Source: Ylistrum balloti
Taxonomy: Eukaryota
NCBI RefSeq assembly: GCF_031769215.1
Contig: NW_026782024.1
Coordinates: 620,001-684,000, forward strand
DNA length: 64,000 bases
Reading direction: 5' to 3'
This document shows positions 1-64,000 of the stretch, piece after piece; within the stretch, counting starts at the first letter, position 1, and every line of letters starts with the position of its first letter. The notes beneath the pieces were generated by a model. It was not told the origin of the DNA. It saw nothing but the letters and a program-made list of their open reading frames with translations, and searched no databases. Made by a program: the position numbers and the translations under genes.

Positions 1-129
1 TATTGCATTTCTCACAACCATTTAGAATGACATCAATAGTCAAGTGGATATGAACTTCGTGTGATATATTCTGAAAAAGTATAACACGATGTTGATTAAA
101 GTTTCAACAATCAAGAAAGTAGTGAGATG

Positions 130-2290
130 CTGTTTCGAGTCTAAATCCACAAGAGCAAGCCGAGGACTCAGCTAGGCAGTTTTTCTGAAGGTCACAATTT
201 AGGTTGCTGGCCTCATTTCTCAACTGACAGAGAATGAAATTGGTTTCTCGATTTCCAAAGTACTTAATAATATCAGTTGTTTTTGTGTTAAGGTTTTGGA
301 CAGGTGTTATAATTTGTTTTAAACTGATAAGTAGAACGAATATTTTGAAGATCCCAAGCTATGTTATTAATTTCATTAAACATGGATGGGAAGAAGCTAC
401 TTTAATAGTTGACAGTTCGACAGAGAGGAGAATCAAATAATCTAATAGATCTAAAGGGATATCTATCAAATGTGGGGTCATGAAGATAAGATTCAATAAT
501 TTCTTTCAAGTAGTATGGAGATTGATCATTCATGATTTTATACGTCAGCATCATTTTATGCTGCTTTCTCCTACTATTCAAGGAACCCAACCTATTCTTT
601 ATACAAGTTATTGTGGTAGGTGACTTTACGCAGTCCTGTTATTATTCTTGTCGCCTCTAATTGCACTGATTCTAAGAGATCTTTTGAATTTCGTGAACAA
701 TTATCCCAGACAACATCAGTATATAAGTATTGGCCTAATATATGATATATTTATTGTACTTAATGAATGTCTGTCCAATTTATACTTCATTATTCTTAAC
801 ACATTAATTCTTTTATAGGCCTTTTGATAAATGAATGTCAGACCGAGATGTTTATGTATTCGACTGACAGTAACAGGTTCATCATAAAAATATACATTTG
901 GGTGATGGATATTCAAATTTTTTTAGAGAAAATGACAGATTCAGTTTTGTTTGGATTAGATTTCATGTTTCATCTATTAGCCCAGAGTTGAATATTGCTG
1001 ATAAGTTGTGTAAGTTCAATTGGATCATTATCTTTTACAGCATACAGGGTAGCGAACAGTTTAATTACATTAGAAACACAATCAACAATATCATTAATAT
1101 AAAGTAAAAACAATTATGGACCGAGCCCTGTGGTACCCCTGCACCAACAGACTTAGACGTGGATAAATATCCCAGTTAAGACTCTTTTTTTCTATCATCT
1201 AAAACATTCCTAAACCAGCAGTCAAAATAATAATTAGATAAATTTCGTAATTTACATGCATCACTTAATTTTAGAATAGCGTCAAGTACATGTGCATTTT
1301 CTGAACCGTGCCAGTATTTGAGTGAAACTTAAACGTGACACAAAGTAATTTCCTTTTGATGCCGTATACTTGAAGTTTATACAATAATCCTCCATGCCAG
1401 ACTCTATCAAATGCCTTGCTTATGTCACAAAAAACAAACCTGAATTCTTAACCTTGGTCTTAACATTGTACAATAGTGTGATGTACTGAAAGAAGTTGAT
1501 TTACTGCAGAGTCCTTAGGCATAAAACCAGATTAATGTTTTGAAATAACTTCATGATAGCTAGATAATTAAACATGTATTTAGATATATTTTTTTCTATA
1601 ATCTTACTAAAACATGAAGTTATAGAGATTGGTCTGTAATTAGATATTTCATTTGTTAAACCTTTTCCTTTATAAATGGCATTAATATTGGCAGTTTTCT
1701 AGCTAAGGGGGATAACTCTTGTTTGTAGTGTTTTGTTATATAGCAAAGTTATAGGAAGAGAAATAGAATGTTGAAGTTCCTTGATTATCTTTGGTACCAT
1801 ACCATCAGGCCCAGCTGGTTTAGTACTATTTAAGAGAAACAATTGATCACACATCTTGATGTGTTATTGATATGTTTTCTAAAGACTGCGGACAGTTAAT
1901 TTCTATATCAGGGACAGGTTCAATTTTCAAAACAGTTTTGGCAATTTCCACCAACTAAATGAGAAAGTATCTTTATTAGCTAACAATTTATGCATATTTT
2001 CTAGATAATTACTCTTGGCCTCCCTAATTTTACTTATGACTTCATTCCTGTTATTTCTATAGTTTTCCCAGTGGCATGGTAAGTTACTAGACCTTGTTTT
2101 TCTATGTACCCTATTTCTTTGTCTAATTTTAGTTATTATGTCTTGTGTCATCCACTTTTTATCTCTAGGTCTTACTGTAATATTTCTACTAGGAATACAT
2201 TCAGATATCTGTTGATTGATAGCATCACAAAGAGTATTATTAAATTCATTACTGTCTTGCAATTCTGAGAGGCTTGTTTTCGAGTTATAT
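130..2290 (-). mobile_element. Decayed, 5'-truncated non-LTR retrotransposon (CR1/L2-like LINE ORF2: linker, RT domain, C-terminal region) inside an SLC6 intron
   Basis: Minus-strand translations give EFRFVFCDISKAFDRVWHGGLLYKLQVYGI (~1335-1445), GAGVPQGS (~1120-1150), SRIHKHLGLTF, MKYKLDRHSLSTINISYIRPILIY, KLMLTYKIMN..PYYL and the CIPSRNITVRPRDKKWMT..IRQRNR linker; many stops and frameshifts. Ends approximate. Confidence 0.9.
1222..1330 (-). repeat. ~110-bp fragment of the retrozyme-family repeat inserted into the LINE RT
   Basis: Matches ~3400-3510 (TTTACATxCATCACTTAA..CACATGTG..TTTTCTGAACCGTGCCA.TATTTGAGT.AACTTAAACGTG) and splits the LINE reading YGIKRKLL / WFRN. Confidence 0.75.
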
Positions 2291-2566
2291 AAAGATTGTA
2301 TTGTTAAACAACAAAAGATTCACTAACAGTGCAATTACTGATTATGAAATTGTTGTGGAAACCGATAACATTGAACAATAAACAGTTACCATGGGACTTT
2401 TCTAAAAAGGTCATTCAATCCTTATCTAAATAGATACATTGTTGCTTGACACTTTTGGACACCAGAGTGATCAGGATACAGAAATCAGAGAATTTGTGAG
2501 GACAACATAACGAGTTTTATGTTAAACATTAGTTATGAGAGCGCTTGCCGAAGTTATTAATCCTAC

Positions 2567-5500
2567 CGGAGACAGTTGCCATGGAACTTGTGAAAACTGG
2601 CCAAAGTGATTATTCCACCCCATGTCGGTCCAAGAGAGTAAAACACTTGTAATGCTGCTTCCAGCCATACCTAGAAAAATGACATTATAAATATGTTATT
2701 GTTTAAAACAAAACAACTGTTTTTGGCAATTTCAATTACTGGCAGATTTCCCCCATTTGTTTATTTATTTACTTATTTTTATTCTCTTTTTTTCCCTTTA
2801 TTTGTCTTGTTCAATCCACGTTTGTAATCTCGCATCCATTTTCAGTAACATACCTGTTACTCCTACGTTTGCTAATCTGAAGGAAGTCTCAAGAATAATT
2901 GCATTCATTTTTTATATTTTCGCCACTCAGTATAGTGAAAGGTCACGTCAATCGAAATGTTGTTTTTCACGGCAATAAAAGATACCTCTTTTAATGCTTT
3001 TAGATAATAATTAGTAAAATTTAACATTGTATCACCAATGACCAAAGAGATCGAATGCTTCTTTTTATAAACTACACTTATCAAAAAGCCTGAAGCAGAA
3101 TAAAACAAAAGGCCCACAGGCAGTTAAAATGGTTATTATTTATCATTACCTTCTTGTACAACACACCTGTACCAAAGATTATACAAAAGACACACACATG
3201 AATAGCATATTTGCATTATTAAGAGTGAGATACAGTAGAGCCACACAATAAATTAAACTGCATCATACAGCTGTTTCGTCATTCTAGGGCTCCTCAGTGA
3301 TGCTAAGGGCCTAAATTTGAAGCCTAGGGGCGAGTAAGGAAAATTCAATGTGATCAAAAGAAAAGTCAAAATCTAGACGGGGAGGTGCAGCAGCCCCACG
3401 ATAAGATACATTTCATAATTTACATACATCACTTAACTTTATAATAGCGTATAGCACATGTGTATTTTCTGAACCGTGCCACTATTTGAGTAAACTTAAA
3501 CGTGGCAAACAGGTTACGGCAAACCTCGGGGACTTTGAGTCCACCAACAGTGTCTACCACCTTCTATCTTTAAGACTGTACAAAAGATACACAAGTGAAT
3601 AGCACCTTTCCATTATTAGGAGTGAGATACAGTTGAGCCAAACAATGAATTGAACTGCATCATACAACTGTTTTGTACTTCTATGACTCGTCAGTGATGC
3701 TAAGGCCTTAGAGTTTGAAGCACAGGAGTCGACTAAGTAAAATGAAAAGTGATCAACAAAAAAGTCGAAATCTAGACGTGAGGTGCAGCAGCCCCATAAT
3801 TAGATTATCAAATTTCATGATCATGTTTAACACCAAGAAAAGATCCTAACACTTATCCGTGGACGATGGCATAACGTAAAACTGACTTATGTCTCCCAAT
3901 AATGTTCATACCTCTTTTCATATCCAAACAAATAGTAAAAGATAAAACGGGAAACAACGCTTGCGTGCATACATCATTTTGGATTTTTATTTTCTCATTA
4001 CACAGTAACAGATTACTTATTCTCCATACTACGATTTATTTTTCTAATATTACTTCTTTTTCATTTTCTCAAGTTTTTATATCCAAATATGATGCTCATC
4101 ATTCGCCGTGTTCTTAAATGCAAGAAAATCATAAAAGTACGTTAAATGATATGCGTGTTTACAGATATGACGCAATGAACTATCATTTTAACAATAACAT
4201 ATTTGACAAGTTGACAAGGTTTCCTTTCATAATAACAAATACCCATACCCATTTCCATGATAACCTGAAAATTTACACCTGAATAGATATTTCAGAAGTA
4301 TTGTAATAAATGTTCATTGATTATATTACGGTATGACAGAAATTACACTTTCAGCTTTAACTCACGCGGTGAATATTTTGGTGAAATACGTCAAAATATT
4401 AGCCACACTCGTGAAAAGTATCTGACATGGCTGAATACACTGTTAGATATCGTTTTTATAACATTGATTCGTGACAGCAATTACTAGTAAAGATATATCA
4501 TTTGATAGAAGTACCTGGAAATGGAGAAGTCTAGAGAAGTCAGGTGTGAGGTACAGTAGAACTCCATCTAATGAACCAGCCAAACATAGACTCCGCACCA
4601 GTATCACCAACAGCAGAACGAACGGTGCAGTGGCAGTCACATAAATGACCTAAACAGTGATGAATGTTGAAATATCAATAGAAGTAAACCTCTTCGAAAA
4701 TTACATTGAAAATAAAAGAACAAAGTAAGCGAATTCTTGTTTTAAATATCATGATATCTGTTTTAAAGGAGCAGACAATAATCACATTATTTTTGGTTGA
4801 CACTATAACCTAAATGTTATATTTGAATTTTATTTTTCATGTTTGACTTTGCCAGAGAAGTGATCACTTTTCATATTTTGATATTTCATTCGTAATTAGT
4901 AATTATGGTGCTTGTGCCTTCCATTCTTTTTCAGCAGGTGTTTCTTGAATGTTATTTCTTGTCTAACTATTTTTCAATTATGGATATCAAATGGCCTTTT
5001 CTATCCTACAATATTTATAATGTTATCAAAACTAAGATATATACTACAAATAATAGCATATTTTTTTCTGCTAATACTGCTGTAATTTGCTTATAACTAA
5101 AATTCACGTCATCGCTAAAACATAAACAAATCAATTTGAAACATTCAAATCGATTTAATTACTTGGAACGTTCAATGCCATTACCTTCCCAGCAGAATGT
5201 ACCCCTTTTATTATGCTAAGGAATATAGATGCAAAAGAGAAAAACAAAGCCAGTATGATATGCCACTGCGGGATTCCCCAGTCGTCTATTCCTCTTGATG
5301 CGTTTAATAGCTTGTATCTATAACATGTAAAAGATTGATATTAGCTGGCTTAGAGAATGCTGAATATTCATATCTTGATCAAGCTGATACATAATCCGAT
5401 CCGACCGGATCATATCTAACCCGTGATTAGTAAAATTTTCACATTATCACTTCACAGTTTACCATCTAGCAATATCAAGTTCTTAAAAAAAATCACGTTA

Positions 5501-8155
5501 TCCATTGGAAAAAATAACGTATTTGTTTCACTTGAACATACGTAGAATACTTACCGCCAGAATTCGGTGGCCGCTGTAGGGTAGAAACCTTTACTTTCCT
5601 CAGCTGATGATCCATTGAGTAAATAAGAAACGTTCCATAGTGTGGTATTAGATGCCTCAAGACCGGACCTAAGCACTACACATTCATCTGTGTTCCATTC
5701 ATTGTTACAGGTGGACCAGGGCTGTGTCGGGAAAAATGAGTAACCCAAATACATCAGCACCCAGGCCACGATCAACCCGTAGTACCACGTGCAAATCATC
5801 GTCATCAACACCATGGAATATCCTATACCTGAGCGAGCAATGTGTTTTTGTCGTATAAATGTTATCAACAGGTCTGTTACATACGATCTATGAACGTGTA
5901 TTACATAATATTGCAATGTAACAAATTTTCCAACGTTTTCCTTTTACAATATATTGAAGAACAAAGTGATAGAAAAATAAATTAAGGTTATTTAAATTGA
6001 ACTTACCTTCCAGCAGTGGACAAAGTGACCAGGAAACTAGTGCACTTTTACCGGAAAATTGGCCCAGACACAGCTCCATGTAATACATAGGAAATCCACA
6101 CAGCAGCGTAAATATGAAGAAAGGAATGAGGAATGCACCTAGAGGATGGCCATTAAGTTGTGTCAATAGAACCTTTTTCCCCCTTAAATGGCGAGGTACT
6201 TATGTGTTTACATGTATAAACTCATAAAGTGAGTAAGCTGTGAAACTTCAGTATGCTATAAGTGTAAAAAGAAAGAGCGAATGCGATGCGGAATATAACA
6301 GTGAGAGACGAGAACCATATGTGTGACGGATGAATGACCTCCTCCGTGGGGACAATTAATGCACAGAGGCTGACCCCAGGGCCCCAACCCTGGCAGCTCT
6401 CTTTGATATTTATTTATTTATTTTTAAATAAAAACAGAAAAAAAGCAATCAAAAAAGAACCTTGATATGCAGTCGAGTTTTTATCATCAGCATAAATGCA
6501 ATCAAAATTTACTTTTGGGTGAAGCTTGTTACACACCTATCCGGTAACTGATATATGTTTGTGTATTAACTTAATTATTTCTTAACAAGTTTGTCGGCAC
6601 CCTCAGTGCTCGAGGATGCCTTCTCCGATGGTTCCCGTATTGGGGTCATCGAAGGTCGAAAGAATAGGGAATTCTCTTTTCAAGTACATATATTTGGAGG
6701 GGATTGAAAGTGGTGATCCTGCAGAGTAGTGGGGATATCTTTTAGCCAGGGGACATTAAAGACCAAGAGATTTTGCTGACCTCGTTGCAACATTGGGAAC
6801 TTTTCTTTTTTCTGTTGGTTGACAACATCTTCGTCGAGTTTGATGGTAAGATCTTCCAACAAACTATTGGCATAACCATGGAAACTAACATTGTCTCTTT
6901 GTTGGCTGACTTGTTTGGTTGAATTTAGCGAAATCAGATCTACTGATGAGGTTTTGTCGTTAGATAACAAGAAATGTATCGAACTTGTCCATCGTATATT
7001 CCCAGCAAAATTGGAAATTATGGACACGCTAAACTCTTAAACAGCAGTTGCTTATCATAATTTTTATCTGCAATGAAATCGTAATTTTTAATGTTTTCCA
7101 TCAAGCTGTATGATAAGCATAATGATTTCGATTTCCCCTATAGTGAATTTTCCATTTGTGGATAGCAACATCCTCCGTTATTATATACTTTGTTCTCAAT
7201 TGAGAACGGGTCGGGGATCCTGCTTGTGGCCTTTATCAGTATTCGTCAGAGAGGTAGCACTTTAGAGACAATATCAAAGTCACTGTCACAAGGAGGCTTA
7301 CTCGAGCATTTATTTTAATCAGAGCCTTCACGTGCACCCGCCACATGAACCCCCATGTACTCATCTCGCCTACATAGGGACCTTCGTCGTAGCTATTCAT
7401 AGCACGCTATGAAATATATAACCAAACCCTCTCATCACCCGTGTTCAGGTGAACGCTCATTATTTTGTCATACACCGGTAATCCAGAACAATGATATAGC
7501 AATAGGGCACACAAAGGAGATATTCTACCACATTACTGTATAGGTGTATGGTCTTGTCGCATAGCTACACACGTCGTTAACTATGTGAAGTGAAATATAC
7601 ACAACAAACAATAATTGAAGGTTTAAACAATTGCATGTTGACAAATACCGGCACGGTCGAAATTCCAGACAGACCGTCCGAATTCCCACACACGGTTCTT
7701 TACTTAACATGCCCATTTGTAATTATGTGAAGATTTATTTTTCTTTTCATTGTCATCGCTTCCAGTTTGCTTTAACAGTCACGCCATCATTATGTTGCAT
7801 AAATATAATCGATAGATAAGTAAACAAAATACAGACAGGTGGTCACATACATGCAAGTTTTAACGGAAACATTTAGAATATGATTGAATTTTCAAGCAAG
7901 GTAAATCGTGTTGATTAAAGGTTACATTACTATTTGCAAACAATAATGGTGGTATACACTACCTCCTCCATTCTTCATGCACACGTACGGAAACCTCCAC
8001 ACACTACCGAGGCCAACCGTATACCCGATTAACCCGAGGGAGTATTCCACCTTGTTTGACCAGACCTCCCTTTTTGGTAAATCATTGACCACATTATTCC
8101 GATCATCCAGGAGTTCAAGCCTTACTCCTTCCTCTGCTGACCGCGGTTCAGACAT
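2567..8155 (-). CDS. SLC6 (neurotransmitter:sodium symporter) family transporter, glycine-transporter-like; first six coding exons, gene continues beyond the left edge
   Basis: Exons 8155-7963, 6138-6007, 5828-5555, 5317-5185, 4649-4515, 2670-2567, all GT-AG with consistent phases (971 nt). Spliced protein contains [113 protein letters not shown]. Confidence 0.95.
3260..3303 (-). ncRNA. Minimal type I hammerhead ribozyme (HHR1); catalytic core intact, helix II weakened
   Basis: Minus strand reads GCATCA-CTGAGGA-GCCCTAGAATGAC-GAAA-CAGCTG-TA-TGATGC: helix I GCATCA/TGATGC, CUGANGA, GAAA, palindromic helix III, GUA cleavage triplet (cut between 3266 and 3265). Confidence 0.85.
3657..3700 (-). 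ncRNA. Degenerate type I hammerhead ribozyme (HHR2), G12A
   Basis: Minus strand: GCATCA-CTGACGA-GTCATAGAAGTAC-AAAA-CAGTTG-TA-TGATGC; GAAA has become AAAA. Confidence 0.75.
6740..7200 (+). mobile_element. Penelope-like element RT fragment (decayed) in SLC6 intron 1
   Basis: Plus-strand [34 protein letters not shown] ... [28 protein letters not shown] ... [12 protein letters not shown] resembles the PLE-type RT pattern DNIFV.F....YQQ..GIPMGT.CAPLLADLF / YIDDVLSLNN..F...IYP.ELEIKDT / DFPIVNFPF. Confidence 0.75.
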
Positions 8156-8219
8156 CCCTACTCCAATCCTGCCTGATCTACCACGGAATGGGTGAGAGTT
8201 AATAATCTGTCAGTTTGTC

Positions 8220-8227
8220 TGACGTCA
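8220..8227. promoter_or_regulatory. Perfect CRE palindrome TGACGTCA 65 bp upstream of the SLC6 ATG
   Basis: Exact 8-mer between the ATG and the Tc1 insertion; the same 8-mer also occurs in introns elsewhere, so function is unproven. Confidence 0.25.
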
Positions 8228-8350
8228 TTTTCACGGGCTATAAATCCTTTATCATCTCCATAGTCTTACACACATTTACTCAAGTATACTTAAAACAACA
8301 TTAAATACAATGCAAAGTTCAGATGTCCAAGACCAAAAAAAGTATATATA

Positions 8351-9488
8351 CTGAAAGGATAAAGAAACGCAGGGTAATATTTATTTCGATATTTTGAAAA
8401 AATAAAGTGAAACTTTGTGGATTGAGTAATTAGGTCATATTACACCTTGTCATGTATCGAAAATTTAGTCACGGTACAGTGCGCAGCTCTGGTAAATGGA
8501 GGAATGAAAAAACAAGAATCTCATGCACCGTGTTGTTCTGGTCTCATGCAGCGTTGGTCAAGTCACTCTTCGTTAGTCATTATACAGACCAACTGCTTCC
8601 CTAAAATTAATTTGAGAATTTGATTCGTTTTAAGAATGGTACGACTCACAGATGTTCAGAGGGGTCAGGCCATTCAGATGCTGATGCAAGGACAGCTGCA
8701 AAATCAGGTTGCTAGGCACTTTGGTGTTAATGTTTCCACCATAGAACGTCTTGTAAGACGTCTTCGGGAAACTGGGCGATTGGCCGATCGACCTAGGTCA
8801 GGACGTCCGCAGGTTTGGGGGCGGTTCAGTAATGGTGTGGGGAGGAATCTCACACGGGTTAAAATCACAATTGGTTGTTATTGATGGCAATTTAACAGCA
8901 GCTAAGTATAGAGATGAGATCCTCCGACCCCAATGTTATCCCTTTCTTACAGCAGCATAATCTAACCCTCCAGCAGGATAATGCTAGGCCCCACCTAGCA
9001 AGGATTTGCCAAGTCTTTCTGGCCAACAACAACATTCAACCACTAGATTGGCCGCCATATAGCCCTGATTTGTCCCCGATCGAGCATCTTTGGAACCAGG
9101 TGGATAGACAGGTTCGAAAGCGCCAGCCACCCCCTGCTATTCGGGAGCAGTTGACCAGAGCTCTAATTGAAGAGTGGGACAACATCCCCATAAGACGGAT
9201 TAACGCTCTCATAAACTTTATGACCAGAAGAATAAGGGCCGTGACCACAGCAAACGGCGGACACACAAGATATTGATGACTCAGTTCAATTTCAATTTCA
9301 AAATCCTATGGGTCCATTCAACTTAATCGTTAGTACCTCTTAACTAATTGTCAGATGCAAAATACAGACTTTGGAAATGTTTAAGCTTTAATTTATCTGT
9401 AAGTATACAAAATTTCGTTTTAAATGAAGCCCGATATCATACTTAATTTCTGGTTTAAAGTTCACCCTGCGTTTCTTTATCCTTTTAG
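8351..9488 (+). mobile_element. Tc1/mariner (DD34E) DNA transposon, internally deleted, non-autonomous
   Basis: 25-bp TIRs CTGAAAGGATAAAGAAACGCAGGGT (8351-8375) and its inverse at 9464-9488 with 1 mismatch; TA on both sides. Confidence 0.95.
8636..9276 (+). pseudogene. Tc1 transposase pseudogene
   Basis: N-terminal HTH (VARHFGVNVSTIERL..GRLADRPRSGRP) joins directly at ~8808 to RFGGGSVMVWGGIS; then QQDNARPH..WPPYSPDLSPIEHLW with D and E 34 residues apart. The second HTH and first catalytic Asp region are deleted, and there is a frameshift near 8930. Confidence 0.92.
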
Positions 9489-10702
9489 TATATATATATA
9501 TATTTCGTTTTACTGAACGTCTTTCATCCTCATGCATTATTTAAGTTTATTTCTAGTCAGTCTGGTTGTTGGCTTGCTGCTAAATCATCAAGAACAACTC
9601 AACAAATTAACTAAAGTTAAATGTAGATATTTATTGAATGTTTAAATGTTCTGAAAAGTAATATGTACAAGCCAACCGATATTAACTTTTATCCCAGACC
9701 TCGGTCTCACTTTAAGTACAAATCTATCATGAATGGTATCCTTTGATTTCACAATGACAATAATGAGAAGATTGTTGAACATGATGTTTTGTATCTGTTA
9801 TATTCGTTAATTAAATTCCATTATTCATTTAATAGTATCCGAGAGTTCCTAATCACTTTTAGTTCTCCCGATTCCCCTAATACTCCTAATTTCTCCTAGT
9901 ACTCATATACAACTACCAAATCTGTTGGTGTACATAATTACGCAAACCGTGTTTCGCGTACACGAAAATAAAGACCGATACTTAAGATATTGGTAATTTT
10001 TGCGATAGAAACAGGCATACATATTGATTCTTAAGTGATAATAAGTGGTTTTGTCTGTCAAAGTGTGGTCATGGAGGTGGGGTGTTGTTACAGTGTTATC
10101 CATATTTGCTTGTTATACCAAATTACGTTCATCATACAAAACACGTTAGGTCCCTATTTTTGTTATTATCATTATCTGTTTTGATCAAAAGTCAAAACGA
10201 CACCTTTGATGTTTTACCGAAAGTAAGACATAACTCTGTATAATGAATGCAAACATAATGTCTTAAACTTTTTTGTCCTTATACTCTTTGTTATTTTATG
10301 TTGTTTGAAAATGACAATTTTAATGGCGTTTTGAAATAAATTCACGAGTGAACTACTTTTATTGACTGCGCGATTCGGTTGATAGTGCAAACAATTTCAA
10401 CTTTATTCTGGTTGCTGTGGTTCTTCTCTTGGGTATAACTCAAGAAGACTTGAGTAGAATGCAACTAAATTTAGAATGATTTATTACCATAAACCAGATT
10501 TCAAATTCGTGAATTCCGACTTACTTGGTGAATCACTGTCCCGGATTTTTAAGGCCCGAGATCAAAAATTGTTTCATGATTTTGGAAAATTGACTACTTG
10601 TATTAAAATTACAAAAAATAAAACGCTATCCAGAAATAAAGTCTTTAAAAGATTAATTCTAGAAGATGGTCAAATAAAGGATTTGTGTCAGTTTGGAACA
10701 TC

Positions 10703-10753
10703 AAAAAAAAAACAAACAAGCAAACAAAACAAAAACAAACAAACAAACAAAAA
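10703..10753. repeat. (AAAC)n / A-rich microsatellite
   Basis: Direct reading. Confidence 0.85.
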
Positions 10754-11129
10754 TACTGGTATGTAAACAGGTTAAGATGGCATGTTGTTATATTCCTGTA
10801 GTTTCTGAATGCTTACAATGTATACTGATAAAAGTCATTGATTACTATTTTTTATCAATTATATGATACCTATAGTAAAAACACTTTATTACAAAACAAC
10901 TACTGAAGTGTTTTCCAAAGACGATCTTATTTTAAGATGATAAAAAATATGATAATAAAAAAATTAACAAGTATAAAATCTCTAACCAAACAATTAAGAG
11001 ATCCACTGGGAAACTTGATGACAAGTCGATAATTTTATTACTCAGCGTTTAACATTGTTTATATTAATTCGTAACAAGAAATAGCATCAAAAATGATAAA
11101 GTACAACACTGTAGAACAATTTTCGGTCA

Positions 11130-11983
11130 TTAAATGTCATACAGAATAGTTCGTTGGCCAAGCACACACGGTATGACGATATTGACGATGTCTGTGAAGA
11201 CAACCAATCCGAACACAACTGTTAACACCCCAATCCCTATATAACCCATAAAGGTAGCGCTAACTCTATCGTCTGAGGCCGATGTGATTCGTCTCTTTGC
11301 GGAGGACAATGTCTTCTTATCAAGCTTCAATTCCGCTGTTATATTCTTAGTGAGTTCCAGAATAATTTCCAGGTTCGCTACTGATGATAGTTGATTACTG
11401 ACTGTTTTCTGACAATCGGTACACGAGCATGACACGCCAGTTGTTAATGTCTGCGAGCTCTGTGTGGTTTCTTTTGGAATAGTGGATGCTATGTCCGTTG
11501 TCGACGATGTTTCCTTCGTGGGTCCTTCAAAAGGACAAAACATTTTTTCTTTGTATACAAAAACCGGCTTTATTTCAAGAATTATTATATCGCTCTGTAA
11601 TATGAATGAAAAGGTTTCATATATTACTATATACACATTATATACAGACAACTAAAGGCATGTACTATTAATCGTAAAACTGATTTTCTTACCTCCTTGG
11701 CACTCAAAGGTAACGTTGAGATACTTTTCAACATCTGGACACGAATCCTCGAACACGGTAACAGAGGAAAGGATCTCACAGGTATTGGACCCCTCGCAGT
11801 ACTCAAAGATTACTTGATAAGTTTCAGGTGTCACACATGACGTTACAGTTGTATTACCGCCGCACGGTGAAGCATCCGTTCGTCCAAAGTTGGCGTCGAT
11901 CACATGGATTGAAAATCTGCTGGGACATTCCATTGGGACATAATCACCCTCACAGGCGATCAGACTGGTCGCAGCCTCTGTCA
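11130..11983 (-). CDS. SUEL/galactose-rhamnose-type lectin domain + Ser/Thr stalk + C-terminal transmembrane protein, copy A (last two exons; start not identified)
   Basis: Exon 11983-11693 (ACEG..MECP..ANFGR..C..SC..C.G.N.C..DSCP.VEKYL.V.FEC) splices in phase 1 to exon 11524-11130 (T/S-rich stalk, CSCTDC, LKLDKKTLSSAKRRITSASDDRVSA, hydrophobic GYIGIGVLTVVFGLVVF, short tail). Confidence 0.8.
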
Positions 11984-12547
11984 CTGGATATTTAAAAATA
12001 AAATATGATTGTAACTTTTTTAAGCAATACACAGAGAAAATCTCACATTGATAGTAAAAGCTAACTGCATTGATGTGGATATCTTTTAATTTTTATCGAA
12101 CTTTTCAAAGATTTACATTCCTTTATCCTTGTTCCAGTGTTTACAAATCTTAGCTGATTTGACATCCAGGAGCCTATTCCCAACACCACGATTTCCGTTG
12201 AAGATGCTGACACTGGACTTGCAGCACATGGTTATGAGAAATACTGGTTGATAAAGACTATGGGGAAGTTTTATGTTGGTTATTAATGATCTCATTAGGA
12301 AATGTTCTATATTATGATGCGATATGCTGTGTGGAATGTTCATAAGGACGTCTCCTGTTTTCCCCAACGTTAAAAATATTTTCACTTGAGAACGTGGCGG
12401 CTGCCACAAATCGAGCAGAAGACTCTTATCTTTCCGTAACACATGGTCTGATTCTCATACCTGGTTTTGTTCTGCAATTTTGAATGGTCCCGTGTAAAAT
12501 TTTCATTCCTTCATATTTTGACCTCGATTCATCGATTCTGATTTGCA

Positions 12548-13208
12548 TTTTTAAATCACCTGACTCGAAGAGTCAAGATGACCTACTGCTTTCGTGCATT
12601 ATCTATTGTCGAGTGCATGGTCCGTAAACTTTTCCTTTAAAACACTTCTCCTATTTATTACCTATGCGGATTTCAATCAAAGGACCGAAACGTCATTGGG
12701 AATGGGGAATCATGTCTTAAATTCAGAAAGTTGATTCGACCCCTAGGATCTGGGGATAGGACCCCAAAACGGGTAGTCAGACTTAAATTGATTTCATTCA
12801 AACGGGTAGTTAGACTTGAATTGATTTCATTCAAATTTGATCTGTAGGGAGGGCTGCAAATATTTCTTAAATTCAGAAAGTTGATTCGACTTCTAGAGAA
12901 TTATGGGCGGGGCCCCAAGGGGAAATTAGACAATATTTTACTTTATAAATCAACTCATTCTTAATGGTTTCATAGATTTCAACCAAAATTGGTCTGAAAA
13001 CATTATTTAGAGTGGGGAAGCATCTCTTGAATTTAAAAAAATGATTCAACCCCTAAAAAGGGAAGTTAGTTAATAATTTGCTCCAAAACTCTACTTCTTT
13101 ATGCTTGGGTAGATTTCACCAAATTTGACCTAACACATTATCAGAGACATGCAATGATATGAAACGAGCATGACGTGATCCTGAGATTATCCTGACAAAA
13201 TCTTATTT
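12548..13208 (+). mobile_element. Helentron-associated (HINE-like) non-autonomous element, copy A
   Basis: T-rich start followed by hairpin TGACTC-GAA-GAGTCA (12561-12575); three related core repeats beginning TTAAATTCAGAAAGTTGATTCGAC; includes a 33-bp unit x2 (12767-12832). Family assignment from recall of bivalve repeats. Confidence 0.55.
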
Positions 13209-14960
13209 ATTTTACTTTGGTCCAAAATTCAACATAACTAATTGAAAACAATTAGTCTGAAGTACTTGTTATGTGTCATTCGCGACAATGAGAAAAACAT
13301 TTTGGAGTTTGATTTGTTAAGAAAAAAAAAAGATAATTTGTTGTTATCTTTTAGTCCCATCAAAACTTCAAAACTTAAGAATAGGTAACTTTAGTAACCA
13401 TTTTGTAGCAGATTATGCATCTGTATTTTTATGAACTGAACATAACATTTATGAGTTGCTGATACTTTCAAGTAAAGTTCAAAATTTCACTTCATCAGAT
13501 TTGTCGGACAGCCATAAGTCTGTGGTTTGTCCATGACCGTCTTGTACTTAAAGTTTGAGATCGTAACATTGAACGTAATATTACTTACTCAGATTGACCA
13601 AGGTTTACATAGTGGGTATTATTTATGAAACAAAATCCGTTTACTATTTCGGAAAACTTGGTCCTTCTAAGCTTCCACTGGACAATTTAACCCTCGTTTT
13701 ATCGATTTCTATTCTTAACCAAAATTATGCTTGAATGACTCTCTATTGTTGTTCCTTGGTAATTTTACATTGTTTGACAGATATAAACTTATATTCATAT
13801 CGTCGATAAAATATAAGAAAAACATTCCTTTGATTTGTAATGCAAAAGAGTTAAGTAAATATCCACTCTTAAGTGTAATATCGTCAACAAATTAATCACA
13901 CAATAACTCCCCTGTGTGTGCTTATTCGATTACGTATAACACAACTCCTGTTTGTGTTAATTGTCAAAATGATATTTATATAGAACCTCTTGTTGGTATG
14001 TGGTATTAATGATAGTCACATCAACTCTTGTTTAAATATCGTCATCATAGCATCTTCGTGAATATGATAGTGACAAAGACATTCTGTGTTATATCGCCAA
14101 TGATATGTCAGCATGTACTCTCGCTAATGTTGTTAATGATTATTAATTATGAATTACATTTTAAATTCATACCTAGACAAGCGAGCAGGTATAGATGAAA
14201 CAAAAAACTTGATGAAGTATGACAATTGTTATTGTTTGAATATCAATATATCCCTACCAACCCTACCAAATACCATCTGTCGGCTACTTTACTTTTTCAC
14301 GATTGAAATTTTCGCGGCCATGTAATGCCCCACGAATAAGGGAAATATCTTCTTGTTTAAATGGTCTTAGATGTTACAAACAGGAAAATAGATATTTGAT
14401 CAAAATAACATTCTTGGTACAGTTTAATATAACAAAACGAACAGAAAAAAACCCTGTCATAACGTGTATTTTACTATTTTACTTGGCTACTCTAGAATGA
14501 TCTTATTAAGTTTGAAAATCGGTTTCATTTTACATATTTATTTTTTTAACTTTCAAAACTACATACACAATGCATGACTTCTTTGACGAGAGGGTTCATG
14601 CGCGTCAGCCGTTTCCCCATTCTCCGTTTTATTTAAGATCTGTACAATTAATAAGGTAAAACCTACCACGAATGTTGCTGGTGAAGATGTACATTTCTAC
14701 CGTTATCCACACTAACTTCATCGCTGAGGTCATCAGCCCCTTACACTTGAACACGTCTGTCTCTTCCGTCATACACACGCGGAGTAAAAGTTTCCTTTTT
14801 GGTTCGGTAAATCTTGTACACTACATAGTACGGTCTCATGCATGAGTGAAACTAATATATATAAATACCAGCATCATACTGCTCGGTTCTTGCGACATGC
14901 GTTACCGGGTATAACACCCACAGTCTGGCTGCTTTTACATGTAATCAGGTGTGCTCTTAC

Positions 14961-15020
14961 CTGTCGGGAAAACCAATCTCAGGGAGCTCCACACAATAGC
15001 CACGATAACAATTGACCATA
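14961..15020 (-). other. Candidate signal-peptide exon for the SUEL-TM gene
   Basis: Reads LWSIVIVAIVWSSLRLVFPT followed by a strong phase-1 donor ACAG|GTAAGA, phase-compatible with the SUEL exon. No in-frame ATG (TAA immediately upstream); the copy-B equivalent has TAG. Confidence 0.3.
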
Positions 15021-16151
15021 ATTAGGCTGAGAAATGATGTATTTTATGCTTTCTTGAATTTCGTAAATAGTGCTTTAAATCAGCAGAGCATCCCTACATG
15101 GTCATCCATCACTTTATCCTTCATAGTATAGAAAAATAAAACGTGTAGTCCGTTTCTCCAACAACGCAATTATTGTTTAATCCGTATGGAAACGAGGTTA
15201 AAACGAAATTAAGTTCTCGTGGGACTATAAAAGTATAAAAAAAGTGTGATGAGCTTTGTTGCTAACAACATGCACACCAAATTAAAAGACAGCTAAACCA
15301 TTTCTTTAAAATAAAAAGCTCTACTATTCCTTAACGCTTTAGCATGTTTTAAGATTTTGTCTATAACGTCACAAGGGGAATTATTTCTTAAGCACTGGAA
15401 ATTGAACTAAATTTAGCAAAAAAAATATTCTTTAGCAAGGAACTATCATTTCTTAAATTTCAAATTTGGTCTCTAATATTATTTCAAAATGGGAATTGTT
15501 TATTAAATAAATGATAGGGTTTTGACCCATTGAAATAGAATGGCAGACCCCAATGATAAACTTAGGTAAAAGTTGGCTTTAATATGGCGATAGTTCACCT
15601 GCAAAACATCTGTATTATGAGAAAGTATTTCTGAAACAAATAAAGTTAATTGTTTCCTAGACTATATACCAAATTTTAAGTTCAATATACTGTACATATG
15701 TAGGCCTAACACGATGATCTTGATGCAAAATACGCAGTCTCATAAATACAAAAGTCTGGTTTGTGGACAGGTGCTTACTTTTTTTTCCAGAATTTGTCTT
15801 TAATCTCAGTAAGCCTCTGATAGGGACCGACGGACGTATTATGCACCCGCTAGGGCGCCCTTGTTTGATAGCATTTGACAGAAACCTAGCAACGTCAAGC
15901 TTTACATTTATATACAACTATTAATAATGCATTATTCTTTCCGTTGAAAATTCCGATAGCAAGAAATTGTTAAAAATTGTGCCAGTTCCACTGAGATGAC
16001 TATTTGGGAGAAACGTTTTTAAGCAACAATGCTGTAATTTTTCAGCCTCGTAATCATGTTTTTCCTTGACAACGCCAACTATTTCTGATTCATTTTTGGC
16101 TTAATTCAGGAAGATGTGTCTATCGTCAGATGTCCGTTGTGGGCCGTTGTG

Positions 16152-16283
16152 GGTGATAGTCACAGTTATAATAACAGGCGATAGACACAATTGTAATTAC
16201 AGGTGATAGTCAGAGTTATAATTACAGGTGATAGTCACAATTATAATTTCAGGGAATAGTCACATTTGTAATTACAGTGATAG
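16152..16283. repeat. 25-bp minisatellite, ~5 units (copy A)
   Basis: Unit approx ACAGGTGATAGTCACAATTATAATT. Confidence 0.85.
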
Positions 16284-17186
16284 TAACTGTTGAGGTTAAA
16301 CATACATATTTTACCTTTGTATTTATGAGCAAGGAAAACACATACCATTTTATTTTTTGTTTGTAATAAGTATGCAGATCACAGAATTATTTTTTACCGA
16401 GAACTAAATGATTTCATCCCATTAGACCTGCAGCTAATCTTACATGGAAGTAATGAATTATCCAAAGACGAAAACAGTAAAATATGTCTTCACACTCAGC
16501 AATTTATTATTAATACAAATAGATTTTGATCCACCTCTCTCTCCTCCCCTCCTCACCTTCTGTCTTTCCATCTCGCTCTCTTTCTACTCTCTCCTTTCAT
16601 CTCAGCAGAACTCATTTTCTATAATATATTTAAAAAGCCACCTTGAATATGTATATTTTGTAAATATGTTGTTGGGAAAGGGCTTAATATAAGTTGGATA
16701 ACTTGTGCCCAGTCCCTTGTATATAACTGATACAATAAACTATGTTTAAAACAAAAGGAAAATCATATAAATGCAAACCATTAGAGGAAAGGTTTTCACT
16801 AGTTTTAATCGTCATATAGAAGTGAATTGAAGTGATTCGATGGAAATTAGTTTGTAAATTATCGAATGTTTGATTTGTTTTCTCCTTTAAAGTCTTAATG
16901 TACAAAAATAATGGATGCTAATTCTGCTTAATTATCACCAAACACCCAAAGACTGAAAGAATATCATTACTTTTAATTACTTACTATATCATTCATTGAT
17001 TTCTTATATCAATGATGTCTTTAAAAGTCCTGCGTATTTATCAAAACGTTAGTTAGGACAGCGTCTGTTGTAAGCTGTTCTAACTCTGGCCTAAAATATC
17101 AATGTCGAGGTAGTTTGTGCCCTGTTGACAGAAATTTTATTTCTCGTAATATCATTCATGACATCATGTTTCTAAGTTCATGATAA

Positions 17187-20100
17187 CTATGGATTGTTAG
17201 TGATAAACTTAGCCAGTGCTATAACGGCTTGTAACGTCTCCTCACCAGACGGGATTATCTGGTCGGCGGGTAATAAGAACCCGTACTCGCCTCTGTCCCT
17301 AAGCTCCACTCCGTAAGAATATTTAATATCCTGTTTTCCGTAGGTCCAGTCAGCACTGCTACCGCTAGCCACATCTGCAAACAGTGGCAAATTACTGAAT
17401 TCTGATTACCACATCTTTATAATCATCTATTATATAGTTTATTCCAATTCCAATTATAGAGGAAAGTCTAGCCATCACATGACATATATTAGTTCATTTG
17501 ATGTTAGTTCTTTTGAATCGCTGTGCCTATCACAGGTTGATGTTCCTAATGACATTTTATGTGTTGACGGGCCGTTAAGAACGTAATAATGATCATCTTA
17601 AGTTACTTCTACTCCATCTCTGTTACCATGGCGCTCAAATAAGAGCCTGTGATACATTAGGAAAAACCTGATAGTCTGTAATTTAAATTCAGTGTTGATG
17701 AAACTGTCAATATACAATAGAAAGATTGACACGAAGACCATTAGAAAAGTTAAAGGAAATAAAATCAAAATAAGCAGGAACCGCTTAGATATACTCCCAC
17801 TCCTGAAATAGGAAGTAGGTGGTCTACTTTCGCTTTGACCCATAACAACCAAAATATGACCGGATGAAGACTTATTGGTTTAATGATATGGTGTGAATAT
17901 GAATCAAATATGACATTTTGTATACAATGTTACTACGTACCCATGCAATCGCTTGTATCGCACACGGTTTTCTGAATGAGCCAATGTTTGGACAATAACG
18001 CTTCGATATTTTATATTCAGATTAAAGGTTTAAGTGTATCGTCAATATTAGAATGATTGAAAAGAACGTAATATACATATCTATATTCTGAACTGTTTTA
18101 ATAATAAAAATAAAGAAAAGCATTGATAGGGAATCTGGAACATTAACTGAAAGGAATAGATATATTTGATGACACTATACTTACATATTATGTTGGCGAT
18201 ACTGCCGTGTTCAAACTTTGTTCCATGGACAGCTTCAAGTGCGTCACAGGCGGCTTTACCTCCCTCGTCCTATGGAATAAATATGTATATAGCAGAGTGA
18301 TATGGAGAGAGTACTAGCTAAACAACATCAATGTGGAGATACTATTTAGATACAGAGACAGACATTTCCCCATTAACTTGGACTATTAGTTAAACATATA
18401 TTTTGAGAGGTACATGACCCTATGTTCCAAGGCAGGGTATTGTTCCTCCAGGTACCAGAAGTCTTCTATTCGTAAATGTACCTTGATTGATGCACGAGTC
18501 ATCTTATGATCGACATTGAAGAAATTTAAGAAACGATATACCAAACTTTTGCATCAAAATGTCAGACGGAGAGGATGATGATAACGATGATTATAATGGC
18601 AAGTCTCGATTCAATATTCTCATCTTTTAACGCTATTTCATCTATCGTTAATATCAGAAAGGTCTCGCAATCCAGGAATCGACTACGCATGATGATTAAT
18701 ATTGCATTTCATTTTATTGTTCATCATATAAAAAGATACATTGTTAACATTTAAACATTAAGTTGACGTCACAACGTTTACATCGTCCGCGTGGTATCTG
18801 TATTGCCTGACATTTTGGATAGATATTTTTTGTTTTCATTGCGTTTGCTTGTATTTATTTCTTAATTACGTCTCTGTTTTGTTTTTACAGCAGCACATGA
18901 GTTTATTACAGGAAGGGCAATATGTCGTATTTATTATGTTTATTGTAGGTGAAAAGATATAAAGGAAATTATATATATGATTGACAAAGCCGTTGTTGGC
19001 AATTTTAGAACTTTTATCGTCTAGACATTAACTGCATTGAACTGACAATTGATTAATTGTATCTTGTAGATTTCTACCTTAATCTGAGGAGTTTTTGAGA
19101 ATTTGAAAGCATAAAGGACTATACTATACATAACTTTACAGTACAATTACTGTATATTTTGCTTTGATAAAATGTGTTGTATGGTATTGTCTTCTGCCTT
19201 TGCTGTAGCAATTTATAAAGAATGATAGAGTTCTATCTCCATTTTTAATACACATACCGCCATCTTCTCCGTTGATATTACATAATGTTTTAAGTGTCTT
19301 TCTCTTGTCTCAACGTCAATGAACAGCTACACTAGAAATCCGCGTAAACAATGGATTTGACAGATGTTTAATATAGACAAACATTAAAAAACTACCCTAA
19401 GCCCCCCCCCCCTTTATTTACTAAATTTAGAGACAGTTTAACGCAAAAGAAACACTAGAAGGACGAAACATTGGCTTAGAGCAAATGATTGGAAGACACG
19501 AACGACAATTTGCAATTGTCAGATTTTGTCGAAGTTTATTATAGCTATTGCAATATTGTCATCGCTTTAAGAGTCTTATAGTTTTGTATGCTTGTTTGTA
19601 TGTGTCAACTCGAGATTAGACCATGTATTATTTTTACTTTGTTAAGACATGACGACTCCCGACTTAGTTTCGTTTTACAATCATAATTTATCGTTTAATC
19701 TCTAAAAGATGCATAAAACAAGTAAACAATTCTCTAAATGTACCATATCCTTGAAATCTTTCGGAAGTTCAGTTGTGTACCCCCAAGGACTCATCCAATA
19801 CTGGTAGAAACTGTGGAAGTCGATAAAGCCTTTAAGATTTGCTATACTCGCGATTTTATTAGCGACTTCCTTGACTTCGATCTCAGAGAATGCCGAGGGG
19901 CCGGCGTAGGTATCAGAGCACGGATCAGAGCTGGCGCCATTCTCTGTTAAGACAATATAACACATGCCAGTTACACTAATAAAATACATTACGAACAAAC
20001 TGTCATATCTATCCAATACCATTTTTACAAGTTATTCAATATTCACATGTCTACCTTACCATATTTATACAAACCTACCATTCCAATGAAAATCCCAGTT

Positions 20101-23100
20101 CCGGTTGGGATCAACTCCAGTGCATATCCCATGTACGGACATAGTTTTCCTCCACATTCGGTCCTGAAAAAATCAGTTGTTCGTATGTATATATTCCCTT
20201 CGTCTTATTTTTTCCATAATTTGAAAACTGATAGCTAACAATGAGTGTGGCACGTCTTTTTGAAATGGCACGAATTACCTTTCTCCTTCTTATTTTGATA
20301 CAGTTTACTGCTTAATGCTTCAAGAATATTTAACTAACTTAGCAAACTGATAGTTGTGTCAGTTTTGTTATGTAGGATATCTTGATGGTGTTTAAAGAGT
20401 TTGGGATTTTTTGCCTTTGTACAATCTTCCGTAAATGTGTTATTAAAAGCTACTGATATTTTTTGGTATTGTTTACCTTACACAAGATAGGCACTACTTT
20501 ATTCCTTGTTTAACTAATGTTACTAGAACTGAGATTTAATTGTCGACGAAATACAATAAAATCTGAAGAGTGTGAAGACAGCACAAGGACTCTTAGGGGA
20601 GATAAATCATTATCTATCACAGATTTGCCCAGTATGATTGCGATTTTGTCTACACTGCCATCTTGTCCAAATAGTAAATCAAAGATATTGAAACAATTTG
20701 AATATTACAATAAAAGACAATACCCCGTTCCAGGTTCGTTCGTATCCGTCCACATTGAAAACAGGGAGTATGTACCAGTCGTAGCTATCTACAAAATCTT
20801 TCAAAGCCTCGTAATTATCCAGCATCTGTAGTAAAAAGTAGTAGGTTACCGTTTCGGGTTATTGCAAGCATAATGGCTCTACCATTAAATATAGAAAACC
20901 GTTGCGATTGTCATCATGAAATTCTCAATCTTATAGAGCAAGAAGCATGTTTTATCGGTGATTCATCGATCGTTTTCGTGGCGTTTTAGAACAGGTCCTC
21001 TGTAATACTCTGTAATACAGAATTCAAAGAGTGACTAAAGATGTATGTCAAAAGTGAGGGATAAATTATATTTATCTGGACAGTGTGTAATACATATTCA
21101 TAGATGTGGTTTTCAGAACGGACGGAAGAAAATCAACTTTTGTGGTTTATCAAGGATACAGGTGTACAGATATGGAATATTTCCTTATCTAAAACTAACA
21201 GAAATATGTTTAAAGAGATTCAACAGTACACTTTCATATGACGTCACGAAAACACAGCCACCAAATGGCATGGATTCCTTTGCTATCCAAAGCACCTGAC
21301 TGTCCTGCCATATATATAATTGTTCTGTTGATATCGACACCCCGAGCTTGCATTCCTCCAACCATTCAGAACATTTACCTGCCCTGTCATACGTATAATT
21401 GTTCTGTTGATATACACCCCCACCCCACAACCCCCACCCCCAGAGCTTGCATTCCTCCAACCATTCAGAACACTTACCTGTCCAGTCATGTATATCACTG
21501 TAGCTGGTGATATCCATTCCCGGGAGTGAATTCCTCCTTCCATCCAGAATGCCGGTCTGGGATCAGGACTGGTGCTGGTGCTGATCTACATTTACATTAA
21601 CCATACACATGAACGGTATCGGACGCTATCTTAGTTATTTGTAACATTCATTTCAAATTACTCATATGCATTTTGCGATGAAAATGATTTAAGGCAGAGG
21701 AAACTCTGATGCCCAATATTTGCAGAAATGGAAAAAAGTGTTGCTGCACCGCTGCATGTTTTAGGATATGTGTAACAAGAAATACGTCTGTTTTCCGTGA
21801 ATTATCAGTATTATTACTATTGTCTCCAGCGAATTTCTTTACCGATAAGATGCAATGGAATAATACTGGAAAGAAAAAAAATCAAAATGCTAAGTTAAAA
21901 TTTCATTAAATAACCGCAAATTTTTACTCTAGAAACCGATTTATTTCAAATGCTTGAGTTCTATATTTGACAACTTTTTCCGATTCCGGTAAGATGTTTA
22001 GTAATTGAACATTTGACTTCGAAACGCCACTTTAGTCCGAGTGTTGGAGAGGTCATTTCCGGGATAATCTATCCACTCTACATTTCAGTGGTCTGTCGTT
22101 GTAAGTATACCTGTATCAAGACCTGTTATATATGAAAGGGATCATCGGTGACATGTGAAATTCCTTAGTTCAATGAACTTTTCATTCGTTACTTAATGAT
22201 ATGGTTATGTAATTTCAATATTAAAGCAAACAGACGTCTTGTCTTTAAATAACAAGAAAAGTATTAACCTCGTCCATCGTATAAACCCGTCAGAAATGGT
22301 AATCAAATACACGACACACTCTTCTAAATCAGCCGCTTTCGATCTTTTCCTGCAATATGGATAGCTTTCCATCAATTTCCCTATTTTGAATTTTCTATTT
22401 ATGGATAGCAACACACTGCATTCCCAACTTTAAAAATCTTAGTTGATTCGACACTCTAGGGTATGTTCCCATTATCACAATTTAACTGCAAGAATTCAAC
22501 TGACAAACGTCGGGTTTTAACAGATGCAGGTTGATGAAAATCGTGGAGAAGCTTACGGTCGTCACAATTATCTCATTGAGTCCTAATTTATTCCTTTAAG
22601 CGATATGACACTGGGTGTGTTTAATGCTAGTTAGTTTGTCTGTTAGTTCCGTTATTTCATACCTAGTTCTCATTTGAGAACGTGACATTACTTGCTTGAA
22701 TTGACCAAGGTTTACATGGCGGGTGTCGTCGATGATGCAGACGACCCTTACTCTTCCGGAAATTCCGATCTTATTCTCTTTGTTCTTCTTCATGAGTCTC
22801 CGTGTAAATCTTCCTTATGTTCATGTTTAGCCTTTGTTTTATTGACTTTGAGTTTGGATTACGATAATGTTGACATGTTTTGGTATTTTCTTGTTTCTTA
22901 TCGATAAATGTTTTTTTTCTACTTTTCTACACTATGTCTAAACATACGAGGGATTTCCTTTGGCGCTAAAAAGGAATTTAGATAACCAACGAATTTAACG
23001 AAAATTAATAATCATATTAGTGACGATACTTTTAACTCATCATATCTAATACTTCATATGTTGATAAACACATCATGATATTCGGATATTATAATATTCA

Positions 23101-26100
23101 TTATTCAAAACTGCATACACAATCGGTGCAATCAGGAACAAGAGACAAATACTTTAGCAAAGCCGTTGTAAAAAGTTTAGAATACAATACTTTAAATTAC
23201 ATTACCTTGATACCATTGATAGTTCGAGCTTCATAGGATTTCGTTATTTCGAACAATGAGGCTTTGTCGCTGTATGTATCAGTAATGTTCTTCATCCATG
23301 CCTCGATCTTGTAAACAGAAAGTTACCGAAAGTTGAATATTGGGTTTAAATCTTATTTCGATGTGGTGATGTAATATATGTATATAGGAAAAACGCTACC
23401 TCAATTTTGCATCAAGTACAAATGTTCACATGGATATTTCAAAATTTGATCAATTAACTGCTTACATTAGTTTAGAATTATAGTGTGTAGCACATATAAC
23501 CTTGGGTAAATTATTTCAGAATCGAATCTAAGCATACTACTAGGAATTCACACACTTCTTCTATAATTAGAATAGCTTATGGAAATGATTTGGAATTATT
23601 CATATACTCGTCAAATGACCTCTGTACAGTAAAAACATGTAAAATGCAGCATTATTATCACATCAGTGAATAGGAACACGAAAATTACCCTTTGTATTAC
23701 GACTGTTTATTTTACAGTTTGTTTATACTAGTTTATCTAAATCAGTCTTTACAGTATTCATAAATTTAATTCTGAACTGACACCCAACCAAAAGGGTTGT
23801 CATGGGATAAAAATCCGATTAAAAATGAAATTTACCTCGCTTAGTGTGTGATACTGTGAGTAATCGAAGTCGGCTTCCACGTCATAGGTGACGTATTTCT
23901 GAGCGTCTATCAACTTCTGCACGTCATCTATGATAACCGTTGGAAAGATTCCCCACAAATTGAAGGAAGCATATAAACGCTGAAACACCTCTGGGGACAT
24001 GCTCATATCCACAGGCACACCGACCTGGCGAGGGGCGAGCCAGAAATCCACCTGCAAATCGAAACACATGAAAGATTTACAATAACATCATCACAGCAGC
24101 GCCAAACAGTAATTTAAACTGCATCATACATATGTTTCGTCCTTCTAGGATTCGTCTGTGATGCTAAGATCTTAGGTTTTAAACCTAGGAGGCAACTGAG
24201 GGAAACTAAAATCAAAATTATGATGAGGAGGTTCAATAGCAGTACATTTCTGAATTTTCACATTTCTGATAATTTGATAAGAACGGAAAATACATGTGTA
24301 TATTCTGTGCCACACCAATATTCAAATAGATTAGAACATGACATGCAGGTTACGGCAAACATCGGGAACTAAAAGTTCACTGCAGAAAATGCGATACCGG
24401 AAGATACCATGTTAAAATTTTCCCGAATCAATTCAATCATATTGTTTTCATTATTTATAACAGTTTGAAGAGTACTTGCAATAAACCCTATACAAACAAG
24501 AACTTAAGGATCTATATGTAGATCTGACGTACCTTGTCATGACCCGTCTGTCCCTGCAACGCTTTCAAGGCCAGTAAATGTTCATACTTCTGAGGAACTA
24601 CCCTTACCACTTTGTATCTACATAGAAAAGAGGTCTACTTTATTATTATGTCAAACATTCGTTTACTGATAGAGTAAATTTCCTAAAACTGCTTGAAATG
24701 AATATGGTAAACATATTGTAGTATGTAAAATCACCATTGAATGTTTTAAGAACTGTGCTTAGAAATCTGTTTTGGCAGAGTAGGTCTACAGCGGTACTTA
24801 AAATTAGTAATGATAGCGATAAATTTCTCTTAACTGGACAGACATATTTACATTTTGTTCCATTCTGAGATTTTAATATCTCACCCTATAGAGTTGAGGA
24901 TTGATTTTCCTTTCATATTTATAATTTCAACGATGCAATGTAGCAATAAACACACCCACCTAGGAAGGTCGACAGAGTGAGACAAAAATAATCATTCACC
25001 CCCTGGTTTGTGAGGATAGGGTTGAACTCAACGAGGCAAGCTTCGTGTTTGCCCAATAAATCATCTTTCCTCTGGGTTTCAGATTATACTATCTTCAAGG
25101 GGATGAAAGATTCCATTATAATCTTAACACTATCAAAACATCAGAGTAGAAAAGAACTTCATACCGTGATTAATCTATGATCAAATCAACCATGTGGCTC
25201 AATGCAGATAGGAAAAAATGCGAAGCATTGCTAACAAAATTGATAGTGTAAATTCTCAAAGTCATTAATGATAGAGACATAACTGTGCCTGTAAACGCAA
25301 CTAAGGTTTGAGTTCCCAATTTATATCAAAGCTATAACTGAAACAGAATGTGAATATCAACAATCACTGAAGTTTATATTGGTGTCTCGGTTATTGTTTT
25401 CTTCGTTTATTTATCTATAAGTTTATCACTCCATACATTTCGTTCATATATATATATATATATATTTTAATGCAATTTCAAAGACATAAGTACAGTTTAC
25501 GACTGACATTTGTAACCATTGGTGTGAATATATACGGACCGATTCACTTACAGTAAAGAAAACAATAAAGACGAATCATGTGAGCATTGTTGAAGAAGTA
25601 TACAATATTATACTATGTTGACGTTGACATGTAGATTTCCGTCAACTCAGCTAAATCAACAGTGGATATTTATCATATATAAGTCAAATGCACATTTAAA
25701 TGTCCATTTGATATTAGATACAGCACAACTGTATTAAATTGTGAATTAAATCAATCCCTAGCTGTTTCATCCTAGGAATCGAAAGTATGGTTTTGTGGTA
25801 AAGGCCTAAATTGTTGACAACTAAGAGACAACTGTGGAAATATTGGCCGAAAGACTTGGCAAAACCAGATGGTGAGGTGCATTAGTTCATAAATGAATTC
25901 CATTACTTTCAATATTGAATGTCATCGTCGAGTACATGTGTATATTAACGATATCGCCACCTGTGCTATCGTTTTGTTGATGCAAATATAACCATATACC
26001 TTTTACATTTGTAATTTAAAAGTTTGATCGATAATGCAGCAGTGCGAGATATATTGAAAATTTTCAAACCATCCATTTTATAAACGAATTAATTTCAGTC

Positions 26101-26396
26101 CTTTTTTAATTTACTACATTTTTTTACATGAATTGAACCATATTCAACACTTCTATCTAAACTTTTCCCTTTTTGCGGGGTCGTTCATTTGATCTCATTA
26201 GAGACACATCCTAAAATGCCAATACTGAACTGTCGTTAATCTGATATCCAATACAACACTTTTTTGTAGTTTTGTATGTTAATGAAAATTTATATGAATT
26301 TATGTGTTAACCTTACCCGTCATATCTGATCTCTGAGCCGCGTGCCAATACGAATATCGTAAGGACGACCAGCGCCAGGGTGGATACCCTCATCAT
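17187..26396 (-). CDS. Pancreatic-type zinc metallocarboxypeptidase (M14A, CPA/CPB-like) preproenzyme, copy A, 10 exons, 416 aa
   Basis: Exons 26396-26317, 24617-24533, 24051-23836, 23307-23206, 21585-21478, 20825-20724, 20163-20079, 19943-19744, 18269-18185, 17374-17187 (1251 nt, all GT-AG). Signal peptide [20 protein letters not shown], propeptide, GIHSRE (H69/E72), [16 protein letters not shown] (H196), [11 protein letters not shown] (Y248), GVELRD (E270). Confidence 0.96.
22225..22900 (+). mobile_element. Penelope-like element 3' RT fragment in carboxypeptidase A-copy intron 4
   Basis: [44 protein letters not shown] and (K)LYGRHNYLI remnants; same family as 6740-7200. Confidence 0.65.
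24121..24164 (-). ncRNA. Degenerate type I hammerhead (HHR3) within a ~300-bp retrozyme-family copy (~24085-24390)
   Basis: Minus strand: GCATCA-CAGACGA-ATCCTAGAAGGAC-GAAA-CATATG-TA-TGATGC; U4A and G10.1A. Flanks align to 3240-3530. Confidence 0.75.
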
Positions 26397-29300
26397 GATG
26401 GACATGGAAAAACAACACTAATCTTCTCACTAACCTAGACTACAAATATGTATAGATATATATAATCAGTATTACTGATACACATTACCCGAGTACCATG
26501 CTCAGTATAGATAACAGGTGCTACAGTTTGTGGTATCACATGTGGCGCGTGTCACGCTGTCCAGGTAGTCTCGTGCTCTAGACTCTTAGAAACATTGCCT
26601 TTAAAGTCATAAGATAAACCTAAAACATATGGAAGGTTTATCTCTACATCACAATGAAAATAGATACATATGTTTGTATATCTTACATAAGGATTTCAAA
26701 ACACAGCGAATTCGAGAAAAAAAAGTCTATATTCCTTGGTCTTTATGTCACGATCCCGTCTGATAATTTGTCCATCCTTCAGTCTAACATATTTCATTCC
26801 AACGCAAAGAAACGAAATTCCTTCTCTTGTTGTGAGTCTTTCAACGAAAGCTGATTAGCGGTTCAAATATATGATTTTAAACCATACTGGGTGATATTTC
26901 GTGAAAATAACAGCCCATGACAAAGAGAAATATATTGAGAATGAAATCATGAAAATGATACAGTGGTAAGATATTCCTAAAGACTATAGGCATACCCATG
27001 AGATCAATCTACCCTTCTCTTGACTTGTTTATGATTACATACGATGCTAAAATATCGAAGGCTATATCAATTATCATCATGACCAAGTTCTTAGAATGAT
27101 ATATCGATAATGTATTGTTTTAGAATATTAGTGGCAAGAAATGTATTGATCATGGCCATATTACATACCTATCAGAACAGAAACGTAGACACTGTAACAT
27201 GGGACAAGCCAGGTTAGTCTCGATTAAGGGACGAGAAAAGAAAACACGATAGAGCTTTTGTTTAATACATTGTCAATTTAAAATTTAACAAAACTATATA
27301 CACAAACTATGAAGGTACCGGACACACACTGCAAACATGCCACTTCCGCTCAGTCATAAAGTCTCTGTATGGTCATCCTGTACAATTGACGAACTAACGC
27401 CTAATCTTCTGCAGCAGCTTGAAGAGGTGGGACACGAACATTGAAAACATCTCTGATTTTCCAATAAACAGCTGGATCCACTGATAGGTGTCCAAATGGA
27501 AAGCACGCTCATGCTCAATGGTCTGTCTGCAACAGACACCAAATGTCTGTACAGCCTCCCAACACGGCCAAGTCCTTGGTTCAAACACACGGCTTCATCA
27601 ATATATCTTCAACGTACAAACAACTGTGATCCATTTTAATGCAGCAGTCTAGACAGTCAAACTGCATTTTTTCAGGAGGCGTGTCCAGAATGATGACACA
27701 GCTTGTTACACCATTCTTATATTGCTGTAGAAACAGAAATACAAATACACTTTGTCATTACACATAACTACCAAACATACTATTATTCAAAGGAGTTACC
27801 CCCCAAAACAGTTGGATAACAATTAACAGCAATCTAACAAGATTACCTTATGCTATATATGGGTTTCCATACAATAAATTTCTAATACCACTGAAGTGAT
27901 AAGAAATTAAATATTATACACCATATAACCTATCTATCCTGTAAATATCTATTATACATGTTTGTATTTAGAAGTACAATTGAAAAAGTATGCCTAAAAT
28001 TATTGAAACAATTATACAATATTTACCTTTTTGGACCGCATTCCAAGGATAAGTAAAACTTCAGCGCAAAATAAAAAAAAAAAAAAAAAAATAGAACTAC
28101 AAATAAGCTAAACAATACTTATCTCACTCTATATCACACGTGCCTGTATAAATAGTACCATATTATTATAGATATAGATAAAGCACTGCCCATAAGGGAA
28201 CACCAGTAGTGCCAAGATGGTAGAAAAATACAACACACATGACACACAATATACAATAAAGCTGTGGCAATACATGCGATGGTGACTGACTCTTCTATAA
28301 CATACGCTTGCCTCTACCTTTTCCTAAAATGAAACCAGTAGGACAGGGATAGGTGTATGATAGACGTAAAGATTCCGATTTCCTCATTTCTAGATAGTAC
28401 CATCTCCGTTTCCCCAATATACAGTGTTTACACATTAACTATTTGTCAATATGTACAGGCTTTTATTGTGATGAAGCCTACATGACAAAGACTAAGTCAT
28501 TTTTTGGCTTTTCTGTTTCTTATTCTTTATTTGTAAATGGAAGGCGCTATTCATCATTTATTACATTTTTGCAAGTGAAATATAGAGAAATATCTCATTA
28601 AAAAAGTGCTAAATAACACTTTAGCTGACTTAACACCAATGTAAAGAGAGAACACAAATCAACTTTCAAAACTCCGGTAAAAAAAAAAAAAAAAAACACA
28701 CACACACAACTAGAAGCCAGAGGGGTTGTTTACAAATAACACTACCTTCAATTCCATGATAAATTTTTATTTTCATGAAAGTCAGCAAACAATGCAACAC
28801 AGATTATCTTATCCGAGATGAAACCAAATCCAATACCAAAGGTCTTGAATGTGAAGCTAATACGTTAGACGTTTCAAGTGGATTCATGTCATCAACGGCT
28901 GCATGTTGCAGCCATATTTAAAAAAAAACACGCACATAATATATTTGTTGCGTATTGTGACGTTATAATGAGTGGGTATTGTTCACGAAAAGCCTAGTCA
29001 GCTTCCTCGTTTTATATCTGTTCTAAATAGGCCAGTAATTTTGCTATTTTGCTTGTGAAAATGTGATGAATAGAATATTTAATAGTTATTAGACACACCT
29101 GTGAAATATATTTGTTATTACTGAAGACACGATTAAATATCCTCTATATTCCTTTTGAATATTCAAAAATGATAAATTTGAGTTTCACTTGGCATACACA
29201 AATATGCAGCTAATAGTTTAGGGTTGCCATCTAAAATGATGGAAATGTGTTTGCATTCATATGATACAACATAATGAGATAAAAGTGTTATCTAGAGATA

Positions 29301-29533
29301 CTATCTCCGTATGAACCAGTATCTATGTTTGGGGTAATTGTGATAAGAGGACATCTTCGCTAGAAATAGTCCTGTAAACAGTTGTTAATAATCACAACCT
29401 AATTTCTAAACTACTAACATATGTGCAGCTCAGTTTTTGTTGGTTTTTTAAATTATTTTTTTATTTCTTAATTTTTGTTTGTTTGTTTGTTTTGTTTTGA
29501 TTTTTCTCCTAACATCAAATACCTGAATTAGCT

Positions 29534-31136
29534 AGGGTTTCTGTCTCAGTATCCCATACATAAAGTTGCCAGGGTTTCTGTCTCAATATCCCACACATAA
29601 AGTTGCCAGGGTTTCTGTCTCAATATCCCACACATAAAGTTGCCAGGATTTCTGTCTCAACAACCCATACATAAAGTTGCCAGGATTTCTGTCTCAATAT
29701 CCCACACATAAAGTTGCCAGGGTTTCTATCTCAATATCCCACACGTAAAGTTGCCAGGGTCTCTATCTCAACACCCCACACATACAGTTGCCAGGGTTTC
29801 TGTCTCAATATCCCACACATAAAGTTGCCAGGGTTTCTATCTCAATAACCCACACATAAAGTTGCCAGGGTTTCTGTCTCAATAACCCACACATAAAGTT
29901 GCCAGGATTTCTGTCTCAATATCCCACACATATAGTTGCCAGGGTTTCTGTCTCAATATCACACACATAAAGTTGCCAGGATTTCTGTCTCAATATTTCA
30001 CATATAAAGTTGCCAGGATTTCTGTCTCAATATCCCACACATAAAGTTGCCAGGATTTCTGTCTCAATATCCCACACATAAAATTGCCAGGGTTATTTTC
30101 TCAATATCCCACACATAAAGTTACCAGGGTTATTTTCTCAATATCCCACACATAAAGTTGCCAGGGTTATTTTCTCAATATCCCACACATAAAGTTGCCA
30201 GGGTTTCTGTCTCAATATCACACACATAAAGTTGCCAAGATTTCTGTCTCAATATTTCACATATAAAGTTGCAAGGATTTCTGTCTCAATATCCCACACA
30301 TAAAGTTGCCAGGATTTCTGTCTCAATATCCCACACATAAAGTTGCCAGGGTTATTTTCTCAATATCCCACACATAAAGTTGCCAGGGTTATTTTCTCAA
30401 TATCCCACACATAAAGTTGCCAGGGTTATTTTCTCAATATCCCACACATAAAGTTGCCAGGATTTCTATCTCAATATCCCACACATAAAGTTGCCAGGAT
30501 TTCTGTCTCAATATCCCACACATAAAGTTGCCAGGGTTTCTGTCTCAATATCCCACACATAAAGTTGCCAGGGTTATTTTCTCAATATCCCACACATAAA
30601 GTTGCCAGGGTTATTTTCTCAATATCCCACACATAAAGTTGCCAGGATTTCTATCTCAATATCCCACACATAAAGTTGCCAGGATTTCTGTCTCAATATC
30701 CCACACATAAAGTTGCCAGGGTTTCTGTCTCAATATCCCACACATAAAGTTGCCAGGGTTTCTGTCTCAATATCTCACACATAAAGTTGCCAGGGTTTCT
30801 GTCTCAATATCCCACACATAAAGTTGCCAGGGTCTCTATCTCAACACCCCACACATAAAGTTGCCAGGATTTCTGTCTCAATATCCCACACATAAAGTTG
30901 CCAGGATTTCTGTCTCAACAACCCACACATAAAGTTGCCAGGATTTCTGTCTCAATATCTCACACATAAAGTTGCCAGGGTTTCTGTCTCAATATCCCAC
31001 ACATAAAGTTGCCAGGGTTTCTGTCTCAATATCCCACACATAAAGTTGCCAGGGGTTCTGTCTGTCTCAATATCCCACACATAAAGTTGCCAGGGTTTCT
31101 GTCACAATATCCCACACATAAAGTTGCCAGGGTTTC
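29534..31136. repeat. 37-bp minisatellite, ~43 units (copy A)
   Basis: Unit AGGGTTTCTGTCTCAATATCCCACACATAAAGTTGCC, head-to-tail, no spacers. Confidence 0.97.
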
Positions 31137-32756
31137 GGTTATATTAAGTTCATACCCAGCATACATACACGTATGGTGTAACGAGTACTGTGTAACGCGT
31201 GGGTATATATGTTCACCTAACGACATGTTTATATATCATATGAAAATATGCATGCATTATTATAATTGCGCACACTCATTACGGCTTTAAATTGCACGTG
31301 TTTTATCAATTTATTTACGAATGACCACTAGTGGTTATATATGAATTCAAACTATGACTTCAAACTCAGACACATGAATTTTGTGTAAATTGTGAACAAA
31401 GCTCATATACCTGAATCATATATATTAACACTATCGTTTCATTGTTACTACACACACGCATACATGTCCAGGACAATAGGTAGAAACATCAAAGGGAGGG
31501 TAATTATATTCTGTTTCATATAGGTACTGCATTTACCTGAGATATTTTACCTGTGGATCTACCTGTAATTTTTACTTAAAATGATATTTTAGATGTATCA
31601 TTATAAATCAACAATTAATTATTGATATTTTGTCTCTTAATACTTCAGTATTTCAGGCAGAAAGTACATGTATACATGCACATGTCCTTCTAAAAATTGA
31701 ATCAACTTCTTACTCTGTCAAATTGATAAATAATCTATGCATAACCATTTACATAATCATTTACCTTTCTCTGCGAGAAGACCTAATTCTGTATAAATGA
31801 CCAGTATATGCTAAGTTGTTACCCCCTTTTCTATTCTGGATGAACTTAAAATCTAACTGAGCATTAGCCATGATTGATTTCTAACAATGTCAGTTAAGTA
31901 TCCGAACCTATTAATGAATGATGGATTTGGTGATTAATTTAGAATCTTATATAGATGAATATATAGTTTGGATACTCAACTCCTGGTGTCATGTCATATG
32001 TAGCTTGGTCTACGTTAGCACAGTATTAACACAGTCCATCATGTTTTTAAAGATTGAACTAAGATAAGAGAACAATTTCATATTAAAACATCTGAACCCC
32101 AAAAAATATTATAATAAAAAATTATATAGTGGAAATGATATCACAATAGTTTATATTATTTTGGAATATACAACAAAAATAATGTAACATCATTAAAAAT
32201 TGCATAATAATTACATGTACATTATGTCACCATATATTATTTTTTATTATATTACGTCTTTAATTATTTCATTTTATTTCCTTTTTTGGCTGAGTTTTTT
32301 TATACGTGTACAGGTGAGAACCACAGGTAAAAAAACAGGTAAACCGAACTAACATTAATGATATAGACTATAATCACTGTAAAAACAAAGTTCCTGGTTC
32401 ACGTTTATAATATGTATGCGTTCCGGGATACAACCACACACACACACCATAACCTGGACAATAGGAAGGACCTCAAGTTACATTTTGATATATTTATAAA
32501 TCATTAGTAAAATAATACGCACTTGCACATACATTAAAGATATGAGACAGGAGAATGTAAGAAGTACTATTTTCTTTTGATGCCTACTTGAAATTCTTAA
32601 ATTCTTGGGACATCATATTGTTAGCGTGTTTAAAGGAAGGTTACTAAAATTTAAGGACTGTTAATGTTTAAATACAGTCAATTAGTTTAATACATCAGCT
32701 TCATTTATTTTACAACAATTGCAAAACAATCCTTAAGCTTATATTAATCACTCTTG

Positions 32757-32895
32757 ATGGCCCGGCGAAAACCAACGAAGTCGGGCAGGTGACCCCATAC
32801 CTTTTCACGTCCATTACGGGAATCGAAGAATAGAACCTCGGACGGCAGGTGAAAGGCGAATGCGTTACCAGTGCACTGCGCCATCCGATATACCC
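32757..32895 (-). mobile_element. tRNA-derived SINE fragment (copy A)
   Basis: Minus strand: GGATGGCGCAGTG..GGTAACGCATTCGCCTTTCACC..GAGGTTC..CGATTCCC (A/B-box-like head), then GGACGTGAAAAGGTATGGGGTCACCTGCCCGAC body. Confidence 0.7.
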
Positions 32896-33309
32896 TTGTC
32901 GATTAGTGCTAATGTTCATTTTCAGTCATATACATTTCAACATTTTTCTGCATTTGAGGATATAAAAAAAAATCAGGTTCAGTTGAATTTAGCTTTTTTG
33001 TGCTCCAATTTCCCAAGCACATCATAACTACCCACACCTCCAACTCCAACATTATGATCACACGCTCTCCATCACACACAAAAAATATTACAAATAAGAA
33101 CAATAATGATCAGATAAAAATGAATGCAGTTACTATAACAAAAAAACTAGGTTTAGTGTTATCAGTAACTACCCTCGCATAGCATCGAACGCTAAATTGC
33201 GCGATTATTTTGTTTCATAATGTAGTTACAAACGAGCGCGCCCGTATTTCGGTTATCCTCTTTTTCTCTTCGGTTATTTTCGAGATTTTTTTTCTTACAT
33301 CAGACGAAA

Positions 33310-33355
33310 ATGGCTGCTCCATGCGCAAGATGCAGAGCTGTAATTTCCAATTTAT
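33310..33355 (+). pseudogene. Orphan duplicate of a promoter-proximal coding first exon (MAAPCARCRAVISNL)
   Basis: AAAATGGCTGCTCC start in a CpG-rich patch (33180-33300); donor T|GTAAGT at 33355/33356. Unit A ends 265 bp later, so no downstream exons follow. Confidence 0.6.
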
Positions 33356-33684
33356 GTAAGTATTTTAGTATATTTGTTATAAGCATTTCATGCCATGATA
33401 CTATCACGTTAATGTAAAGGATAGAAATATTAATATTGTTGAAATATATTATTATATCAGAATTTGGTCGTCATTCTGAAGAAATTTAGCAGTAAAAAGT
33501 ACAAAAATAAGAGTCGTAGAAGTTAGATAAATATGTATGTAACAAATATGGCTATATAGACAAATATGAATATATCAAATATGACTACACGTATATAGGA
33601 CAATTGTAAACAACTGAACTGTTTCGTAATAAGAAATAGCATGAAAAGTGATAAAGTACAACACTGTAGAAGAATTTTCGGTCA

Positions 33685-36600
33685 TTAGATGTCATACAGA
33701 ATAGTTCGTTGGCCAAGCACACACGGTATGACGATATTGACGATGTCTGTGAAGACCACCAGCCCGAACACAACAGTCAACAGCCCAATTCCTATATAAC
33801 CCATGAAGGTAGCGCTAACTCTATAGTCTGAGGCCGATGTGATTCGTCTCTTTGCGGATGACAGTGTTTTCTTATCAAGCTTCAATTCCGCTGCTATATT
33901 CTTAGTGAGTTCCAGAATAATTTCCAGGTTCGCTACTGATGATAGCTGATTACTGACTGTTTTCTGGCAATCGGTACACGAGCATGACACGCCAGTTGTT
34001 AATGTCTGCGAGCTCTGTGTGGTTTCTTTTGGGATAGTGGATGTTATGTCCGTTGTCGACGATGTTTCCTTCGTAGGTCCTTCAAAAAGAGAAAACTCTT
34101 TTTCTTTTGCATACAAAAGCCGACTTTATTTCAAGAAGTATTATATCGCTCTGTAATATGAATGGAAAGGTTTCATATATCACTATATACATTTATCAAA
34201 TAGAAGACTAAATAAATAACCAAGACAGTTGATACAGATTATGTTCATATTTATTTTGAGGGATGTAATATTTTATATAGATGGCGAATATAGGCCAATG
34301 ACTTCAACTGAATCAGCATAAGAATGGAGGAACTGGGAGAAAATTCCTCCAAAAATAGCTGATGTTAACTAGTAAGTGAGGCATTAATATTGAATTCAGG
34401 AAATAATAAGCAATCTGTTGTCAGAGTGCATATTTATTTTGAGGGATGTAATATTTTATATAGATGGCGAATATAGGCCAATGGCTTCAACTGAATCAGC
34501 ATAAGAATGGAGGAAACTGGGTACAGAAAATTCCTCCAAAAATAGCTGATGTTAACTAGTAAGTGAGGCATTAATATTGAATTCAGGAAATAATAAGCAA
34601 TCTGTTGTCAGAGTGCAAAAAACTGAGCCAAATTGCAATACTGTTGAAACAATCGATAATCGGATAAGGAACAATTGAAAAACAGTTTGCCAGTTTTCCA
34701 AGAATTGTATAAATTTTACAATGAGAATTGATAACATGGTGGTTACTTTTAAAAGAACCCATAACTACTTGTTTGTATTCACAACAGCATTGCAAAATTT
34801 CCATGAATGAATAATACCAAAATATAACCACTTTAGATCAACAACTTCAAATCAACTATCGATTGTGGAATTTGATAATCCCTTGATTTTAAACAGATAT
34901 GTTGCAATGATTTATAAAATGATAATTGGCATAATACTATTACACTAACTCAGCTGTTGGTATTCTAATGTACCTTTTGAAAGCCCTTGATTCCCAACTT
35001 CCCATTTCCTTAATATTCTCATCTGAGAAACCTTTGTAAGCTGCATAAGTTGCAGCCCCAACCCTGAAGGAGTGTGATTTGTAACTACCTTCCACCTCTA
35101 AAGCGTTTAATGATTTCATTAGAACTGCAGAGAACTGGTACCGTGTTACTGCAGAACTGTCAAGGTGACAAAAGAAGGTACCAGGACAGGGCCTACGTAT
35201 GTCAAGATACTGTCTAACTAAAGTGTATTGACAGATATCTGAAGCATTCCTTCTTAAGGCTATAACAACCCCTGCCCCTGCCTGGTCAGTTTTAGAATGA
35301 GGAAGCCTTATCTCTACCACCCCCTCCTTATCGAACACTTTAACATTGTGTACCAATAAAGCATGCCCGGCAATGCCCTGCTTGTCGACAACTAAATCTC
35401 TTACACCTAGAAAGGCAGAAAATGCCACGGAAAAAATTGCAGAAAATAATACTGCTTCATATGTGGAGCTACAAACAACAGGCAAAATATGAATAACCCT
35501 GCGTAACAGTTCTGGTGATAATGGAAGATGTATATCTGAACGTGTATCCAGTCTTGACATGCCTAGCAACATTATCTTTACAAGAAAAAACTGTGTCACA
35601 TCTGAAACATTAAGCAATTTACACTTAAACCCTAATCCTGCGACGTATGATTTAACTGTAGCAGGAGCAATACCATTTGAAGATAAGAATGCAATAAACT
35701 CGACAACTTGCTGCTGCGTGGGTGGCCAAGTCAAACCCAAATTAAACTTCTGCCGAAAATCTTCAAAGCGAGCTAACCCTGTGTTGTAAACCTGTCTAGA
35801 GTTTGATGAAATAGAGGCTCTCAAAATTCTCTCAATTTCATGCTGTAGATGAGCTGTTTGAATGCTGCTGGTATTACTTCCGGAAGCCGAGCCGCATGCG
35901 GAGCTAAAGACCGGAAACGATCCCACTGCTTGCGAGAGATGGCATCAGCAATAGAATTAGTATTTCCTGGGATATGCAATGCCCTGAATTGTATGTTATG
36001 AAGCATGCACCGCAATACCAAGGGACGGACAAGACCCATGATTCTACAAGACCTAGAGGTTTTATTGTTCAAAATTGTAACCAAGCTTTGATTATCAGTA
36101 TGCAATAGGATTTTTTTATTCTGTAATTCTGCCCCCTAAATAAATGTTGACATGACTGTAGGCACAAGTTCCAGAAAAGTAATGTCACGAATAACATCAG
36201 ATACAATCCACTGTTTAGGCCAGGAAATAAATGCCCATTTCCACCTTTACTTCCATCCCCACCAGCACTATCAGTATAGAGCTCCAGCTAAGAGTTGTCC
36301 ACCCAGAATCTCTCCGGGAAACTACAATAGCCATTGTAAAGCTCAAGAAACATAAGCAAGACCTGAATGTCCTCTCTCATGTCATGTGTAACCCTAATAA
36401 AATGATGACTCTTCTTCACCCCTGACATAGCATTATAAAAAACGCCGAATAAATGCCCGTGCGGCTGGAAGATAAAACAGGAACAAAAGATAACCCAAAC
36501 TTGATAAACAATAAATGCCAGCCAATGCTGATATTATGACTGTAATCTAAAGGACCTTGCATGCACTTGTGTTCAGATTATTTTTTTTTAAATAAAATAT

Positions 36601-47900: not shown

Positions 47901-50900
47901 CCGGGAGTGAATTCCTCCTTCCATCCAGAATGCCGGCCTGGGATCAGGACTGGTGCTGGTGCTGATCTACATTGACATCAACCATGCAAATGAACGACAT
48001 AGGACACTATTTTAGTTATATATAACATACATTTATTACTAATTTACTCTAGGAACTGAAAAATGATTTTTTTTAATGCTTGAGTCCTATATCTAACAAC
48101 TTTTCAAATTTTATGCTTCGATAGAAGCATGTTTGGAATTTATGTCATAGTAAAAAACTGCCCTTGTTTTTAATTGGCAGTTAGATGTTTAGTAATTGAA
48201 CATCTGACTTCGAAACGCCACTTTAGTCCGAGTGTTGGAGAGGTCATTTCCGGGATGATATATCCACTCTACATTTCATTGGTTTGTTGTTATAAGTATA
48301 CCTGTATCAAGACCTGTTATATATGAAATGGATCATCGGTGACATGTGAAATTCCTTAGTTCAATGAACTTTTCATTCGTTACTTACATCGAAACCAATA
48401 TGGATAGCTTTCCATCAATTTCCCTATTTTTCTATTTCTAGATAGCAAAACACCGCATCCACAACTTTAAAAGTCGTAGTTGATTCGACAGTCTATGGTA
48501 TGTTTCGATTATCACAGTTTTACTGCAAGAATTCAACTGACAAACGTCGGGTTTTAACAGATGCAGGTTGATGAAAATTGTGGAGAAGCTTACGGTCGTC
48601 ACAGTTATCTCAGTGAGTCCTAATTTATTCCTTCGTGCGATATGACACTGGGTGTGTTTAATGCTAGTTAGTTTGCCTGTTAGTTCCGTTCTTTTATACC
48701 TAGTTCTCATTTGAGAACGTGACATTACTTACTTGGATTAACCAAGGTTTACATAGCGGGTGTCGTCGATGATGCAGACGACGCTTACTCTTCCGGAAAT
48801 TCCTATCTTATTCTCTTTGTTCTTCTTCACGAGTCTCCGTGTAAATCTTCCTTATGTTCATGTTTAGCCTTTGTTTTATTGACTTTGAGTTTGGATTATG
48901 ATAATGTTGACATGTTTTGGTATTTTCTTGTTTCTTATTGATATTTTTTTTCTACTTACACTATGTCTAAACAAAGGAATTTAGATAACCAACGAATTAA
49001 AAGAAAATAAATCTTCAACGAAAATTAATAATCATATTAGTGACGATACTTTTAACCACTCATCATATCTAATACTTCATATGTTGATAAACACATCATG
49101 AAATTCAGATATTATAATATTCATTATTCAAAACTGCATACACAATCGGTACATAGGTACAAGAGACAAATATTTTAGCAAAGCCGTTGTAAAAAGTTTA
49201 GAACTTTAAATTACATTACCTTGATACCATTGATAGTTCGAGCTTCATAGGATTTCGTTATTTCGAACAATGAGGCTTTGTCGGTGTATGTATCAGTAAT
49301 GTTCTTCATCCATGCCTCGATCTTGTAAACAGAAAGTTACCGAAAGTTGAATAGTGGGTTTTAATCTTATTTCGATGTGGTGATGTAATATATGTATATA
49401 GGAAAAACGCTACCTCAATTTTGCATCAAGTTCAAATGTTCACATGGATATTTCAAAATGAGATCAATTAACTGCTTACATTAGTTTAGAATTATAGTGT
49501 GTAGCACATATAACCTTGGGAAAATTATTTCAGAATCGAATCTAAGCATACTACTAGGAATTCACACACTTCTTCTATAATTAGAATAGCTTATGGAAAT
49601 GATTTGGAATTATTAATATACTCGTCAAATGACCTCTGTACAGTAAAAACATGTAAAATGCAGCATTATTATCACATCAATGAATAGGAACTCGAAAATT
49701 ACCCTTTGTATTACGACTGTTTATTTTACAGTTTGTTTATACTAGTTTATCTAGATCAGTCTTTACAGTATTCATGAATTTAATTCTGAACTGACACCAA
49801 ACCAAAAGGGTTTTCATGGGATAAAAATCCGATTAAAAATGAAATTTACCTCGCTTAGTGTGTGATACTGTGAGTAATCGAAATCGGCTTCCACGTCATA
49901 GTTGACGTGTTTCTGAGCGTCTATCAACTTCTGCACGTCATCTATGATAACCGTTGGAAAGATTCCCCACAAACTGAAGGAAGCATATAAACGCTGGAAC
50001 ACTTCTGGGGACATGCTCATATCCACAGGCACACCGACCTGGCGAGGGGCGAGCCAGAAATCCACCTGCAAATCGAAACACATGAAAGATTTACAAAATA
50101 CACACAAATGAATAACATTATGACAGTAGAGCCAAACATTAATTTAAACTGCATCAACATATGTTTCGTCCTTCTAAGATTCGTCTGTGATGATAAGATC
50201 TTAGATTTTAAATATAGGAGGCAACTGAGGAAAACCCAAATTGATCGAAACAAATATCAAAATTTGTACATTTCTGAATTTTCATATATCTGATAATTTG
50301 ATAAGAACGGAAAGTACATGTGTATATTCTGTGCCATGTCAATATTCAAATAGATTAGAACATGACATGCAGGTTACGGCAAACCTCGGGAACTAAACGT
50401 CCACTACAGAAAATACGATACCGGAAGATACCATGTTAAACTTATCTCGAATCAATTCAATCATACTGTTTTCATTTGTGATTATAACAGTTTGAGGAGT
50501 ACTTGCAATAAACCCTATACAAACAAGAACTTGCTTCGTGATTTTTATATAGATCTGACGTACCTTGTCATGACCCGTCTGTCCCTGCAACGCTTTCAAG
50601 GCCAGTAAATGTTCATACTTCTGAGGAACTACCCTTACCACTTTGTATCTACATAGAAAAGAGGTCTACCGTGATTAATCTATGATCAAATCAACCATGT
50701 GGCTCAATGCAGATAGGAAAAAATCCGAAGCATTGCTAAAAAATTGATAGTGTAAATTCTCAAAGTCATTAATGATAGAGACATAACTGTGCCTGTAAAC
50801 GCAACTAAGGTTTGTGTTCCCAATATATATCAAACATAACGTTATGTGCTAATGTTGGAATCCAATGCAATGATACCACCGGCAAATGTATTGTGGACCA

Positions 50901-51395
50901 TGGCGAATCAACATAAGTAAGACAGACAAAACTCTGTTGTTATTGTATTCTGGGCATATAGAAAGCGATTCCCAATTCTACCCATATGCAGCTATTGAGG
51001 ACATACCGCGTCGCGCATGCGCGGATTTCTCGCTCCAGGTGAACGATTTTTACTATAGATTACATAATATTGCAGTAGTGCGAGATATATGAAAAATTAC
51101 CAAACCATCCATTTTTTAATTTACATTTTTACATGAATTGAACCATATTCAACACTTCTATCTAAACTTTTCCTTTTTTTGCGGGGTCGTACATTTGATC
51201 TCATTAGAGAAACACCCTAAAAGTTCAATAACTGTAGTTAATCTGATATCCAATACAACACTTTGTAGTTTTGTATGCTTATGAAATTTTTTATGAATTA
51301 ATGTGTTAACCTTACCCGTCATATCTGATCTCTGAGCCGCGTGCCAATACGAATATCGTAAGGACGACCAGCGCCAGGGTGGATACCCTCATCAT
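44908..51395 (-). CDS. M14A metallocarboxypeptidase preproenzyme, copy B, 10 exons, 416 aa
   Basis: Exons 51395-51316, 50648-50564, 50065-49850, 49321-49220, 47966-47859, 47289-47188, 46628-46544, 46408-46209, 45991-45907, 45095-44908; identical exon sizes to copy A, all catalytic and zinc residues kept. Confidence 0.96.
48395..48930 (+). mobile_element. Penelope-like fragment, copy B (shorter at its 5' end)
   Basis: Aligns with ~22360-22900. Confidence 0.6.
50151..50193 (-). ncRNA. Degenerate hammerhead (HHR4) in carboxypeptidase B-copy intron 2
   Basis: Minus strand: TCATCA-CAGACGA-ATCTTAGAAGGAC-GAAA-CATATG-T-TGATGC; shares U4A/G10.1A with HHR3 and has also lost the cleavage-site A. Confidence 0.7.
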
Positions 51396-54356
51396 GATGG
51401 ACATGGAAAAACAACACTAATCTTTTCACTTACCTAGACTATAAATATGTATAGATATATATATAATCAGTATTATTGATACACATTACCCGAGTACCAT
51501 GCTCAGTATAGATAACAGGTGCTACAGTTTGTGGTATCACATGTGGCGCGTGTCACGCTGTCCAGGTAGTCTCGTGCTCTAGACACTTAAATACATTGCC
51601 TTTATAATCATAAGATAAACCTAAAACATATGGAAGGTTTATCTCTACATCACAATGAAAATAGATACATATGTTTGTATACCTTACATAAGGATTAAAA
51701 AAGAGCCAATTAAAAAAGTCTCTATTCCTTGATCTTTATGTCACGATCCCATCTGATAATGTTTCCATCCTTCAGTCTAGCATATTCCATATTCCAACGC
51801 AAAGAAACAAATGTCCTTTTCTCGTTGTGAGTCTTTAACGAAAGATGATCAGCGGTTCAAATATATGATTTTAAACCATACTGGGTGATATTTCGTGAAA
51901 ATAACAGCCCATGACAAGGAGAATTATATTGAGGATGAAATCATGAAAATGATTCAGTGATAAGATCTTCCTAAAGACTATTTACATATCCATGTGGTCA
52001 CTATACCCTTCTCTTGACTTGTTTATGATTACATAAGAAGCTAAAATATCGAAGACCATATCAATTATCATCATGACCAAGTTCTAAGATTGATATATCA
52101 ATGATGTATTGTTTTAAACTATTAGTGGCAAGAATTGTATTGAGCATGGCCATATTACATACCTATCAGAACAGAAATGTGGACGCTGTAACATGGGTGG
52201 GACAAGCCAGCGTAGTCTCGATTAATGGACAAGAAAAGAAAACACGATAGAGCTTTTGTTTAATACATTGTCAATTTAAATATTTAACAATTTAACAAAA
52301 CTATATGCACAAACTATGAAGGTACCGGACACACACTGCAAACATGCCACTTCCGCTCAGTCATTAAGTCTCTGTATGGTCATCCCGTACAATTGACGAA
52401 CTAACGCCGAATTTTCTGCAGCAGCTTGAAGTGGTGGGACGCGAACATTGAAAACATCCCTGATTTTCCAATAAACAGCTGGATCCACTGATAGGTGTCC
52501 AAATGGAAAGCACGCTCATGCTCAATGGTCTGTCTGCAACAGACACCAAATGTCTGTACAGCCTCCCAACACGGCCAAGTCCTTGGTTCAAACACACGGC
52601 TTCATCAATATATCCTCAACGTACACACAACTGTGGTTTGGTGATCCACTTAAATTCAGCAGTCTAGACAATGAAACTGCATTTTTTCAGGAAGCTTGTC
52701 CAGAATAATGACACAGCTTCTTACACCATCCTTATATTGCTGTAGAAACAGAAATACAAATACACATTGTCACCACACATAACTACCAAACATACTATTA
52801 GTCAAAGGAGTTACTCCCTAGTTGAATAACAGTTAACAGCATTCTAACAGGATGACCATGTGCTACCTATGGGTTTCCATACAATAAATTTCTAATAGCA
52901 CTAAAGTGATAAGAAGTTAAATATATACAACGTATAACCTATTTACCCTGTAAATGCATATTATACATGTTTGTAGTTGGAAGTACAATTGAAAAATTAT
53001 GCATAAAACTATTGAAACAATTATACAATATTTACCTTTTTGGACCGCATTTCAAGGATAAATAAAGCTTCAGCGCCCAATCTATAAATAAAATAGAACT
53101 ACAAATAAGCTAAACAATACTTACCTCACTCTGTATATCACACGTGCCTGTATAAATAGTACCATACTACTATAGACATGGACCGATAAAGCACTGTCAT
53201 GGTTTTTCACGTGCCCTTTAAGGAACACCAGTAGTGCCAAGACGGTAGAAAAATACCACACACACGACACACAATATACAAATAAAGACTCTTCTATAAC
53301 ATACGCTTACCTCTACCTATTCCTAATTTGTAAATGGAAGGCGCTTTTCATCATTTTTTTTTTTTTTTTAATTTTTTACATTTTTGCAAGTGAAATATAG
53401 AGAAATATCTCATTTTAAAAAAAGCTAAATAACACTTTAGCTGACTTAACACCAATGTAAAGAGAGAACACAAATCAACTTTCAAAAATACGGTAAAAAA
53501 ACCGCACGCACACATACATAAAACCAGAAGCCAGTTTACAATTTACTAGTAACACTACCTTCAATTCCGTAATAAATTTTTATTTTCATGAAAGTCAGCA
53601 AACAATGCAACACAGATTATCTTATCCGAGATGAAACCAAATCCAATACCAAAGGTCTTGAATGTGAAGCTAATACGTTAGACGTTTCAAGTGGATTCAT
53701 GTCATCAACGGCTGCATGTTGCAGCCATATTTAGAAAAAAAAACACGCACATAATATATTTGTTGCGTATTGTGACGTTATAATGAGTGGGTATTGTTCA
53801 CGAAAAGCCTAGTCAGCTTCCTCGTTTTATATCTGTTCTAAAAAGGCCAGTAATTTTGCTATTTTACTTGTGAAAATGTAATGAATAGAATATTTAATAG
53901 TTATTAGACACACCTGTGAAATATATTTGTTATTACTGAAGACACTATTAAACATCCTCTATATCTCTTTTTGAACATTCTTCAAATAATAAATTTGACT
54001 TTCACTTGGCATACACAAATATGCAGCTAATAGTTTAGGGTTGCCATCTAAAATGATGTAAATGTGTTTGCAGTCATATGAAACAACATAATGAGATAAA
54101 AGTGTTATCTAGAGATACTATCTCCGCATGAACCAGTATCTATGTTTGGGGTAACTGTGATGATAAGAGGACATCTTCGCTAGAAATAGTCCTGTTAACA
54201 GTTGTCAATAATCACAACCTAATTTCTAAACTACTAACATATATGCAGCTCAGTTTTTGTTATTGTTTTTTTTTTTATTATTATTATTTCTTAATTTTTG
54301 TTTGTTTGTTTGTTATGTTTTGTTTTTTCTCCTAACATCAACTACCTGAATTAGCT

Positions 54357-55054
54357 AGGGTTTCTGTCTCAATATCCCACACATAAAGTTGCCATGGTTT
54401 CTGTCTCAATATCCCACACATAAAGTTGCCATGGTTTCTGTCTCAATATCCCACACATAAAGTTGCCAGGGTTTCTGTCTCAATAGTTGCCAGGGTTTCT
54501 ATCTCAATATCCCACACATAAAGTTGCCAGGATTTCTGTCTCAATATCCCACACATAAAGTTGCCAGGGTTTCTGTCTCAATATCCCACACATAAAGTTG
54601 CCAAGGTTTCTATCTCAATAACCCACACATAAAGTTGCCATGGTTTCTGTCTCAATATCCCACACATAAAGTTGCCATGGTTTCTGTCTCAATATCCCAC
54701 ACATAAAGTTGCCAGGGTTTCTGTCTCAATATCTCGCACATAAATTTGCCAGGGTTTCTATCTCAATATCCCACACATAAATTTGCCAGGATTTCTGTCT
54801 CAATATCCCACACATAAAGTTGCCAGGGTTTCTATCTCAATATCCCACACATAAAGTTGCCAGGGTTTCTGTCTCAATATCCCACACATAAATTTGCCAG
54901 GGTTTCTGTCTCAATATCCCACACATAAAGTTGCCAGGATTTCTGTCTCAATATCCCACACATAAAGTTGCCAGGGTTTCTGTCTCAATATCCCACACAT
55001 AAAGTTGCCAAGGTTTCTATCTCAATAACCCACACATAAAGTTGCCAGGGTTTC
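54357..55054. repeat. 37-bp minisatellite, ~19 units (copy B)
   Basis: Same unit as 29534-31136; one truncated unit near 54480; GTTGCCATGG variants. Confidence 0.96.
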
Positions 55055-57135
55055 GGTTATATTATGTTCATACCCAGCATACATACACGTATGGTGTAAC
55101 GAGTACTGTGTAACGCGTGGGGAATATATGTTCACTTAACGACATGTTTAATATATCAAATGAAAATATGAATGTATTATTATAATTGCGCACACTCATT
55201 ACGGCTTTAAATTGTACGTGTTTCATCAATTTATTTACGAATGACCACTAGTGGTTATATATGAATTCAAGCTATAACTTCAAACTCAGACATATGAATT
55301 TTGTGTAAATTGTGAACAAAGCTCATATACCTGAATCCTTATATATATTAACACTATCGTTTTATTGTTACTACACACACACACCATAACCTGGACAATG
55401 GGAAGGACCTCAAACAGGTTACTCGAGAATAAGTTAGAATTACACGAAAATGTGCTTCACTATATATTTCAATAACCTGGCAATATATAAACAGATCTTC
55501 AGTTCTATGCTGTGGAAATTTTGTTTGAATTCCACTTTACGGGTACTCACAATGTGTATACAAATATATATACCTGAGTTTGCCCGGATTGTGCAATGGT
55601 ACAGCTTATATCAAAGCGTACCCACAATACCATACCCACTCGTTTCCATGTACATATTTCATCCATTCAATGTTACCAAAAGTGTTAGAGGTAGAATTCT
55701 GACGTATATATATTAACTCACACATATATACATATAGGAATATTTGTATACGACTCTAGCCTCGATATATTTTCAGTGTACAATGGTGCAATGTGTATAT
55801 AGTAATTGAAATAGACTAACCAGATAAATATATACATATTGATAGCAAATGACATGGTTGTTTAAAGTTTTTATTTTTACACGAAGCGGGGTACAAAACA
55901 ACCTACATGTACAAATGTACTATCGGGGAATCTTTTCAAATACAAAAGTCGTCGGCTAGGATGTCCTGAAATTCCTTGAGGAATTTTCATACAAGATCTT
56001 TTCAAGGAGATATTAGCTGAGGAAAATCTTGACTTGAGGAAATCTCAAGTTGAGATGTTTTATACAAGTGGGGCCTGGTTATTAATCGCATCCCGTAGGG
56101 GTATCAACGCCTCTTCTACTCTACTGTTCACAGCTGAGTTAAGAACATGGCTATCCGAGAGGGGCTGAGTGACAGCACTATCAATAGCTGGCTTCATGGG
56201 GTTGAGTAACAGGTTCGAAACCATTGTTTTGTTGCGTGGGTAGGAGCAATGTTTCTGCGAATTTGTTAAGAAATTTAGGTGGAAATATGATTAATGTAGC
56301 TGCAGTTAGGTGTGATAATGGACGTAGATGGGGATATCTTTTGTTTTCCGTATTTAACCCAAAGGTAGGGGAGAGAGGACTGTTCATCGTTTTCTTTTTT
56401 TTTTTTAAATAAAGAGTCTGACGTTGATCTTAACGGATTGGTGAAGACCATAGCTTCTTCGGATGTTATAGCAGGCTAAATATAGAATTCAGGTACACGT
56501 AACAAGCACACTGGTCACTGCAAAACAAGTATTTAAGCCACAAAGCACAGAAGTCAAAATATGGATTTTAGTCGTCCTTAGTCACTTATACATCGCTGAC
56601 ATCAACACTCTCAAAGAAATGCGTCCTAGAATATAGGTAATTACAAAAATATTCACCACACGACAACCACCGCTGACATTTGCTTGACCATCACGCGACG
56701 CATCCCTATTGTTCCATCTCACCAAAGAGTGCTTGCCTCTGACTAAAGCACATTTTGTATAGTAACATGTAAAGTATTGAATAACCGTAGAATTTCTATA
56801 AATTCTACACGGTAAGTCAATTTGATTTTCATTTTTAGCAATTGATTCCTTATCAAGTTACATTTTGATATATTTCTAAATCGTTAATAAAATAATACGC
56901 ACTTGCACATACATTAAAGATATGAGACAGGAGAATGTAGGAAGTACTATTTTCTTTTGATGCCTACTTGAAATTCTTAAATTCTTGGGACATCATTTTT
57001 TAGCGTGTTTAAGGGGAGGTTACTGAAATTTAGGGACTGTTAATGTTTAAATACAGTCAATTAGTTTAATACACAAACTTCATTTATTTTACAACAATTA
57101 CGAAACAGATTTTAAGCTTATATTAATCACTCTTG

Positions 57136-57270
57136 ATGGTCCCGGTGAAAACCAACGTGGTCGGGCAGGTGACCCCCATACCTTTTCACGTCTATTACGA
57201 AGAATAGAACCCCGGACGGCTAGGTGAAAGACGAATGCGTTGCCAGTGCACTGCGCCATCCGATATACCC
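57136..57270 (-). mobile_element. tRNA-derived SINE fragment (copy B)
   Basis: Counterpart of 32757-32895. Confidence 0.7.
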
Positions 57271-57674
57271 TTGTCGATTAGTGCTAATGTTCATTTTCAG
57301 TCATATACATTTCAACATTTTTCTGCATTTGAGGATATAAAAAAAATCAGGTTCAGTTGAATTTAACCTCTTTGTGCTCCAATTTCCCAAGCACATCAAT
57401 AACTACCCATACCCACAACCCCACCCTCACAATCACACATAGAAAAGAATACAAATAAGAACAATAATGATAAGATAAGATAAAAATTCATGAAGTTATT
57501 AAGACAGAAAAACTAGGTTTACTGTTATCAGTAACTATCCTCGCATAGCATCGAACGCTATTGTGCGATCATTTTGTTGCTTAATGTAGTTGTAAACGAA
57601 CGCGCCCGTATTTCGGTTATCCTCTTTTTCTCTTCGGGCGTTCTCGAGATTTTTTTTTCTTACATCAGACGAAG

Positions 57675-57720
57675 ATGGCTGCTCCATGCGCAAGATGCAG
57701 AGCAGTAATTTCGAATTTAT
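57675..57720 (+). CDS. Coding first exon MAAPCARCRAVISNL of a housekeeping-type gene (uORF of GLMN, or exon 1 of a host gene continuing to the right)
   Basis: AAGATGGCTGCT start in a CpG-rich promoter-like patch, donor T|GTAAGT at 57720/57721; both differences from copy A are synonymous. Confidence 0.6.
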
Positions 57721-58575
57721 GTAAGTATTTTAGTATATTTGTTTAAGCATTTAATGTCATGATACTAGCACGTTAATGTAAAGGATAGAAATATTAATAT
57801 TGTTGAAACATTTTCGTCAGAATTTGGTCGTCATACTGAAGAAATGAGATGGTTTAGCAGTAAACCGAACAAAAAGACGAGTCGTAGAAGTTAGATATGT
57901 ATGTAACAAATATGGCTATATAGGCAGATATGATAATATTATCAGATACGACTATACGTATATAGGACAGTTGTAAACAACTGAACTATAGCATGCTACA
58001 ACCATGGTGTGCACATCGAAAGAAAATGGACGAAGAATCTAGATGGTTAAAGGAATGTGTTTTGTCATAAGACACCATTTCCAGTGAGTTGGTTTGATTT
58101 CGTCGTTATAATTTCTGGTAATTCCATTCCTATATCATGCTGAAAATGTACAGGTGAACCGGATCTACATCAAGGGGATATTGATCTTCAGATGACACAG
58201 TGAGCGAATGACACCAATTTGGATGGGCTCGCCGTAGAGTTTGTTACTAAATAGGGTGTGTACATAATTCTGATGAAAATGCAATGATGAAATTCCCAAA
58301 AATTCACCTGATATTGAGCAAACATGCCAAAAACATTTATTTTGCTGACTTAAATTATTTGTCATCCATTTTTTCAATTTGCACAACAGAAAAGTGACTG
58401 GACCTCACCTATATAATTACATTTGACCCTTATACATATAATCAGATTTGACTACATAGCCAAGTATTCCTATGTAGCCAGAATTGTTAGTGCTTCAGTA
58501 CTATCTGGCTATGTATGTAGAAGTTGAGAGTACAGGTCGCTTAATTACTAGCCTTGGCAAATGAGACTTTGTCTT

Positions 58576-58640
58576 TAGCCAAGCAGTATAGTGTCCGAAT
58601 AGAGACCAAAAAGTCTCGAGTTTGAACCCCAGCCGTGGCA
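58576..58640 (+). mobile_element. tRNA-related SINE head remnant
   Basis: A-box-like TAGCCAAGCAG and B-box-like GAGTTTGAACCCC; no cloverleaf. Confidence 0.45.
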
Positions 58641-59279
58641 GGGTGTTTTTCATTACTCCTCTTTAATAAAGATTTGGTGCTGTTGACCACTCAAAGGGTA
58701 TCAAAGCTATAGGGAGATTGAGATGCTGAATTTGTGTTGTTGTCTTTAGGGTCAAAGATTTTGTGAAGGAGGAAGAGGTGTAGAAGTTGATAATATACAG
58801 ATCGCCTGATTAGCATACCTGCCAACTTTCCTGATTTAGTCGGTTAATTTTTTTAGTTCTGTCATTCCAATTTTCCAGTATCTGTGTAACAAAACCATCA
58901 GATCATTGGAAAACAGGGATGCAAGTAACGAAAATTGCAATAACAAAATTCAACCTACTAACAAAAATTGTGTACTATGACAAAAATCTTTTGTTTCTCC
59001 AACTCACTAAATTTGTCATCCATATTTTCAATGTACTAGTACATCTGACAATCGTGACCAGGTATCCTTATGACATATCTGTATACATTTTCTCTACTTA
59101 CAACATCTGACTATTTAACAAATTTTGCCAGAATTGGCTCCAGTATCTGCCTTGTAAATACTAGCCATAAGATTTGTAAGTCAGAGGTTTGAATCCCACC
59201 AGAGGTATTGCAATAGATAATGACTAGTGTTCCAATTAATGAAACTGGATATTTGACTTTAAGAAGGGTTTTTAAATGC

Positions 59280-60210
59280 AAAACAGACATCAGATGGATT
59301 GATGATCAAATCACATTTCTGTCCTTGTGCTGTTGTCTACTCCCTGAACATTTCTTCACTTCTTGTTGTCGTTTTTTCTTGAGAAGCACCCTGTGAACCT
59401 GTGGATTCTTTTCAAATTTAGATTCTCTTTGGTTATTTTAGTCATGCAGACCAATTAAACAAACATGGCTGACAGGCAACCAGTATTTATTTTCACTGTT
59501 AAGAGTTTGTTTTCGTTATTTCTTAAAAAGCACTGGAGGATCATTCTAAAATTGCCTATGCAGGGTCCTTTTTGTCTTTAATGGTGCATTTTCCCTTGTA
59601 GAGGATTACTGGATGGATTTTCTTGGTTCTTAATTAGTTGTACATTGTCCTTTTTGACTAAATTATAAGACAAAGTGGCCAAAAGGAAACTTTCTTGGGT
59701 TTTGACTATTAAACATTGTCATTGTATATCCTTGAGAAATAAAGGTTTCATCAATTATAAATTGCGTATTTAGGTCACCCCAACTAAGTCCCAATGCAAG
59801 TTGTGCATTGCCTATGATCGCTCAAAGGGCTGATAATTAAGAGTGAAAATTGGTCGCTGGAGGCCATCTTGAATTTTTAAGGTATTTTTTGCTTTTGTCA
59901 TTTCTGAAAAGTATAATCAAAGTACTAGACTAATTTTTTTTTTTTTACAAATTTGACATAAACTTCCCTTGGCAAGTTGTAAATACCTGTTACATCTTTA
60001 ATTGTGGACTGATAAGGTAAACAATAATAGCTGACAGGTGGCCATCTTGGATTTGGACAGATTTTATCATCAGTTTGCTTGAGAGGTGCACATCATACTG
60101 GTTGTGTCTTACTCAAATTAAGTATTACAATGAATTAAAAGCCCAGTAAGGAAAAGATCCAATTAAAAAAAATCATGATGGGCACCAGGACCCACATGGG
60201 ATCTCTCAAT
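59280..60210. mobile_element. HINE/MITE-like repeat remnants
   Basis: Repeated core motif AACATGGCTGACAGG..GGCCATCTTG(G)ATTT at ~59460, ~59860 and ~60030; TTTAGGTCACC start at ~59770; CCCACATGGGATCTC end at ~60190. Confidence 0.45.
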
Positions 60211-61608
60211 TGTATTAACAACCAAATAATTGTTTTTTTCACTGAAGGCATCTGAAACATTGAAATACCATTTCAACAGGAGAAATGTTGTACTACTCTT
60301 GAAAAAATTTCTAGATTTTGCTTCACTTTCTTTTTCCTTTGCTTAGCACTTCATCATCATCAATTCATATTTCATGTTGACTATCATGTCATTGAAACAA
60401 AGATTTAGTTCCTCATTATTATACATTGTAATACCTTTAGGGGTCACCATTTAATATATGAAATACAGTTTATAAATTGAACTTGAATGGAAATTAGATC
60501 TGTATATCTCAAAGGTAGATGTTACCTTTGGATAAAGTTGAACTCCTGAAATACGCTGAAAATGTTGCTGCTTAAGAAGTTAATAATCCACCCGTACCTG
60601 GGTTTACGACTTGATATTGAATAATTAGATATAACTGAAAAAGAGACAACTTTTTCCAAAAGTTTCTACCTATGTTGTCATTGATTATTTTAAAAAAAAA
60701 TCAACTATTTTTATCATTTATATCACTATTTTGCAAGGCATTAACATGCCTGGGAAATTTTATTCATGAAAATATAAGATCTTCAAATTTCTTCTGCAAT
60801 AAAAATTGCCATTAAAATGCTGTTGTCATGTTTGGTAATACCATTTAGGTGACTTAAAAGCTGCCATTTATCTAAGGCTATTTGTGACTTTTAAATTTCT
60901 TTAAATCAACAAACAAATATTTGAAATTGAAGCAGGATTCATGAAAGCTATATATCCTTTTATATTCAGATCACAAAATTTTATTTGTTGAAATTTTCTT
61001 TTCTTGTTCTAAATTAGAATTGTGAAAATTTTGACCAACCAACATATCCAGCAATACGATGCAAGCGAGCCATATCTTCATTACCTTGAGTAGACAATTT
61101 CACTTCACATAGATTTCATGATTCATTTTTTGATGATTGCTTTAAGTCTCATAAGCTGTTTTCATTTGTCTTACTACACAGTTATAGAAGAAATGAAAAA
61201 AACTTGCTGAGATGCATATGACTGTATGAGCTTATTTAGAAGAGAACATAATTTTTTTGGGCACATCAAATAAGATACATATGTATCTTTATATTTCTTA
61301 TCCTGCTTGAATATTCTAAAGTAATGAGAATACAATTGTTTTGATTTCGCACAAATGAAATTTTAAGAGACACTTCATTCCTGTTATTAAAAACTGGTAG
61401 TTTGTATAGACAGTGCCCAGGCTCTTTTGCTATTGTAATACACACGTGTACCTATGGTAAAAAAATATTAATTCTTTTTGTCTTAATACATACAATATAT
61501 GCTTAAATGTAAATATTACACCCAGCAAGGTTCTTTCATTTTTTTCTTGCAGTGTGAAAATATTTTGAGGAGGACACTATACTGATTGGAACAGTTCAGA
61601 AAAACAAA

Positions 61609-63492
61609 ATGGCTGAGAGTGATGGACTCACAGATAGCCCTGCTAGTGTCGACGATCAGGCTAAAGCTGCCGAAGGAAAACTGCGTCTCATCAAAGAAAG
61701 TCTCAAGTTCTATGACTCTAAAGGTTTGAAAACTCTCATCCTTGAGGAGAAATTGTCAGACCAATCTATATACTGGGAAGTTGCTACACAACTAACCAAG
61801 CACCTGACAGCAGAAAATTTCGAAAAGTATACAGTGTTCTTTGAGTCTTGCCAGAGATGTCTGAACTATTTGATTAGAACTGGCAATGCTAAAGAACTGT
61901 TGTTAGCATTGTTGGAGCAAACAGACACCTTCAATGATGACATCAAGTGGAAAGCTCTTTTAGATGGAATACAACAGACCCTGCTGAAGCTGCCGTCAAA
62001 AAGATACCACTCATTGGACATCGCCTTGTCCACAATACATGCCCACATCAAAAGTCTGTCTGAGCCAACAGACCATGAGTTGGAGGGGGAGGAAAACAAA
62101 CTACTAGAACTGGACCCTGAGGTCCAGCGAATCACAGATGTCTTACTAAGCTTTCTTGCGTTTCTTGAACCTTTTGTGTCGGAAGTATCCCTAAATAACA
62201 CAACTGCAGACAGAGAGAAAGGCAAACATCAGATAGCAATGTTACGTAGAAATCTGCTTCTGATACTGAACCATCCTCTGGTCTTTTTGGATCTGGCTTT
62301 CTGTGAGAAGCAGCAAGAGAGGAAAGCTAAAGGATACGCTCGAATGTGTATCGAAAAAACCATGAACCTTCTCTGTGAATTATGTCCCAACCTGCTAAAA
62401 ACAATTACAGACTGTCTGGAAGATATACAACTATCAAAACTGAATATGAAAAAAAGTGTGAAAAAAAAGGAGGATGATGATAATGAGGAAAATTCTGATT
62501 TTGTTAATAATTGGGCAGAGTGTAAGGATGAAGGTTTGATTCCCCTTCCTAGTCTGGCCTGTCTGTCCTATCTGGTGTTGGTCGAGGGGCTTGGACAGGA
62601 ACGCTTCCCAGCCATTTACACGCATAAATATCTTCTGGAGTTTAATTTACAGTTTGTGTTACTGCTGTTTCAAAGACAGGAATCGTTGATTGTCAGTAAG
62701 GGTGTACGACTTCTGGAGGTCCTTACCCGAGGAATCACACCAGCAACATTCACCATGGAGGACCTGGATAATCCTAACTATACCAAGACCTTGAATTGTC
62801 TCATAACTGTCATGATCCGCTGTCCTGTGAAAGAGATTCGAGGAACAGCAGTTCAGATTTTTTCTATCTACATTAAAATGTTTACACTGCAAGCTCGTGT
62901 TCAGATATATGAGATGATTTTCAACACATGTTCTCATGCCGGGGTGATTGGGTACAGCATTCAGCTGGTGAAGGACCAAATAGACACTACATTGAAACAG
63001 GAAATCCCAGACACTACATTCCTGGGTCTAAATCTAAAACGAATGTTAAAGTTTGTGTCCCAACTTGAGGAAGGAGCGGAGTCTGATCTACTGGAGTCAT
63101 CAGATCGAGTCATTCCTACCCTGAACCTGATTCGATACCTAATTCTCCGGGATCCAATATCGGTCAATGTTACAGGGATATGGTCCTATTATGAAGACAT
63201 AGAGAAAGACTTCTTTGGTCCTTTGAGACTGGCCCTAGATTTTTCTAAAAGTCATTATAAATTAGAGTTGCAGAACTTCAGAGAAGGGAAAGCGACAGTG
63301 GAGAAAGGAATGGAGCTCGGTGTCGACATCAGTGTGGCGGGGATGCCCATGCCTAAGGTTCCACGCAGTCAGCAGATTCAGATTGTAGAGTCTGCACTCA
63401 ATACTTTTGACTTGATTGATAGTCTCCTCAGTAGGATTGTAGAGCTAGCTGATTTCCAGCTGAAAGCTGCAAAACATGATGCTAAATCCTGA
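61609..63492 (+). CDS. GLMN: Glomulin (FKBP-associated protein; RBX1/CRL inhibitor), 627 aa, single coding exon
   Basis: GNAKELLLALLE, FLEPFVSEV, MIRCPVKEIR, HAGVIGYSIQLVKDQI, ESDLLESSDRVIPTLNLIRYLILRD..N.TGIW, LDFSKSHYKLEL, SALNTFDLIDSLLSRI match the glomulin family; acceptor TTTTCTTGCAG| at 61552 in the 5' UTR; AATAAA at ~63578. Confidence 0.93.
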   Translation: MAESDGLTDSPASVDDQAKAAEGKLRLIKESLKFYDSKGLKTLILEEKLSDQSIYWEVATQLTKHLTAENFEKYTVFFESCQRCLNYLIRTGNAKELLLALLEQTDTFNDDIKWKALLDGIQQTLLKLPSKRYHSLDIALSTIHAHIKSLSEPTDHELEGEENKLLELDPEVQRITDVLLSFLAFLEPFVSEVSLNNTTADREKGKHQIAMLRRNLLLILNHPLVFLDLAFCEKQQERKAKGYARMCIEKTMNLLCELCPNLLKTITDCLEDIQLSKLNMKKSVKKKEDDDNEENSDFVNNWAECKDEGLIPLPSLACLSYLVLVEGLGQERFPAIYTHKYLLEFNLQFVLLLFQRQESLIVSKGVRLLEVLTRGITPATFTMEDLDNPNYTKTLNCLITVMIRCPVKEIRGTAVQIFSIYIKMFTLQARVQIYEMIFNTCSHAGVIGYSIQLVKDQIDTTLKQEIPDTTFLGLNLKRMLKFVSQLEEGAESDLLESSDRVIPTLNLIRYLILRDPISVNVTGIWSYYEDIEKDFFGPLRLALDFSKSHYKLELQNFREGKATVEKGMELGVDISVAGMPMPKVPRSQQIQIVESALNTFDLIDSLLSRIVELADFQLKAAKHDAKS

Positions 63493-64000
63493 ACAATCTA
63501 GACATACAAAAACTGACCAATGATTCTACTGGCAATTTTTACCTTTTTTCAAATTCATTTTGATCAAAAAAAGTAATAATAAAAATACTTAAGTCGAAAT
63601 ACATTGATTAGCTCTACAGCTTATAAATATGAAGTTAAAAACATGTACTGAACATGCACAGTAATGAAAGATTTGTAGAGTATAAAACCCTGACATTGCC
63701 TCATACATGTAAATGAACCACCTACGCACTTGTAATGTATTGTTGTCACTATATAAAGATTTTTCATTTAATATTGAGTAAATTATATATTTCATGATGA
63801 AATTGATCAGCCACTAGGTTAGCAATTACACCTTTACAGTAACAGATATCACTTCCTTATCAAAGTGATAAAATCACATTCTCAATGTAAGTCTGAAGAC
63901 TTCACTTCAGATTATGAAAACCATTTCTATATTAATGAATTAGGAAACCTGAATCAATCATTCAGATCACTGACTGGAATAAAACTCAGCATCCAATTAG

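What the first reader, a model, noticed from the sequence alone, without database searches (positions are those of the whole stretch)
3175..3830. Tandem hammerhead-ribozyme repeat (retrozyme-like, ~397-nt monomer) hidden in an SLC6 intron, in the sense orientation
Seen: two type I hammerhead folds 397 bp apart on the minus strand. HHR1 (3260-3303) has helix I GCATCA/TGATGC, CUGAGGA, GAAA, a 2-bp helix III closed by a palindrome, and a GUA triplet. Established: minimal type I hammerheads with palindromic helix III occur in Penelope-like elements and in metazoan retrozymes, which are tandem repeats whose transcripts self-cleave into monomers that circularise. Inference: a transcript through this array, including the SLC6 pre-mRNA itself, could be cut at 3266/3265 and 3663/3662 and release a ~397-nt RNA. 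HHR2 carries G12A and HHR1 has a mismatched helix II, so this locus may be a decayed copy of a family active elsewhere.
Basis: partly seen in the sequence, partly recalled or inferred. Interest (0 to 1): 0.85.

Follow-up and report, generated by a model that had tools for sequence, protein, structure and literature searches.

The report
Decayed hammerhead retrozyme copy in intron
This is an old, mutated 1.65-copy insertion of a very abundant small mobile repeat that carries a self-cutting hammerhead ribozyme; it sits in an intron of a transporter gene in a bivalve genome, is a known kind of element, and at this site looks dead.

Summary
On the minus strand, 3830-3175 is a head-to-tail repeat with a 397-nt period and 84% identity. 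It consists of a 5'-truncated unit (3830-3572) followed by a full unit (3571-3175). Each unit carries a type I hammerhead motif with a 6-bp helix I, a 4-bp helix II and a 2-bp helix III closed by a palindromic loop. The array lies in the sense orientation in the intron between two SLC6/SNF exons (4649-4446 and 2670-2566).

It belongs to a very abundant genomic family. In a DNA run of the same species, summed contig depth over the ribozyme segment is about 87,000 against about 10 for single-copy flanks. The family's ribozyme sequence there has an intact core.

The local copies are decayed. HHR2 has G12A and only 2 of 4 helix II pairs. HHR1 keeps the core but has 2 of 4 helix II pairs and is predicted to misfold. 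The ribozymes have diverged as much as the rest of the unit, so nothing suggests they are under selection. Release of a 397-nt RNA from the SLC6 pre-mRNA is therefore unlikely. No RNA data could be obtained.

Best reading: a dead copy of a metazoan non-LTR retrozyme, a non-autonomous element probably dependent on Penelope-like elements. This is a new member of a known kind and of low interest. This scan had already noted many hammerhead repeats elsewhere in this genome.

The parts
3572..3830 (-). Upstream, 5'-truncated repeat unit (copy A); it covers about the 3' 65% of the 397-nt unit
   Evidence: Direct-repeat families D1-D3 with spacing 397-399. Alignments. Homology to the unit fades between about 3825 and 3845.
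3175..3571 (-). Full 397-nt repeat unit (copy B); GC 39%; longest ATG ORF in the array is 29 aa
   Evidence: It ends at ...TTTTGTATAATCTTT, the same 3' terminus as the independent copy at 24071/50085.
3657..3700 (-). HHR2, a dead hammerhead motif: G12A (AAAA in place of GAAA), helix II with 2 of 4 pairs, loop 3 AGUU
   Evidence: Sequence. Four mismatches to the family ribozyme. Broken pairs listed. No Rfam hit.
3260..3303 (-). HHR1, a hammerhead motif with a complete catalytic core but only 2 of 4 helix II pairs (C-A and C-U mismatches); loop 3 AGCU is palindromic
   Evidence: Rfam Hammerhead_1 at 19.3 bits, E 0.1, below the gathering score of 34. Three mismatches to the family ribozyme. Predicted misfold.
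3266..3662 (-). Notional 397-nt monomer between the two predicted cleavage sites (3663/3662 and 3266/3265)
   Evidence: Positions read. The fold is no more stable than shuffled sequence, z = -0.78.
4446..4649 (-). SLC6 (SNF family) exon upstream of the array
   Evidence: Pfam PF00209, E 2.3e-9, profile positions 208-252. Open frame shown.
2566..2670 (-). SLC6 (SNF family) exon downstream of the array
   Evidence: Pfam PF00209, E 9e-10, profile positions 250-283.
24071..24380 (-). Single-unit copy of a related subfamily with a dead ribozyme (CAGA core, A at 10.1); it lies in an intron of a procarboxypeptidase-like gene
   Evidence: 78% identical to unit B. The downstream exon matches Propep_M14, E 3.6e-10.
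50085..50404 (-). Paralogous copy of the 24-kb insertion, carried along by a segmental duplication; its ribozyme is also dead (CAGA core, one base lost next to the cleavage site)
   Evidence: About 90% identical to the 24-kb copy.
1233..1337 (-). 105-nt internal fragment of the unit, with no ribozyme, interrupting the reverse-transcriptase frame of a LINE-like relic
   Evidence: 88.6% identity to 3401-3504. Sequence. RVT_1 hit on 1447-1274.

Best explanation
The array is an old, neutrally decaying insertion of a non-coding, hammerhead-bearing retroelement of the metazoan non-LTR retrozyme kind. Such elements are small non-autonomous repeats thought to be mobilised by Penelope-like elements (PLEs).

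The insertion has the PLE-style partial-tandem shape: a 5'-truncated unit followed by one full 397-nt unit that ends at the family's fixed 3' terminus.

In intact family members the ribozyme has a helix III too short to be stable in a single copy. The 8-nt palindrome ACAGCUGU lets two copies pair into a double hammerhead. Multimeric transcripts would then be cut into unit-length RNAs, which in other animals are circularised by a host ligase.

At this locus that machinery is broken. HHR2 has lost the catalytic G12 and half of helix II, and HHR1 has lost half of helix II and is predicted to misfold. The SLC6 pre-mRNA most likely passes through uncut, and the array is removed with the intron.

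Shown here: the repeat structure, the motif anatomy, the intron position, family abundance with an intact family ribozyme in DNA, and the local mutations. Inferred: retrotransposition by PLE machinery, processing of family RNA into circles, and inactivity of the local copies.
For: Repeat structure:
- Period 397, 1.65 copies, 83.6% identity, K2P distance 0.186.
- GC 39% and no ORF longer than 29 aa.

Ribozyme architecture:
- Type I hammerhead with a 6-bp helix I, a 4-bp helix II and a 2-bp helix III with a palindromic tetraloop.
- This is the architecture described for canonical metazoan type I hammerheads that work as dimers in tandem repeats (PMC4209133).
- It also matches the cloned mussel retrozyme, whose repeats are 350-390 bp (PMC7229834 and its supplement).

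Family evidence from DNA run X1:
- Depth is flat at about 10 across exons and introns, but about 87,553 and 55,952 in the two bins that contain the ribozymes.
- 97% of the depth at 3677 carries the base that restores a helix II pair.
- The loose-end consensus reads GCAUCA-CUGACGA-GUCC-UAGAA-GGAC-GAAA-C-AGCU-G-UA-UGAUG, a complete core.
- For that family sequence the double hammerhead is the minimum-energy dimer, -33.3 kcal/mol.
- The subfamily at 24 kb has CAUAUG where the family has CAGCUG. Two changes have kept the palindrome.

Insertion shape:
- The same 3' terminus is followed by three different sequences: in the array interior, at the array's 3' flank, and at the 24/50-kb copy.
- PLEs and their non-autonomous derivatives typically insert as a 5'-truncated copy followed by a full copy (PMC8557442).

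Local decay:
- The HHR regions of copies A and B differ at 7 of 44 positions, the same rate as the whole unit, so no constraint is visible.
- No intact hammerhead exists anywhere in the 64-kb window.
Against: - No RNA data could be obtained. The only run returned behaves as DNA, so expression, cleavage and circles are untested even for the family.
- No PLE reverse transcriptase was found in the window, and similarity of the unit to a PLE pseudo-LTR could not be tested.
- No convincing target-site duplication is visible, and the 5' boundary is uncertain by about 20 nt.
- The 397-nt monomer is not unusually self-paired (z = -0.78), whereas active retrozyme RNAs are described as highly self-paired. 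Decay could explain this.
- Summed contig depth is not a true copy number, and most of the excess sits on the ribozyme module rather than on the whole unit.
Confidence: 0.8

Rival explanations
1. The tandem arose at the DNA level. A single dispersed hammerhead-bearing repeat inserted here, and part of it was later duplicated by replication slippage or unequal exchange. On this reading the 1.65-mer says nothing about how the element inserts.
For: - Only 1.65 copies are present, and the two are 16% diverged.
- Earlier notes of this scan on other DNA of this genome concluded that the 45-nt hammerhead arrays grew by DNA-level expansion (unchecked).
- X1 contigs show many head-to-tail ribozyme joints of that type (joints of 42 and 442 nt).
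Against: - The array ends exactly at the family's shared 3' terminus.
- It starts inside a unit, which is the shape PLE-type insertions produce.
- The unit junction continues seamlessly into the unit's 5' part.
Confidence: 0.13
2. The locus is still partly active. In a double-hammerhead fold, HHR1's intact core would pair in trans with HHR2's cleavage site and cut the SLC6 pre-mRNA once, at 3663/3662. Alternatively, HHR1 would cut in cis at 3266/3265.
For: - HHR1 keeps all core nucleotides, the G10.1-C11.1 pair, helix I and a palindromic helix III.
- The two helix III octamers can pair with each other, with probability about 0.22 in the transcript context.
Against: - HHR1's helix II has 2 of 4 pairs, and its core is predicted to be trapped in an alternative hairpin.
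- The double-hammerhead fold is 8.8 kcal/mol above the minimum-energy fold.
- Helices I and II have a probability of about 0 in context.
- The ribozyme shows no more conservation than its flanks.
- The G12A change in HHR2 removes a core nucleotide that is invariant in hammerheads (Rfam consensus; catalytic role from general knowledge, not tested here), so two cuts are not expected in either mode.
Confidence: 0.06
3. The hammerhead resemblance is a chance match inside an ordinary repeat.
For: The Rfam score of 19.3 bits is below the gathering score of 34, and the hit is not listed in either whole-window search.
Against: - Four motifs in the window lie within 3-13 mismatches of a family sequence with a perfect core, against 17 or more in shuffled windows.
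- The family ribozyme is intact and extremely abundant in DNA of the species.
- The two-base change in helix III preserves the palindrome.
Confidence: 0.01

Closest known systems
Metazoan non-LTR retrozymes (Cervera and de la Pena 2020, PMC7229834), especially those of the mussel Mytilus galloprovincialis
   Same: - Head-to-tail non-coding repeats of a few hundred bp (mussel 350-390 bp, here 397), with low GC and no LTR or ORF.
- One type I hammerhead per unit.
- The same ribozyme architecture as the cloned mussel unit: a 4-bp helix II with a 5-nt loop, and a helix III of C-palindromic tetraloop-G.
- Thousands of ribozyme copies per genome.
   Different: - The primary sequence differs. The cleavage triplet is GUA here and GUC in mussel; loop 3 is AGCU here and GCGC in mussel.
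- This locus has only 1.65 copies and is mutated.
- Expression and circular RNA, which were shown for mussel, are untested here.
Pseudo-LTRs and non-autonomous derivatives of Penelope-like elements (PMC4209133, PMC8557442, bioRxiv 10.64898/2026.07.22.740005)
   Same: - Partial-tandem insertion shape: a 5'-truncated copy followed by a full copy with a fixed 3' end.
- A hammerhead that needs dimerisation through a short palindromic helix III.
   Different: - There is no RT or GIY-YIG ORF between the repeats, and the unit is 397 nt rather than 3-4 kb.
- The ribozyme has the canonical 6-bp helix I and 4-bp helix II, not the PLE minimal variant with a long helix II and a short helix I.
- No sequence link to an autonomous PLE could be tested.
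Conserved intronic hammerheads of amniotes (Rfam Hammerhead_HH9 and HH10)
   Same: A hammerhead in the sense orientation inside an intron of a protein-coding gene.
   Different: - Those are single, highly conserved, active motifs with stable helices.
- This one is a repeat-family copy with no sign of constraint.
- It matches only Hammerhead_1, and weakly.
Amphibian satellite 2 and axolotl retrozyme hammerheads
   Same: Tandem-repeat hammerheads with a weak helix III and a palindromic loop, which cleave efficiently only as dimers (PMC7229834).
   Different: They occur in different taxa, with different sequences and long arrays that are experimentally shown to be active. Here there is a short, dead array.

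Membership tests
Metazoan non-LTR retrozyme | Head-to-tail repeats with a monomer of about 150-450 bp | tested here: met
   Period 397, 1.65 copies.
Metazoan non-LTR retrozyme | One type I hammerhead with a conserved core per unit | tested here: met
   Met at the family level: the family ribozyme in DNA run X1 has a complete core and helices. Locally, HHR1 has a full core but a broken helix II, and HHR2 has G12A.
Metazoan non-LTR retrozyme | Non-coding, low GC, no LTR, primer-binding site or polypurine tract | tested here: met
   GC 39%, longest ATG ORF 29 aa. The only repeats around the unit are the unit copies themselves.
Metazoan non-LTR retrozyme | Multicopy dispersed family in the genome | tested here: met
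   Three independent loci in 64 kb. Summed contig depth is about 5,500-87,000 over the unit against about 10 in the flanks. Depth is not an exact copy number.
Metazoan non-LTR retrozyme | Transcripts self-cleave and accumulate as unit-length linear and circular RNA | not testable with these tools
Folding predicts that the local copies are inactive.
Metazoan non-LTR retrozyme | Highly self-paired monomer RNA | tested here: not met
   For the local 397-nt monomer z = -0.78, and 21 of 100 shuffles fold at least as well. This was tested only on the decayed copy, not on an intact family member.
Autonomous Penelope-like element (pseudo-LTR pair) | RT plus GIY-YIG ORF between the two hammerhead-bearing repeats | tested here: not met
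   The ribozymes are 397 nt apart with no ORF longer than 29 aa.
Non-autonomous PLE derivative | Partial tandem (5'-truncated copy plus full copy) with a fixed 3' end | tested here: met
   the array starts inside a unit and ends at the terminus shared with the 24/50-kb copy. The criterion comes from PMC8557442. Only two independent insertions were available.
Non-autonomous PLE derivative | Sequence similarity of the 3' end to an autonomous PLE of the same genome | not testable with these tools
Amniote-type conserved intronic hammerhead (HH9/HH10) | Single-copy motif matching those Rfam models and conserved by selection | tested here: not met
   The only match is to Hammerhead_1 at 19.3 bits. 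It is a repeat-family member, and it has diverged as much as its flanks.
SINE (pol III-derived) | A head derived from tRNA, 5S or 7SL | tested here: not met
   ARAGORN finds nothing in the window, and Rfam shows no such hit in 3100-3900 at E up to 10.

The most novel reading that the evidence does not exclude
HHR1 keeps a complete catalytic core, and the two helix III octamers can still pair. The array might therefore form a hybrid double hammerhead in which HHR1's core cuts at HHR2's site. That would give a single, inefficient, possibly regulated cut in the SLC6 pre-mRNA intron: a domesticated intronic ribozyme in an invertebrate.
Probability: 0.04. Interest if true: 0.55.

Novelty: new member of a known kind. 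Interest (0 to 1): 0.2.

Why it matters
As a single locus it matters little. It is one dead copy among thousands and is most likely spliced out with its intron.

Its modest value lies in documenting a 397-nt hammerhead repeat family in a pectinid-type bivalve. The searchable literature describes no such elements for scallops.

It also gives a small clue about how animal retrozymes insert. A 5'-truncated unit is followed by a full unit, and the fixed 3' terminus is shared with an independent copy. That shape fits insertion by the machinery of Penelope-like elements, as a 2026 preprint proposes for vertebrates, better than insertion of arbitrary rolling-circle products.

Tried and rejected
- Rfam at gathering thresholds on the whole window found nothing. 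The whole-window E-value scan listed no hammerhead. Only the 801-nt scan gave the weak HHR1 hit.
- Tandem Repeats Finder found nothing; there are too few, too diverged copies.
- My first fuzzy-regex scan timed out and was replaced by a Hamming scan.
- RNA evidence could not be obtained. The look-up of sequencing runs returned one run of unknown kind. When laid, it behaved as genomic DNA of another individual, with flat depth of about 10 across exons and introns and contigs running through splice sites. It therefore gave family abundance and the family ribozyme sequence, but nothing on expression, cleavage ends or circles.
- Searching metagenome and viral contigs for the core plus helix II pattern gave 3 and 1 loci. 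These are unrelated microbial or phage-type hammerheads with a long helix III that happen to share helix II and loop 2, so I rejected them as relatives.
- A generic descriptor for intact hammerheads found none in the window.
- SINE reading: no tRNA-like head.
- I looked for a target-site duplication by eye. Only a weak GGTG/GGT match appears near uncertain boundaries, so I make no claim.
- The organism name (the scallop Ylistrum balloti) comes from an earlier scan note only. I did not verify it.

Full report
**What is there.** Read on the minus strand, 3830-3175 is a head-to-tail direct repeat. The repeat finder gives three collinear families with start-to-start spacing of 397-399 nt and 83-88% identity. 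A pairwise alignment gives 83.6% identity over 244 positions, K2P distance 0.186. The downstream unit (3571-3175) is a complete 397-nt unit. The upstream one (3830-3572) lacks roughly the first 35% of the unit. The array therefore holds 1.65 units, which is why Tandem Repeats Finder reports nothing. The unit has 39% GC and no ATG ORF longer than 29 aa.

**The ribozyme motifs.**
- HHR1 (3303-3260) reads GCAUCA CUGAGGA G-CCC-UAGAA-UGA-C GAAA C-AGCU-G UA UGAUGC.
- HHR2 (3700-3657) reads GCAUCA CUGACGA G-UCA-UAGAA-GUA-C AAAA C-AGUU-G UA UGAUGC.
- The predicted cleavage sites are 3266/3265 and 3663/3662, which are 397 nt apart.

**Is it more than chance?** Rfam alone would not establish this. Hammerhead_1 matches HHR1 at 19.3 bits, E 0.1 in an 801-nt search, below the gathering score of 34. 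It is not listed in either whole-window search, and HHR2 has no hit. The stronger evidence is family membership.
- A self-BLAST finds further copies of the unit at 24093-24370 and 50085-50394, and a fragment at 1233-1337.
- A DNA run of the same species, from another individual, gives flat contig depth of about 10 over exons and introns. The two bins holding the ribozymes reach 87,553 and 55,952. The bin 3334-3527 reaches 5,508, and the bin holding the 1.2-kb fragment reaches 1,754.
- The consensus of the contigs' loose ends spells an intact ribozyme: GCAUCA CUGACGA GUCC UAGAA GGAC GAAA C AGCU G UA UGAUG.
- At 3677, 97% of the depth carries the base that restores a helix II pair.
- Against that 44-nt family sequence, the window's four motifs have 3, 4, 4 and 13 mismatches. 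All four lie on the minus strand. The best match in each of 50 shuffled windows has 17 or more mismatches.

**Genomic context.** The minus strand carries SLC6/SNF exons at 8155-7922, 6166-5888, 5916-5551 and 4640-4443, matching Pfam PF00209 profile positions 1-252. The next exon is at 2670-2566, profile positions 250-283, E 9e-10.

**How intact family members should work.** The architecture is a 6-bp helix I, a 4-bp helix II, and a 2-bp helix III closed by a palindromic tetraloop.
- Cervera and de la Pena describe this architecture for canonical metazoan type I hammerheads. Helix III is too weak for a single copy, but two copies in a tandem transcript fold into an active dimer (PMC4209133).
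- Here ACAGCUGU is an 8-nt palindrome.
- Cofolding two copies of the family sequence gives the double hammerhead as the minimum-energy structure, -33.3 kcal/mol. The single-copy hammerhead fold (-7.8) is not the monomer's minimum-energy fold (-13.6).
- The subfamily at 24 kb has ACAUAUGU instead. Two substitutions have kept the palindrome. This is a small piece of covariation in favour of the dimer model.
- Mussel retrozymes are 350-390-bp repeats with the same ribozyme architecture, and they accumulate as circular RNA (PMC7229834).

By analogy, multimeric transcripts of intact family members would be cut to unit length and ligated by a host tRNA ligase. This step is inferred, not shown here.

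**Why this locus looks dead.**
- HHR2 has G12A, which changes a core nucleotide that is invariant in hammerheads, and only 2 of 4 helix II pairs.
- HHR1 keeps the core but also has only 2 of 4 helix II pairs (C-A and C-U mismatches).
- HHR1's predicted fold traps C3, U4, A6, N7 and G8 of the core in an alternative hairpin.
- The HHR2 x HHR1 double hammerhead lies 8.8 kcal/mol above the minimum-energy fold.
- In a 561-nt transcript context the probabilities of helices I and II are about 0. Only the trans helix III pairing persists, at about 0.22.
- In a double hammerhead each core acts on the other copy's cleavage site (geometry seen). HHR1's core would face the 3663/3662 site, and HHR2's dead core would face 3266/3265. 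In single-copy mode the reverse applies. In neither mode are both cuts expected, so release of a 397-nt RNA is unlikely.
- The two ribozymes differ at 7 of 44 positions, the same rate as the whole unit, so there is no sign of constraint.
- The 397-nt monomer is not unusually structured, z = -0.78.
- A generic descriptor finds no intact hammerhead anywhere in the window.

**How it got there.** The sequence ...TTTTGTAnAnTCTT(T) is followed by three different continuations. One is the next unit's 5' part, inside the array. One is unique intron sequence at 3175. One is unrelated intron sequence at the 24/50-kb copy. The family thus has a fixed 3' terminus. The array is a 5'-truncated unit followed by a full unit, the partial-tandem shape typical of Penelope-like elements and their non-autonomous derivatives (PMC8557442). 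[quoted passage not shown] That preprint also shows that intronic copies are common in Xenopus, at 42-44% of copies, even if depleted relative to intergenic DNA. Only two independent insertions were available here, no target-site duplication is convincing, and no Penelope-like RT is in the window. A DNA-level duplication of part of a single insertion therefore remains a rival.

**What could not be done.** No RNA run was available; the single run returned is DNA-like. Expression, cleavage ends and circular RNA are therefore untested, even for the family. Searches of metagenome and viral contigs for the core plus helix II returned only unrelated microbial or phage hammerheads. The searchable literature has nothing on hammerheads in scallops or on bivalve satellite DNA. 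Earlier notes of this scan report many hammerhead repeats, including 45-nt arrays, on other DNA of this genome, and name the species as the scallop Ylistrum balloti. I did not verify the species. The head-to-tail ribozyme joints (42 and 442 nt) agree with those notes.

**Verdict.** It is not supported on cleavage of the SLC6 pre-mRNA. This is a new, dead member of a known kind of element and of low interest.

Noticed in passing
window 1233-1337 (-), inside the LINE-like relic at about 2319-970 (-): A 105-nt internal piece of the retrozyme-like unit, 88.6% identical to 3401-3504 and without a ribozyme, interrupts the reverse-transcriptase reading frame of a LINE-like element. It sits between ...YGIKRKLL and DCWFRNVL.... 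It could be a template-switch product or a nested fragment insertion.
   Followed up: partly
window 24071-24380 (-) and 50085-50404 (-): Single-unit copies of a related subfamily fill most of the roughly 470-nt intron between two propeptide exons of procarboxypeptidase-like genes (Propep_M14). They are in the sense orientation and end 20 nt upstream of the splice acceptor. Both have a dead CAGA core.
   Followed up: partly
window about 11-24 kb versus about 38-50 kb: A tandem segmental duplication with a period of about 26-27 kb. Paired features include SUEL-lectin ORFs at 11652-12032 and 38750-39160, identical weak Rfam hits at 15671 and 42725, and carboxypeptidase exons with their intron at 24 kb and 50 kb (about 91% identity overall, with exons nearly identical).
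   Followed up: partly
window 8636-9276 (+): A Tc1/mariner-like transposase relic (DDE_3, E 1e-11, preceded by a helix-turn-helix-like ORF) just upstream of the first SLC6 exon, on the opposite strand.
   Followed up: no
window 34940-35926 (-): A 328-aa ORF with a weak tyrosine-recombinase (Phage_integrase) match, E 6.6e-5. It lies within the stretch that another first-stage note calls a YR retroelement.
   Followed up: no
window 61609-63492 (+): An uninterrupted 627-aa ORF matching the YAP/Alf4/glomulin family (PF08568, E 4.5e-25). It is an apparently intronless gene or retrocopy.
   Followed up: no
L001 758-782, L002 1346-1370 (same contig as L004), L003 11262-11286: Metagenome and viral contigs carry hammerhead motifs whose core, helix II and loop 2 are letter-identical to the bivalve family (CUGAUGA GUCC UAGAA GGAC GAAAC). 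They have a long helix III or a different context, so the resemblance looks like convergence and not kinship.
   Followed up: partly
window 3228-3318 (-) versus the rest of the unit: In DNA run X1 the excess depth is very uneven: about 87,000 over the ribozyme module, about 5,500 over the middle of the unit, and only about 60 over 3722-3915. The ribozyme module is therefore shared by far more repeats, including 45-nt arrays, than the full 397-nt unit.
   Followed up: partly
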